Source: Andalucia godoyi And28
Lineage: Eukaryota; Protista; Jakobida
Reading direction: 5' to 3'
Assembly (NCBI GenBank): GCA_009859145.1
Contig: VRVR01000013.1
Location: forward strand, 24,786 to 88,785
Length of the DNA stretch: 64,000 bases
Positions 1-64,000 of the stretch are shown here, piece after piece. The notes beneath the pieces are model-generated. The model saw nothing but the letters and a program-made list of their open reading frames with translations. It did no database searches and was not told where the DNA came from. Position 1 is the first letter of the stretch, and every line of letters begins with the position of its first letter. The translations under genes and the position numbers were made by a program.

Positions 1-32
<32 letters not shown>
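1..32. repeat. (GA)n microsatellite, truncated by the window edge
   Basis: Direct reading of the sequence. Confidence 0.95.
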
Positions 33-43
<11 letters not shown>

Positions 44-98
44 GGAAATGTACAACTTTAACACAATTATTATCGGAGCGTTGAAACAAGAAGACTTT

Positions 99-1436
99 CT
101 AAACTTGCTGGGTCTGGTCCGTATCAAAAGACACGGGAAAGGAAACCGTATCACCATGGCTTCCTGGATGATGGAAACTATCAATGGAACCGGAAACAGG
201 CAATCTCTGCGGACTACTTTCCCCATACCTCCTCGATCCGTAAGAAACATTTTCAGAACTAGCACTCACGGGAACGGAATAGGATGAAGTGTACGTCGAT
301 GACGCGGCCGCGTCAAAGTTCATTCCCATTCCCATTCCCGATCCCGATCCGGATGCGGATGCGGATGCTGCACCGGGTGCTGAACCGGATGCTGAACTTC
401 GTGATCGAAAGGCAGGAGAGACGCTTCCATGCGAAGTGCTAAAATCATCAGTGTGCACTGCCGAGCCAGTCCCCGTGAAATTGCCGTCCGTAGGCACTAG
501 AAGACCTTCTTTTTGTTCTCGCTTGGCCAGTTTGCGGAGAGTGGCTTCCGAGGGACCCTGAGGAGCCTGAATAACGGGAATCTCCGAGGCCTCCACTTCC
601 TGCAAATCCATCTGGGTGGCAGAAGCAGAGATATCCAATTGTGACTGGCTCATGTCATCCATGCTGGTTGACGTCATGTCGCTCATGTTGGAATCTACGG
701 ACGCCGCGGACTGCGATCTTCTCAGTTTTCTGCGTTCTCGATGAGCGCGGACCATGCGACGCGCAACCTGGTGGGTCCGATACGTCATGTATGCGAACGA
801 CATCCCTCCAAGAATAAGCGCAGGAATGTACAAACAATACATCGGAAACGACACTGCGGCTGCACCGCCAAAAGCCGAACCTATAAGGAAGGAGAAGTAG
901 ATGGGAATAAATATTCTCAACTTCCACACATTGCCGTATTCTTTCCTTGCAATCTGGCCAAATATCGCACCAATATCCGACACGATACCAGTCATGTGGG
1001 TCGTTCGGATAATAGCCTTGGAGTACGTCGTGATGAGAGCATTTTGCAGTCCACAGGCTCCGGATAGCAGGTATTCGCCCGATCGTCGAGTCCACAGATC
1101 ATACGACGGATTGAGCAGGAAAGCAGCTCCCGCAACCATCCCAGCCTCGATGCCAATAGCAAGATTGTACTTGTGGCCGACCGCAAACGACTGCGACGGA
1201 ACAATCACGCCCGCCAGAAACGAGCCAAACATGAATGAAAACAGCAGAAGAACATTTCGCAATACACCATCGGAACTTTGAACAACTGCCTGGTCTGCAA
1301 GCGTCGACGTGATACCCGTCACATGCGACACTCCGTGGCTCACAAGAATTATCGCTGCTCCATTCATGTACCCTGCAATAGTAGCAAACGTCGACGTCAC
1401 AGCCACAATCAAGTGGAAATATCGGTCTGGAAGCAT
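99..1436 (-). CDS. DUF1275/YoaK-family multi-pass membrane protein with a long low-complexity C-terminal tail
   Basis: Motifs GYMNG..SHVTGITS, CGLQNALITTYS, IIRTTHMTGIVSDIG and several hydrophobic helices. First ATG is at 1436; the ORF track starts at a TTG at 1469. Confidence 0.8.
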   Translation of the reverse strand: MLPDRYFHLIVAVTSTFATIAGYMNGAAIILVSHGVSHVTGITSTLADQAVVQSSDGVLRNVLLLFSFMFGSFLAGVIVPSQSFAVGHKYNLAIGIEAGMVAGAAFLLNPSYDLWTRRSGEYLLSGACGLQNALITTYSKAIIRTTHMTGIVSDIGAIFGQIARKEYGNVWKLRIFIPIYFSFLIGSAFGGAAAVSFPMYCLYIPALILGGMSFAYMTYRTHQVARRMVRAHRERRKLRRSQSAASVDSNMSDMTSTSMDDMSQSQLDISASATQMDLQEVEASEIPVIQAPQGPSEATLRKLAKREQKEGLLVPTDGNFTGTGSAVHTDDFSTSHGSVSPAFRSRSSASGSAPGAASASASGSGSGMGMGMNFDAAASSTYTSSYSVPVSASSENVSYGSRRYGESSPQRLPVSGSIDSFHHPGSHGDTVSFPVSFDTDQTQQV

Positions 1437-2071
1437 CCGTGCGGCCAAAGTCAAAGCGACAATGCCCAAGGTCAGAAATCAATAGAAGTGACGAGAAGTG
1501 ACGGACTCCTTGCTATTTTCTTCCTGTTCCAAAGACGACTCCAAGAGGTAGAAAAAAGAAGAAGACGCAGCAGCAAAGCTGTCCGTTCAACAGAAGGAAG
1601 ACGAAAAACCTACAAAAAGAAAAGAAAACATGAAAAGGAATGCGAAATTGAAGAAGAAACGTTTTGCTCAGCGAATACCATGGTAATCATCGTGATCAAG
1701 TTTTGTGTGGGCAAATCGAAATCGAAAAACATAAGGGGAGCATTTTAAGTGCATAATCGATCCGCAACAAACGGGAAAAGTGTATTCTTGTGTCACTTGA
1801 GACGAGCAAACATATACACATATATCCCCGCGGAAATTTCCCGACGCAGCAATTTTTGGCTGAAACTTGAAATCGATCGTGAGGGATTGGGAAAAAACCA
1901 GGGTTCTAACGAGAAGCTACGAGTTCCCCGACCGCTGTTTCGTCTCCTCGCGTCCTTTTTTTTCCCCCTCTTCTCCCCTTTTCTTTGTTTTTGCATTGTT
2001 TTCGTCTCCTTCACCGTTCTATACCTGAAAGAAAGTGAGAAGAAGGAAAGAAAACAAACTCAAAGCTTATC

Positions 2072-3310
2072 ATGACAAAGGGAGGAAAGCACCACGGTGA
2101 AAAGTCTGCTGAACCGGAAGCAAAGTCGTCCAATGCGAAAGCACTGCAGTTCCATTCAAAGGATTCCAAGGACTCCAAAAAGGGAACTGCGGCTGCAGCT
2201 GCAGAATCTGCAAAGAAGCCTGTTCGAGTAAAGAAGCAGAAACCGGTGGACACCGAGACGTGGCGGAAGCTTATCGAGTCTCGGCGCAAGATCATTCACG
2301 AACATGTCATCATGGACGGCATGGTAACTGTCCGTGAGTTTGATAATATGGACTGCGACGGAGCATTTATTCTGGAAGGATTTCCAGCAGAAGGCGTCAC
2401 TGCGATTCTGACTGCACAGTTCTTTGTGGACGCACTCAACTTGCCGCTGATCGGCGACATGGTGTCGACGGAGTTTCCTCCGACATGCACGGTGAAGCAG
2501 TTCCGTCCGTCGCAAGCTTGCCGCATCTACGGAAACAAGCAGCTTGTGGTATTTGCATCCGAGTTTGCACTGACTCCAGAAGTGGCACATGCAATCGTTC
2601 ATGCTGTTTTTGACTTTGCACGTCGGCATCGCTGCAAGGCCATCCTCACGACGGACGGATACCCCGAGCAGGACAAGACCGCGAATGTCACTGGAGACGA
2701 TGATACGATGGCCGTTATGGATGGCGATGACTCTGGAAAGAGTTCGGAAGGACAAGCTACAGACAGCGGCGACGACTCGGAGTCAGAGGACGAGGACGAC
2801 GATGTCATCAGCAATTTCAAAATTGGAGTCCGCGGAGGCGGTGGTGGAGATGAAGATGGCGACGAAGACGCAATGGGTCCGGATGGAGATGAGGAGGCGT
2901 CGGCAGTGCTTCAAAAGCTTGGAGAATCACTTGATCGAGCAGTGGAACCAAAGGACGTGCGGTTCATCACAAACTCGATCCAGCTTGGAGACAAGTGTCT
3001 GGCACTCGGGTTCTTGCCGCTCAAGTCTGGAATCATCAAGGGCGTCTCAGGCGGTCTCACGGCAGACATGTATTTGAGAGACATTGATGTTCTGTGCTTG
3101 CTGGCTCCCTTCAATCCAATGTTGACGGATACAAAGGGAGCACTCGTTCTGTCCAAGGCTTTGCTGAACCTTTCCGGGCTGCAGGATATTGATACATCAA
3201 AACTAGAAAAGCGAGTCGGTAAGGTGGAGAAGAAGATCCGGTCGGTCATTGACAAGATTGCTGGCATCTCAGGTTCAAACACTGACGCTCCGTCCGGAAT
3301 GTACTTGTAA
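2072..3310 (+). CDS. PAC2/proteasome assembly chaperone family protein with an acidic insertion
   Basis: ILEGFPAEGVTAILTAQFFVDALNLPLIGDMVSTEFPP...RIYG and the C-terminal GIIKGVSGGL...PDxxxA-type segment match the PAC2 (DUF75) family pattern. Confidence 0.7.
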   Translation: MTKGGKHHGEKSAEPEAKSSNAKALQFHSKDSKDSKKGTAAAAAESAKKPVRVKKQKPVDTETWRKLIESRRKIIHEHVIMDGMVTVREFDNMDCDGAFILEGFPAEGVTAILTAQFFVDALNLPLIGDMVSTEFPPTCTVKQFRPSQACRIYGNKQLVVFASEFALTPEVAHAIVHAVFDFARRHRCKAILTTDGYPEQDKTANVTGDDDTMAVMDGDDSGKSSEGQATDSGDDSESEDEDDDVISNFKIGVRGGGGGDEDGDEDAMGPDGDEEASAVLQKLGESLDRAVEPKDVRFITNSIQLGDKCLALGFLPLKSGIIKGVSGGLTADMYLRDIDVLCLLAPFNPMLTDTKGALVLSKALLNLSGLQDIDTSKLEKRVGKVEKKIRSVIDKIAGISGSNTDAPSGMYL

Positions 3311-3744
3311 GTGACTCTTGCTGTTCCGCACAACAACCTGTTTGTCCAGTATGACGAAGTGGAATTTTAAAGATCTTCTTGGTCAATCAAAACAAAAGCA
3401 CGGTATTTTTATTATTCTTTTTTGTTTTGTTTTGGATTCTCGTGCTCGCTGTGGCTGAGGACTTGCAAACGCCCCTTTTGGCAGTCCAGCGGAGTGAGCA
3501 TGAGGGCAATTAATCGGATGGCTTTTTCATTCATCGGCAGCCCGGCGAACTGAGGCGGTGTCGATTTACGAACATATACTTGCATTATTTTTAATTTTAC
3601 GTTTCCCACCATGGACGGCACGAATACCACTCGCTCGGACGACGTTCAGATCGAAGTTGGGGAAAGCCGGCCACCGGACGCGAAAACTGTCCAAGAAGCG
3701 GTTTCCAAAAAGAGTGAGACTGCAACTGCTCTCCACTGCACTTG

Positions 3745-3855
3745 CCGCTCGCCGAAACGTGAATCATTATTGAAGAAATTCTAGACTTGACTACGGGTAC
3801 GAACATCGCTTCCCCCTGGGAACTAGCAAAGCAACCTTCCGGTATGACGTTGTTG
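3745..3855 (+). repeat. Dispersed element family A, copy A1: left and right ends fused, interior absent
   Basis: CCGCTCGCC..GAATCATTATTGA is joined directly to AGAAATTCTAGACTTGACTACGG...AAGCAACCTTCCGGTATG. Both parts match the copies at 23578-23960 (-) and 60715-61277 (+). Confidence 0.75.
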
Positions 3856-4058
3856 TTGCTGTGATGTTCAATGTTGAATACACAAAGCTGTCAACCGTAG
3901 AATCTGAGCCCCGGCGCGCAAACTGTGGAATTCGCAAGCTCCGCGCGTCTGTTGTCTGCTCCTTTCCTCAGCCTCCAACACCAAGAAGCAGCAATATCGG
4001 TTTTTATATTCTGTCTGTTTCCGGTCTTTTTCGGGGAGTTCTCTCATTCGTAGACAAG

Positions 4059-5423
4059 ATGCAGCATCTGCCAAAATCATTCTTTGCCAGCAACCGCACT
4101 CGTGTTGGCCAGTTCATTGGGGAGGCAGGACATGTGTTCCTGTTCGGAAATCGCAGCGGTGTCCGCGATGATACGGACACAGACCTTGAAGTTCGTCAAG
4201 AGGCAAACTTTTTCTACCTGACGGGTGTTTTGGACGCCAACTACTCGGCAGTTATTACAGTTCCGACTGGTGAGCTGACGTTGATTGCACCACAGATGAG
4301 TCCGGATGATCCAATCTGGTACGGGGCGCTTCCGTCGCTTGCGGAAGTAAAGGAAAAACACGGTGCTGAGCGCGTCATTGAGGCAACTGCGGCTCCCGCG
4401 TTTCTAGGCGAGTTGAAGCAGTCCAAGATCTTTGTCATTAATGAAGATTTCAAAAGGCTTGCAATTGCAGCACTGCCCGCGGCCGCTGCCGGTGAGGCAT
4501 CGATTGACACCGAGAAGTTGATGGAGGCACTGATTGAATCCAGGATGATCAAGCGGCCAGAGGAGATTGCCGTACTCCGCAGAGTTAACAAGATTTCGTC
4601 GGATGCCTTTGTGCTGATGATGCAAGAAGCTCGAAACTGCCGGTATGAACACGAACTCGAATCCATTTTTATGTCCTACGCGCGCCGACGTGGTTGCCGT
4701 CACATGGCGTACTTACCGATCGTGGGCGCCGGAAACAATGGCGCTGTATTGCATTATATGGCCAACAATGCACCGTTGAAAAAGACAGACCTGGTGCTCG
4801 TCGATGCGGGTGCCGAGCTGGATCTGTATGCATCCGACATTACGCGGTGTTTCCCGATGTCCGGAACGTTTGATGAGCGCCAGCGAACGGTGTACACCAT
4901 AGTGCTGAATGCCCAAAAGGCAGTTGCAACCATGATCCGCCCTGGAGTCGATTGGACGGATTGCCATCTCGCTGCGGAACGCGTGCTTGCCGAGGGTCTT
5001 TTGGCCGCGAATATTCTACGGGGATCGTTGGAGGAGATCCTGGAGAAGCGGGCAATGTCGGTGTTCTTCCCGCATGGCCTTGGGCACTTTATGGGATTGG
5101 CGGTCCACGATGTCGGCGGATATCCGAAGGGCGTCGAGCGTATCCAAAAGCCATCCTTGCAGTATCTTCGCTGCCGACGAGTTCTCCAAGAAGGCATGGT
5201 TATTACTAACGAGCCTGGCATCTACTTCAACGAGGAACTGGTCCGTCGAGCAAAAGAGAATGCCGAGGTCAGCGCACTGATCAACTGGGAGGAGGTCGAG
5301 AAGTACCGAGGATTCGGTGGAGTTCGCATCGAGGACGACATCGTCGTTACTGCAGACGGATGCGAGTCGTTGACGACTGCTCCCAAGGAAATTGAAGACA
5401 TTGAAAAGGTCATGCGCTCTTAA
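4059..5423 (+). CDS. PEPD: Xaa-Pro dipeptidase (prolidase, M24B)
   Basis: Motifs RQEANFFYLTG, LVDAGAE..YASDITR, PHGLGH..GLAVHDVG, TNEPGIYF and GGVRIEDD. Likely ATG at 4059 (MQHLPK). Confidence 0.93.
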   Translation: MQHLPKSFFASNRTRVGQFIGEAGHVFLFGNRSGVRDDTDTDLEVRQEANFFYLTGVLDANYSAVITVPTGELTLIAPQMSPDDPIWYGALPSLAEVKEKHGAERVIEATAAPAFLGELKQSKIFVINEDFKRLAIAALPAAAAGEASIDTEKLMEALIESRMIKRPEEIAVLRRVNKISSDAFVLMMQEARNCRYEHELESIFMSYARRRGCRHMAYLPIVGAGNNGAVLHYMANNAPLKKTDLVLVDAGAELDLYASDITRCFPMSGTFDERQRTVYTIVLNAQKAVATMIRPGVDWTDCHLAAERVLAEGLLAANILRGSLEEILEKRAMSVFFPHGLGHFMGLAVHDVGGYPKGVERIQKPSLQYLRCRRVLQEGMVITNEPGIYFNEELVRRAKENAEVSALINWEEVEKYRGFGGVRIEDDIVVTADGCESLTTAPKEIEDIEKVMRS

Positions 5424-5614
5424 CACGCCAAGTTTTTTTTATGTTGTGGTTGCTTTTGCTGTTGTGGTTGTTGCGTTTGTTGTTGCTCTTTTGCGTCTTT
5501 TTTTAAATTTGTTGTTCGTCAGTTGCGCACACTGTAATAATAATAATAAGAATAAAAAAAGACGAGGGATAGCAGAGAGAAAAACCTAGGGGCACAGAAG
5601 ATCTGCTTTGCTCC

Positions 5615-6748
5615 TTACTGATCTTCCAGATTCATCTTCATGGGTTCGGTGCCCTTCTCGCACTGCTGGATATTAAGCTTCATGCGCTTCGCCTCATCCT
5701 TGTACATTTTCCCAAGACGTCTTTTGAGAAAGCGATAGTACTTTTCATAAAAGATGGCCATATTTCTATTGAATGGATTTCCTGCAAAATCTGCCGTTGC
5801 TCGGCGAATGGACTCCTTGAACAGCGCATCCGCGCGATCCTCGTTCTTCAGCCCCGCATTCGCTTGGGCCATGTACAGCAACGCCATGGTTGGAGTCTTC
5901 CCCATCATTTCCACACCCTGGCTAAGCTTGGACAGCGCCATTGTGAAGTGGGACGCATCGAGCCAAACTGCACTGAGATCCACCAACAGCTGGCCCTGCT
6001 TCACGCGGTCCACGGACTCGCCGATTCCGCCTTCGAGAATAGCTTTTGCAAGATCCAGCTGGCCAATCATTCGCAAGGCATGTGCCAGATACCGCCTTGT
6101 TTGGTACATCTCCTGCTCGGAAGCGCTGAGCTTCTTCTGCGACGCGAGCACAGTGTCCAGCAACTGCACCGCATCCTCCAGCCGTCCCTGCAGCACGAAC
6201 ACCCTTCCTAGATTGAAGCGCGCCTCCGCAAGCTCCAGTGTGTCATCTGCGTCCGCAACTGCCTGGCTCAAATGCGACGGAATCATCTCTGGAGCCCCCG
6301 TCAGCGCTGGACATCCCATCGCAATATGCACCGCTGTTGCATAGCACTCTGCTGCATTGTCCAGATCCCCCAGCATCTTTTCATACGCCATTCCCGTCAG
6401 ATGGAAAAGTTGTGCGTTTTCCTTTGTTACAAACCGCTCATTCTCCGTCTCAAACGCACTCTGCAAAAGCTTCAGCGCTGCACCAATGTTTTCCCTTGTA
6501 TTCGTCGCCAGCAACTCCGTAACCTTGGTCCTTACACTTTCATTTGAGCCTTCACTGCTACTATTGTCCAAATGAACCTCAGAGGATGTGACGACTGCCG
6601 TCGAAAAGGAACGAATTGCAACCGGAAGCAACGAACACACGCGGACGCTCGAAACCACCGAATTCCCACATCGGACCGGTGACAATGGCGTCCTCGCCAG
6701 CGATAGTCTCGCAGCTCGAAACACTGATGTAGATAACACTCGGTGCAT
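5615..6748 (-). CDS. TPR-repeat protein with a probable mitochondrial presequence
   Basis: Arg/Ser-rich, acid-free N-terminus (MHRVLSTSVFRAARLSLAR). TPR-like helices such as AEARFNLGRVFVLQGRLEDAVQLL. Confidence 0.7.
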   Translation of the reverse strand: MHRVLSTSVFRAARLSLARTPLSPVRCGNSVVSSVRVCSLLPVAIRSFSTAVVTSSEVHLDNSSSEGSNESVRTKVTELLATNTRENIGAALKLLQSAFETENERFVTKENAQLFHLTGMAYEKMLGDLDNAAECYATAVHIAMGCPALTGAPEMIPSHLSQAVADADDTLELAEARFNLGRVFVLQGRLEDAVQLLDTVLASQKKLSASEQEMYQTRRYLAHALRMIGQLDLAKAILEGGIGESVDRVKQGQLLVDLSAVWLDASHFTMALSKLSQGVEMMGKTPTMALLYMAQANAGLKNEDRADALFKESIRRATADFAGNPFNRNMAIFYEKYYRFLKRRLGKMYKDEAKRMKLNIQQCEKGTEPMKMNLEDQ

Positions 6749-6959
6749 TATGCAGTGCAACTCGAAACAATAGAAAGAAATAACAACAATAACAAAAGGA
6801 AAAAGAGGGGGAAACAGAGGAAAACATAACATCGAAAGACCAGGAATTCTCGCCAATGCCTTTCCCAATCTTTTTCGCTTTTACCTTTTCTTTCATTATT
6901 TTTCATCCCTTTTCATTACAAATAAATATTAATAACGACATTTAACGCAAACTTTGCCT

Positions 6960-8260
6960 CAAGCATGCTCTTCCGAAACGTGGAATAGCCCTGCGACCTG
7001 AAACGCACGCTCGGCATGTTCCTCCACGCATTCAACAGACATTGCGTGTCCGCTTCGCCAGCCTTCATCAGACGGAACGCCGAGCCATTTTTTGGCAGTC
7101 ATGTAGCACTCGACGTCCAAAGATTGCACAAGAACTCTACAAAAAAGAGCAGAGTCTGTCTGCCCATTCGTTTCCCGCTTCGAGAGATTTTCAAATCCCG
7201 GATCCCGGATCCATCTTCAAGAGCACCTTCTGCATGTCCTCCAACGACTGGGACCTGCACTGGTCGAAACACTGTTGAGATCGCATTGTTCATTGTCACG
7301 TGGTTTCTCCCGGGGCTGACTGCCGTCTCGCCACCACCATTTGGACAAAGCTACTGCTTTTCCCGAAGAAGGAAACGACTGCTTCATGAGGATTCACTGC
7401 TCAACAGCTTCCGTGATCTTGAGCATCGTCTTTCCACCTCTGTTGGGACGACAGGATAAAAGGGCTTGAGGATGTCCACCGCATTGGCGCGATGTCGGAA
7501 GCATAGGAGCCGCACGACATGCCATTTTTCCCATTCGAGAGCCCCCGACAGTACAGCCGCAAGTATAGCACACAGCTCCCTTACACGACGGATGCGATGC
7601 GACAACTAGCGGGCAACAGATGAACTGTTTTTTGTAACAAGCGAGTGCCTGGTGGACGACGCAACTAGAATCTGCTGTTTCAGTTTCATGGTCGTAGGAA
7701 CTCGTACTGCACACCGCACAGCCAATCGCCCTTCGAGCGCCTCTTCTCCGCCCCATGAGACCCCCGGGTGGAAGACCAGTGACACACCGACCATGCCCAT
7801 CCATGGGCGGTCCTCGAAGCAAACGACAGGGCTTCACAAAACCGGATCCAGCCTTCTGGCAATGGCAGATGCAGCGGCGTTCCTTCGCGCTGCAGCATCA
7901 GAAGTTTCTCGTCATGCAGCTTGTTTTCCTTTTCAGGCAAGTAATTCAGCTCCTGACCCCAAAACTTGCGGTCGTCCTCTGTTTGGGCACCAAGGTACTG
8001 CGCCTTTGTTTGGTCAATCTTGCCTTCGACGATGCGAGTCTGATTTTCAGTTTCGGTTATTCGTGCGGCAGCTGCGTCAATGTCCTCCTGGACTTTCGAG
8101 ATCTCCCCTTCAACCATCTCCAACTGTTCGGGAAAGAACCATCACTGTCGACAGTTCAAAGACAGACGGACCCACCGCTGGCAGTGGCACGAAATGGCCT
8201 TCATTCGTTGCTGAAACAAACAGGATTGGCGACGTTGAAAATGCCGGCTCGTCTCACGTG
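6960..8260 (-). pseudogene. Degraded gene relic: N-terminal coiled coil plus a possible P-loop NTPase (Crinkler-like NTPase?)
   Basis: Coiled coil LEMVEGEISKVQEDID...KFWGQELNYLPEKENKLHDEKLL (8123-7880) and a Walker-A-like RPNRGGKT near 7427-7450. Multiple stops and frameshifts; no ATG-to-stop intact frame. Confidence 0.4.
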
Positions 8261-8664
8261 AGAGCCGCGGCAGTGTGACAGAAACAGAAGCAGCAGACAC
8301 GGTTGCAATGCAGACCCACTTAACGCCAGCTGCAGATGTGCGAGCGACTGGTTTTTGGACCTTTAAGAGGACTCTTGAGCGATGCTAGGCCCACGGGGAC
8401 CAATAAAACTGCGTGTTTATTCCGTTGAACTTCAGGTACGATTGGTGAATGCGCGAATAAACCTGCTCCCTTCACTCGAAACAAAAGGATCATACGCAGC
8501 GTAGTTTAGCTGAGTCGGCGTGTTTTTTGTTTTTGTTTTGTTGTTGTTTTTGTACGTTGGACTGAGTTGACGGTGGTGGTGGTGGTGTCGATAGACACCA
8601 AAATATTGAAGACGAAAAAAAAGATAGGCAAAACATCTCTTGTCAAGCTTCTCGGGGAACCCGT

Positions 8665-8970
8665 TTAGAAGCCGTAGAGAGTGCGTCCCTGGCGCTTGAG
8701 GGCCAGAACAACGTCCTGCGAAGTGACGGTCTTGCGGCGTCCGTGTTCAGTGTACGTGACTGCATCGCGGATGACCTGCTCAAGGAACATCTTGAGGACC
8801 TTGCGGGTCTCGTCGTAGATTCCCTTCGAGATACGCTTGACACCACCTCGGCGAGCCAGACGGCGGATTGCGGGGACAGTGATTCCCGAAATCGTCTCGC
8901 GGAAAACCTTCTTGTGGCGCTTGGCACCTCCCTTTCCGAGTCCTTTACCTCCTTTACCACGTCCTGCCAT
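8665..8970 (-). CDS. H4: Histone H4, divergent (101 aa)
   Basis: [19 protein letters not shown]...[15 protein letters not shown]...[11 protein letters not shown]...[12 protein letters not shown]. Confidence 0.97.
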
Positions 8971-9338
8971 GATTGCTGTTTGATTGAGATTTGATTGAGT
9001 GTTTTTGAATTGAGAAGAAGAGAAGGGAAAAAGAAAAGGAGAGAAACAAAAATCCAAAAAAAAAAAAAAAAACAGAAAAAGAATGACAGAAGAGGCACAG
9101 AAGACAAGACCGGAAGACGAGAGCAGTGAGTTTGCAAAGGCGTGAAATTTCACCGAGGGGCGCGCCAAACTACCCCATGACCGGGAGTGGCAGCTTGCTC
9201 CACTTTCCGCTGTCTCCCTCAATCTGTGCATTTCAGAACACACGCACAAAAGGTAGGAATTCTCTTTCCTTCGACCCACTACAGTCGGCAAAAAAATTCA
9301 TGCTCTTTTTTTCTCTTGTCATCTTTGGGGCGTTGCTC

Positions 9339-9769
9339 GCCTACATTATGCACTGAACATGCATATCTACGAATGGACATGCATATTCAATCTTGCATCC
9401 CGTTGCCAGGGAGGGGATAGGCCCCAACACGCCTCACGGCGTTCTTCAGATAGATGTTCCGCGCTCCGTTCTCAATCTCGATCAATCGGTGAGCTACACG
9501 CGGGACATGCAAACACTTTGCCTCCGCCGCTCGCGATACTCGGTCGCCTTATGGAACAAACGCTACAAAAAGTGAAACCAACGAATGATAGAACAGATGG
9601 CTACGGATGTTGCGTTAAAGAGTGTCGAAAATGCGGAGCCTGTGCCCCCGGCTGAATTTTGGCCGAGCGTGCGTAAGCACGGATTCCTGTGAAACAAACG
9701 TGCTAGTGTCGGCCAATGTCGACCGTGTGTGTTTATGTATACTTCCGTATATGCATGACAATGACGTGT
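9339..9769 (+). repeat. Dispersed element family B, copy B1
   Basis: Blocks 9351-9486 and 9572-9769 align collinearly with 48123-48258 and 48512-48714. Confidence 0.9.
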
Positions 9770-9859
9770 TATTATGTATTCAGCGGCTTCACCGATTTTG
9801 GTGCTTCGTCTCTGTATGGCTTTCTCAGTCGTCTTTCCAAACGCGACGCGATCAAAGTA

Positions 9860-10342
9860 ATGCCGCCGCGAGCAAAGCGTCGTCGAAGCGAAGCCTTTGA
9901 AGAGGATTTCTCGACGCTGTGGAATTACGAAACGGAGAGCGTGATCCTCGAGTCTCTGACGCATTTTCCCTTGAAGGGCGGTGCATCGACGCTTCTTTCC
10001 ATCATGAATGCATATGTTTCGCTTCGCAAGCATCTGGAATCATCTGAAGGAAACCATTTGCGGTACTTGCTCCCGCTGCTGAGTCTAAAAGCCGTCCGCT
10101 CGCGAATCGGGCTGTGGTTCAACATAGATCAGATCATCGGCGAGTATTATGAGGATGCGGTTTCAAAGCCATTCGCAGTCCCATCCTCATTCTTCACCAT
10201 AGATATGACATCGCAGTCACAGCATGATGCTTCGCCTTTGCAGACTCTGGGTTCCGACGCAAGCTCTCCGTCGGCGGTGGCTCAGCAAGGCGCCACAACC
10301 ATTCGGCCTCGCTCCACGCGCGCATCCGTCTCTCTGAAGTAA
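9860..10342 (+). CDS. CT20-family NuA4 subunit (EAF7/MRGBP-like)
   Basis: WNYETESVILESL..FPLKG, ..LWFNIDQI and KPFAVPSSFF resemble the CT20 pattern (WxxExExxL...PxG...YDxxxL...PF...F). ATG at 9860. Confidence 0.55.
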   Translation: MPPRAKRRRSEAFEEDFSTLWNYETESVILESLTHFPLKGGASTLLSIMNAYVSLRKHLESSEGNHLRYLLPLLSLKAVRSRIGLWFNIDQIIGEYYEDAVSKPFAVPSSFFTIDMTSQSQHDASPLQTLGSDASSPSAVAQQGATTIRPRSTRASVSLK

Positions 10343-10449
10343 GTCCGTTTGCAGTGGCGCCATACTCCATCCATCACCACTTACTATGCACCTTGGTTCT
10401 CTTCTTGCATGTCGAATGACGTTCTTTGCTGTCTTCTTGCACATCATTG

Positions 10450-10501
10450 TCTTCTTCTTCTTCTTCTTCTTCTTCATCATCATCATCATCATCATCATCA
10501 T
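10450..10501. repeat. (CTT)n(CAT)n compound microsatellite
   Basis: Direct reading. Confidence 0.95.
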
Positions 10502-11513
10502 ATTTATTATATGCCGGTTGCTGTGGAGCGACGGCGTGCAAAAGCAACTCGACGGCTTGGTTTTGCCTTGGAACACAAACACGCCGTGCAGTCACGGATT
10601 CCTGTCTTTTCTTGATCCGGGCAAGAATACCAAAGACCCTTTCCCCGGGCCTGATCCAGGCCCTGTTCTGCTCCTGCAAGTCTAGTGCCCTCAAATTACA
10701 GTTTTTCCGATTTTCAACTTCAGCTCTTCTCTAGCGTTGGCTACATTACGGGGTTGGGGGTCGGGGTACGTAGAATACGTATTTTACCGTAAAATGCACG
10801 TAAAATGACGTAACGCCAAATTATATTGCCGTTGAAACAAACGTACTGACACAAATTTATGGGTAAACACCGTTATCCGCATCGTCCTGTGTGGGGAATG
10901 GAGCGAGGACATTCTCAGTCGATCAGTCAACGCTACGTGGGATGAACAGTGTTTTTCGACTTTTCGACCCTCTTCTGCAGGAGTCTGAGGAGGACTGTCG
11001 TCGTCCTCGTTTCGCTCCTGTCTGACCGGTTCGCGTTCATCGGCAACTTCGCTGCCGTCCCTGTCGATACAGGATTCAAATTCACGATCGACGGGCTGTC
11101 CATGTCGTCGTTTTCACGCCTTGTGAGCTCCAAGCAGAAACAAAAAACTAAAAAAAGGACGCGTTTGTTTTGCTAATATAATACTGGTGTGAATGCGGAA
11201 GAACGAGGACGTACTGGGGGAAAAACCACTGATGATCGTAATCTCAATATAGTCGTTTTTTGCTGTGTCATTTTCAATGGCAGGAACTCAGACTTCAAAT
11301 CCTGGAAGATATGTGAACAGCACACAAGGAAATGTTCTTCGTCAGTCAAGATCCTCAACGAACTGTGCAAAACGCCCAACGAACTCTTGACTGTGCGATG
11401 ATAACCGACGGCGTTTATCCAGTTATATATGTACACACATGATTTTTGAACATGTTTCGCTCCACTTTCTTATTGCAGTTCTCACGTCAAGACGTCGATG
11501 TGCCAGAGGAGTG

Positions 11514-12179
11514 CTACGACTTTCTGGAAGCCTTCCGTTGCGAATGTTTTCCGTTCTCATTGTCGTCGTCGACACCGTCTGTTGCCAACGCAGGATCAAA
11601 CAAGTATCGTCCCTTGTAGAATGCGACGGCGATTGTGCAGCAGCAGCCGAGGAAGCAGATTGAGAAGAGGACCACGGGAACCAGCCACTCGATCCGATCC
11701 GCGTCAATGGAGAATGTCGCACGAATCGCAACTCGATTCCCTACGTTGCACAGCATGACGCTGTACTCATGAAACGGAGAGATGACGGTATTCCTTGCAG
11801 AAACCGTCGCTGGCATTCCTACCGTCTCGTACAGAATCGCCGCACACTGCCGATCCGCCCCGAGCACGCAGTCCGGTTCCAGACGCCGCAGAGTGAGAAT
11901 CAGCAGCAGCGAGGCGTCGTACGGCGTGACACTTGACGCCGTCGACGCATTCACCAATGCTGCGAATGACCCAGAAAGCGAAACCTTGCTCTTGTCAAAC
12001 AGATGTGAAATCCAGCACTCTTGCGGTTGCAACGTCGTCGAAAGGTCCGTAATGGAACCAGCACTGAAATGCAAGGTTTGCAAAAAGACAACTGCAAACA
12101 ACAACAATAACGACAATGGCGACAATGGCGACAATGGCGACAATCGGCTTGTTGTTAAGAATGGACGAGAATGATGCAT
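11514..12179 (-). CDS. Uncharacterised type I membrane protein
   Basis: Hydrophobic signal segment LLLLFAVVFLQTL, TM helix WLVPVVLFSICFLGCCCTIAVAFY and a basic cytosolic tail. ATG at 12179. Confidence 0.65.
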   Translation of the reverse strand: MHHSRPFLTTSRLSPLSPLSPLSLLLLFAVVFLQTLHFSAGSITDLSTTLQPQECWISHLFDKSKVSLSGSFAALVNASTASSVTPYDASLLLILTLRRLEPDCVLGADRQCAAILYETVGMPATVSARNTVISPFHEYSVMLCNVGNRVAIRATFSIDADRIEWLVPVVLFSICFLGCCCTIAVAFYKGRYLFDPALATDGVDDDNENGKHSQRKASRKS

Positions 12180-12476
12180 CAGTATGGCGGACTCTGCATT
12201 GTGCTTTGCTGGAGTCTGAAAAAGAAGAAGGAGGGAGGGGTGAAATGAAAGAAAGATAGATAGATAGAAAGAAGAGGGAAACGAGGAAAAGGAACGCTGA
12301 TTTGGCTCTGAAGATGCTATAGCTGGTATGTATCCATGTCGATTCACCCCCGTCGTAGTAGATTCTCGTTTGCGCATTCTTAGCGAGCCCCTGTGTACCG
12401 AGAATGGTGACTGATCTCCAGAGGCTAACTGGTTAGCTGGCTGACTGGCAAAAAGTGAGTTGATTTTTTGGCTGGA

Positions 12477-12968
12477 ATGACACAGAAGCCAGACCGGTCT
12501 GCGATTCTGAAGGTGTTTCTGAGCGAGCTGCGTGATGTGTGCAAGCAGTGCTCAGCAAGCGATGCTGGGGCCGCAGCAGGCGGCACCACAGCGACGGCGT
12601 ACGTGGAGCCTTACCCAGGACGCATCTATTCGCGGTTCTGGATCGAGGGCTTTGTTGTGTCCCGGACCACACGATCGGCCAAGTTTGACATTCTCGAGCT
12701 CGACGACGGCTCGCCCGCCCGCATGCACATCGCGGTCAATCCGTCGTGCTCGACACTTGGCGACCCTCGATTTCAGCCGGGTGCGTACATTGCAGCAGTC
12801 GTAAGACCAATCCTCAATGCCAAGCAGCTGGGATCGCCTGTACTTGCTGTCCGTGTGGGTCTTGTCGAACCCTTCGCCGTCGGAACGCGACTGACTTGCT
12901 GGCCGCTCGAAGTCGCATACTGTCGACGGCTCGTCAAGGCGGGAAACACCGATTCCGCAATTCCTTAA
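12477..12968 (+). CDS. Small OB-fold protein, RMI2-like
   Basis: LKVFLSEL...FWIEGFVVS...LELDDGS...YIAAV resembles the RMI2/RPA2-type OB fold, and the 163-aa length fits RMI2. Confidence 0.55.
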   Translation: MTQKPDRSAILKVFLSELRDVCKQCSASDAGAAAGGTTATAYVEPYPGRIYSRFWIEGFVVSRTTRSAKFDILELDDGSPARMHIAVNPSCSTLGDPRFQPGAYIAAVVRPILNAKQLGSPVLAVRVGLVEPFAVGTRLTCWPLEVAYCRRLVKAGNTDSAIP

Positions 12969-13108
12969 GTCCCACGACGCTTCCCAGCTTTTGCTGTTGG
13001 TTGCTGTTCTTCCCTTCTGCTTTATCCTGTTGCTTCATTATCTGCCAACACGTTGTCATATATATTATTTTTCGGGGAGGGTGCCGTTTCACAAAAGAGC
13101 AGCATATC

Positions 13109-13327
13109 ATGGAGAGCAGCGGTGAGCAGAGCACCGAGTTGGCAATGCTGGAGCAGCTTGATGCATCTTCCTCGCAAATTGTAAGCTCACTCCAGACTCT
13201 GACGTCCGACATGCAGCAACTCGCGGCGGCTGCACAGGCCATGAACAGCGTCGTCAAGTCGTGGGCCGGCGTCATGAGCGCATTTTCCGCAGATCCAAAC
13301 ACCCGTCTTGTCCAGTACCCTGTCTAG
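13109..13327 (+). CDS. DAD2: DASH/Dam1 complex subunit Dad2-like (72 aa)
   Basis: ELAMLEQLDASSSQIVSSLQTL...AMNSVVKSWAGVMSAF...LVQYP matches the Dad2 pattern (ELxxLxxL..S..L...L...V..W..V..AI...LVRIP). Confidence 0.65.
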   Translation: MESSGEQSTELAMLEQLDASSSQIVSSLQTLTSDMQQLAAAAQAMNSVVKSWAGVMSAFSADPNTRLVQYPV

Positions 13328-13557
13328 AAACTTTTCGTCGATGCAGTGCTGATGCCATTGCACGCGAGACTGACCAACAAACTTCTTGTACAAAAATACC
13401 AGTCTGCTCTTCACCGCATTCCCATAAATATGCTTCACAAAAATGTCAAAGCCAAAAACAACAGCAACAACAGCAACAACAGCAACACATACATCATTTA
13501 TGTCATAAGTAAGACAGATCAGGGGAGGGGGGAGAGGAGGAATAGAGATCAGCACGA

Positions 13558-14457
13558 CTAGAAGACGAATGGAATGATGATCTTGCGAGACTTGGGATAG
13601 TCCTTGAACTCCTTTCTGTAGTTTCTGTGCTTTCCGATGGCCCACTGGGTCATTTGCGCGGCGCCGACGAGTGCAAAGAGGGCGGCCGCAACAGTTTGTG
13701 TGGCAATTGTGAATCCGATCCACGCGAGAATCTCAAATGTGTAGTTCGGGCATGAGACAAGCTCGAAGAGGAAGCCTCGCGGGATCTTGCGGACCCGAGT
13801 GCCTTCGGGGCGGAGATTGCGCAGCATGATGTGGCACACGAGATTTCCGAACTCGGCTGCGGCAAAGAGAGTCGTGCCTGCGATGACCATGGTCTGACAC
13901 GGGGCTGTATAGAGAGGATGGTTGACAAAATACGACACGAACGCCGCAAATCCCCAATAGTATCCCGAATTCTTGAAAATGTTCATGAGAGGCATGGTAC
14001 CCTTTGAGAACCGATGGACAAACAGCGTCTCGAGCTCGCGTTTGGCATAGTGGATAGTCCACAAAAGAAGTGCCAACTGCTGCACAGGCTGCGACGCACC
14101 AAACCAGAAATAAAAGATGGGATATGCAAACAGCGGACCAGCATATTCGACCAGAAACACGGTTCTCCAGCCAATCTGCGGCCCAAGATCACGAAACAGC
14201 AGTTCGTTGGGCTTAGTTGTGGACAGCTTCGATGCATACACTGCCAGACTCTCTGAATCGTCCGCCAGTTTCACATATGAGGGTGACTTTCCGGATGTCG
14301 ACGGATTCGGGTCAAGAAGTGCCAGCGCAATGCGCGAAGAAGACATTGAAGGCTTGAAAGACCTCTTCAGATCCGCAACCACGCTCGTCGTCGGAACCGT
14401 CACGGTCCGCAGCACTTTGCCAGACCGAGACTTGATATCAAACACGTACGACGACAT
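13558..14457 (-). CDS. TECR: Very-long-chain enoyl-CoA reductase (TECR/TSC13)
   Basis: Ubiquitin-like N-terminus followed by RDLGPQIGWRTVFLVEYAGP, KRELETLFVHRFS, NIFKNSGYYW and VSCPNYTFE. Confidence 0.95.
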   Translation of the reverse strand: MSSYVFDIKSRSGKVLRTVTVPTTSVVADLKRSFKPSMSSSRIALALLDPNPSTSGKSPSYVKLADDSESLAVYASKLSTTKPNELLFRDLGPQIGWRTVFLVEYAGPLFAYPIFYFWFGASQPVQQLALLLWTIHYAKRELETLFVHRFSKGTMPLMNIFKNSGYYWGFAAFVSYFVNHPLYTAPCQTMVIAGTTLFAAAEFGNLVCHIMLRNLRPEGTRVRKIPRGFLFELVSCPNYTFEILAWIGFTIATQTVAAALFALVGAAQMTQWAIGKHRNYRKEFKDYPKSRKIIIPFVF

Positions 14458-14544
14458 TTCTCTTCAGCACACCTCTTGCAAAAATGAAATTACAAACCAG
14501 AAGACGAGAGAAGAGTGGAGAAGAAATCCTTAGGAAAGGAAACG

Positions 14545-14601
14545 GAAGAAGAAGAAGAAGAAGAAGAAGAAGAAGAAGAAGAAGAAGAAGAAGAAGAAGA
14601 A
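14545..14601. repeat. (GAA)n microsatellite in the TECR/NAA35 divergent promoter region
   Basis: Direct reading. Confidence 0.95.
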
Positions 14602-14819
14602 GGAAAAGAAAAAACACAACAACAATAGATATGTATATGTTTTATAACGTGAAGCGTCTGACAGTTCCGAGAAATGCAAAGATGCATATATTCTTTGTGC
14701 CTTTTGTTTTCTGCACTCTCTCATGGAGGAAGTCTTTCTAGTCTCAAGTAAGCTTCCTCGGTTTCCCAACTCGGATGGCAAGTCACTTCTCGCGCTGCAT
14801 AGCTTTCTCTGTTCATTCG

Positions 14820-14852
<33 letters not shown>

Positions 14853-15015
14853 GTGTCGGTATGCGTGTATGCAATTTTTGGAAACAATTTTTTTTTCTCC
14901 CATTGAATTGGCTTCTCTCGTGGCTGCTGCTGTTGTTGAGTCCTTTCCTGGAGTGGGTGGGATTTTCCATAGTCTGTTGTTTTAAGCTTGGTGCGGGTTG
15001 CTGGTGGTTTGGCAG

Positions 15016-17235
15016 ATGGATCGGGAATGGGAGGATGTGACTGCGCAAGTTCAGAGTGCAGTGGCATCTTTTGGGCCGAATTCGCAGGAGATTGTGCATG
15101 GCACAGGGTTTTCGCTGCTGGAAGCAATGGGTGCCGTTGAGCTGATGGATGCTCGAATGGACCCGTTTGCATCCGGCCCAATTCCGTCGCCATCGAACTA
15201 CGCAGCCTACCCAATTCATATTTCGGAAGCGGAGGTTCCGGTGATACTGGCTCAGATGCTGTACCGATTCGTACTGTTTTGCAAAGGAACGCCGCTTCCA
15301 TGCTCGCTGTATGCTTGCTACTTTTCGTTTCTTCCCGAGAAATGTCCGCATGAGCCGCTCCGGTTCTGTCTGCGTGCGATTCTGCGATGTGCATCGATCG
15401 GACGACAGGCGGTTGTCAGTGCAAACATCTCGGAGGAAGACGAATTCACGCATGCACCGTTCTCGCTGCCGCTGTGGCCGCAGACTCCGCCAAGTGTCGT
15501 TCCGCCTGTGTTCCACGGATACACGGATGCACAGCTTATTGCAAAGCTGGACGCTCTTGGAAGAGAGACGCAGGCATCAGACGGGACAACAGGGGATCAG
15601 AAATATTGTCTTTTTTTCGCGCGATTACTGGAGCTGGTGACTTGTCTGTCAGAAAAGAACATTCGGAAAAGCGTAATGATGCTCGCGAGATGCCGCGGGT
15701 CGCTTGGAGCAATCTCTGAGTTTCTAACTGCCCACATGTCGGGGGTTGCGGAAGACCAGATTGCAGCGATTGTGAAGGACGCGGGGACGTTTGACGACCG
15801 GCTCGCCGCAAGGTTTGTTGCGGGACTGCCGGCGCGCAACTTGCCATCGATGTCGACTGCTGAGGTACTGGCGGCATTGGAGAAACTCATGGATGATTTT
15901 GACGGAGTTTGCGCAATTGTAGCGACTGCAGAGGCACTCATGGCTTTGGAAACCGAGCGATTACAAGGACTTAGTTCCTTGCTGCATGCTGTGGAACTGT
16001 TCAACTCCGAAGCAAATCCAAGCGTGATTCCGCGTTCGTTCTTGGTACTGTGGGCATTGACCACACAAGGTTGCATTTTTGAGCACAGCATTGATACGTT
16101 TGTGTCGCACAGAATTCAGTCGTACCTGACGATTTCGTTTGCGGACTCGGACTGGGAAGCATTCAAGGTCGGTGCCGACTTTGCAGAGTTCCGAAAGAGG
16201 ATCACGAATGCGATCATTCAGTGGTTGCAGACTGTGTGCATGAATCGGGCAGTGATGCGCAGAAGGTGTGCGCGAGTCTTGCGATCGATCTCAGTGGTTC
16301 AAGAAGATGCGTCAGTAATGGACTCGCTGCTGATGCAGGCACTCGTCAAGGAGGATGATAAGAGACCGCAGACCAATGACCTCGCGTTCACGTTTTTCGC
16401 AACAGATTTTGCGCTACATGTGGCAATTACGTATGTCCTGATGGGGTTCGAGCTCGAGCTGTATCAGCCCGCAGAGTACGCTCCAACACTGTATGTAGCC
16501 GACTACTTGTTCCAGTGCCGCATGCAATTTATCAACATGATGGAAACAAAACACGACAGAATGCGCAAGCTCCGAGCTGCAGAATTGTCTGCGAAGAAGA
16601 ATTTGAAAAAGAAGAAGCAGCAGCAGGAAACTCATATCCCCATTCCCGATTACACCTTCCCGGGACGTTTGCGATATGCAATTGCCAAACATTATCTTGT
16701 TCGCGGAATGTCTCGACTCGCTTTTTCTGGAGTCTTGTGCAAGCAGATTCCATCGGACGCAGATGTTTTCTCGGATCCAAAAACTGTGTATGACCACCGG
16801 TTTCACCACGTGTTTGTGTTGCTGGAGCCGCCCCCATTGCATTACAAGGATTACGCAAAGTTCGTGCGTCCCGCTGAGGATTCCCATCTGGCAACTGGTT
16901 CTACACAAGGACCAGGATCGTCCGCCACCGCAACTCCGTCTGCGCTTCGCAACTTCGCGGTTGATCATCTTGTGGCTGCAAAGCGTGATTTGTGCCAATT
17001 GAAGCTGGCTTTGTCGGTAGGCCATGCTTCCTCTTTACCCAGTGATCGTTGGCTGTCCTCGGAGCTGGATCTTCTGATGAAAGTGTGCGACGCCAACAGG
17101 ATTTCAACGGAGCTTGTTTCAAAGATGTCGAAGCCTGTGGAAGGCAATTCTTTCGAAGAGTCGAATGTTTTCAAAAGGCTAGAGATTGATGAAGCAGAGA
17201 AACGCTGGCCAATTTGGAAGCCCAAGAAGAACTAA
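15016..17235 (+). CDS. NAA35: NatC auxiliary subunit NAA35/Mak10
   Basis: FSLLEAMGAVELMDARMD, ISEEDEF, GFELELYQPAEY...LYVADYL and RFHHV..L..PPPL.Y..Y. Confidence 0.9.
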   Translation: MDREWEDVTAQVQSAVASFGPNSQEIVHGTGFSLLEAMGAVELMDARMDPFASGPIPSPSNYAAYPIHISEAEVPVILAQMLYRFVLFCKGTPLPCSLYACYFSFLPEKCPHEPLRFCLRAILRCASIGRQAVVSANISEEDEFTHAPFSLPLWPQTPPSVVPPVFHGYTDAQLIAKLDALGRETQASDGTTGDQKYCLFFARLLELVTCLSEKNIRKSVMMLARCRGSLGAISEFLTAHMSGVAEDQIAAIVKDAGTFDDRLAARFVAGLPARNLPSMSTAEVLAALEKLMDDFDGVCAIVATAEALMALETERLQGLSSLLHAVELFNSEANPSVIPRSFLVLWALTTQGCIFEHSIDTFVSHRIQSYLTISFADSDWEAFKVGADFAEFRKRITNAIIQWLQTVCMNRAVMRRRCARVLRSISVVQEDASVMDSLLMQALVKEDDKRPQTNDLAFTFFATDFALHVAITYVLMGFELELYQPAEYAPTLYVADYLFQCRMQFINMMETKHDRMRKLRAAELSAKKNLKKKKQQQETHIPIPDYTFPGRLRYAIAKHYLVRGMSRLAFSGVLCKQIPSDADVFSDPKTVYDHRFHHVFVLLEPPPLHYKDYAKFVRPAEDSHLATGSTQGPGSSATATPSALRNFAVDHLVAAKRDLCQLKLALSVGHASSLPSDRWLSSELDLLMKVCDANRISTELVSKMSKPVEGNSFEESNVFKRLEIDEAEKRWPIWKPKKN

Positions 17236-18128
17236 CTCGCCATCTTCACGCAGTGTTCCCTTTCGGACTTCAATCCACCCACACTCTCCCTCTTTTTATT
17301 CTTTCTTTTTTCTTTTTTTTTTTTTTCTTTTTTGGCTATGCTATTATTATTTTATTAGCACTTCTTGTTGTTTTGGGCCTCCGGCTTCCAGCGGTAGTTA
17401 CACGGTGTGTTCGTCTAACGATTGGCTTCTTCGCGCGTCGCAATGGATGTAGAGAAAATCCACTTTTGATGTATGCGTACATTTCTATCCGTCTGAAATT
17501 TCGTTGCGCGCTTCCTCCTCTCCAAATCTCGTCGGAATTCGATCCCTTCGTCATAGTCGATTATGGTCATCTCAGGCTCCTTGTCAGTTAAGGACTAGAG
17601 TTGTGCGCAAGGATGCTGCATCGTGGGATGTTCCTGATGCTTGTGTTGCGCACTCTCGCATCTGGAAACGCAGAGCAGCCATGGAACACTGGTAGCAGTT
17701 TTATGTAATGTTGGCGTCGTGAAGGTGCCCTGCAAGAACGACCACGACCGGCTGGCTCGACAGGACGATAGAACTGGACTTCCATCTGTACGTATGTTGT
17801 TGTCTTTATATAAAATAAAACTGTAAAAATGGGGACGGAGAGGACATCGCTTCTGCAGGATCGTGAAATCATCCACGGCCCCATAACCTGCTTAGTGGAT
17901 TGCTTCCTTTCCTCTGCCTGGTAATGTTGAAACATGAAAAAAGACAAAACAAAAATAATTAATCAAGCAAAATAATAATGAACAGAAGAAGCGTTCCCCA
18001 CGACCAAAAGGAGGGAAATTAGCGAGTAGAGGAGGAGGGGGGAGAAGAAAATCTAGAATACAAAAAGGAAACAAAGAAGAAACGCTGGAATCAACAACAG
18101 AAACAGGAAACAGCAAGTCTACAAGCAA

Positions 18129-20210
18129 TCAGGGGTTCGAAATATCTGCCACATCATCTTCTAGCACAAAGGCCCCGGAAACCCTGGCACGGCGTTCACA
18201 GAGGCCACGCATCAGCGTATCGATGACGTCCTCTGGATCCTCCAGCACGCACGCCTTGATTTCCGAGATGACATGAGAGAAATCATGAATACTCAGTGAA
18301 CCCGGCTTCCATTGCAGATAGAACAGGTAGAACATCGCGATGTAGAGGCGGTTAACGACCAGGAACACCGAATCCCAGCGGTTGATCAAGCAATTGAGCA
18401 CCCCGGATCGCAGAGCCTCCAGGCAAACTTTGGTCAAATTGATTCCGGTAACTGCGAAGGGAAAGTCCTTATTTGACGCGAGATTTGAGCGAGAGAGCGT
18501 GTGGATATCCAGCGTCAATGATGAAAACAAAGAATCCGAGGAGATGAAGAGCAGCTGCAGGAGTCCCAACAAACCACCCCCGCGAAGATCCGTGGCAGGG
18601 TCGGAGCCTTGAAACCCAATCGTTTCCCAGTGCGAACCAAACCGAGGGCACTGTCGCGTTGAGGTGCCTGTGAGCCTGGAGTACAGAGTTCGAATCGCCC
18701 GGACATGATCCACGTTCGAATCATCAAAGGCGAGACGGGCAAAACAAAACACCATCAAACGCTCCTCGGTCAATTCACTGCTTCGCAGCTTTGGTGGCGG
18801 CGCCTTGTACATGCCACACGTCATGTAAAACAAGCAGGTTTTCCGCGGAGGTGCAATCGACGCGTCAAAGACGACAACCGAAGGCTTCACACCCGAGATG
18901 TCCGTGCGAATGAGGTACTTGAAGAACATTTCGTATTGAATCGGAGCACAAGACACATCCTGCCCGTCCGCCGCACTCGAGGCGAAACCGGCAGCCGAGA
19001 GCTGTGCATCCCGAATCGCAGTAACTCGATTCCATTCCGCTTCTGCTGCTAATTGCTCCTCCGTAAGCGGCTGATCGGGAGGAAGCGGCCCCAGAGTTTT
19101 GAATCCCGCGACTCCATTTCCGAAGCCTTGCTCGTCTTTGCCATTCAGTCCAACATCGCTCAGGACGTACAGATGCTTCTCAACGTTGGTTGAAAATCGC
19201 ACAGACTTGCGCCTCTTCGATGATCCGTTCTCGGAAAACAGCACAGCACTCGTTTCCTTCTGATGATTCTCAGAGTCCTTTGGTCGTGCAGTAAGCGGCT
19301 CGATGGACTGCATCGAGCCTCGAATGCATGGTTGCAGAAGCCTCTCGTCGGTATGATGGTGCAACGGCTCATGGATGAAGTTGGAAGGCGACCGTGGGGG
19401 CTGATCCGCCACCACAAGTGTTCCGTGCGCATGAGCATCGGTTGCAGACTTGTTCAATGAAACGATCAAGGTCAGTGTTCTTGCACCTGATTTTGATGTG
19501 GACGTCATTGCAGGAAAACCTGTTGAGGAGGACGATGACGCCGAGTCTTCCGAATCGGATCGTCGATCGCCGGTTGGAACTGCCGCCGCCGCTTGATCCG
19601 ACTCGACGGTAATGAAGGGTTCGTCCAACTTTGCTTCAATGCGGTTTGTTTGTCGCGACTCGACTTCATTGTCCTCCGAGACCACTGAAATACTTGGTGC
19701 TGGAAGGTAGTTCACTGGTGGAGATGCCGGTGCCAATGTCAATGTACTCGACGCACTTGACGCACTTGACGCACTGTTCCCTGTCGAAGATGGCGTTGTT
19801 GAGGATGTCGCAATGGGACTGGTGCAAGTTGTGAAACCTGCAGGAAGAGCTGTCGACGCTAGCACTGGTATTGGTATTTGTGCTGCTGCTGCTACTGCTG
19901 ATGGCGATGATGATGAATGCATCCCCGGAGCCGGATCTTCCATGTAATCTCTAGGAGTAGCCGTTTGCGAAGGAGTAGACTGACCAGATCCAACCGGCGA
20001 TCGCTCCGGCTCTCCAAAATCGTCGTCGTCGTCACCACCACCACCGCGATGCACAATCTTTGATCCCGATTCGTGCATCAAAGAAGCGTCCGTGTCGTCA
20101 AAAACATCAGGAGTCGGAGAACTGTGAGATTCTAAGTCCGAAGAACGCGGATGCTGCTCATCATCCTTTGCGTATGCCGGAGTAATGTCGTCAAGATCCA
20201 GTGCCGACAT
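18129..20210 (-). CDS. ELMO/CED-12 domain protein (ELMOD family) with a long disordered N-terminus
   Basis: HWETIGFQGSDPATDLRGGGLLGLLQL and FPFAVTGINLT. Confidence 0.9.
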   Translation of the reverse strand: MSALDLDDITPAYAKDDEQHPRSSDLESHSSPTPDVFDDTDASLMHESGSKIVHRGGGGDDDDDFGEPERSPVGSGQSTPSQTATPRDYMEDPAPGMHSSSSPSAVAAAAQIPIPVLASTALPAGFTTCTSPIATSSTTPSSTGNSASSASSASSTLTLAPASPPVNYLPAPSISVVSEDNEVESRQTNRIEAKLDEPFITVESDQAAAAVPTGDRRSDSEDSASSSSSTGFPAMTSTSKSGARTLTLIVSLNKSATDAHAHGTLVVADQPPRSPSNFIHEPLHHHTDERLLQPCIRGSMQSIEPLTARPKDSENHQKETSAVLFSENGSSKRRKSVRFSTNVEKHLYVLSDVGLNGKDEQGFGNGVAGFKTLGPLPPDQPLTEEQLAAEAEWNRVTAIRDAQLSAAGFASSAADGQDVSCAPIQYEMFFKYLIRTDISGVKPSVVVFDASIAPPRKTCLFYMTCGMYKAPPPKLRSSELTEERLMVFCFARLAFDDSNVDHVRAIRTLYSRLTGTSTRQCPRFGSHWETIGFQGSDPATDLRGGGLLGLLQLLFISSDSLFSSLTLDIHTLSRSNLASNKDFPFAVTGINLTKVCLEALRSGVLNCLINRWDSVFLVVNRLYIAMFYLFYLQWKPGSLSIHDFSHVISEIKACVLEDPEDVIDTLMRGLCERRARVSGAFVLEDDVADISNP

Positions 20211-20737
20211 TTCCTTTCTCCTCTCTCGTGTCTGTCGTCTCTCGTCTGCTGCGCTAATTCACGAATGCAGAATAACAACAAAGAGAAAATTGGAGCGGTA
20301 AAACGAACTCAAAAGAAAACAAACACAGCCGATGGGACTTTTGAAACACTGTAATTTTCAAATCAAACAGATACAAGAGAAAGACAGAACGACAGACAAG
20401 ATCACGTTGCGAAAAAGAAGAAAAGGGAATGAATCTAACGCCCTTCTTTTTTCCCTTGAGACTCTGTTCCTGCTACTCTTCACTTGCTTGCTGGGAAATG
20501 AAAGAAATCAGATCTGGAGAGAGATCCAGAGAAGAAGAGATGTCTGAACACTTTCAAAAGACTTAAAGCAACAAGGAAAAAAGAAAAGAAGATAATTGCA
20601 GAATATGAAGATGAAGAAAAATAAAAAATAAAAAATAAAATAAAGAAATAAAGAAGAAGAAGATTAATATAACAATTAATGGTGATTATAGCACAATAAG
20701 AAAAAATAATAATATAAAAACAATAATAAAGAATCCA

Positions 20738-20740
<3 letters not shown>

Positions 20741-20784
<44 letters not shown>

Positions 20785-20795
20785 TGATGATGATG
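20741..20795. repeat. (AAT)n/(GAT)n microsatellite
   Basis: Direct reading. Confidence 0.95.
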
Positions 20796-21001
20796 CATAG
20801 GACTCGTAATGAATAGTAATCGAAATAGAGAGGAAAAACCACCCGAAAACTGCTCAAAGCACAGGCACATTTGGGACAGAAAAACAAAGCCGGGTGACTG
20901 TTGCTTGTCTGGGTCTGCGAGAGAAGTCCGTGAATTCATTTGTATTTAATTATTGGTGAGGGTTGGGGGATGGGGGCTGCTTTACGGCTGGCGTTATGGT
21001 A

Positions 21002-21634
21002 TTATGGTATTTTTGGGTTGGGTTTGCGCGATGGGGTGGCGGCATCGAGGGGCTTCATGCTCGGTGTAGAGACTGCAGCGGAGACACGCGTGGAGTTTTG
21101 GGCTAGATATTTGCAATGCTCTTGTATGACTTGCAGGTGATGTGGAAATGCATGGGCGTCAACTGCATTGTCGAACGCAAAGACTGCATTCAGAGACGCA
21201 GTGTGGTACGTAACGCCTGTTTGGAGGTACGTCGACCATGCTTCGGTTCGCTTGTTGCATTCCAAACAGAGAGCCTTTGCAATGTCCTCGACAATGCTGC
21301 AGTCCTCAAGAAACACGCTTCCGCGCTGCTGCTTCTCGACATCGTTCGCAAGCAGTGCTTTTTGAACCGCCGTCATCGCAGTCTCCTTTACAGCTCCCAG
21401 ATCCTGCATCAGTGGCGTCAGAGGATCCAGCACCGTCTTGCACAGGTCGCCAAGACTCTCCCAAACCTTGTCGTATAAATACAAGTGTGACTCCGGCCCT
21501 GCATACATCCCCGGATCTTCAAGATGGTCCAAGTATGCTAGCAATGCTGCCGCACATTTTCTTCTTGCAGTAGGATACACTTCGTTCAGCTGCACGTCAA
21601 CCTTTCCGCTTATGGAGGACAGCGAAGACCACAT
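21002..21634 (-). CDS. Hypothetical protein (~210 aa)
   Basis: Long ORF with globular, helical composition and codon style like neighbouring genes; no family recognised. Confidence 0.6.
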   Translation of the reverse strand: MWSSLSSISGKVDVQLNEVYPTARRKCAAALLAYLDHLEDPGMYAGPESHLYLYDKVWESLGDLCKTVLDPLTPLMQDLGAVKETAMTAVQKALLANDVEKQQRGSVFLEDCSIVEDIAKALCLECNKRTEAWSTYLQTGVTYHTASLNAVFAFDNAVDAHAFPHHLQVIQEHCKYLAQNSTRVSAAVSTPSMKPLDAATPSRKPNPKIP

Positions 21635-21892
21635 TTCCTGACACACTCGCTCGCGCTAACTCGAGCCCACTCACTCTCTCAACTACACGCCCGCCTTGCG
21701 CGCAAACGTACCTCAATAATTAGCAGACAAAAGTGAAAATGTGTCGAAACGAAAGACACTCAATGGAAGTCCGGCAGTCACCCCGAATCTTTCCATTTGC
21801 AGCTGTTCTTCTTGAAACACCGTACGGTTTCCGGCAGCCATTATGTTCTTTTGGGGCGTTCTTTTTTCATGTTCCTTTTGAACGCGAGCGAG

Positions 21893-22050
<158 letters not shown>

Positions 22051-22058
22051 GATTGAAA

Positions 22059-22481
22059 ATGTTTGCGCACTCGGATGAAACACAGTTTACGGTCAAGACG
22101 ATTGCGACATGTGCTGCAGCGTTCACGGTGACGACAGCTCTTTGCGTAGTTGCGTCTTTGCTGTATTCGAATTTCCTGCCGCTTCTGTCTTTGGGGTTCT
22201 TCTTGGTCTCTCCCATCCCGTACTTCATGTGCGGGAAGGCCCGAGCAGATTCCTCGGCTGTGTTTGGATCCGATGACGAGCCGGGAATAGCCCACATGGG
22301 ACAGTTCCTTTCGTCCTTTGCTGCGTTCATCGGAATCGGACTTCCGTGGCTGCTGCTTCACACGGAGGCAATGCAAACAACTGCGGCGGTAATGACGTTC
22401 TTTGGAGGAATTGTGTTGTATGGATCGCTTATTCTCATCGAGTATCTCAAAGGAAGAAGAGAAAAGGCAAGCTCGTGGTAG
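22059..22481 (+). CDS. VPS55: Vps55/LEPROT (OB-RGRP) family membrane protein
   Basis: Four hydrophobic helices; SNFLPLL...SPIPYF, GQFLSS...GLPWLLLHT. Confidence 0.8.
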   Translation: MFAHSDETQFTVKTIATCAAAFTVTTALCVVASLLYSNFLPLLSLGFFLVSPIPYFMCGKARADSSAVFGSDDEPGIAHMGQFLSSFAAFIGIGLPWLLLHTEAMQTTAAVMTFFGGIVLYGSLILIEYLKGRREKASSW

Positions 22482-22741
22482 CTTCCTCAACATCTTCCAA
22501 GAAAGAGTGCCCAGTGTCGTCGGGGTGCGCATACCCAAATTATCGACAACGCATGATGTCGGTATTGTGACTATTCAAACAATGTTTATATTAAAAAAAG
22601 TAGGAAAACTAAAGCAGCTCGGAAGCGTAACCGCCACCGCAACCACCACCAACAACAAGATGATCATGGTCATCACGACAACGACGACGATTGTTGTGGT
22701 GATGGTGATAATGGTGGGTCCTGTTAGAGAGACAGGGAAAT

Positions 22742-23506
22742 CTACCCAATCATGGTACGTTTTCTGCCTCGAAGCCGAACTTGCTCCAATTTCGCGAGAA
22801 CTGTCGCTGCCTTTTTCGATTTCGAGCGGTACGCAGCGAGAATAAGGTCGACAAATCTCTGAGAATCTGGATGTGTCGATAAGAATGCACGCTCTAAAAC
22901 GTACAGATCAACTGCCTTGTCTTCCGGCAGCGTGGATGAATATGAAAGCCCAAAGTCAAGCAAGACAACCGATTGTGATTGTTGGAGTGGATGATGCTCG
23001 TGGTGCGGTTGGTGCGGTTGGTGTTGTTGCAGAGTGTGTCGATGTTGATTCAAGTGCGGTTGGGAAAAGTGACCGTGCACACTGGTCTCGCCATCCCGGA
23101 TCATCAGATTAGAAGTTGTGAGATCTCCATGCACAAGATCAATGTCATGAAGAGCTGCAAGGACGCTTCCGACTTGCGAAAACATGTCCGCGGATTCCTT
23201 TCCTTGGAAAATGGTTTCTTTGAGCGTGAGCCCATGAATTCTCTCCATAAAGATCGCAGTCTTTGGTTCGTCTACAAAGTACACGGCCGGAACATCAATC
23301 CCTGCTTTTTGGCACCGGACAAACATGCGGCACTCTTGCTGCAGACGGCGCTGGGTAATCCGGGAATCAAGAAGCGGATGTCGGTATCGTTTGCTGAACC
23401 GCTGCTTGATGATGCATGGCCGACCGAGGAACAGGCACTCATAAACCCTACCTTCTGCACCCTGTGCAATCAACTCGAGATTAGGAAGCTTGAAATCCAG
23501 GTTCAT
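22742..23506 (-). CDS. BUD32: KEOPS kinase BUD32/TP53RK
   Basis: AQGAEGRV, KQRFSKRYRHP.LD, HGDLTTSN, LLDFGLS, EDKAVDLYVLERAF and VRLRGRKR.MIG. Confidence 0.97.
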   Translation of the reverse strand: MNLDFKLPNLELIAQGAEGRVYECLFLGRPCIIKQRFSKRYRHPLLDSRITQRRLQQECRMFVRCQKAGIDVPAVYFVDEPKTAIFMERIHGLTLKETIFQGKESADMFSQVGSVLAALHDIDLVHGDLTTSNLMIRDGETSVHGHFSQPHLNQHRHTLQQHQPHQPHHEHHPLQQSQSVVLLDFGLSYSSTLPEDKAVDLYVLERAFLSTHPDSQRFVDLILAAYRSKSKKAATVLAKLEQVRLRGRKRTMIG

Positions 23507-23577
23507 ATTTTCCCCCTTCTAGTACTTTTATGGTTGACCGTTTTGTGCATCAACATTGGACATCAAAGAAAAACAAA

Positions 23578-23960
23578 ACAACACCATACCGGAAGTTGCT
23601 TATCCGACCCAATGGGGACGCGCCGTTCTTACCGTAGTCAAGTCGAGAATTTCTTTCATTCTCCGCTTTTGTTAGTATTGCTTCTGTGATTTCTGTTTGT
23701 TTCTCATATTTATAATCGAACCCTCAAACAGCACCTCCTCATCAAAGACAAGACATCTCATGGCTCCAAAGAGGGATCTTCCCAACAAACTCAAACCGGC
23801 CATGCCCGACGATTCGTCGGAGGCGGAGAGCAAGAAGAAGCGATGACCCTTTTGACTGCATTGAACAGTTGGTGCTCGCCCCAAATTGCGTCTGTCCTTG
23901 GTGACAGCTTACCCGGTGATCAATAATGATTCATATTTTATTTTATTTTTTGGCAAGCGG
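23578..23960 (-). repeat. Dispersed element family A, copy A2 (intermediate length)
   Basis: The reverse complement aligns in collinear blocks with 60715-61277 and with both ends of 3745-3855. Confidence 0.85.
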
Positions 23961-24538
23961 CTCAAGACACTCGCTCTGCTTTATTTCATCGGTGTACAAT
24001 GCATTGCAGTTGTGCCAAATCGGTCAGGGTGTTTCCAATGTTCACGCTGGTTTCGCACTCGGCGGGGATCATCAAAGAACAGAGAGAGCAAGAAAGGAAA
24101 AAACCGAGCAAGCATCAAGTCGTGAAGCATCAAGCAAGCAGAGAGCGATTTCGCGCTTTGTGTGTCCTCTTCGAAAGCCATTGTGGGCCTCTTGAAATCT
24201 CTTTGCCCTACAAGCCCACGCCCTTTCTTCTCCTCTCATGAAGGGGAAGCAACACGAACTTTTGTCCAATAAACACAGCGTTCCTCGTCATCCTTTCCTC
24301 TCTTTCTTTCTTTCTTCCTTTCTTTCTTTCTTTCTTTTCCTTTTTCTTTCTTTTCCTTTCCTTCTTCTTCTTTCTTCTGTCTTGTTTGGACTATTTCATT
24401 TATATTGAAACCTTCCGAAGCTTCTTTTATCTTCTTCCTTCGTTTGTTTTTTTGGTTTTTGTTGTTGTTGTGTTTGTTTTTTCTTTTCTTTTGTTGCTCC
24501 CCTCTCCCCGGTCTTCCCCTTCCTTTACATTCTAAACA

Positions 24539-25735
24539 ATGGCAGACGCGAAAGGCTCGAATTACAACTGGGACACGATTGAGTCCAACTATGACGAAGT
24601 GTTCACTTCGTTTGATGACATGAAGCTTCCTGAAGAGCTTCTCCGCGGAATCTACGGACATGGTTTTGAGAAGCCGTCTGCAATTCAGCAGCGTGCTATT
24701 GTTCCGTTCATCAAGGGTCGTGACGAGATTGCTCAGGCCCAGTCTGGAACGGGAAAGACTGCGACGTTTTCAATTGGTATTTTGGCACGTATTAACCCTG
24801 CCGTCAAGCAGACGCAGGCATTGTTGCTTGCCCCTACTCGTGAGCTTGCACTCCAGATTGCCTCTGTGTTCTCAGCACTTGGTGAACACATGGGAATCGA
24901 GGTCTATGCCTGCATTGGAGGAAACAACGTCCGTGCGGATATGAACAAGCTTGAGCAGGGTGTCCACGTGGTCATCGGAACCCCGGGACGTGTGTTTGAC
25001 ATGATCAACCGCCGTGCGCTCCGTGCAGATACCATCCGCATGTTTGTGCTCGATGAAGCAGATGAGATGCTTTCAAAGGGATTCAAGGAACAGATCTATG
25101 AGATTTTCAGATTTTTGCCAGAGGACGTCCAGGTTGGTCTGTTCTCTGCCACCATGCCCCCTGATGTTTTGGAAATCACACAAAAGTTCATGCGCGACTC
25201 TGTTCGCATCCTTGTTAAGAAGGAGGAGCTGACCCTTGAAGGAATCAAGCAGTTCTACATTGCAATCGACAAGGAGGAGTGGAAGGCGGAGGTTCTCATG
25301 GATCTGTACCAACTCATCAACATTGCTCAGTGCGTTATCTTCTGCAACTCCCGACGCAAGGTGGAGTACGTTACGGACAAGCTGAGAGCCAAGGACTTTG
25401 CGGTTGCGTCCATCCATGGTGAAATGCCCCAGCAGGAAAGAGAGTACATCATGAAGGAGTTCCGCTCTGGAGCTGCCCGTGTCCTCATCACCACCGATCT
25501 TCTTGCCCGAGGTATCGATGTCCAGCAGGTGTCCCTTGTTATCAACTACGATCTTCCCTCCAACAAGGAAAACTACATCCATCGTATCGGTCGTTCCGGT
25601 CGTTTCGGCAGAAAGGGTGTTTCCATCAACTTTGTTACCAAGGACGAGGCTGGAATGCTCCGTGAACTCGAGCAGTTCTACAATTGTACCATAGAGGAGA
25701 TGCCTGCAAACATTGCAGATCTTTTGGCTCCTTAA
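24539..25735 (+). CDS. EIF4A: Eukaryotic initiation factor 4A (DEAD-box helicase)
   Basis: [34 protein letters not shown] and [13 protein letters not shown]. Confidence 0.98.
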
Positions 25736-26374
25736 GCAATGTTGCGATGTTGGGCATTGTTGGGACTGAAGGTAGTTTGGAAGTAAGCGTGCGTGAATGT
25801 CTGATTTGTCAATAATGTTTGTCTTTTTTTTTCTTTTTTTTTTTTTTTTTGGGTTTTGATTCGATCAATTTGTTCCTTCTCAGAAGAGAAAGAGAGAGAA
25901 ATTAAGAAAGGAAATTTTTTTAAAAAAAACTGAGAAGCAAACGTACGTCGAGAATGAAGAGGAACAGAAATGTGTGACTGGCTGACACGGCGGACGTGCT
26001 ACTCATTGCAAGGCTTCCAAGCATTCTTGCCTTGCAGAACGCACGTCCTCGCTGGAAGAGCGCCTGCGGTTTGTCCAAAAGCATTGCAAAGAACGGCATT
26101 GCTGTGCCTGCCCGAAAACACGTGCTTGTGCCAGCAAGAGGATACCCAGCACCGGTCGGTGCTACGATAAACGATTTTACAACCACGTACTGCCCGTAAG
26201 TCGAGCTGTTCAACCCCGGGGAAACACCGTTTGTGCGATAAGCGAACAGCGATCACCAGGCATGGATGGCATCAAGTCTTGTGTGGATCGAGTGCGCCGC
26301 TGTGGCTCGTATCCTATCTCTTCATTTACGTTACTTTGCATCTGTCAACGAAACCAACACTCGGGCATGTTAAA

Positions 26375-26948
26375 ATGATGAGATCGTCGTGGTTGGTTGC
26401 AATGTTGGTTGCGTGTGCTGTCGCTGCAGCTCCAGTTGCCAAGGCGCGTGCCGGTCTGCAGAACGACCTCTGTTTGCCTTGCCTTGAGTTCTTTGGCGAG
26501 TCGATTTCTGCTCTAGCGGTTGCGATTGACGGAGGAATCTTTGCGTCCTGTGCGGCACTATGCAGCGCAGCTGTCCACGAAGACAAGCTCTGCCCGACCT
26601 GACTGCCCGACCTGACTGCCCGACCTCAGGAAGTTTGCACCAGGTGGCCAGATTAAGTTCAATGTGTCCTACACCGTGAACAAGGAAATCGGAACCGGGA
26701 TGCTGCAGTACCGAATTCTCGACGCGGACGATGGCTCCATGGCCGCAGTTGACTATTTCTACATTGAAAAGTTCAAGCAAGGAAGCTTCTTCCACGTCTT
26801 TGAAGTGGACATCGACGACGGCTTCGACGTCGGCAAGTACAACCTCGAAGCAAAGGTCTGCGAGGGAGCATGCGAGTTCACCGCCACTCCCCACACATAC
26901 GTTTACGACATCAAGATCGTTCCAATCGTCATTGACAATTCCAAATAG
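26375..26948 (+). pseudogene. Countin-like secreted protein (saposin-like N-terminus plus C-terminal domain), frame disrupted
   Basis: Signal peptide plus LCLPCLEFF...SCAALC ends at a TGA at 26600. A second frame carries KFAPGGQIKFNVSYTVNKEIGTG...GKYNLEAKVCEGAC, which resembles the countin-like C-terminus. The break coincides with a 13-bp tandem repeat. Confidence 0.55.
26590..26628 (+). repeat. 13-bp tandem repeat x3 (CTGCCCGACCT[G/C]A)
   Basis: Direct reading. Confidence 0.95.
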
Positions 26949-27523
26949 TTTCTGCCGTCTGTTCTTGTTTTACATATAAAAATCTATGCCGAATTCGTGT
27001 CGTAATAATGTTAGTTAAATAAAGAAAGAAATATATTGTTCTTTGTCTCGCGCTTGTTTGCTGATTTCCTGCGGGGTGCCGTTTCCGTCTGTCAAAAAAC
27101 TGGAGACGCGTTTTTCGCAAGTTGCTGACCAACGAAGGTTTCGGAATGACTACCCTTGCCCTGTCGTTGCTTTGCATGCCGCCTCGGACCCACGTTCTTG
27201 TCGTACTGCATCATCCGTGTTGCAACCCGGACTGCGTTGTGCAGTACCGGGAAGGGAGAGATAGACCCCAACACGCACTTCGTGTTTGTTAAGCTGGATG
27301 TCAAGCGCACTGCCGTTCCAGTCGCAATCGATCCGACATCCGACATGTGCACCGCGGACGTGCGAAGGTCTTGTTTTCACCGAAACGACGGGATGATCAT
27401 GCCACCACACGGTCTGCATGTCTTGGAGTGCGCTCCTCCGTATCGGCCATGACTTGACCTGATAGTCCCCTGAACGCTTGTGCTCTGTGCAACAACCGTT
27501 GTCGAGACTCGCAATGGCCCCAA

Positions 27524-27541
27524 TACAACAACAACAACAAC

Positions 27542-27606
<65 letters not shown>

Positions 27607-27610
27607 TAAT
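27524..27610. repeat. (AAC)n(AAT)n microsatellite
   Basis: Direct reading. Confidence 0.95.
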
Positions 27611-28082
27611 AAACACAGGTGATATTGGTTTGCGTAGCAGAAATGACTATCCAAAAACACGTATCAATTTCACTTGCCATTTCTGTAGACATTCTTGCAT
27701 AACGAATTGACGATTCTCATTTTTTGGGTTTTTGGGCCTACATTGTACACTAACCACGGATAATCATCGCTGATCACCCATAACCAATGTTGCAACCCAG
27801 CAACATGCATAATGCAACGCGGGGGCGTGTTTATATAGGGATTTCATGATCAAAATGGGGCGAAACGAATCGGGCATCGTGTGACAGAGTTGGTTAAGAT
27901 AACAGACGCATGTGCATGGCGCGTGGCGGTGGTTCTGTTTACGTGCGCTTTAGATTGCTTCATCATACGGCAAGAAGTGTCAGCGGCATAAGACTCGAAG
28001 TGCAGACACTCTCGTTTTTATTTTTTATTTTTTCGCTTATAAAGCTGCAGCTCATTGCCGACGAAAAGCAAGAAAAAGTGAA

Positions 28083-29666
28083 ATGTCAGGTCGAAAGCCG
28101 TTCTCTTCCAAGCAGAAGAAGGCGCAACTGCAAGAAAAGCGGAAACGCAAAGCACAGCGAGGAAACGAGGCAAGCTCTGATTCCGACTCGGAAATCATCC
28201 ATGTTCAGCCTGGACATCCCGATCAGCAAAAGACGGACCCATGCAGTGCACCGCGTATTCGCAGCAACGCCGGTGCTTCCTCCTCCAATCCAGCTGCGGC
28301 TGCAGACTCGGGGAGCTCCGTGGAGCACTCTACAGCGAAGAGCGAACAATCCGCGCGACGGCCATCAAAGCGTGAAAAACAAGAAAAGTCGACAGCAGAG
28401 GCTTATCGGATTGATCATGAGCTTCCAACGGAGACTGCTGCGCGTATTTTGAAAGACACGATGGCGGACATGTCGCTTCGCAACCGACGATTCATGCACT
28501 TGTTCTTGGAACCGGACTCGGTGGTGCAGCAACAAAAGAAGCTTCGGTCGGTTCCATACCAGCGAAAACGCCACAACATTCTAGAGTTTGCCGGGAAGAC
28601 GGATCTGGTGCAGGTGCCCCGTCGGCCGGAATGGACGTATGAAATGTCGCGCGAAGAAGTGGAAAAGAACGAGGAGGAGATGTTCCAGCGGTGGATGATG
28701 GACGTGTTTTCGCGATTCAAACCGACAGAGCTCAACTACTTTGAATGTAATCTGGAGATGTGGAGACAGATGTGGCGAACGATGGAGCGATCCGACACAG
28801 TCGCAGTCATTACAGACATTCGCCATCCGTTGTTGCATGTTCCAAAGAACTTGATTGAGTATATTACGGTGCACAACAAGCGCAAGATGACTATTGTGCT
28901 CAACAAGTGCGACCTCGTTTCTCCGCAGCGCCAGCAAGCTTGGGTAGACTACTTCAAGCTCCAGTATCCACACATTCCTTCCATCCTGTTCTCATCACGA
29001 CGCGCTGATGTTCACTGTTCAAATCTGATCGATCTCTTCACGGAAATCGGAGCAACCAAGGTTGGAATGATTGGGCACCCTTCAGTCGGAAAGTCTTCTT
29101 TGCTGAATGCCCTTGTCGAACGAAAAGTCGCATCCACGTCCCGAACTCCAGGGCACACCAAGCATTTCCAGACGTTCTTCGTATCCAAGGAGCTCATGCT
29201 TGTCGATTGCCCGGGGCTGATGTTCCCGGTCACCGGTTGCGACCGCCATGTGCAGATTCTCTGCGGGCTATTCCCTCTAGCACAAGTCCGAGAGCCGTAT
29301 TCAGCGATTCGGACACTTGCAGAACATGTTCCAACCCCGCTTGAAGAGCATTTTCAACTGAAGTTCCCAAGCGAGGAGCTCTATGGACAAGTATCCGATG
29401 TCCCCGGTGCGTGGTCTCCCTTTGGAATATGCGTCGCTTATGCCGTCAAGAAGGGATACATGAACAAGGGTGGAGCGCCGAATGTCCACCGGGCAGCTTA
29501 TGAAATCCTGCGAGACTGCGTGGACGGCGTCATCGATTTTTCATTCGAGCCTCCACTCATTTCAGCTGAAAATCCGGCCGCGATGTCGTCAAACGATGAG
29601 CCAAAGTACAATGCCAATACAGCAGCCAGCTCATGCCTCGACAGCACCTCTGCAGTCCCCCAGTAG
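28083..29666 (+). CDS. GNL1: GNL1-like circularly permuted GTPase
   Basis: MSGRKPFSSKQKK, NLEMWRQMWRTMERSD, NKCD (G4) before GHPSVGKSS (G1), SRTPGHTKHFQT and DCPG. Confidence 0.9.
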   Translation: MSGRKPFSSKQKKAQLQEKRKRKAQRGNEASSDSDSEIIHVQPGHPDQQKTDPCSAPRIRSNAGASSSNPAAAADSGSSVEHSTAKSEQSARRPSKREKQEKSTAEAYRIDHELPTETAARILKDTMADMSLRNRRFMHLFLEPDSVVQQQKKLRSVPYQRKRHNILEFAGKTDLVQVPRRPEWTYEMSREEVEKNEEEMFQRWMMDVFSRFKPTELNYFECNLEMWRQMWRTMERSDTVAVITDIRHPLLHVPKNLIEYITVHNKRKMTIVLNKCDLVSPQRQQAWVDYFKLQYPHIPSILFSSRRADVHCSNLIDLFTEIGATKVGMIGHPSVGKSSLLNALVERKVASTSRTPGHTKHFQTFFVSKELMLVDCPGLMFPVTGCDRHVQILCGLFPLAQVREPYSAIRTLAEHVPTPLEEHFQLKFPSEELYGQVSDVPGAWSPFGICVAYAVKKGYMNKGGAPNVHRAAYEILRDCVDGVIDFSFEPPLISAENPAAMSSNDEPKYNANTAASSCLDSTSAVPQ

Positions 29667-30018
29667 ATGTGCATATCTGTGTGCTTCTTTTATCTATCTT
29701 GATTTACTGTTTCGTGTTCGCTGTGACTCGTGCGCGCTAAGAACGGACTCTATTTGACGACGCTGCAGGAACTGGGCTGGAGCCAAGATGTTTCGGAGCG
29801 CTTCCCCTATTGGACGGCAGGTGCCACATCAGTTCCCACTGCAACTGCTGTAGGGTGAACCGTTTGAGCAACTTTTGAACTGTTCTAATCGTATATTATT
29901 TCGTGTTTTTCACCGTTAATATTTTTTGCAATATTGTTTTTTTTATTTTCGCTTTTTCCAGCATTAAACATCATTTTCAATTTTCACAGTATAATTGCTA
30001 TTATCTTGTGAATCGTGA

Positions 30019-31575
30019 ATGACGGATATTCGCACCGAGTTTGTTGCGCTTTGCCACGAGGATCCATCGTACAACGCAGGATTTGTCTCTGTGCTGTCGC
30101 TTGATCACATCTTCAAGCAGCTTGGGCTTTCGTTTGGGTCTTCAGATGCAGACAGCATCATGGTCCACTTGGATATCCTTGATAATGGCCATGTGGACAT
30201 TTCGTCTCTTGAAAATCACCTCGCCGCACAAAAGTCGAGCGCATCCCATCCCGTCGTCCATCCCAGTGTTGGTTCCTATCCCAATCCCAATCCCAATACG
30301 GGTGCTAATGGTAATGGTATGGGTCACCATGCAAACAGCACTTATCATTACCCAGCGTCTGCATCTGCGTCTTCCTCTTATTATACGTCCTCTACTCCTG
30401 CTTATCCTGCAAGCAATCCAAGTCATGCCACGCTGTCGCCGACTCCTTCGAATTTCTCGTCCGTGTACACTTCGGACGCAGGAGCCGCGGCGCAGGAGCT
30501 AATCCAGAAGAATAGTCGCGAGTTGCACAGAGACTTCTCGCTCTTCGACCGCGGCCTCGTGACTGCTCGTGTGTTTGCGGACCAGCTGTCGGCACTTGGG
30601 TTTGTCGTCGCGGATGAGCTTGTGAATGCGCTGAACAAGCATGAGCGTGGCTCGCTGATCAATTTTGCCAACTTTATGAAGATCCTTGCGAAGACCCAGG
30701 TCTCCATCGCGTCGTACGATAGTCGGTCGACTGTTGGAACCCCTGAAACGGGCTCTGTGGCTGGAGGAACTCGACCACAGCGTGGACTGGAATCGAGACT
30801 GTATTCGCCTGCCTCGGTGTCTCAACACATGGGATTTGGAGCTGGACGCGCGCTTTCCGATGACCGTCGGGCTGTGCAGGATGTCATTCGGGCGTATTGC
30901 CGTGGAGAGATGTCCGGTCCGGAGTTCAGGGCAAAGTTGGTGAATGGTTTCCAAATCAACATTACCGAGTCTCTCGATGCCCTCATTCTGAAGACGCACC
31001 GGGATGGATTCGCAAACTTTCGTGATGTGTTGAAAGAGGTTGGGAAGGCCGCACCAGAGATTGTGCATGGAAAGCAGAATACTGACGATGACATTGACGA
31101 CCGCATGTCGGTCGTTTCTGTTGCATCCACCAGACCATCTGCGAGAACGAGTGGAAATATCATCTCTTGGGACGGACAGCCTCCTGAACAGCAGAGACCC
31201 ATGCGTCGCGAGCATCGTTTGGAAGCCCCGTTTGCGCTGACTGCTGGATATGGAGGAAACGACATCCCGTTTCAAAAGACCTCGCGACCTGCCTCTGCGG
31301 TTTTGATGTCACCGACGACGAAATCACGCCCCAGCAACTACGGATGGACCGACTCTTCGTCTTCTGCAGCGGGATCTCGAGAGACAGACGCATCAGACGT
31401 TCCGCGCGGACAGGGCATAGGAATCAGTGCCGCCTCGAGCAAGCATTCGCAAGGCCACGGAAATATTTTGAACTGGAATACGAAGCCTACCGAGTCCGAG
31501 TCCCCCAAAGTTTCATCTCGTCGTGTCACCCAACCGCGCGATGTGAAGCGTCCTGTCTGGGCTTATGAAAACTGA
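30019..31575 (+). CDS. Uncharacterised protein with degenerate EF-hand-like repeats
   Basis: DILDNGHVD plus two further helix-loop-helix repeats (..INFANFMK; ..ANFRDVLK), followed by a disordered C-terminus. Confidence 0.65.
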   Translation: MTDIRTEFVALCHEDPSYNAGFVSVLSLDHIFKQLGLSFGSSDADSIMVHLDILDNGHVDISSLENHLAAQKSSASHPVVHPSVGSYPNPNPNTGANGNGMGHHANSTYHYPASASASSSYYTSSTPAYPASNPSHATLSPTPSNFSSVYTSDAGAAAQELIQKNSRELHRDFSLFDRGLVTARVFADQLSALGFVVADELVNALNKHERGSLINFANFMKILAKTQVSIASYDSRSTVGTPETGSVAGGTRPQRGLESRLYSPASVSQHMGFGAGRALSDDRRAVQDVIRAYCRGEMSGPEFRAKLVNGFQINITESLDALILKTHRDGFANFRDVLKEVGKAAPEIVHGKQNTDDDIDDRMSVVSVASTRPSARTSGNIISWDGQPPEQQRPMRREHRLEAPFALTAGYGGNDIPFQKTSRPASAVLMSPTTKSRPSNYGWTDSSSSAAGSRETDASDVPRGQGIGISAASSKHSQGHGNILNWNTKPTESESPKVSSRRVTQPRDVKRPVWAYEN

Positions 31576-31703
31576 GAGACTTTAACAGTTGGCATTCATC
31601 TTTTGTTTACTTTCTAACTAATAAAATAAAATAAAATAAACATGACACATCAAGAACAATAACCTAATAAAAACAAAACATATGAACACAAAAGGAGTGT
31701 CCG

Positions 31704-34700
31704 CTAACGGCGACCGGAATGTTGCCTGCCGGAAACAAGACCAGGGACGCCACGGCTGGAGGGCCGTCCCGAAGCCGTACTTGCACTTGCACTTGCGCTC
31801 CCGGACGCCGGTCTTCCGCTCATTCCCAGCGTGGGAAGTGGTTGGCTGCTTGACATGTGGGACGCGCTCGGACGTCGGACGGCACGAGAGCTAGAGACAG
31901 ATCTGCCCGACAAGGATCCCGAGGAAGGAACCTGCGGCTGTGGCTGTGGCTGCGGTTCTTGTGTTACGGAAGCAACAACATGAGGATCCGCGAGAATGGT
32001 ATCCGATGGAGGCTCCATGCCGCTCTCTTGCATGGACGCGCGCAAATCGTCAATTTCAATCAACGCACGACGCAAATCCTGCAACGATGCTTCATACCGA
32101 TCTCGATAGAGCTGAACTTGTTCGGGGGCGTCGAGATCCATTTCGGACCGAAGGACGTCAAGCTTCGACAAGGCTTGCATCTTAATACGCTGCTCGTCGG
32201 CTAGCCGCTTCAGCAGCTTTTTGATCTCTCGATCTTTCTGGTCCTCGATGATGTTCGTCTTGCGCTGTACCTTCTCTTCAACAGAAGCAAACTGGCGCAG
32301 AGCGACATCCTTCTTTTCAATTTCGATCAGCAGTTTGTCAACATCAATGTGTGACCATCTCTCATAACGTTTGACCTTTTCCTCGAGATCCGTTAGCACC
32401 TGAGCATTTCGCACCTTCCAATGCACCAGCTGCTGTTTGTTCTTCATTTGCATATTCAGGTCCTTGCGCAACTGCTCAAGCTCAACTTCTGCACTGTGCA
32501 ATGCACTCTGCGTCGCCACGAGTTGCTGACGAAGAATGGTCTCGCGCTCCTCAACTCGTTCACGATTCGCCCAGTACTCCCGTTGCATCTTCTCGCGTTC
32601 ATGGACTTCCTTGCGCACGACTCTTTCGAATCGAGATTTGATAGTGGCCTGACGAAGCAACGCAAAGAGCGACATCTTCATAATCGTCTTTTTCATTTCC
32701 ATGTTTTCTTCCTTCACGCGGGAAATTTCATCGTCGAAACGAGCAATCTTCAAGGCTTTCCTCTTCAATTCCAAGGGGGCGTTTTCAGACTCGACCATCT
32801 TGAGCATTGCCTCCTTCTTGACCTCCATCAAATTGTTCTGCATCTCTCTGTAGAGATACGTGCGATATTCATCAAACTTGCCTTTTGTCAGCGTGAGTTC
32901 GCGATCCAGAGACTCGATACGGTCCTGGAACTCCGCCTCGATCTTGGTGCGTAGCACAGCCTCCTGCTCGGCCATCGACTTTCGGAGGCGCTCGTTCTCT
33001 TTGGAGAGCTCGTCAAGTGCATACAAAAGCTCGTAGTTTCGGTCCGCTAGTTCAATTTGGACTCTACGCTTGAGTGCGCGACGATCCATCTCGTGGATCG
33101 ATTCCAGATAACGGAGACGGCTCTCGAGCTGAAAGATGGTGTATGTCAAGCGGTGCGCCGTTTCCTTCAAAACCACAGACCGCTGATCTACGGCCGAAGA
33201 TTTCCACTCCATGAGCTTCTGCGTAAGCTCATCAAGACACAAATTCAAATGATCCTCGGTCACTTCACACACCACAATCTCCTCGGGCTCACCGCGCCGT
33301 TTCACGCAACGAGACAGGAATCGCTGCAAGAAATCCTTCACAAGCAGTGCTTTCGAAGAAACATCTGCAGACGAGCCCATTCCAGGCGCAGTGAGAAAAG
33401 GTGCCGGCTGGGATGCTCCAAAGCTCGATGGAACGACGGACGGAACAGAAGAATTCAGCGTGGCGCCTGTATCTGGTTCTGAAAATAATCTTGCGTAGAT
33501 GACTTGGACACGAGACACGTCTTCTTGGATGAGAAGCGCGGAGGTCTTCTGATGAAGAAGCAAGATCTGAACGGAGCGAATCAGCGACTCGGTCAACTTT
33601 CGAGGAGCATTGAGAGCGATGCGGGCCACCAGCACTTGCGGGGACACCGGCTGCGGCTCCTCCAACGCATCAAGCGTTGGAACTGCCTGGACTTGCGAGA
33701 GCGCAGCATTCCGGTTCTTCTCCTTGTCATCGGTCAGTGAATCATTGGATGCCTTGAAGGTCTCGATGAACGGCTTGACATTCACGAGGATATCGTCCTT
33801 AATTGCGTCCGCCAAACCGTCGGAATCGTCAAGTTTCAAGCAGCGAGCAGATGCCACCTTTTGAACGTAGAAAGACCGAAGCTTTGCAAGCGTCAGCGAA
33901 GTTTCCAAAAAGTGAATTTGCATCGACACTGCGAGCTCAGATTGACTCGTGGAGTAGACCTTTTCCTCGGCAAGCAAGTCATCAAGCAACAGATCAATAG
34001 CAGTCTCTTCGCCCGAAATGTAATTTCTTTCCGCGTCACCCAGAACTAACGAAATGTACTTGCATTTTGCCAACGGCGAATCCACAAGAGCACCTACAAA
34101 GGGGCCATAGTGCAACGCATGATCCACTGCCTTTGCATGGAAGAACTGGTTCTGGTTCATTCGCATACTCTTGGAATTCTCCTCCACGATCTTCCAAACT
34201 GATCCTGGAAGGCCCGAAACATCGACGACGAACGGAAGAGAAGCCAGCAATTTTGACCGGGCGACAGACCGAGACTGGTCCGGAACAGAATCCGAAACAA
34301 TGCAGCTCGAACACCAAGGATCGATTGGTGACACAAGAATATTCTCAAACGATCGGAGGATGCGAAGCGAATCGGCGACATTTGCCTTGTCACCCACGAC
34401 AGCACGTTTGGAACTGACAATATCAGTTAGATTACGGAGCGAAACAATCAGCTTGCAGTACAACATGCGTCGCTTGCACATGATGTAGCGAAGCACAACG
34501 TCCGGATCTGTGGGATCCGAAACATGCTCCAGCTCATCCCGTAACTTTGAAAAATCATGCGCGATCTGATCCAAACCCGCATTCTGCACAACATCCTCCA
34601 CAAGGGAAACCGTGAGCTTCGATTTCATGTAGACAAGATAAGCAACATCGAGCAATGCTGAGAAAATGCGCATGCTCTTCGACAATAAAAGAGCTCGTTT

Positions 34701-37700
34701 GCTCTTGTTGTATTCCAGGGGATCATTCGTTTGGAGAAGGCGCAGCACATCGACACGCGAAGGGATCACAAACACTGAACTGATCGTTCCGTCCATCCTG
34801 ATGAACTCTCCGCTGGTAACGGCATCCGATGATCCCGAAGTTGCTAATCCAGATGATGCAGTCCCGTTTCCATTCGCACTGTTGTTGGCATTGTTGCTGC
34901 TGCCGTTGTTGTTGCTAGTGCTGGTGTTGGTCGTCGCGTTGTTGTTGCTGCTGCTGCTGCTGTTGTTGTTGTTGTTATTGCTTGCAGACGCAGCGCTTGC
35001 GCGGACACCTTTTCCGGAAGTTGCGGAAAACCCAAAAGGACCCATTTTCCCTTGCATTTCAACTTCCAACAACAAACGCAAGGATTCTACAATCCTGGAA
35101 AATTGCACGCGAGATCCAATAAGCCTAATTTCCTGCAACATGTCCTTGCAGAAAGTATGCACCAACTCAAATTTTAGCTCACGAATTCTCTTTTGAACTG
35201 CATCCGGGGACTTTGATTTGAAAATAGGTGCTGATCGCTCATTGTAATCTCTCAAAACTTGCGCTCTGTACGAATGCTTCAGATTGTTCACAGACACGAA
35301 CAACTCGGACACAATGGACAGCATGGCAGAAGACAATTGCGCCGCCGCAGCGGAGGCCGGACGAGACTCGCCGTTTCCAGCGAGGGAATTGGAACGATAC
35401 GATGATCGTTGATCCGGGGAGCTAGAATCATGCAGTTCTGTGACAAACACATTGGAAGCAAACAACGATGCTGGTTTAACAACGTCCAACAAAACCTGAT
35501 TGTGATGGACAGCGACAATGTAAAGATTTTTCTGCAATACCTGCGTCTGAACTGCTCGGCGCAGTTCGTACAACCCTGCGGGAGACAGCAGTTTCTTGAT
35601 ACCAGAAGAAGACACAAAGTCAAAGTGCGACAACGACGACTCGAACTCCGATATTGCAAGATTCGTCAGATAATCCGAACGCAATGCAAGAACCTCCGAC
35701 CCCTTGTTCTTGGTCACCTCTACCTTGTCTGCAGACGAAAATTGCAAAGGATCCAATTGCATGTTCTTCACATCTCTGCCGACAATCTTGCCTTGATCGC
35801 GGTACACTGTGAACAGGACATCACACTCGAAAAGATCATCAAGAAGCGCACGACGCAACCACATGAGTTCAACAGAGGATGCAAAAAGCTGCATCATCGT
35901 CGACTCCGTCGTATCGATCGGGAAACCGCCGGAAGACAGCAGCACATTGTTGGGAACTGGGGTTCCCGCATCCTTCTGACTCGTGGACAGGTCGCGGGTA
36001 ACTGCACTCTGTTTTAGTTCTGCATCTCTGAACTCGGTGACGTAGTCGCGAGCGATCATTTCGATGGCCTCGGGATCCTCAATCAGAATGCCTCGATCAT
36101 ACGAGGTGTTTGCAGGATCGTCGCCCTTCTTGGCAAACGACTTCGCAATTCTGTCCTCTTCCAACAAAAGTTTCCATTCCACAATCGAAAGCTGCAAGAA
36201 AATACGATGCAGAGCAGAAAAGTGAGACGGCTGACGAACTTGAAGATCGTCGATCAGCTCCTGCACACATCGAGCGATCGTTCCCATGATCTGCGTAACG
36301 GTGGATAGCGACGGATACACATCCAGCGCGCCAATGTAGCACCCACCTGGAATTAGAAATGCCTTCGGATGCGTGTTCGAAACAGGCTGGAGAGGGTATC
36401 CATCACTGAATTCTGGGTGTTCTTCCAAGAAACTGCCGATCTTCTTGTACACAAAATTGAGCCCGTCCCTTTCTTCTGCAACTTGATGAGTGATGAGAGA
36501 TCGAAGAAGCGATGCTTGCAGTTCGAACAGAACAATCTCCGAGGCATACGCCGAAGAGAAATACTCGAGTTCCAAATCATATCGAGGTCGACGATAAATC
36601 GTATTCATGATCATGGTATTCAGCTTCTGACGTTCGTGCGGATCCGTGCAGTGATCGTAAATTTCAAACAGACAGTCCACGACCTTCTTCTTGGCAGCTT
36701 GGAACCAGGCCTCGCTTTCAAACAAGTCTTCAAGAACCGAGCTTCGATCTACATCTGAAAATGGACGACCATTGCCATATTTGCCGGCTACAAGGTCGCT
36801 GGTAAACCCGCCACCACCATGCTGCTGTTGCATCAGGCGTGCAGCAATGTTGGCAGAAACGCGCGACGCGTTCTGCATCGAATTCTGGCTTCCAGACGAT
36901 CCTTCATAGGATCTGTCATGATTCGCGATGCAATGAGATCCAAGTCGAATCAACTCAGCGGAAATAGCTTCCAAATCATGGACAGCGGCATCGTACATGA
37001 TGTAAACACCTTTCGAATCACGAACTCTGAAATCAACGCTCACACTCTCGTCCAGTCCGCTGAACTTGTCCGAGGTCGCGCTCTTTTTGCCATCGGGAAC
37101 CGCAGAAGTGAATGGGTCTTCCACAGTGCGATCCATAGAGTCCAACACATCATTCAGCGACACATAGGAATCATCGCGATCCTCAATCGTCCCCATTTTC
37201 ATGATTGCAACGTCGTCTACTCGAGATAGTCGAGAGGGATCGCCAAATGTGTTGTCTTTCGAAAGCACCGAAGGAAGCTTTTCATAAAAGCTACCGTTCA
37301 GTGTTGGCGATGTCTCATACGATTCCTGCTCAAACGCGTAGCCAAATGAATCCGACGTCAAACGACGCTCGACAGATCGCAAATAGTTCAAAGAATCGAG
37401 AATCTTTCGCCGGAACTCTCGAGTCCTCAAAAAACGCAAGAAATACACGGAGAGGAGCTTGTGCTTCATCATGAGGCGTTCGCGTTCTTCGATGTCGACG
37501 TATGATCCTGCACGGCGTCCAGGTCCGCTGAACGCAGCCTGATCATCATCGTCGACTATGGATTGTGCTACATTTAGCGCATGGCCTTGCGACTGAGCGA
37601 CTCGCGACAAATGGACATCCACCTGATCCTTCAGACGCTTGCTTACTTGATGGATATCATTGGACTCCAAGAACGAACACTCAACGCGGAGCACGTGGTC

Positions 37701-38957
37701 CATCTTTGTTGATTTTTCTAGAACGATTCGTTGCCGCTCCAGCTGCTCATCCAAGAACCTGTCTCTTCGCACATATTGGGCCCAATCAGCGTGCTTCAAA
37801 AACACGCCGTTCTGTAAGTCGATGTTAAGCGGAACACTGTTTGGAACTCCGGAGCTATCACCGTCGGCACCGTCATGTTTGGGATCCGATGTGGCATTCA
37901 TTCTGCTCCCGCCTTTTGCAAACAATGCATGTGGATAATCCGAAAACGAGAGGGCACTCGTCTGCGCACCGAAAATGGAGTTGAACTTCTTGCTGATCAT
38001 ATAAAAATACTCTTGCCCTTCGTCGGTGAATTGTGCACGGATATCAAAGGACTCTGCAAGCTCCTGCAGCGGCACGTCCAGGTCTTCGAGAAACTTTGCA
38101 ATCATGGGAATCTTCAGTGCATTCGAGGAACGAGGCAACTTGCCGTCTTGTACAATGTTCTCAGATTTCTGAAACTGATCCACAATTTCACTCTTCTTTG
38201 CAAACCGCAGCCACTGCAGCTTTCTCAAGAACCGTCTGATCTTCTTGTTCACACGGCTCTCGTGAATTTGCGATCGCATATACACCCGATACGCATCTGC
38301 ATCGAACAGCACGTCCGCAGATCCCCGAGGTTCTGAAATTGGTCCTTTCAACGAACCACACTTTGCTTCGACATCTACAAGCCAAGACGCAGCGACATCG
38401 TACTGTCGCTCCAGATTCCTCAAGCGGTGGTCCAAGTCCGGAAACATAATCTCCACGTTGTTACTGGTCGATGAGAACCGCGCCCATCGTTTGAGCAAAA
38501 TGTACTTGTACATCGCCAACACCGAAAGTCGGTTTGCAAAAAACTCACGCAAAGCCGCATTCGCAAACACATAGCTGTTTCTTTCAATCTCCAGCGACAA
38601 GACTTCGCTGGACAAGAGCTCTCCATAGGAAAGCATAGGAGGGAGCGGATCAGGCTTCTCCGTAGCAGTGAGAATCTTCGATCGACTCTCGGAAAGATGC
38701 TCGAACGACGGGATCTTCGTCTTGTCGATGGAAGCAGCGACCGAGTTAAAGTGTGCATCTCCCGATGAATAAGACGATGTTCGTGCCTCAATCAATTGCT
38801 GAACACTCGATATTGCATTCTCAAGATCCAACAGCTTCATGCGCTCTTCGTGGGAGATGGAGATGTCTTCTGCGTGAGCAAACGCCTTGGATCCGGGATG
38901 TTTTTCCGCAAGTGCACGATTTGCAGACACCTCGGAAAAGGAGGATTTCTGTGCCAT
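31704..38957 (-). CDS. Giant CCDC162/DUF4549-like coiled-coil protein (2417 aa)
   Basis: N-terminal FFANRLSVLAMYKYILLKRWARFS...FP resembles DUF4549. Long C-terminal coiled coil; uninterrupted 7.25-kb ORF. Confidence 0.7.
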   Translation of the reverse strand: MAQKSSFSEVSANRALAEKHPGSKAFAHAEDISISHEERMKLLDLENAISSVQQLIEARTSSYSSGDAHFNSVAASIDKTKIPSFEHLSESRSKILTATEKPDPLPPMLSYGELLSSEVLSLEIERNSYVFANAALREFFANRLSVLAMYKYILLKRWARFSSTSNNVEIMFPDLDHRLRNLERQYDVAASWLVDVEAKCGSLKGPISEPRGSADVLFDADAYRVYMRSQIHESRVNKKIRRFLRKLQWLRFAKKSEIVDQFQKSENIVQDGKLPRSSNALKIPMIAKFLEDLDVPLQELAESFDIRAQFTDEGQEYFYMISKKFNSIFGAQTSALSFSDYPHALFAKGGSRMNATSDPKHDGADGDSSGVPNSVPLNIDLQNGVFLKHADWAQYVRRDRFLDEQLERQRIVLEKSTKMDHVLRVECSFLESNDIHQVSKRLKDQVDVHLSRVAQSQGHALNVAQSIVDDDDQAAFSGPGRRAGSYVDIEERERLMMKHKLLSVYFLRFLRTREFRRKILDSLNYLRSVERRLTSDSFGYAFEQESYETSPTLNGSFYEKLPSVLSKDNTFGDPSRLSRVDDVAIMKMGTIEDRDDSYVSLNDVLDSMDRTVEDPFTSAVPDGKKSATSDKFSGLDESVSVDFRVRDSKGVYIMYDAAVHDLEAISAELIRLGSHCIANHDRSYEGSSGSQNSMQNASRVSANIAARLMQQQHGGGGFTSDLVAGKYGNGRPFSDVDRSSVLEDLFESEAWFQAAKKKVVDCLFEIYDHCTDPHERQKLNTMIMNTIYRRPRYDLELEYFSSAYASEIVLFELQASLLRSLITHQVAEERDGLNFVYKKIGSFLEEHPEFSDGYPLQPVSNTHPKAFLIPGGCYIGALDVYPSLSTVTQIMGTIARCVQELIDDLQVRQPSHFSALHRIFLQLSIVEWKLLLEEDRIAKSFAKKGDDPANTSYDRGILIEDPEAIEMIARDYVTEFRDAELKQSAVTRDLSTSQKDAGTPVPNNVLLSSGGFPIDTTESTMMQLFASSVELMWLRRALLDDLFECDVLFTVYRDQGKIVGRDVKNMQLDPLQFSSADKVEVTKNKGSEVLALRSDYLTNLAISEFESSLSHFDFVSSSGIKKLLSPAGLYELRRAVQTQVLQKNLYIVAVHHNQVLLDVVKPASLFASNVFVTELHDSSSPDQRSSYRSNSLAGNGESRPASAAAAQLSSAMLSIVSELFVSVNNLKHSYRAQVLRDYNERSAPIFKSKSPDAVQKRIRELKFELVHTFCKDMLQEIRLIGSRVQFSRIVESLRLLLEVEMQGKMGPFGFSATSGKGVRASAASASNNNNNNSSSSSNNNATTNTSTSNNNGSSNNANNSANGNGTASSGLATSGSSDAVTSGEFIRMDGTISSVFVIPSRVDVLRLLQTNDPLEYNKSKRALLLSKSMRIFSALLDVAYLVYMKSKLTVSLVEDVVQNAGLDQIAHDFSKLRDELEHVSDPTDPDVVLRYIMCKRRMLYCKLIVSLRNLTDIVSSKRAVVGDKANVADSLRILRSFENILVSPIDPWCSSCIVSDSVPDQSRSVARSKLLASLPFVVDVSGLPGSVWKIVEENSKSMRMNQNQFFHAKAVDHALHYGPFVGALVDSPLAKCKYISLVLGDAERNYISGEETAIDLLLDDLLAEEKVYSTSQSELAVSMQIHFLETSLTLAKLRSFYVQKVASARCLKLDDSDGLADAIKDDILVNVKPFIETFKASNDSLTDDKEKNRNAALSQVQAVPTLDALEEPQPVSPQVLVARIALNAPRKLTESLIRSVQILLLHQKTSALLIQEDVSRVQVIYARLFSEPDTGATLNSSVPSVVPSSFGASQPAPFLTAPGMGSSADVSSKALLVKDFLQRFLSRCVKRRGEPEEIVVCEVTEDHLNLCLDELTQKLMEWKSSAVDQRSVVLKETAHRLTYTIFQLESRLRYLESIHEMDRRALKRRVQIELADRNYELLYALDELSKENERLRKSMAEQEAVLRTKIEAEFQDRIESLDRELTLTKGKFDEYRTYLYREMQNNLMEVKKEAMLKMVESENAPLELKRKALKIARFDDEISRVKEENMEMKKTIMKMSLFALLRQATIKSRFERVVRKEVHEREKMQREYWANRERVEERETILRQQLVATQSALHSAEVELEQLRKDLNMQMKNKQQLVHWKVRNAQVLTDLEEKVKRYERWSHIDVDKLLIEIEKKDVALRQFASVEEKVQRKTNIIEDQKDREIKKLLKRLADEQRIKMQALSKLDVLRSEMDLDAPEQVQLYRDRYEASLQDLRRALIEIDDLRASMQESGMEPPSDTILADPHVVASVTQEPQPQPQPQVPSSGSLSGRSVSSSRAVRRPSASHMSSSQPLPTLGMSGRPASGSASASASTASGRPSSRGVPGLVSGRQHSGRR

Positions 38958-39462
38958 GAGGTTCGTTCCGGTTCAGTTAAACGGCGATGATGATGATGAT
39001 GATGATGACTACAATCGAGATCGCGACGACAATGAAAAACAGAACAAAGAAGTGCGAGAAAAAGAAGAAGAAAAAATAGCAAAAAGGATTCCAGGAGAAA
39101 AAAAAATTGGAAACGAAGTGATGATCAGGAATTCGTTATCAAGTGAGAGTTGTGCTGGATGCATGTGTCGCTGGGTCTGTCTTGGTTGACTTGGTTGACA
39201 GTTTTTCTCGTAGTGATGTCCATGGGAAAACGGTTGCCAAACGACACATTAGACTTCCTCTTTTTAATTTTATTGCGTCTGTGAGTCTGCTCCTACAGAT
39301 ACACTACGACTGGTGAAGAGAGAGAGAGAGAGAGAGGTCCGGCAACTCGGTTCGGGGGAAAACGTCCCACTTCACGCTTTTGATTCTTTCGTTTTCTTTA
39401 GCGAAACGGCGCGCAAAGGCATCGGCAGTCGGTCGAACGGAGCGGCAGCACGAGGGGGAGTG

Positions 39463-39493
<31 letters not shown>

Positions 39494-39518
39494 TGCGTGT
39501 GTTTCCGTTCTGGTGTGC

Positions 39519-40025
39519 ATGTGGACACTGAGCAGATTTGCAGCTCGACATGCGTCCAGGAAGCCTCGGCCGGCGAATTTGCTTGTGGAGAATCACAGAG
39601 CTGGGAAAGATCACAGCATTTCTTCAACGGTGGAATGCGGGATTTCGCTCCAGACGTCCGAAGTGAAGTCGCTCAGTGCAAAGCATGCCGATTTGTCGTC
39701 AGGACATGTCCAGGTCATCGACAATGAGGCGTTTCTGATGGATGTCCATATTCCGCAAACGCGGTCATGCTTGCCCTTTCATTCTCATCTGTCAGATCGA
39801 CCGAGAAAGCTACTGATGCACAAGAAGCAGATCAAAGATGTGGAGGACTGGATCAAAGAGAAGGATCGAGACGTCATCCCGTTGCGGTTTAGACAGGGCG
39901 AGACGGGGTGGATGAAGGTGGATGTTGGATTTGGAGAGCGGAAAGGAACCGGGGATGAACGAGAGGCGGAACAAGGGAAAAAATGGAAGAAGGAGAGAAC
40001 AGATTTTCTAAAGGGCTGCTCCTAG
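39519..40025 (+). CDS. smpB: SsrA(tmRNA)-binding protein SmpB with a mitochondrial-type presequence
   Basis: VENHRAGKDH...ECGISLQTSEVKSL...FLMDVHIP...RPRKLLMHKKQI...VIPLRF...KVDVG match the bacterial SmpB motifs (NRKARHDY, EAGIxLxGxEVKSL, RxRKLLLHKxEI, PL). The N-terminus MWTLSRFAARHASRKPR is basic and acid-free. Confidence 0.85.
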   Translation: MWTLSRFAARHASRKPRPANLLVENHRAGKDHSISSTVECGISLQTSEVKSLSAKHADLSSGHVQVIDNEAFLMDVHIPQTRSCLPFHSHLSDRPRKLLMHKKQIKDVEDWIKEKDRDVIPLRFRQGETGWMKVDVGFGERKGTGDEREAEQGKKWKKERTDFLKGCS

Positions 40026-40150
40026 AACAAGGCACCGTGGTACTTGGCTTTACATGCTTTTCCTATTCCTACTGTGCACCTTCCTCCAGCAAGAAAATGG
40101 AGAAAAAAAAAGATGGTGATAGTGGTAGTGGTGATGATAATGGGTAGGCT

Positions 40151-42412
40151 TCATGTTGTTGACGATGGTAGTCGCAGAATAGCCGGTTCCTTGAGATCTG
40201 CGACATGCGGCGGCTGTATCATTCCGGGCACGAAGATCTCGGAATTCAACGTGTCGAGCCACGCCGGCTCCTTTTCCCACTCCACGACTGGTTGCGGAGA
40301 AACGGGGTCGGGCTGTTTCCAAAAGACAAAATTTCTCGGAAGCGGACTGCCTCCGATCAGCATCGACTGAAACGCACAGAGCACGTGGCAGCATGGTAGG
40401 CTCGTGTTTGACGGCAACTGACAAGAACAGGCAATGTCTCGCTCAGAAACGTCAATGTACGGAAGCGTTTGGCTGTCGGTAAAGCTTACCGGAATGTAGA
40501 CAGAATGTGCACGATCTCCAAAAGCCCCAAACATACCGGGGCGCGGCCTGACAGCAAAAGACAGTAAAATCGTGCGCTCGGACACACGCTTCTCTTCCAG
40601 CTTTTCCGCCACATAGTAGGTTCCTTCGATTTCCTCGATGGCAATTTTCGCCAAGGCATGCTGGGAAAGTCCTTGGTCAAGCACGCTGAGGACGGAATAC
40701 GGGGCCTCCCGCTGGCCGCTCGTTCGGAACAGAGAACTCCTGTTCCGAACGGTGATGGAGTGTGCGACTTCACTGTGGGTGGGGTTGCGGACTTGATCGT
40801 TGCGCAAGAGAACCCGGAACAAATGCGAAACTCGCGAAGCACGTGCGACCTGCGCTTTCTTTGCAATGCAGAATGCCTCCATAAGAGGATAAGAATCTGC
40901 TTCCGCAACAAACTGGTCCGCGTAGAAACAGGGAACCCAGCGATACATCATTTCCCGAAAGCTGCTCAGCATGTCCCGTAGTGAAGACACCATTTCCAAG
41001 GGTCTGTCTTGCACGCGAGAAATCAAATTCTGCCCGAACTCCATCCACATAGTCTCAAACTGCACTTGGTCCTCTGCATTCCGTCGCAGGCGGTCGAAAT
41101 CGCCCAAAATCAACTCAATATCCTTGGCATCAAACAAGGATTTCAAACGCTTTTGGAGTGCCCGCTTGACGTGGCACACATTTGTGCCGAGACGAACAGC
41201 AGGCCACGTTGAAGAGACGGCGTTTTGAAAGGAAAAGTCGCCGTCGGAAAACAGAACCTGCGGGGTGCCGCCGAGCAAAGAGACGAATGTCTGCAGCAAC
41301 CAGACATAGGATTCGACTGTCTCTTCGCTGAAGACAGCATATGCAACCGGAACAGTCTGGTTCTCCGCATTCACAGAGCAGATGAACACAAGCCGCATTC
41401 CTCGGAAGCTGATGTTGCAAGACGGCTCAATCAATATGATGTACCTTCCAAAGGCGCTGAATCTCAGACGCCCATTCGATGTCACCCACATTAATCTTTC
41501 GACTTCATTTGCAGAGGAAGCCGAGAACGAGAATCCAAATTGGTCGTCTCGTTTCTTTTCAAGCAAGCACATTCGGACCAGCACAGTCATCTTTCCGCTT
41601 TCTTCCACCAATCCAGCACCGAGCACGGATGACAGCGTTGCAGAGGAGGAGGAAGAAGAAGATGATGATGATGATGACGATGAGGAGGAAGAGGAGGCAC
41701 CGGAGGACAGCAATGTCGCCGCCACCACGGACGAACCAATGGCCGAGCCCACCGAAATCGGTCCAGAAGCAGACGGAACGGGACCTGGCGCACCAGAATC
41801 CTGATCATCGTCTTGAGCGGAAACTGGAAGACAAGTTGAAATATCTTGCCGAACCATACCCGCTGACGACCGCTCCTCGTTCAAAGCAGGAACCACGGGG
41901 ACCGACGGTGCAAGATCCATGGATTGCATCGACACGGACTCGGCGTGCACGGAAACAGGAGTCGGAGTGGGAATGGGAGTGAGAGAGTGTGTGGAGCTCG
42001 CGGATCGCCGCTGCTGTTTGCGCCTTCTCTGTGCCAAGGCATCTGCATCTGCACCACTTGCCTCTGGATCCGGGGTATGTCCAACGTGCTCCAGATGGCT
42101 ACTCTTCAAGAGGAACTGACCCGTTGCAGGATTTCCCACGAAATACACAAACCACTTGCATCCACACCGAGCTGTTTCACGGTGTCTTTTCCGCAGCTCT
42201 TCTGGAATGTCCCGCGTGTGGCCGCTTGCAGAACACACGAACCGGATGGACTGCACCTCCCGCCCATCGCTTGTTTTCCAGTCAAATCCGGAAGTCCGTT
42301 CACGACATATGCACTGTCCACATCGAACTCCAAACCCGTTTCGGTGCGCAAACGAAAGAACTGTCTCTACCAAACTTCGGTAGTTTGGAAACACGGTCGG
42401 AATCGTTTCCAT
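40151..42412 (-). CDS. FAR1/FHY3-like MULE-transposase-derived protein (FAR1-type Zn DNA-binding domain, MULE domain, SWIM)
   Basis: GFGVR...FVCSASG...ARCGCKW...HxxH; VPVAYAVFSEETVESYVWLLQTF...LFSDGD; SWIM CSCQLPSNTSLPCCHVL. Confidence 0.85.
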   Translation of the reverse strand: METIPTVFPNYRSLVETVLSFAHRNGFGVRCGQCICRERTSGFDWKTSDGREVQSIRFVCSASGHTRDIPEELRKRHRETARCGCKWFVYFVGNPATGQFLLKSSHLEHVGHTPDPEASGADADALAQRRRKQQRRSASSTHSLTPIPTPTPVSVHAESVSMQSMDLAPSVPVVPALNEERSSAGMVRQDISTCLPVSAQDDDQDSGAPGPVPSASGPISVGSAIGSSVVAATLLSSGASSSSSSSSSSSSSSSSSSATLSSVLGAGLVEESGKMTVLVRMCLLEKKRDDQFGFSFSASSANEVERLMWVTSNGRLRFSAFGRYIILIEPSCNISFRGMRLVFICSVNAENQTVPVAYAVFSEETVESYVWLLQTFVSLLGGTPQVLFSDGDFSFQNAVSSTWPAVRLGTNVCHVKRALQKRLKSLFDAKDIELILGDFDRLRRNAEDQVQFETMWMEFGQNLISRVQDRPLEMVSSLRDMLSSFREMMYRWVPCFYADQFVAEADSYPLMEAFCIAKKAQVARASRVSHLFRVLLRNDQVRNPTHSEVAHSITVRNRSSLFRTSGQREAPYSVLSVLDQGLSQHALAKIAIEEIEGTYYVAEKLEEKRVSERTILLSFAVRPRPGMFGAFGDRAHSVYIPVSFTDSQTLPYIDVSERDIACSCQLPSNTSLPCCHVLCAFQSMLIGGSPLPRNFVFWKQPDPVSPQPVVEWEKEPAWLDTLNSEIFVPGMIQPPHVADLKEPAILRLPSSTT

Positions 42413-42415
<3 letters not shown>

Positions 42416-42455
<40 letters not shown>
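42416..42455. repeat. (GA)n microsatellite directly upstream of the FAR1-like ATG
   Basis: Direct reading. Confidence 0.9.
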
Positions 42456-42461
<6 letters not shown>

Positions 42462-42926
42462 GAAAGAAGAACGAGAACGAGAACGAGAAAAAGAAGAGAT
42501 TGCTGGTGTTAATGATTGTACAGCTCAAAGGAAGCAAGATAAGACTGAAAGACAAAAAATTAAAATTGGACATTGCACGTTAAGGAAACACGAAATGGAA
42601 ACCAAGGAGTAAGCGAGTTGTCGATCGCGTCGTAATTGGTGATCGGTGAGAGTCGGAGTTAAGCGAAATGGCGGGAACGATCGAAATCGAGGAAATTCCA
42701 AACAGACACTTGAGGCACTCAAAGCCTCCAGTCGAAACTTCAAAATTGAAAACCCTTTTCTTTCTTCTCCATTTGCTTCCGATTGCTTGTCGATTGCTTG
42801 TCGATTGTTCTTTGTTATTATTTTATTGAGTTGGATTCAGGTGGAAAGAAGAAGAAGGAAGAGGCCTTGCGCAAACGGTTTTGTAGAAGAAGGACTGGCA
42901 GGTTCTGAATCAGCTATAGAAATAAT

Positions 42927-43532
42927 ATGTCGTTTTTTGCAAATGCAAAGAAGGCGACTGCTGCGCCGGTAGGGTCTACCACCACATCGACAGCCACGAC
43001 GACGACAACAACGATGACAGCGGGTGGAGGAGCAGAGTCTGTATTTTCAGTTCAGAAAGGAGGAGGTAAACCAGTGTCGTCTGGGAAGAGGGTGTCTCCT
43101 GCGCTGATTCGGGTGCAAAAGGATCTGGTCGACCTCAAAACAGAAACTCCGTCATACAAGGTTACGTTCCCCAGCAAGGACGATCTGCTGCATTTCAACG
43201 TGGTGTTTCGCCCGGTTGATGGATTCTATTGTGGGGGCGCGTTTTCATTCACGGTTGCGGTTCCGGAGACATATCCACATGATCCGCCAAAGGTACACTG
43301 CGTCACCACTCCGATTTTCCATCCGAATATCGATACGGAGGGAAACGTGTGCCTTAATATTCTGAGAGCCGAGTGGAAACCAGTCTTGTCTCTGCAGCAT
43401 GTCTTGTTTGGTTTAGAATTGCTTTTTGCGGAACCGAACCCGGACGATCCACTGAACAAGGAAGCTGCAGAACTGCTTCGGAAAGACAAGAACGCATTTG
43501 CCAGACAAGTTCAAAGAACGCTAAGATCGTAA
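42927..43532 (+). CDS. UBC12: NEDD8-conjugating enzyme UBC12/UBE2M
   Basis: RVQKDL, FHPNIDTEGNVCLNILRAEWKPVL and PNPDDPLNKEAAE. Confidence 0.93.
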   Translation: MSFFANAKKATAAPVGSTTTSTATTTTTTMTAGGGAESVFSVQKGGGKPVSSGKRVSPALIRVQKDLVDLKTETPSYKVTFPSKDDLLHFNVVFRPVDGFYCGGAFSFTVAVPETYPHDPPKVHCVTTPIFHPNIDTEGNVCLNILRAEWKPVLSLQHVLFGLELLFAEPNPDDPLNKEAAELLRKDKNAFARQVQRTLRS

Positions 43533-43734
43533 AAAATCAATAATTATCAGAAGCAAAGTAATGATTAGAAGTAGTGATAGTGGTATTAAAAGTTCAAAAC
43601 AACACAAGTACAGCTCCATTGTCCGAGCCAATCATTGCTGTTTATTACTATTCTATACAGCATACACATCAGAACCACGACATGATTCTTGGAAGGAGTC
43701 TCAAAACACAGTCGGAGAGACCCAAAGAGCGACC

Positions 43735-46410
43735 TTAGTCACCGTCCCTTCCGCGACCTCCTCTACCTCGACGGCGCTTTGAAGGAGGGCGGCGACTGTC
43801 TCTGCCCCGACGACCGCCACCTCGTCGGCGGCGCCGAGGGCCACCTCTACCTCGTCCGCGTCCTCCTTCTGCAGCTTCCGAGCCGTGGTTATCAGAACCG
43901 TCCTCAGACCCATTGTCCTCGTCGTCGTCATTGCCGTCGTCGTCATCATCATCGTCATTGACATTGTCTTCTTCTTCTGGACCGCCGCGCTTTCGTGTTA
44001 CAAATCCAGACTTGAGGTTTCCAACAACACGGCCACTGGCGGCATTGCTACTGGAATGCCGGCTGTCTTCTGCATGTCGCGGAGCCGCGGGAGCTCGAGG
44101 ATTCTCTGCATATCGTCGAGTGTCAGATTCACGGTCCCTCTCCCTCACACTTTCCTTTTCCATTTCGCGAACTCGCTCCCGTTCTCTCTCCCGATCTCGC
44201 TCACGTTCTTTTTCCTTTAACACCACTCGCTCACTTTCCTTTTCCTTTTCCTTTTCCTTTTCCTTTTCCTTTTCCTTTTCACGATCACGGTCTCTTTCAG
44301 AAACAAGATCTCGTTCTCTCCGAGAATCTAGCTCTCTCTCTCTCTCTCGCTCTCTCGGACGCTCACGGTCCCATTCACGGTCTCGATTTCGATCCCGCTC
44401 TCTTTCTATTTCACGATCCCTGTCACGATCGTCACGTCGCCCCGAACGCCCATCTCTGCCATCACGATCAACACGAGCCACTCGGTCGTCCAAACCACGG
44501 TCACGGTCACGGTCACGGTCACGACCATGGTCTCGTTCTTGGCCATAGTCTCGACGATCACGATCTTGCCAATCACGCTCTCGGTCGCTGCCCCGAGGGG
44601 GCTCTTGAAAATTATTCGAACGATAACTGTCGTCTTCTGGAAAACGTCCTTTGCGCGTATGTTCATCCCGGTGGTCCCTAGAGCGATTGAAGTCGCGATC
44701 TCTGTCTCGACCTCTTCCATATCTGTCATCTCGCTCGGTGCCTACACGCGAATGCTGACGGTCGTCGTGCCCCCGTCTCTCATCCATACTATCAGCGGAG
44801 CGATCACTACCACGAACAAACGAAACGGACGCACTTCGGCCACCGCGCTCATACGCATCAGTACCGCCCCCATGCTGACCTCGAGTGTATGAGGACAGTT
44901 CTCGGCCGCGACCACGATCGCGATCGCGATCGCGGGCGCCCATACCGGATACTTCCCGTTTCGAAGCCCTATCCGCACCACGAAGGTGGCGCTGCTCTAC
45001 AATTCGTACTTCCGTCACGCAGTCATCAAACTGATCATCGCGATCCCGTTCACGCTCCCATTTCGGACGATAGTTCCCTTCTTCAACAGCAAGCTCGTCC
45101 GCCATTCTGTCGAACTCATGTCTTGACATTGCGCTGATCTCGTGTGCAGCAATATCAATGGATGACTCTGTCAAGACAGGCTCGTCGACGGGCTCCGATA
45201 AAACTGGCATGCTGGATTGATACTGCATTTGCTGCTGCTGCCCGTCACGTCGATAGTAGCTCCTAGAGTGGTACTGTCCACCGCCCTGGTATTGATCGCT
45301 TTGCTGCTGCTGCTGCTGCTGCTGTTGATGTTGCTGCTGCTGCTGCTGTTGTTGCTGTGATGGCTGACTGTACCCAAACTGACCAACTGAACTTTGCGCA
45401 CTCGACACCGGATGAGATGATGGCGCTGGTTGCGACGCAATGCTTCCTTGCTGCTGACCTGATCTTTGATCCAAGAACTGCTGAATGCTCTCCCGCAGTA
45501 CGTAATCGGGGACAACATCGTCCACGGACCTCTGCAGAGTCTGGCACAACGGACATGCCATTCCGTTTTGAGTCAATCCAGATTGAATACAGTCGTCACA
45601 TGCGACAGATTCGCAGCACTTCATGCGAACAGCTAGATTTGCGATCCGGCCACACACCTTGCACTTGAATTCTTCAGGAATCACAACACTGCTGTCGTAC
45701 ATTCCGGCGCCCTTTCCAGCTGCACCAAGAGGGATGTTTCGAAACTGCTGCTTGATCCTGGCAAACCCGCCTCCAACGAGCGGTGCCGACGCATCGTCGG
45801 TCTTTTCGCGGACCACTTCCAGGAACCGCGATGGGATTCCCGTCATTTCACGAGCTCGATCTGCGTGCTGGTCCCGGGCACCCCCAGCCCCTCCAAACGC
45901 ATTCTGTGGTCTAGCAGTTCTCAAACCACGCCGATACTCATCGGTCTCCTTGTTGATCAGTCTCCGCATTGACTCTTCCTCAGAAAGCCCAGCCAGGTTT
46001 GAAAATCCACCCGATGAGATTCCTGCCGCAGCATCTGCGCCACCCATCCCAGATCCGTACTCCCCCGCTCCATCGCCTCCATAAAAAGACGACGCCCCAC
46101 CACCCGATGCAGCAGCAGCAACAGCAGCAGAAGCTGTGGCACTCGCTGTAGGAAGCTCGACCTTCTTACCAGTGATTTTAGGATCCACGCGCTTCACAAG
46201 AACAGCCGTCGACTTTAAAATGAGCTCTCGGTCATCTGCATACTTGTGCCCTGTCTGTGCATTCGTAATCTCCAGATCGAAATCGGCTCCCGAGTCAAGT
46301 CCCATAGCAAGCGCAATCCGGATCTTCAAATCGCGGAGAGCAATAGACGGCCCATCGATGTTCAATTCCTGAGAATGGTCATGAGAAACCGCCTTGAATG
46401 TGATACTCAT
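43735..46410 (-). CDS. RBBP6/Mpe1-like protein (DWNN domain, RING, long RD/RE-rich tail)
   Basis: DWNN: MSITFK...DLEITNAQT...Y.DD..LI.KST.VLVKR. TGIP motif. RING: CKVC...CC...CDDC...CPLC. ATG at 46410. Confidence 0.85.
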   Translation of the reverse strand: MSITFKAVSHDHSQELNIDGPSIALRDLKIRIALAMGLDSGADFDLEITNAQTGHKYADDRELILKSTAVLVKRVDPKITGKKVELPTASATASAAVAAAASGGGASSFYGGDGAGEYGSGMGGADAAAGISSGGFSNLAGLSEEESMRRLINKETDEYRRGLRTARPQNAFGGAGGARDQHADRAREMTGIPSRFLEVVREKTDDASAPLVGGGFARIKQQFRNIPLGAAGKGAGMYDSSVVIPEEFKCKVCGRIANLAVRMKCCESVACDDCIQSGLTQNGMACPLCQTLQRSVDDVVPDYVLRESIQQFLDQRSGQQQGSIASQPAPSSHPVSSAQSSVGQFGYSQPSQQQQQQQQQHQQQQQQQQQSDQYQGGGQYHSRSYYRRDGQQQQMQYQSSMPVLSEPVDEPVLTESSIDIAAHEISAMSRHEFDRMADELAVEEGNYRPKWERERDRDDQFDDCVTEVRIVEQRHLRGADRASKREVSGMGARDRDRDRGRGRELSSYTRGQHGGGTDAYERGGRSASVSFVRGSDRSADSMDERRGHDDRQHSRVGTERDDRYGRGRDRDRDFNRSRDHRDEHTRKGRFPEDDSYRSNNFQEPPRGSDRERDWQDRDRRDYGQERDHGRDRDRDRDRGLDDRVARVDRDGRDGRSGRRDDRDRDREIERERDRNRDREWDRERPRERERERELDSRRERDLVSERDRDREKEKEKEKEKEKEKESERVVLKEKERERDRERERERVREMEKESVRERDRESDTRRYAENPRAPAAPRHAEDSRHSSSNAASGRVVGNLKSGFVTRKRGGPEEEDNVNDDDDDDDGNDDDEDNGSEDGSDNHGSEAAEGGRGRGRGGPRRRRRGGGRRGRDSRRPPSKRRRGRGGRGRDGD

Positions 46411-46707
46411 GCTTTTCTCTACCCCAAATTGAAAATAAGAACAGCAATAACAAAAACAATAACAACAAAACAGAAAAAGGAGAAGTAAAGGAAAACAAGA
46501 CTGAAAAGACGCCAATGACGACAGCGCGTTTTGAATTTGACGACGGAAAATCGGTCGTGCACTACAGTACCGTACTCTCTCGAGCTCCCTTGGGCGGGTC
46601 GTCTTTGTTTTCTTTCGTCGATTCACTGAGACTGCGCAGCCACAAGGTTGAACGGATCGCAGTCGAGCGAGCGGAAGACTGACAGCGGAAAAAGAAAAAC
46701 AGCAGCC

Positions 46708-47625
46708 ATGCCTCCAAAGTCGCAAGTTCGCCACATTGTGAGAACAGAAGAACACGTCCTTATTTCGGAACTTCCGGAGCAGAGGGCTTCTTCAATTCCG
46801 TTTCCAGCGACGATCACTGATGAAGCCATTGTGGCTGATTCGCTTCCTCCAACGCAGTCCGCACTTGAGAGAATCCGGGCTTCTGAAATGGAGAATGCGG
46901 TTCTTGAGGTGTTCACACATAAAACAGAGTCGCTGAGTGAGCGGATCAAGCGAATCCATCGAGAAATTCACGAAATCACAGAATTTGTCGAGTCGGACAA
47001 GCATGATCAGAGCATTGCGGACGAAGTTAGAGCGGTTGCTGGCTCGTTTTCAGAGCTCATGGACCGACTTTTGAAAGGCAGACCTCGGGGAATGAAATCC
47101 AGCGTCTCCGGCAGTAGTAGCAATCCACAACCACGTGCGCAGATTGCGGGTTTGGAAGCACGACTTGCCAAGATGGAGCAAATGGTAGGATCGGGATCTT
47201 CAGCGCATGAATCGCTGTCAGCCTCTGTTTCTCGGATGCACAAAATATACCTGCTGATGGCGGAGTCGAGAAGGCTCGAGACCCATTTGGCGAAGATGAG
47301 AGAAGTCGCGACGCTTGCTTCGCAGTCCAGCGCCACTAAGGACGGTGCACAACTGCTCAAAGCAATGGAAACTCTGAGAAAGATTGAGGGCGCTGCTGTT
47401 GCTGTTCCTGATATTCTGGAGCGGCTGCGGTCGCTGGATTCGGTACACAAGGAAATGGGGGGACTCGTGGATCGCGTTAGGATTTTGGAGGAAGAAGAGC
47501 GCGACTTGCGATCATGCATCGACATTGGTGGCGATCAGGTGAAGACGCTACTGCACAGACTGGAGGAGGTTAGTATCAACGTCCAGGGTCATCTCAAACG
47601 CATTGAAGCGCTCAAAACCGCCTGA
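46708..47625 (+). CDS. Coiled-coil protein, dynamitin (DCTN2)-like
   Basis: ES..ERIKRIHREIHEI and AGLEARLAKMEQMVG...LERLRSLDSVH resemble dynamitin segments. Confidence 0.55.
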   Translation: MPPKSQVRHIVRTEEHVLISELPEQRASSIPFPATITDEAIVADSLPPTQSALERIRASEMENAVLEVFTHKTESLSERIKRIHREIHEITEFVESDKHDQSIADEVRAVAGSFSELMDRLLKGRPRGMKSSVSGSSSNPQPRAQIAGLEARLAKMEQMVGSGSSAHESLSASVSRMHKIYLLMAESRRLETHLAKMREVATLASQSSATKDGAQLLKAMETLRKIEGAAVAVPDILERLRSLDSVHKEMGGLVDRVRILEEEERDLRSCIDIGGDQVKTLLHRLEEVSINVQGHLKRIEALKTA

Positions 47626-48110
47626 TGAGCTTGTCCTTTTCTAATTCATTTGCTGGTTGTGCTGCATTGTTGGGGAGAGAGAGGGGCAGGGGGGAGTTGG
47701 AGTCTGTCTTGCGTTGTGTAGATTTACCATTTTGTGTTTTATGAAATAAATTAAAAGAAAAGGAAATGCATCGCAGCAGTCAAGCCAGTCTCGCCCGGAC
47801 CGCAAGGGTTCTTCAAAAAGAACTCTTTGAAGAGCAGGAGCACTGGACTGGTCAGAAGCAGCATGCTGCTGCTGCACCATCTCAGGACCTCGACGGTGCT
47901 CTCGCGAGCCATATACTCGGCGTCTCCGTTCGCATTTTATCGCTCCACCTGCGAGTTACGCTGACGCGTCCTCTCGTAAACAGGTATCTCCCTTCAATTA
48001 AACCTGCGTCCTGCTGCCATCGGGTATGAACGCGCATCCCCAGTTATTGCCGTAGAGAAACATTTTCGCTGGCTGCCTTTTTTTTGGTTTGATTTGATAC
48101 CAGCAAGAAC

Positions 48111-48714
48111 GTCTGCATTATACACTGAACATGTGTATCTACGAATAGACGTGCATACTCAATCTTGCATTCCGCTGCCGGGAAGGGGATAGGCCCCAAC
48201 ACGCCTCACGGCGCTCTTCAGATAGATGCTCCGCGCTCCGTTCCCAATCTCGATCAATGTGCGAGCCACTTTCTCAGCGTGACACGTTGTTCCTGAGAAG
48301 GGTGCATTTTTGATTCTGACGGCCCTAGCAGCAGGCGCTTTCGTGTCCTCAGTTGCAGCACTGGAGATACGAGAGGAAGAGGCGGTAGGCGCAGTGACAC
48401 GTGATCTCTTAGGAGGTCTGCGGGACCTAGGAGGCCCTGTATCGAGCGGCGTAGGCGTAGGCGTAGGCGAATGCGTCATCCCAGCGCGCCCACGCCCATA
48501 TTTGAATAAACGTGAAACCAACGAATGATAGAATAGATGGCTACGGATGCTGCGTTAAAGAGTGTCGAAAATGCGGAGCCTGTGCCCCCGGCTGAATTTT
48601 GGCCGAGCGTGCGTAAGCACGGATTCCTGTGAAACAAACGTGCTGGTGTCGGCCAGTATTGACCCGTGTCTGTTTATGGATACTTCCTTCCGTATATGCA
48701 TGACAATGACGTGT
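48111..48714 (+). repeat. Dispersed element family B, copy B2 (253-bp central segment)
   Basis: Aligns with 9339-9769 at both ends. Confidence 0.9.
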
Positions 48715-48843
48715 CATTCATTATTCAGTGGTCTGTCGGGACGATGATTGGTCTGCAGGCAGTGTTATTTTTCTATACATACATTTATGTGTGATTTACA
48801 TTATCAAAGTGACTTATTTGGAATAATCAGAGGCAGAAAAAAG

Positions 48844-49176
48844 ATGGCAGTGACGAAGCCAGCGCATGTGAGGAAGTTCAAGTCTCTCCAGGAGTTTTAT
48901 CCCTTCTACATTGGCGAGCACTCGAAGCCGCTGACGAAGCTGTTCCATTTCATTGGAACGTTTCTGGTGATTTGCATCTTTTTGTTCTCGATGTGGACAG
49001 AGAATCTCGGATATTTGATCTACATGCCCGTTGCGGGATACTCGTTTGCGTGGGCATCGCATTTCTTCATTGAGCAGAACAAGCCCGCCACTTTCAAGTA
49101 TCCAACCTATTCCCTTGCCTCGGATTTCATCATGTTCTACGAACTCCTCGTAGGAAAGCGGAAATTCGGATTCTGA
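48844..49176 (+). CDS. DUF962/Mpo1-like small membrane protein
   Basis: FKSLQEFYPFYIGEHS...LFHFIGT...GYSFAWASHFFIEQNKPATFKYP.YSLASDF. Confidence 0.88.
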   Translation: MAVTKPAHVRKFKSLQEFYPFYIGEHSKPLTKLFHFIGTFLVICIFLFSMWTENLGYLIYMPVAGYSFAWASHFFIEQNKPATFKYPTYSLASDFIMFYELLVGKRKFGF

Positions 49177-49444
49177 TCTCGGACTCGGATTCCTATTTAT
49201 CAAAGTAAACCATTGGCAGCAACAAAAGCAACAACAACAAACAGGTCCAGCCGGAAGCCTTCGTTGCAGCGGGTGGGACTGTGGCAGGAGTGAAGACGTT
49301 CGAGTGACCGAGTAACCAACCGATGCAAGAAAACATATACACAAAGCGCAAAAGAGAGGAGAGAAGAGGAAATCATGAAAAATGGAGACAGAGGAAAGAG
49401 AGGGAGGGAGGCAGCCTCGCGCGATACGGAGCGATGGCCTCAGT

Positions 49445-49714
49445 TTACTTATGCGATACCTTCTTCAGTACTTCGTACCAAACAGTGGCGATCCCGCAGT
49501 TCTTCCGGAGATAGGAAGCAGAGTCGGCGTATTCGATTTGGATTACGCGGTGCAGATTATGTACTCCGTTGATCTCTGTTTCGAGTAATTTGTTCAGATT
49601 GTCCTGCAATGACTGCTTTGCATTAATTGACAATGGATCTGCGCAGTCTCGAACTTGCAGATATCGAACATGGACTGCACTACCATCCACAAAAGGCACA
49701 TTTGTATCCGCCAT
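49445..49714 (-). CDS. Hypothetical small protein (89 aa)
   Basis: ATG-initiated ORF with globular composition, filling the gap between neighbouring genes; no family recognised. Confidence 0.45.
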   Translation of the reverse strand: MADTNVPFVDGSAVHVRYLQVRDCADPLSINAKQSLQDNLNKLLETEINGVHNLHRVIQIEYADSASYLRKNCGIATVWYEVLKKVSHK

Positions 49715-50071
49715 CCGCACAATGATCACTCCCAACACCTCCGTTCTCTATTCTATTCTATTCTATCCTGAGCCTGTCCTGTTTCTATGATCTCTTCTTT
49801 CCCCTCATTGTTGTTGCCGTCTGGCGTCGTCCATCCAAATTGAGATGTTTTCTCCAACCTCGTTTCACACCGTCAATTGATGCTATATCCTCTTCTCTTC
49901 TTTCTCCTCTTTTCTTTTGCTGCCTTATTGTGCAGTTACGCACGTCCCACTTTTGTTGGTGGGTGCTTCTCTCGGAGTTGTTTTCGGCGAGCGTCGCGGA
50001 TCGGAATTTGTGCTTTAGGAAGTCGCTGGCCCACCCGAAAAAAGAAAAAGAAAAAGAAAAAGAAAAAGAAA

Positions 50072-51463
50072 ATGATTCTGGGTGTGTGGAAACGAGCGGC
50101 GTTCGCTCTCCCCATCGGTCTTTGCCATTCTATCCGATGTTCACCGACTATCATTCAATCGCATCCATGCAGGAGGTTTTATCACTCGAATTCACGGCTT
50201 TTGTGTGCTGCTTCCTCTTCTCGAAAAGCACCAACTTCGAGCTCCAAACTGCCTACGAATGAAGAAAAGAAACCTCGAGGAAGACCGAAAAAGTCCGAGC
50301 CTTTGCTGAGCGACAGTGCGCAGCCTTCGAAGCCGGTCTTGTCAAGTGCATCGAGCGCTGTCACAGACTCGGCGTTGTTGAGCTCCAGAAGGCCAAGAAT
50401 GCGGATGCCGTCTTTCAGGAAGACAAAGAAAAAGACCAAGTCTGCGGTGGACGGGGAAGATTCTGCAAAGCGGTTGTCGGATGATATCCTGGATCACGAG
50501 CGCGATGAAGAAGAATCGCTGTTCCGACGTGAGGAAGACGATGATGCACGGGCGTTGTTTGGCAAACTTGACAATCTGATTGACGACGAGGAAATGTTTG
50601 AGCTGGACGACGACCATAGTACGGAGCAAGGAGTGCTGAGGGCTCGCAAGTCAAGACTCGCTTCACTGGATATGGACGGTGAGCAAGACGAGCTGAGCGA
50701 ACTTCCAGAGGGTATGAGTACACTTGAGGAAGACGATACTACGGAGGAAGACGATATATCCGCAACCGCAGATGCACTGAGAGCGCAGATGCAACGACGA
50801 GGCAGAAAAGGAAGAGCCGAAGACGACGAAGTTGTGTCCTTGAAGTTTGAGATGTTCTCTGCAAAAGGTGTGTTCTCCCCGTTTGAGATCCAAAGAATTT
50901 TAGAGGATGACGACACGTTGCCGGATGATGTACACGATGCGATCTGGAAGTTGGAGCAGGAAAGGGCTGCAAAAGAAGGAAGGGCATGGCCTGAAATAAG
51001 GCCCGTAGAAGAAGATTCGGTGTCCGGGGCTGCATTGACGCCGAAAGACAAGGATTCTACAGTTTCTGATTCCGAAGACGCAGAGGGGAGAGCGACTGCG
51101 GATCCCTTGTTTATGCTTGAAAACAAGACCGATTTGTCTGACGCAGGACTGCAATTGCAAAGGGCGATAGAGTTCGTCCGCGGTGTCCAGCTGGAAGTGG
51201 GCGGCAAAGTAGAAGAAGTATTTGGAAGATCATGGCGGGTCGTGTTTGTCGAGGAGTGTGAGCGGTATATTGCACGAAGACTCACTGTTCCAGACTCGTC
51301 TGCGCTCACGGATTTGCAAAAGATTGGACAGATCCAGCGCGTTTTGGAAAAGGCTGGGTCGTACGTCCGCAATCTTCGCGAGGCATCCAAGAATATTAAC
51401 GGAAAAGATCACAATCCATACTACTACGGATTCATGAACATTCCTTTCGAAACAAAGGTCTAG
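50072..51463 (+). CDS. Uncharacterised acidic protein with a probable mitochondrial presequence
   Basis: Basic, acid-free N-terminus (MILGVWKRAAFALPIGLCHSIRC...RRFYHS), acidic middle and helical C-terminus. Confidence 0.7.
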   Translation: MILGVWKRAAFALPIGLCHSIRCSPTIIQSHPCRRFYHSNSRLLCAASSSRKAPTSSSKLPTNEEKKPRGRPKKSEPLLSDSAQPSKPVLSSASSAVTDSALLSSRRPRMRMPSFRKTKKKTKSAVDGEDSAKRLSDDILDHERDEEESLFRREEDDDARALFGKLDNLIDDEEMFELDDDHSTEQGVLRARKSRLASLDMDGEQDELSELPEGMSTLEEDDTTEEDDISATADALRAQMQRRGRKGRAEDDEVVSLKFEMFSAKGVFSPFEIQRILEDDDTLPDDVHDAIWKLEQERAAKEGRAWPEIRPVEEDSVSGAALTPKDKDSTVSDSEDAEGRATADPLFMLENKTDLSDAGLQLQRAIEFVRGVQLEVGGKVEEVFGRSWRVVFVEECERYIARRLTVPDSSALTDLQKIGQIQRVLEKAGSYVRNLREASKNINGKDHNPYYYGFMNIPFETKV

Positions 51464-51761
51464 TCATGTTTGTACAGTAAACAATAGCGCAAGCAGCCAT
51501 GGCCTTCCAGTCCCATCCTCCCCTCCCCACAAAAAATAAAGATTAAATAAATAAAAAGAGAAAAAGAGAAACACGCATGCAGTCACTTCGGCGGCAGCTG
51601 TAATAAATCAGAGACACCACCATTTGAAACTTCGAAACAAAAAGACGTCTCTTTCAACCTCGTTCTTGCCTTTCTTGTTCTCCTTTCTTTCACTCTTCTT
51701 CAATTTATCCTGTTGAGCAACTGGTAGCAGTTAACAATTCTCTTCGAGATACGTACGTTCA

Positions 51762-51868
51762 ATGAGCGTTCTTCGCTGGGTGCAGACCATTTCCAATCTC
51801 TCAAAACCCTGCAATCGCGTCGGTGATTTGGCAGATGGCATCATTTTTGCAGACATTCTGAAAGCCGC
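51762..51868 (+). CDS. HOOK: HOOK-family protein, exon 1 (missing from the ORF track)
   Basis: MSVLRWVQTISNLSKPCNRVGDLADGIIFADILKA supplies the missing start of the Hook N-terminal domain (W....DLxDG..F..IL). It is followed by GTATGT. Confidence 0.85.
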
Positions 51869-52026
51869 GTATGTATCCTTATGAGCAAGCTCACTTTTCT
51901 GTTTAGTTATTGTAACCGCATTTCCCTCTTTTCCTCTTCGATCAAGTCGTTTTCATTGAATCCGAGAATGCCACTAAGTGCTTACTTGCTTGTTTCGTTT
52001 TGATTGATGAAAATCGTGTGTCGTAG
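51869..52026 (+). other. 158-nt spliceosomal intron (GTATGT...TAG), phase 2
   Basis: Joining GC|T restores the frame into the 52004-53989 ORF. The intron is U/pyrimidine-rich and contains in-frame stops. Confidence 0.85.
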
Positions 52027-53989
52027 TGCGCCGTCTGCCTTTGAATCGCTTGTGGTGAACCGAAAAGCAGAGGAAAACAAGATTTTGCGAACTTCAAATC
52101 TCCGAAAGATCGCGAAAGCTGTGGAGGACTATCTGCTGGATCATGAGCGGCTTCGAGGAGATCTCATGACGTTCGATTTCAATGCTGCTGGGCGCGATGA
52201 AGACGAGTCTGTGCTTCTGCAGTTGGCTGGGTTTATCCTGGTTGTGGTTCTGAACAGTGAAAACAAGGCTCTCTTTATCCAGGATATTATGAACTTTGAC
52301 GACCAGACGCAGCATGATTTGATGGTTTCGACACAGACTGCTCTTGGGACGCTGGAACGACTGGAGCCGACGTCTCCTGAACATAGCGGAAAGCAGGGTT
52401 CGGGTGCCGAGACTCCGGGGACGGCGTTTACAGACTCGGCCATCAACGTGAAATCCGTAGACAATCGAGGTGCTTCTGCGGCACATACAGATCTGGCGTT
52501 TGAAATCCGCGGAGATTTCCGGTCGATGGAAAATCTGCGGTCGGAGAATGCAAAGTTGAAAGAAGAGATTGAGAAATTGAACGGAGACTTGCGAGAAGCC
52601 AAGGTGGAATTTGATCACTCCAAAGCCGAAAATGAGAAACTGAAGCACCAGATTGCGCAGCAGTTGGATCAGATCACGGCTGTCGGACGGAATGTGTCCC
52701 AGGCGTCTCTGCAGGATGCAGAAAGGAACGCTCATGTCATGGAGCAGTTGAAGAAGGATGTTGGCGAACGTGACGCTGAGATTCAGGGCTTGAAGAACCG
52801 AATTGCAGAACTGTCTCAGGCTGAGATCGACCGCCGGACGCTTCAGGACCGTGTGGACACCCTCGAAGGCAAGGTGGAAGAAGTGCAGCGACTGAATGTG
52901 AAGATCAATAAGCTCGAGGAACTCTTGGAGAAGGCCGGAGATGCGGGTTCTCGTGCTGAACGTCTCGAAGCGGATTACCAGATGCTGCTGTCGGAGCAAA
53001 CTGAACTGGAGCGCAGCGCAGCAGAGTTGCCGGTTCTTCGCTCGACCGTGGAGACTTTGCGAAAGGAGGTTGCGGAGCGAGACAGAAAGCTCAAGGAGTT
53101 GGAGGAGAGTAGGAATCGCCTGTTGGATGACGTGGATCGTGTGCAGAAGGAGGCTACGTTGCTGCGCACCGAGCTTGCCGCGACTCATGCCGGAGCTGCT
53201 GTTTCTGGAGCTTCTGCTACTGCTACTGTCGCAGAGTCTGCTCCTTCAAGTGCTGTTGCAGGATCAGGCAGCGGGTCGCTTGCTGCAACGATGAAGATCA
53301 ACAATCTTGAGCAAGAGGTTGCAAAGTTCAAGAAGATGTACACGGAGTCCCAGGACCGAATTCGTGAACTCGAATTACGCCCTGTTGTTTCTGCATCGAG
53401 TGAATCGTCATCTTCCGCGAGTGCTGCGAACCTTGCTGCTTTGGAGAATCAAGTGGAAGAACTGACCGCTCAGCTGATTGCAGAGCAAAAGAAGAACAAG
53501 GTTCTGAATGATGAGTTGTATCCTCTGCAGCTGCAGGTCAAGGACATTGCTGCGTTCCAGCAGGAAGTTGATACCCTCAGGCAAAAAGTGAACAGCATGA
53601 ATTCTGATCGACAGACGGTGGTTGCGGATGCTCAGAATCAGCAGCGGATCCGAAATCTCGAAGAAGAGCTTCTCCATGCACGAGCCCGCATTGCGTCGTT
53701 TGAAACAGCAGTGGGAGACTATGAATCAAAGCTGCAGACTGCGCGCAGAGAATCTTCTTCCCACGAGCACTCCAAGAAGTCCGCACTTGAGGATGTCCAG
53801 CTGGCGATTGATTTTGTGGAGCGGTACGCATACGAAACCACTCTGTATCGAAAGTTGAACGGAAATGTGATCAGCACTCCAGGAAAAGCGTGGCTGAATC
53901 AGAAACGCAGCCAAGGCGCAAGATTTCCAGCTCCAGGCGCTTCATCACCAGACGCGGCCTCACCTGCTCACTCTGCTCGTAGGCCCTGA
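52027..53989 (+). CDS. HOOK: HOOK-family dynein adaptor, exon 2
   Basis: SNLRKIAKAVEDY...LLQLAGFILVVVLNSENKALFIQDIMNFDDQTQHDLM, followed by a long coiled coil. Confidence 0.85.
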
Positions 53990-54468
53990 TGTTGCAAATT
54001 CGAGATTCTTGTACTTTGTTCTTCCCCCGCTCCCTCTTTCACCCTTCATAAACACCCTTTTCTTCCTCACCACCATCGTCACCATCACCGTCACCGTCAC
54101 CGTCACTGTCACCGTCACCGTCGCCTGCAGCTGCATGTCCGCAAACCCCTGCATTTTTGATCGATTCAACGTCAATCAGCTGGGCGGAGAATTCCCGAGT
54201 TCCAGGAACAGAAAGATGGCTCTCAGTCGTAGTACAACATGTCCCGTTCCCGCCATTCGTTGCTGGAGAGGGGAAAGAGAGAGAGAGAGAGAGGGAGATC
54301 TTGACTTTTTTGGAGCAGTAACCGAAGCGTGTTTTGAACGTTTTCATTGTGATGCATGTGTATTTCTGCAGCAAAACGATTATCACAGTGATCATCTTTT
54401 TTCGTGCTTAAATTTACGTTTGTTATCGTGCGTGTCTGTGTATATAAGCATTGCTCCAATGGGCTGTT

Positions 54469-56220
54469 ATGAGACGGAATTTTAAGACCATTGAGCTTCC
54501 CAAGAAACCTGCAGATCGCCCAGTGCGATCCGAGCGAGACGCGGCCGCTTCATCGCACCAAATTGTGCGAACACCTCCGGTTTCATCGGGGCGGCGTAGT
54601 GATGGCACAGGCATTCCAGATATGTATTTGCAAAAGTCGAGTTTCAGCGATGAGTATTTGCGGGTTGAATCGCTGCTCAAGGTCTCCGAACAGCGTTTGC
54701 GATCCAAGACTGAGCCAATGGTTGCAGAAGATGTCCAGAAAAAGGACGATTTAGAGTCATATTTAGAATCTGCATTTCAGAGGAAGCCATGGCTTGATCC
54801 TCTCGGTGCTGCTTCAAAGACAGACCAGCCATCGCTTCTCTTTCGGCCGAAGGCCTCTGATGAGCAGTTCGAAACGTTTCAAAAACGGGTGGAGCGAAAG
54901 ATCAGACTGCTGAAAGAGGACGCAAAGAATTTCGAGAGCGACTCTGAGAATTCGATCGACGATGGAAACGCTCCACCAAGCACAGAACCAAAAAATCGGA
55001 CGATGATGATGAAGAAGAACGGGAAGAAGGGGATGGCGACAACGGAGCGCAGCCAAGAACCACCTGAGAAGAGTGTACGAAATGAATTGGTCCAAACGGA
55101 TTCCGTAAGCATCGAGCCCATTGCAAAGAGCATATGCGTTCAGACAGACGAGGAGGGTCTGCGACACGAGTCCATTCGAAGGGACTGGGTGCGACAAGTC
55201 ATGGAGAGGATAGAATCGCCTTCTCATGATCTGATGCGGTCGGTACGAATGAATCCTGCACCCGTACACGCCTACAGCGCAGCATCGTATCCGTCGTCTT
55301 TGCATTCTTCCGGCAGATGCGTGCAGTTTGCACAGAATGAAAATGGAAATGACGATGGCACCGAGACTGAGGGCCCTCTTGACTCAATATACTTCCTGCA
55401 TGATTCGACGGACGCAGCTGCGGGTGACCGACACTCTGCGCCCAACACTCGGCGTCTGCAGCAAGCCCGAGACGCATTTGAATCCACCTATCTCAATGCT
55501 GGCTCTGTATCAGCTGGAGTCAGAGTGAGCCTGGATGTTGGAGTGGATCTGGAGCGCAGGGTGTGGAAATTGAAGTTTGATCGGCAACTGGACGAAGCAA
55601 ATGAGCTCATTCATCGCATGTCCGAGGAGGCCACCCGCCACGAGATCTTGGCTTCAATGGACGTCTTCGGATCCCAATTATACAATGCCAACGCACCCAT
55701 GACCCATAATTCTGAAACGATGGAAGCAGCACCGCGAATGCCCGTGTACGGATCTCCTCCATCGGGAATCAAGAGGAATTCTGCAAGATCCCTCTTCCGC
55801 GATTCTGGAAATGTACACAGCCCGCAGCCAAACCCACTGGCAAACCCACAGCCAAGTGCCTCATCAAAAACCGACAGGCAAGCATCTACATTCGACGGAG
55901 GGTTTGTCGAATTGCAGAGCATGCATGCAGGCTCGGAGCCGCTTCTTTTGAAATCCTCTCGGTTCCTGTCGAATCCCGAACCGATACCGCTCTCCTCGAC
56001 TCACGGCTCTGTTCGCTCTTCACTCACATCGCTGTCGTCCTCATCCTCGTCCTCATCTTCTTCGTCTTCCATTGTTTCTCAAGAACATCGCCGACACGTT
56101 CAAAGCCCTAGTCAACCGAGACGTGCGTCCCAGACTGCAGCTCGTCAAGCCCAATCCATGAAGGAGGAGGACGACGAGACAGACGAAATTTCCTTCAACA
56201 TCACGAACAATATTGAATGA
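54469..56220 (+). CDS. Hypothetical, largely disordered protein with a short coiled coil
   Basis: Long ORF with typical codon style; no family recognised. Confidence 0.65.
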   Translation: MRRNFKTIELPKKPADRPVRSERDAAASSHQIVRTPPVSSGRRSDGTGIPDMYLQKSSFSDEYLRVESLLKVSEQRLRSKTEPMVAEDVQKKDDLESYLESAFQRKPWLDPLGAASKTDQPSLLFRPKASDEQFETFQKRVERKIRLLKEDAKNFESDSENSIDDGNAPPSTEPKNRTMMMKKNGKKGMATTERSQEPPEKSVRNELVQTDSVSIEPIAKSICVQTDEEGLRHESIRRDWVRQVMERIESPSHDLMRSVRMNPAPVHAYSAASYPSSLHSSGRCVQFAQNENGNDDGTETEGPLDSIYFLHDSTDAAAGDRHSAPNTRRLQQARDAFESTYLNAGSVSAGVRVSLDVGVDLERRVWKLKFDRQLDEANELIHRMSEEATRHEILASMDVFGSQLYNANAPMTHNSETMEAAPRMPVYGSPPSGIKRNSARSLFRDSGNVHSPQPNPLANPQPSASSKTDRQASTFDGGFVELQSMHAGSEPLLLKSSRFLSNPEPIPLSSTHGSVRSSLTSLSSSSSSSSSSSSIVSQEHRRHVQSPSQPRRASQTAARQAQSMKEEDDETDEISFNITNNIE

Positions 56221-56521
56221 TATTTTTGAATGAATGTATTTATCCCTCTTTGTAATTTCCTTCATTGTTCTATGCTCACTCTCCACGATCCACACACCAC
56301 TGGTCCATCGCTGGTCCACCAGTCGTCCCCTCACAAGGAGGCAAGAGCACCAAAGCAGTCGACTACGGAAGACATGGGACTTCGGCAGGAAAAAAAGGAA
56401 ACTGCACGCAACTGCAAGTCTGCAATGCTCAAGGTGAATGATGCGTGTGTTTTCTGTGTCGTGCATGCCGCTAACCGAATCTCTTTTCAACTAGCGAGTT
56501 GAAGAAGGGAAAGTCGATCGA

Positions 56522-57871
56522 ATGCACAAGACGAGCTCTGCGCAACAGGTTAAAAAACCCGCGGCTCCTCCGTTGTCGCGAAGGGAGTCGTTCAGAACGT
56601 CCCCGGTGATCATATTTGGCGACGGAGCTTCATTCACAGCGAAGAATCCTAAGAATTTCCCCTCTCTTTCGAGTCCAACATCGTCTTCCGGGAAGCAGCA
56701 ACGGAGCAAAAAAGACAGCAACCGCAGCAGGAATTCAAACACGAAAAATGAAGCATCCAAATGCGCATCCTCTTCGCCTCCCAAGAACTGCGCGTCGACG
56801 GATGAGAGCCGCCTCGAGTCTCCGCGATCCTTGTCGACGGACATTGCGCAAGAAGACGCAGGTTCGGCTCCCAATGCTGACTTGTCGTTGCTGCAGATTC
56901 CCGTTCATAATATGCTCTCTAATAATGAGACTAGGTGCGATGCAGATGATATGAGCCCACTTCCAGAGACCGCGGTGTCGACAGTGCAACCAGGAGATCA
57001 GTTCACGAAAGGGCTTGTACCATCCGTGAATCCTGAAACGAATGAACGAGAAGAAGTACCGGTCGAGTATTTGCTAGAGCAGTGGATATATGATAAGAAC
57101 TATTACTTGGATGAGTTGTGTTCTGGGATTCATGTTCTGAAAGTGAAGTATCATGACCCGAAATCCAAGCCACAGCCACGAGTTCTCAGCATTGATCTCG
57201 TTGGCCAGAACCTGTGTTGGGGAACGTGGATGCGTCGCCATCGAAGGAGCATTCCGTTGCAGCAAATATGCTGGCTTGTACCAGGACCAAACACAGACAC
57301 GATGGACTCATACACGTCGGCCTTCAAGCTTGATCGGTTCGTGCTCGCAAGCTGCTTTTCCATTAGGACAGAAACCCGCACGCTGGATTTTATTGCTTCG
57401 AATCCTCCAGTTGCAGAAGCGATTATTTGTGTGCTTTCGTACTTGTGTTCAGGTAACATTCGTCGTCATGGAAGACCGCTTTTCTCTCCTGCACGTTTGC
57501 TGTGGAGTCGTTTGTATCTGCTATCCGCTTCCAGACGCGAGTTTCTCCGACTCATGGTATCTTGCATCCAGGAGTCTGCACACAACAACAACAGCAGCAG
57601 CAGCAGCAGTAATGGAGGATCGAAATCTGCACGGAAATCCAACAGTGTCACGTTTTCTTCTGGCGCCCCCGAGATGGACCCCGTCACCAGCTCATCCACA
57701 TCCACTTCCACGTCCGGCTCACCACCGCCATTCAGCACCGACGAATCCTCTCCAACCTTTACTCCCGCTCCAGACCCAGATCCAGATTCCGCACCGACAC
57801 TGGCACCCGCACTTGCACTCGCACTCGGCCCCGTCTCGGAGCCGGTTTCTGGAATTGAAATTTCCACGTAG
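56522..57871 (+). CDS. PH-domain protein (PLC-type PH-like)
   Basis: LCSGIHVLKV...PRVLSIDL...LCW...IPLQQI...PG...CFSIRTETRTLDFIA...I..L. Confidence 0.7.
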   Translation: MHKTSSAQQVKKPAAPPLSRRESFRTSPVIIFGDGASFTAKNPKNFPSLSSPTSSSGKQQRSKKDSNRSRNSNTKNEASKCASSSPPKNCASTDESRLESPRSLSTDIAQEDAGSAPNADLSLLQIPVHNMLSNNETRCDADDMSPLPETAVSTVQPGDQFTKGLVPSVNPETNEREEVPVEYLLEQWIYDKNYYLDELCSGIHVLKVKYHDPKSKPQPRVLSIDLVGQNLCWGTWMRRHRRSIPLQQICWLVPGPNTDTMDSYTSAFKLDRFVLASCFSIRTETRTLDFIASNPPVAEAIICVLSYLCSGNIRRHGRPLFSPARLLWSRLYLLSASRREFLRLMVSCIQESAHNNNSSSSSSNGGSKSARKSNSVTFSSGAPEMDPVTSSSTSTSTSGSPPPFSTDESSPTFTPAPDPDPDSAPTLAPALALALGPVSEPVSGIEIST

Positions 57872-57960
57872 CATGCTTTCCTTGTGTAGAATTTACATTG
57901 TACAAAGATTCTGTATTCTTTAAGACTGAACATCTTCGCATTCCCCCTTCGGCTGCGCTG

Positions 57961-58482
57961 CTATTTCTGCATAACCTGAAGATCATGAGACATTTTGACT
58001 CCGGCGTTGTGGAGCATCGCACATACAGGGCAGCGCTGCTCGACAGCCCGAGCCCACTTTTGCAGTGCCTCCATTGGTTCCTGCGAATCAACCTTCATGA
58101 CGACCTTCACAGTTTGATAAGAAACGGGAACTCCAGGAACACCAAACAATCCGCGAACGTCAACATCACCAGAGACGTCATACTCAACGCGCCCCACGCG
58201 AATTCCCATTTCACGAGCAATCATCACACCCAACACCTGCTCGCATCCAGCCAAGGCCCCGAGCACTGCATGAAGCGGTGTGGTCCCATTATCGCCACCA
58301 CCAAAGCTTGCAGGTTCGTCAAGAAGCAAGGTGTGCTTTCCTTCCTGAATCATCGTCGCCATTCCGTTTCCTTGTGCCTGGATTGCAAATGTCTTTACCG
58401 TCGACTTTGCAGACGGCGCAGATCCAAATGCACGTCGGAACAACAAAGACCCATTTCTCAGCCCACACACTGTCCGAAACAT
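57961..58482 (-). CDS. OsmC/Ohr-family peroxiredoxin-like protein with a mitochondrial-type presequence
   Basis: LDEP..FGGGDNGTTP...LGALAGC and EQRCPV (both catalytic Cys present). N-terminus MFRTVCGLRNGSLLFRRAF. Confidence 0.88.
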   Translation of the reverse strand: MFRTVCGLRNGSLLFRRAFGSAPSAKSTVKTFAIQAQGNGMATMIQEGKHTLLLDEPASFGGGDNGTTPLHAVLGALAGCEQVLGVMIAREMGIRVGRVEYDVSGDVDVRGLFGVPGVPVSYQTVKVVMKVDSQEPMEALQKWARAVEQRCPVCAMLHNAGVKMSHDLQVMQK

Positions 58483-58844
58483 CCCTGTCCCCGCTCTTCA
58501 GGATTAGACAACCAAAAAAGTTTTAATAATAATAATAAACAAGTTTCATTAAAAATAAGAGATAAAAGACAAAAGATAAAAGATAAAAATAAACGCAGCC
58601 TAACGCCTACATTGCACACGACTGCCTCAAGTTCCCCCAAGATGGCAAACCGCGCCCGATTCTGCTTCCCTGCTGTAGTGAGCGCCCACTCAAGTTTGGT
58701 CTCATTTCTTTGGTGACAGGTTTTGTTCGCACACAGAATCCAAGGAGTCCCGGCGAGCGAGGGAGAGAGAGAGAGAACACTAAGAAACCTCAGCACAACT
58801 CTGAAAAGTAGAGCACAGGAAGGACTGAGATAGAGGGGGGGAAA

Positions 58845-60278
58845 ATGTCTACAGATCGTGAACGAACGCTATGGATGAGCGATATCCAGCCGTATATGAA
58901 TGAAGATTGGCTTTCTCAGATGTGGCGCGCATTTGGATATAATGTTCGTCTGAAGTTTGTGAAGGATCGCACCACACAACAACTTGCAAACTATTGTTTT
59001 GTGGAGTTTCAAACGCGGCAGGATGCCGGTCGCGCGCTCGAGGTTTACCACGGAACGGAAATTCCAAATACTGGCGGAGTCCGCATCCGACTGAATTGGG
59101 CCGCCGGTCCTCAGAGCAATCCATCATCATCTTCTTCTTCTTCCTCCTCCTATTCGTCCGCATCCGCATCGTCGACCGCGGCTCACTACCGTCAGCACAG
59201 CCAGCACCAGCTCCATGATCAGCAGCATCATCAGGATCAGTTCCAACATGGACTTTCCTCTTCCGTGTTCCAAAGTAGTAGCAGCAGCAGTGGTGGTGGT
59301 GGTGGTGGAGGACATGGGTACACAAGCAGAGCCATGCACAATGTCAGCGAAGGATCGGGTGTGTTTGTCGGTGACTTGGCACCGGACGTGACGGATTTGA
59401 TGCTTTTCCAAGCCATGTATGCACGGTATCCATCACTGATGATGGTGAAGATTGTGCTGGATGCATCTGGAAGGCCGCGCGGCTATGGATTCGCGCGATT
59501 TGAAGATGCCACTGAAGCGGAGCGTGCGATTCGCGAAATGACAGGGACATTTCTTGGCGCACGAATGATTCGGGTTGCAGAATCGACATCAGCAATGTCC
59601 AACTTTTCCGGCGGCTTATCGCGAGCTGCATTCCTGCAAGCCGTGGCAAAAGATCCAAAAGTTGCTGCGTCGACGCACTTCGGTGACGATGAATTGCTGT
59701 CGCTCAAGAGTGCCGGAAACGAGTATGTGGGGCCGGTAGAAACGAACACAAACACGACCATCTTTCTGCAGAACATTGACTATTCGGTGACGGAACAGGA
59801 TATCCGGCGAGTAATGAGGACGTTCGGAGATGTGGTTTCGGTGCGCATTCCAATTGGAAACAACTTTGCATTCGTCCAATTTGCAAATTCGATGCAGGCC
59901 AGAGAAGCACTGATTCGAGGATCGAGGAAGATGGTCATCAACGGATGCACTGTTCGAGTGTTTTGGAGCAAGAATCCTCTTCGACCCGAAATGCTCAAAA
60001 TCACTCAACTGCCGCAAGACGGTCCGCAACAGGAAGACGTCGGCTCTGCCACTGCCACCGTTTCTGCGACTGCGACCGTTTCTGCGACTGCCTCTGCCTC
60101 TTCCTCGGACAGTGGTCAGAGTATGACGAGTGAATTCGATCGTAATGCAGAGGTCTTGGAACCACCTGTGATGGTGCCAATGGACATTGGGCCGTTTGAT
60201 ATCAGGAGGTCCAATGACGAGTATGCTGCCATGGCGCAAGAGCTGTTTTATTCAACAGCCCCCTCAGACATTTTTTGA
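58845..60278 (+). CDS. Three-RRM RNA-binding protein (Nam8/Ngr1/RBP45/TRNAU1AP-like)
   Basis: RTLWMSDI..YMNE, YCFVEF, RLNWA; VFVGDLAPDVTD, RGYGFARF; NTTIFLQNI, FAFVQF. Confidence 0.85.
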   Translation: MSTDRERTLWMSDIQPYMNEDWLSQMWRAFGYNVRLKFVKDRTTQQLANYCFVEFQTRQDAGRALEVYHGTEIPNTGGVRIRLNWAAGPQSNPSSSSSSSSSYSSASASSTAAHYRQHSQHQLHDQQHHQDQFQHGLSSSVFQSSSSSSGGGGGGGHGYTSRAMHNVSEGSGVFVGDLAPDVTDLMLFQAMYARYPSLMMVKIVLDASGRPRGYGFARFEDATEAERAIREMTGTFLGARMIRVAESTSAMSNFSGGLSRAAFLQAVAKDPKVAASTHFGDDELLSLKSAGNEYVGPVETNTNTTIFLQNIDYSVTEQDIRRVMRTFGDVVSVRIPIGNNFAFVQFANSMQAREALIRGSRKMVINGCTVRVFWSKNPLRPEMLKITQLPQDGPQQEDVGSATATVSATATVSATASASSSDSGQSMTSEFDRNAEVLEPPVMVPMDIGPFDIRRSNDEYAAMAQELFYSTAPSDIF

Positions 60279-60714
60279 TTGTGGTTTCTCCTCGTCCCAT
60301 CCATACGGAGCGAAAATTGCTTCCTTCTTTTTTAAGGAAAAGAATTAATAAAATTGAACTACATTTGTGTCATATGTGCCTCTCCAACACACTTTTGCAA
60401 CGTCTCACTAGTCTGCATACTACACCACCAGGACGTTTACTTAATGCTGGCTTGCACACCAATGCTGCAGAACTCCGTGACGCCACGCCACTTTATTCTT
60501 TCATTCCTTCATCCTTTCTTTTCCTCATCCCTTCACTCCGATCGACGCCATCCATTCTGGGGCACAAGACTTTAGAAAAGAAGTTTCCGATGGAACAAAA
60601 AAAACACAAAACAAGCTGCGCTAGAAGCTGGGAAAACCAATTTGGAAATCGGGAACTGTCCCCCGCAAATCGTAGAAAAGATGATCAGCATTCTCCGACT
60701 TTGCATTCTCGACT

Positions 60715-61277
60715 CCGCTCGCCAGAACATGAATCCTTATTGATAATCATCGGGGAAGCTGTCGCCGAAGACGGTTCCAAGCCCCATGTTTTTCTATATT
60801 TGATGGCGAGCACCAACTCTTCAATGCAGATTGCTCTACATCAAAGGGTCATCGCAACTAGCCTATTTCCCAATCGATTCAACATTCAACATTCAAAAAA
60901 TGAACGTTGGAAGAAACAGAATGTGGTCGACGAACGATGCCGCGCCTAACGACGCTTTTGCCATTGCTTCTTCTTGTTCTCTGACTGGAAAGCGCATTCC
61001 GAACGCAAAAATCGACCACATCTTCGTGAATTTAAAATACCTTGCTCTCCGCCTCCGACGAGAGGGGATCAACGGGTTTCTTGGTTCTCGGCATCGTCGG
61101 GCATGGTCAGTCTGAGTTTGGTGGGAAAGATCCCTCTTTTTGGAGCCATGAGATGCCTTGTCTTTGACGCCATGCTGCTTGAGGGTTCGATTAAAAAATA
61201 CTGAGGGGGAAAAAACCAGAAGATAATAGAAAGAAAGAACACAGAGTTAAAGAATGAAAGAGATTCTCGACTTGACT
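60715..61277 (+). repeat. Dispersed element family A, copy A3 (longest interior)
   Basis: Contains all interior blocks of copy A2 plus several extra segments (e.g. 31, 68 and ~110 nt). It ends at ATTCTCGACTTGACT. Confidence 0.85.
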
Positions 61278-61491
61278 GCAGTTAGAAAAAAAAAAAAATC
61301 GTCTTGTTTGATGATCAACGCTGATACACACACAAAGCTGTCAGCCGTCCTTTTGGCATTCAATCATGTTATCGCTGACGTTTTTTTACTTTTTAGTAAT
61401 CATTTCCCCCGTTCTTTTTATTTTATATATATTTGTTGTTTTTCTTTTATATTCAATCAGTTGTTATTGTTCAGTGCTACTGTTCTTTCTT

Positions 61492-61523
<32 letters not shown>

Positions 61524-61558
61524 TATTGGCCGTTGAGGGTTTATTCTTTTGGACTAAA

Positions 61559-62539
61559 ATGTCAAACGAGGTGAAAAAGACTGTCGGTCTTGTTGGATTT
61601 CCGTTCAGCGGAGGACAACGGCATGGCGGAGTTGAAAAAGGACCGTGTGTGCTCCGTGATCCGATTCAAAGTATTCTTTCTCATCTTGGACTGTGCGTTA
61701 CAGATCTTGGAGATGTAGATGTGGATGCATGCTCGACGCACCTGAATGTCAACTTGCCGGTTGTTTCCAAAGTCGATACAAGCCAAGCAGCTGCAAACAA
61801 GGCCTATCAAGCAACGCAGGTTGCTTCGGCAACTTGTAGTCTGGCCAGCTCTCTCGTCTCTGCACTCGCAAAATACGACTTTGTGGTGACGATGGGTGGA
61901 GACCACTCGGCTGGCATCGGAACGCTGTCTGCCGTGCTGCAACATGATCCGCGAACAGTGGTTGTATGGGTGGATGCACATGCGGACATCAACACGCTGG
62001 ATTGCTCGCCGTCCGGAAATATGCACGGGATGCCAGTTTCCGTCGTTGCGCGCCTTGGATCGCTTCCCGAGGCGTTCAAATGGCTTGAGCACTATCCCGC
62101 GCTGAATCTTAGCAGAATCGGCTACCTCGGGCTCCGCGATGTCGATGCGGGCGAAAGGGTCATTCTCGCAAACCACGGAGTCACTGCGTTCTCAGCATCC
62201 GATATTGAAAAGGTGGGAATTGCAAATGCAGTGCAAAGCGTAATCGACGCATTGGATCCGAGTCACACGGCTCCCATTCACATTTCGTTCGACATCGATG
62301 GTATCGATCCCATGGATGCACCGGCTACTGGAACGCCAGTCCGCGGCGGAATCACTGTGCGGGAGGCGAAATTGGCGATGGAGATGCTTGCACAGACGGG
62401 ACGCGTCAGGAGCATGGATATGGTCGAGGTGAACCCGGACTTAAACTGGCTTGGGGAGCCCTCGAAAGAGGCTGTGGACAGGACTGTAGGCTGTGCAGCC
62501 GAGATCGTCGCCGCAGCATTGGGAAGGTCTCCGCTGTGA
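61559..62539 (+). CDS. ARG: Arginase
   Basis: GGDHSAGIG, WVDAHADIN, SGNMHGMP, HISFDIDGIDP, ATGTPVRGG and MVEVNP. Confidence 0.95.
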   Translation: MSNEVKKTVGLVGFPFSGGQRHGGVEKGPCVLRDPIQSILSHLGLCVTDLGDVDVDACSTHLNVNLPVVSKVDTSQAAANKAYQATQVASATCSLASSLVSALAKYDFVVTMGGDHSAGIGTLSAVLQHDPRTVVVWVDAHADINTLDCSPSGNMHGMPVSVVARLGSLPEAFKWLEHYPALNLSRIGYLGLRDVDAGERVILANHGVTAFSASDIEKVGIANAVQSVIDALDPSHTAPIHISFDIDGIDPMDAPATGTPVRGGITVREAKLAMEMLAQTGRVRSMDMVEVNPDLNWLGEPSKEAVDRTVGCAAEIVAAALGRSPL

Positions 62540-62766
62540 GCAGGGACGACCTCGAGGCAGCCCTCAATAAGAACAGAAAAGAAAAAGAATGAAAAGAAGC
62601 AGATCGATCGTCGACTCTAGTATTTGGAAAAAAAAGCGTTTAGTTTAGTTAGAGATTGTTTGTTTGCATGTGTGGTTTTCGTATCGTCCATAGCGTAAAA
62701 GACATGTTTCCCGTGTGTTTTGCTTTCTCGTTCTTCACTGCCGTTTTTCAACACGTGCATCGTTTT

Positions 62767-62769
<3 letters not shown>

Positions 62770-62834
<65 letters not shown>
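62770..62834. repeat. (CT)n microsatellite
   Basis: Direct reading. Confidence 0.95.
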
Positions 62835-62837
<3 letters not shown>

Positions 62838-63170
62838 GTGCGCCCGTGTAAAAAACAGCGGAAACCGCACGGAACTAAACAGCAATGCAGGTTCCAGTGT
62901 GGCTATCATAACGTCGAGAGAGTAAACGGAAACCTGTCCGGTGTTCAACCTCGCACAGGTTGAATTGCATCGCAGGAGGAGGTCGACTTGTATCCGGTGG
63001 AAGTAGCCTGTTGCTCTCATTTCTGATACATGGCGCATTCCAGGGGATCCCGCTGGCAACTCAACGTTTTTCTGGAAATCTTTGTTTTTTTATCTCACAA
63101 GTTTTGTGTATATGCCATCAACTGCAACAGTGCAAGGAAAAACAAACAATACAAATTTACGATATACACA

Positions 63171-63749
63171 ATGAACAACAACGATCTGCGTGATGGTTGC
63201 CAGCTTCTGACAGAAGATCACAACAAAGTCCGCGGTTTATTCCGAGAATACTGGGCAAAGAAGGGGTTCCAGGAGAAGCATGCAGTGTCCATGCAGATAT
63301 GCAGGGAACTTGCGATGCACGCCGCCGTTGAAGAGATGCACCTGTATCCGCTAGTGCGTTCAAAGTTGGGGGATGATCACGGTGCCGAGATGGCAGACGA
63401 TTCGCTGAAGGACCACATGGCTGTCAAAATGGCGTGCGACTCGATTGAGCGAGTGACACAGGACGAAGGTCTGCTAGATGATTGGATGAATGACTTGTGG
63501 AATGACTTTGAGAAACACTCCAAGGAAGAGGAAATGGAAATCTTCACTCGGCTTCGGATGGTCTGCACCCAAGGTGAGCTAATGTCGCTCAAGTCTAAGC
63601 TTGAATCTTCAAAGAAGCTTGCGCCAACCAAGGCCCATCCTTACATGCCGGACAAGCCTCCGATGAATCTCGTGACGGGACCAATCGCGGGAATTGCAGA
63701 CAGGGCTGTGGACGCAGCAAAAGGCATGTTCAGCAGCCGTGAGCAGTAA
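63171..63749 (+). CDS. Hemerythrin/HHE cation-binding domain protein
   Basis: LTEDHNKV, HAAVEE..LYP, DH and HSKEEE..IF, plus the C-terminal APTxAHP..P motif. ATG at 63171. Confidence 0.88.
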   Translation: MNNNDLRDGCQLLTEDHNKVRGLFREYWAKKGFQEKHAVSMQICRELAMHAAVEEMHLYPLVRSKLGDDHGAEMADDSLKDHMAVKMACDSIERVTQDEGLLDDWMNDLWNDFEKHSKEEEMEIFTRLRMVCTQGELMSLKSKLESSKKLAPTKAHPYMPDKPPMNLVTGPIAGIADRAVDAAKGMFSSREQ

Positions 63750-64000
63750 TAATGTGCTTGCACGTGCTCTCGAGCATCTTTTGTTGAACTCTCCGACACT
63801 GAATTGTATGATAAATAGGAGGATGATGAGACATCCGTGTCATCGCCAAGAAAGAAAAGAAAGAAAAAACTGGCATTTCATTGAAAACCAAACCAAAAAA
63901 ACAGCACTGTTAGAAAACTTGGGTGAGGGGGAACCATATTGTACGAAACCTCACCTTAATCACCACCGATCTTCAACCGGCAGCACACGACTGGCATCTC

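Follow-up and report, generated by a model that had tools for sequence, protein, structure and literature searches.

A nuclear gene for a predicted mitochondrial SmpB in the jakobid Andalucia godoyi implies organellar ribosome rescue by tmRNA

Results

Genomic setting of the SmpB gene

The window analysed here, 64,000 nucleotides of DNA from the jakobid Andalucia godoyi, belongs to a contig of 396.5 kb, has a GC content of about 50% and carries mostly intronless genes. Embedded among eukaryotic genes of this window lies an open reading frame (ORF) for the tmRNA-binding protein SmpB (Table 1), which starts with an ATG at 39519, continues through 168 codons in a single uninterrupted frame and ends with a TAG at 40025. 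An earlier note on this DNA, made from the letters alone, had described an intronless 168-aa ORF at 39519-40025 flanked by eukaryotic genes. The coordinates are exact, the frame is intact, and the eukaryotic genes of the window include those for eIF4A, PAC2, NAA35/Mak10, ELMO/CED-12, DWNN, HOOK and RRM proteins. The GC3 of the SmpB gene is 0.583, compared with 0.56-0.59 in five other window genes. Eukaryotic neighbours, a GC3 like theirs and the length of the contig together place the gene in the nucleus, and the chimeric contig that the note had named as grounds for rejection is contradicted by the agreement in GC3.

The divergent upstream neighbour of SmpB is a 2417-aa ORF (31704-38957) in which no Pfam domain scored above threshold. 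The spacer between the two genes contains several simple repeats; one of them, (GT)22, stops 16 nt short of the SmpB ATG and shares its reading frame, so that mechanical ORF finding yields a spurious 187-aa 'GTG-start' ORF. On the other side, 125 bp separate the SmpB stop codon from that of a convergent, intact transposase-like ORF, which is context and stands outside the SmpB system. This ORF is flanked by a weak, purine-rich and low-complexity inverted repeat of 27 nt (40091-40117 and 42752-42778, 81% complementary) that may have arisen by chance or represent degenerate terminal repeats. Further away, the eIF4A gene encodes a protein with at most about 72% identity to its counterparts in named eukaryotes (~70-72%, in scattered taxa), a level that suggests a deep-branching protist. 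We also noticed, in a Logan read-set assembly, an eIF4A protein (P0027) of 96% identity and, in a JGI sample, another of 77%, which indicates that close relatives or other A. godoyi strains are present in public read sets.

The gene and its mitochondrial reading are already in print (PMC7050145; Gray et al. 2020, BMC Biol 18:22), and it is no new occurrence. Table S1 of that study lists ANDGO_03389.mRNA.1 as 'tmRNA-binding protein SmpB' of 168 aa with 0 introns; the protein encoded in the window is identical to it in 168 of 168 residues, and all 191 nt of the CDS prefix printed in the table are identical to the window CDS. The two are the same gene, with the same start codon, the same lack of introns and no difference between them. 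The same study describes the A. godoyi nuclear genome as ~20 Mb in size and intron-poor, with gene models checked against RNA-seq (PMC7050145).

Table 1. Features at and around the SmpB locus (positions in the window; residues are those of the 168-aa protein)
Feature	Position	Strand	Basis or remark
eIF4A gene, intronless	24539..25735	+	
ORF of 2417 aa, intronless, divergent upstream neighbour	31704-38957	-	coiled-coil, N/S runs; 561 bp from SmpB
Divergent intergenic region, 561 bp, between SmpB and the 2417-aa gene	38958..39518	.	holds (GAT)7, (AG)10 and (GT)22
Microsatellite (AG)10, perfect or near-perfect	39317-39336		intergenic spacer
Microsatellite (GT)22, perfect or near-perfect	39460-39502		intergenic spacer
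Mitochondrial SmpB CDS, complete, intronless	39519..40025	+	ORF, Pfam SmpB, match to Table S1
Presequence, residues 1-19, predicted mitochondrial targeting signal	39519..39575	+	composition, low pLDDT, published P
SmpB core beta-barrel, residues 20-141	39576..39941	+	strands and helices from E20-24 to E132-141 in the model
C-terminal tail, residues 142-168	39942..40022	+	helix 147-167 predicted; aligns with the T. maritima SmpB tail
FAR1/MULE/SWIM-type transposase-like ORF, intact, 753 aa, convergent neighbour	40151..42412	-	Pfam MULE 42 bits; FAR1 and SWIM weak
Microsatellite (AG)20, perfect or near-perfect	42416-42455		intergenic spacer

Family membership and predicted fold

The search with the SmpB profile that the earlier note had proposed gave a clear result: Pfam PF01668 matches the ORF with 103.2 bits (E 1.5e-29; gathering score 27) over profile positions 2-139 of 143. 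Sequence matches of the 168-aa protein in the PDB are SmpB chains only, the best being 7ljp (1.4e-16). Both NCBIfam SmpB equivalogs were missed, NF003843 with 111.2 against a cut-off of 130 and TIGR00086 with 95.8 against 119.1. These cut-offs are tuned on bacterial SmpB and serve the naming of bacterial proteins, and scores below both mark the A. godoyi protein as a divergent (organellar) member of the family.

We obtained an AlphaFold model from an alignment of 29 sequences, with a mean pLDDT of 90.7. It finds 21 significant fold matches in the PDB, all 21 of them SmpB, with target-normalised TM-scores of up to 0.91 and an rmsd of 1.2-1.6 Å over ~120 residues. In the model the core takes the form of an oligonucleotide-binding-like beta-barrel with flanking helices and superposes, within that same range of rmsd, on the cores of the T. 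maritima, A. aeolicus and T. thermophilus SmpBs. SmpB binds the tRNA-like domain of tmRNA with this beta-barrel. From the model and the alignment, residues 142-168 provide a basic, helix-capable C-terminal tail of the expected ~25-30 residues. In bacterial SmpB, the tail occupies the empty mRNA channel. The tail motif 'DKR' is not intact in A. godoyi, where it reads D146-E147-R148.

Bacterial SmpBs (E. coli b2620, T. thermophilus, T. maritima 7ljp) have the same fold and the same order of parts, with the C-terminal tail helix after the beta-barrel core, and A. godoyi SmpB keeps from them E48, K50, R94, R96, K133, D146 and R148. It differs from them in an overall identity of 27-39%, in ~12 extra presequence residues and in the replacement of three near-universal residues. 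As judged from its sequence and predicted fold, the 168-aa ORF is a bona fide SmpB.

A predicted mitochondrial presequence

The protein begins with MWTLSRFAARHASRKPRPA (residues 1-19), which has the features of a mitochondrial targeting signal. We examined this presequence by composition and hydrophobic moment. No Asp or Glu occurs in residues 1-23, residues 1-20 hold five Lys or Arg, and in the AlphaFold model residues 1-19 are of low confidence and without secondary structure. In the alignment, the N-terminal surplus over bacterial SmpBs amounts to ~12 residues and not to ~20, because bacterial SmpBs themselves carry ~8-10 residues before N-[RK]-[RK]-A; of the '~20-aa basic, acid-free extension' of the earlier note, the composition stands and the length does not. 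For ANDGO_03389.mRNA.1, Table S1 of PMC7050145 gives a targeting metric P of 73, where P averages MitoProt, TargetP, Predotar and PSORT II, scaled by 100, and values of 50-74 are classed as 'medium'. The presequence is kept in the closest relative that we found, where it reads MAWLASLRRFASRTKRPS. From the predictors ('medium', 73) and this conservation, the protein is predicted to be targeted to the mitochondrion.

Relatives in sequence collections

When the ORF was used in a word-index protein search, only the query itself and bacterial SmpBs of at most 39% identity came back and all eukaryotic relatives were missed, so that an exhaustive phmmer search and a profile search were needed. The former covered 1.84 billion representatives and gave 2340 matches at E <= 0.001. 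Its closest match is P0146, a protein from JGI metagenome 3300042934 encoded on contig L082. The public call is 130 aa long and starts at an internal Met; the real ORF (L082:1346-1846, + strand) has 166 aa, begins MAWLASLRRFASRTKRPSQYLIENH and shares 54% identity with A. godoyi SmpB over the whole length, presequence included. A comparison of the two genes gives a dN of 0.47 with saturation at synonymous sites, for which reason we state selection qualitatively only and give no dN/dS value. The full-length conservation speaks for the annotated start codon and for selection on the presequence, and it indicates that the protein is under purifying selection. An uncultured jakobid similar to Andalucia is the probable source of the L082 ORF.

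Among the high-scoring phmmer matches is the SmpB of the oomycete Aphanomyces invadans, and profile searching added further oomycete SmpBs. The oomycete mitochondrial proteins (Aphanomyces, Saprolegnia, Achlya, Lagenidium) resemble that of A. godoyi in combining a nuclear gene with a presequence; they differ from it in having longer presequences, and identity to it is 29-35%. Nucleus-encoded mitochondrial SmpBs of Phytophthora and Albugo have reportedly been published too, by Hafez and colleagues in 2013 and by Hudson and colleagues in 2014. A separate observation concerns a very divergent 211-aa SmpB, P0200 (L083:1823-2458, + strand), in the Logan assembly of run SRR15116022. It has an MTS-like leader of ~45 residues, and a Vps55 gene adjoins it on the contig, which identifies it as the nuclear SmpB of a eukaryote.

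Plastid-type algal SmpBs with long leaders were also among the matches. These plastid-targeted proteins of algae with red-type plastids (Pinguiococcus, diatoms) are, like A. godoyi SmpB, nucleus-encoded and paired with an organelle-encoded tmRNA. They carry bipartite leaders of 40-90 residues and keep both G46 and the K of 'DKR', whereas A. godoyi has neither residue. Jakobids are not known to have a plastid. An assignment of A. godoyi SmpB to the plastid type was rejected on three counts: its leader is short (~12-19 residues), it falls outside the plastid-type clade of our tree (94/81), and G46 and K147 are missing.

Since simple similarity ranks bacterial SmpBs (35-39% identity) first among named sequences, we considered whether the locus might be a bacterial contaminant, a very recent horizontal transfer without an organellar role or a chimeric stretch of the contig. 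This we regard as next to impossible. The gene sits on a 396.5-kb contig with eukaryotic genes around it, its neighbours lie only 125 bp and 561 bp away, and both its GC and its GC3 match theirs. No bacterium rises above ~40% identity, and a second eukaryote-like relative stands at 54%. Bacterial SmpBs are without the presequence present here, and RNA-seq served as a check on the published gene models (PMC7050145). Eukaryotic neighbours, matching GC3 and the presequence effectively refute all three forms of this explanation, which leaves the gene as one native to the nucleus.

Three residues that set mitochondrial-type SmpBs apart

We aligned to one profile 366 bacterial-type, 8 plastid-type and 10 mitochondrial-type SmpBs, the last comprising those of Andalucia, its L082 relative, seven oomycetes and P0200 (the eukaryote of run SRR15116022). 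The bacterial sample is biased toward query-like sequences, and the bacterial counts that follow are to be read with this bias. At the middle position of 'DKR' in the tail, E147 in A. godoyi, a basic residue is found in 349 of the 366 bacterial-type proteins (K in 336, R in 13) and in all 8 plastid-type ones (K 8/8), compared with 0/10 of the mitochondrial type, which have E, S, T, D or N instead. The G of 'G[TS]E[VI]KS' (T46 here) is present in 361/366 bacterial-type and 8/8 plastid-type sequences and is replaced by T, A or P in the mitochondrial type (n=10). At the first basic residue of 'N[RK][RK]A' (H26 here), R or K occurs in 357/366 and 8/8, respectively, and H or Q in the eight mitochondrial-type sequences that align at this position. 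The losses of G, K and the first basic residue are thus shared between the oomycete proteins and that of A. godoyi. Beside the three replacements, D146, R148 and the remaining core stay conserved. The earlier note had credited the protein with all core SmpB motifs; this was an overstatement, in that the core is otherwise conserved but H26, T46 and E147 stand at near-universal positions.

Published work on E. coli ties the K of 'DKR' to engagement of the tag frame. With this residue missing, the tail of A. godoyi SmpB may act differently. In the literature that we covered, with Jacob 2004 and Hafez 2013 lying beyond that coverage, we did not find the three-residue signature stated.

Substitution at three near-invariant positions, together with scores below the NCBIfam equivalog thresholds, might also be read as relaxed selection on a decaying relic or on a protein recruited to a tmRNA-free function, and the partner tmRNA is itself reduced and without a tag frame (PMC3590771, PMC11915505). 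We consider this reading very improbable. The ORF is intact, and a confident SmpB fold that includes the tail helix is predicted for its product. The same positions are changed in 10/10 mitochondrial-type SmpBs against a background of conservation at D146, R148 and in the remaining core, a combination that indicates lineage-specific constraint rather than decay. Despite saturated synonymous sites, the relative at 54% identity is still full length. Moreover, SmpB and mitochondrial tmRNA co-occur in several eukaryote lineages (PMC7050145). A pseudogene in particular was rejected on the intact ORF, the conserved core and the purifying selection indicated by the L082 comparison.

Phylogeny

A tree of 79 SmpB rows was calculated under LG+C20, with Gammaproteobacteria represented by E. 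coli only and Cyanobacteria by no sequence. A. godoyi SmpB pairs with its L082 metagenomic relative (99/87), and this pair, P0200 and the oomycetes lie on one side of a branch with 98/98 support. The plastid-type SmpBs form a clade of their own (94/81) within a non-alphaproteobacterial group that includes E. coli and a betaproteobacterium. A. godoyi SmpB therefore groups with the oomycete mitochondrial SmpBs and apart from the plastid type. The branch of P0200 is extremely long (5.4), and long-branch attraction may contribute to the grouping of Andalucia with the oomycetes.

In the full tree, the mitochondrial clade attaches in an alphaproteobacterial polytomy. Without the oomycetes, the Andalucia pair moves to the long branch of Leptospira instead, and in an AU test the mitochondrial clade can be united with the non-alphaproteobacterial clade at no cost in likelihood (p = 0.49). 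From the leave-out trees and this test it follows that the alphaproteobacterial attachment is not robust, and we do not claim independent support for it. The phylogeny that the earlier note had asked for thus delivers the placement with oomycete mitochondrial SmpBs (98/98), but its alphaproteobacterial part, an attachment to a polytomy, shifts without the oomycetes and is met by an AU p of 0.49.

The searches give a similarly mixed picture. By nearest labelled sequence, the best 148 exhaustive matches spread over mixed phyla with a modest alphaproteobacterial plurality. A scan of bacterial genomes with patterns from a four-sequence alignment placed 63 of the 80 best-scoring genome loci in Alphaproteobacteria, a share that is inflated because the patterns exclude N-termini of the gammaproteobacterial type.

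These results bear on whether the protein, mitochondrial as it is, descends vertically from the alphaproteobacterial ancestor of the organelle or whether it, or the ancestor shared by the mitochondrial-type SmpBs, was acquired from another group of bacteria. In an earlier analysis, oomycete mitochondrial SmpBs fell apart from Alphaproteobacteria (Hudson et al. 2014). The free union with the non-alphaproteobacterial clade in the AU test, the move of the Andalucia pair to the long Leptospira branch and the mix of phyla among the best unbiased phmmer matches all agree with such an acquisition. By contrast, Gray et al. retrieved an 'alphaproteobacteria-affiliated' SmpB as the partner of the mtDNA-encoded tmRNA, with a tree shown without support values (PMC7050145), and our full tree puts the mitochondrial clade in the alphaproteobacterial polytomy and not inside the non-alphaproteobacterial clade. 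The 63/80 loci also point to Alphaproteobacteria, even if the search pattern may favour them, and the partner tmRNA comes in two pieces as in alphaproteobacteria (PMC3590771). On balance we regard an acquisition from another bacterial group as unlikely.

Discussion

From its setting, sequence and relatives, we are confident that A. godoyi encodes its mitochondrial SmpB in this ORF, a gene native to the nucleus (ANDGO_03389). Table S3B of PMC7050145 pairs this SmpB with the ssrA gene of the A. godoyi mtDNA, NC_021124.1. Scans of the window with Rfam (at gathering thresholds) and with ARAGORN gave no tmRNA, no tRNA and no further RNA family, a result to be expected of nuclear DNA when ssrA resides in the mtDNA. 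The Andalucia mitochondrial tmRNA is compact and two-piece and has no mRNA-like domain (PMC3590771). It keeps the identity elements of tRNA-Ala, a G-U pair at acceptor position 3 and an A discriminator. Mitochondrial tmRNAs are generally without a tag reading frame (PMC11915505); that of oomycetes is mtDNA-encoded, permuted and devoid of one, and the A. godoyi partner likewise has none. Unlike its bacterial counterparts, the A. godoyi tmRNA has no mRNA-like domain, so that tagging is not expected.

A nucleus-encoded SmpB with predicted mitochondrial targeting supports the presence of bacterial-type ribosome rescue by tmRNA in the organelle. In the mechanism that we propose, the SmpB precursor would be imported into mitochondria by means of its presequence, and the mature protein would bind the tRNA-like domain of alanyl-tmRNA. 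Mitochondrial EF-Tu would deliver this complex to a mitoribosome that has stalled at the 3' end of a truncated mRNA and whose A site is empty; there the C-terminal tail helix of SmpB would probe the vacant mRNA channel and the nascent chain would be passed to the alanine of tmRNA. Since the tmRNA has neither a tag reading frame nor a stop codon, no degradation tag would be added and another factor would have to release the chain. For the steps past alanine transfer, we infer that release would be completed by such a factor, for example one of the ArfB/ICT1 type; ICT1/ArfB-type factors have been noted in A. godoyi (PMC7050145). With no tag added, the system would free ribosomes rather than tag proteins.

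The central proposal of the earlier note, that this organism keeps bacterial-type tmRNA rescue in its mitochondrion, is borne out by publication of the same gene together with the mtDNA ssrA NC_021124.1 (PMC7050145). The note had also listed mitochondrial tmRNA from few lineages, notably jakobids and oomycetes. The host is indeed a jakobid, so the new occurrence that was foreseen for a host outside those two groups does not arise; the list itself was too short, as Table S3B of PMC7050145 records the SmpB/tmRNA pair in oomycetes and also in Palpitomonas, Ancoracysta and Vannella/Paravannella.

The mitochondrial tmRNA-SmpB pair is a bacterial relic kept by few eukaryote lineages. Because this point has been made by Gray et al. 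(2020), the locus adds no new lineage and raises no new question, and its value lies in correct annotation. The three-residue signature could go further, as a tentative idea that we hold to be possible though rather doubtful: it could reflect co-adaptation of SmpB to tmRNAs without a tag reading frame, marking both 'alanine-only' rescue and a single ancient origin. If that were true, the SmpB tail would no longer need to set the resume codon in 'alanine-only' rescue, and the signature would favour the view that mitochondrial SmpB arose once, long ago.
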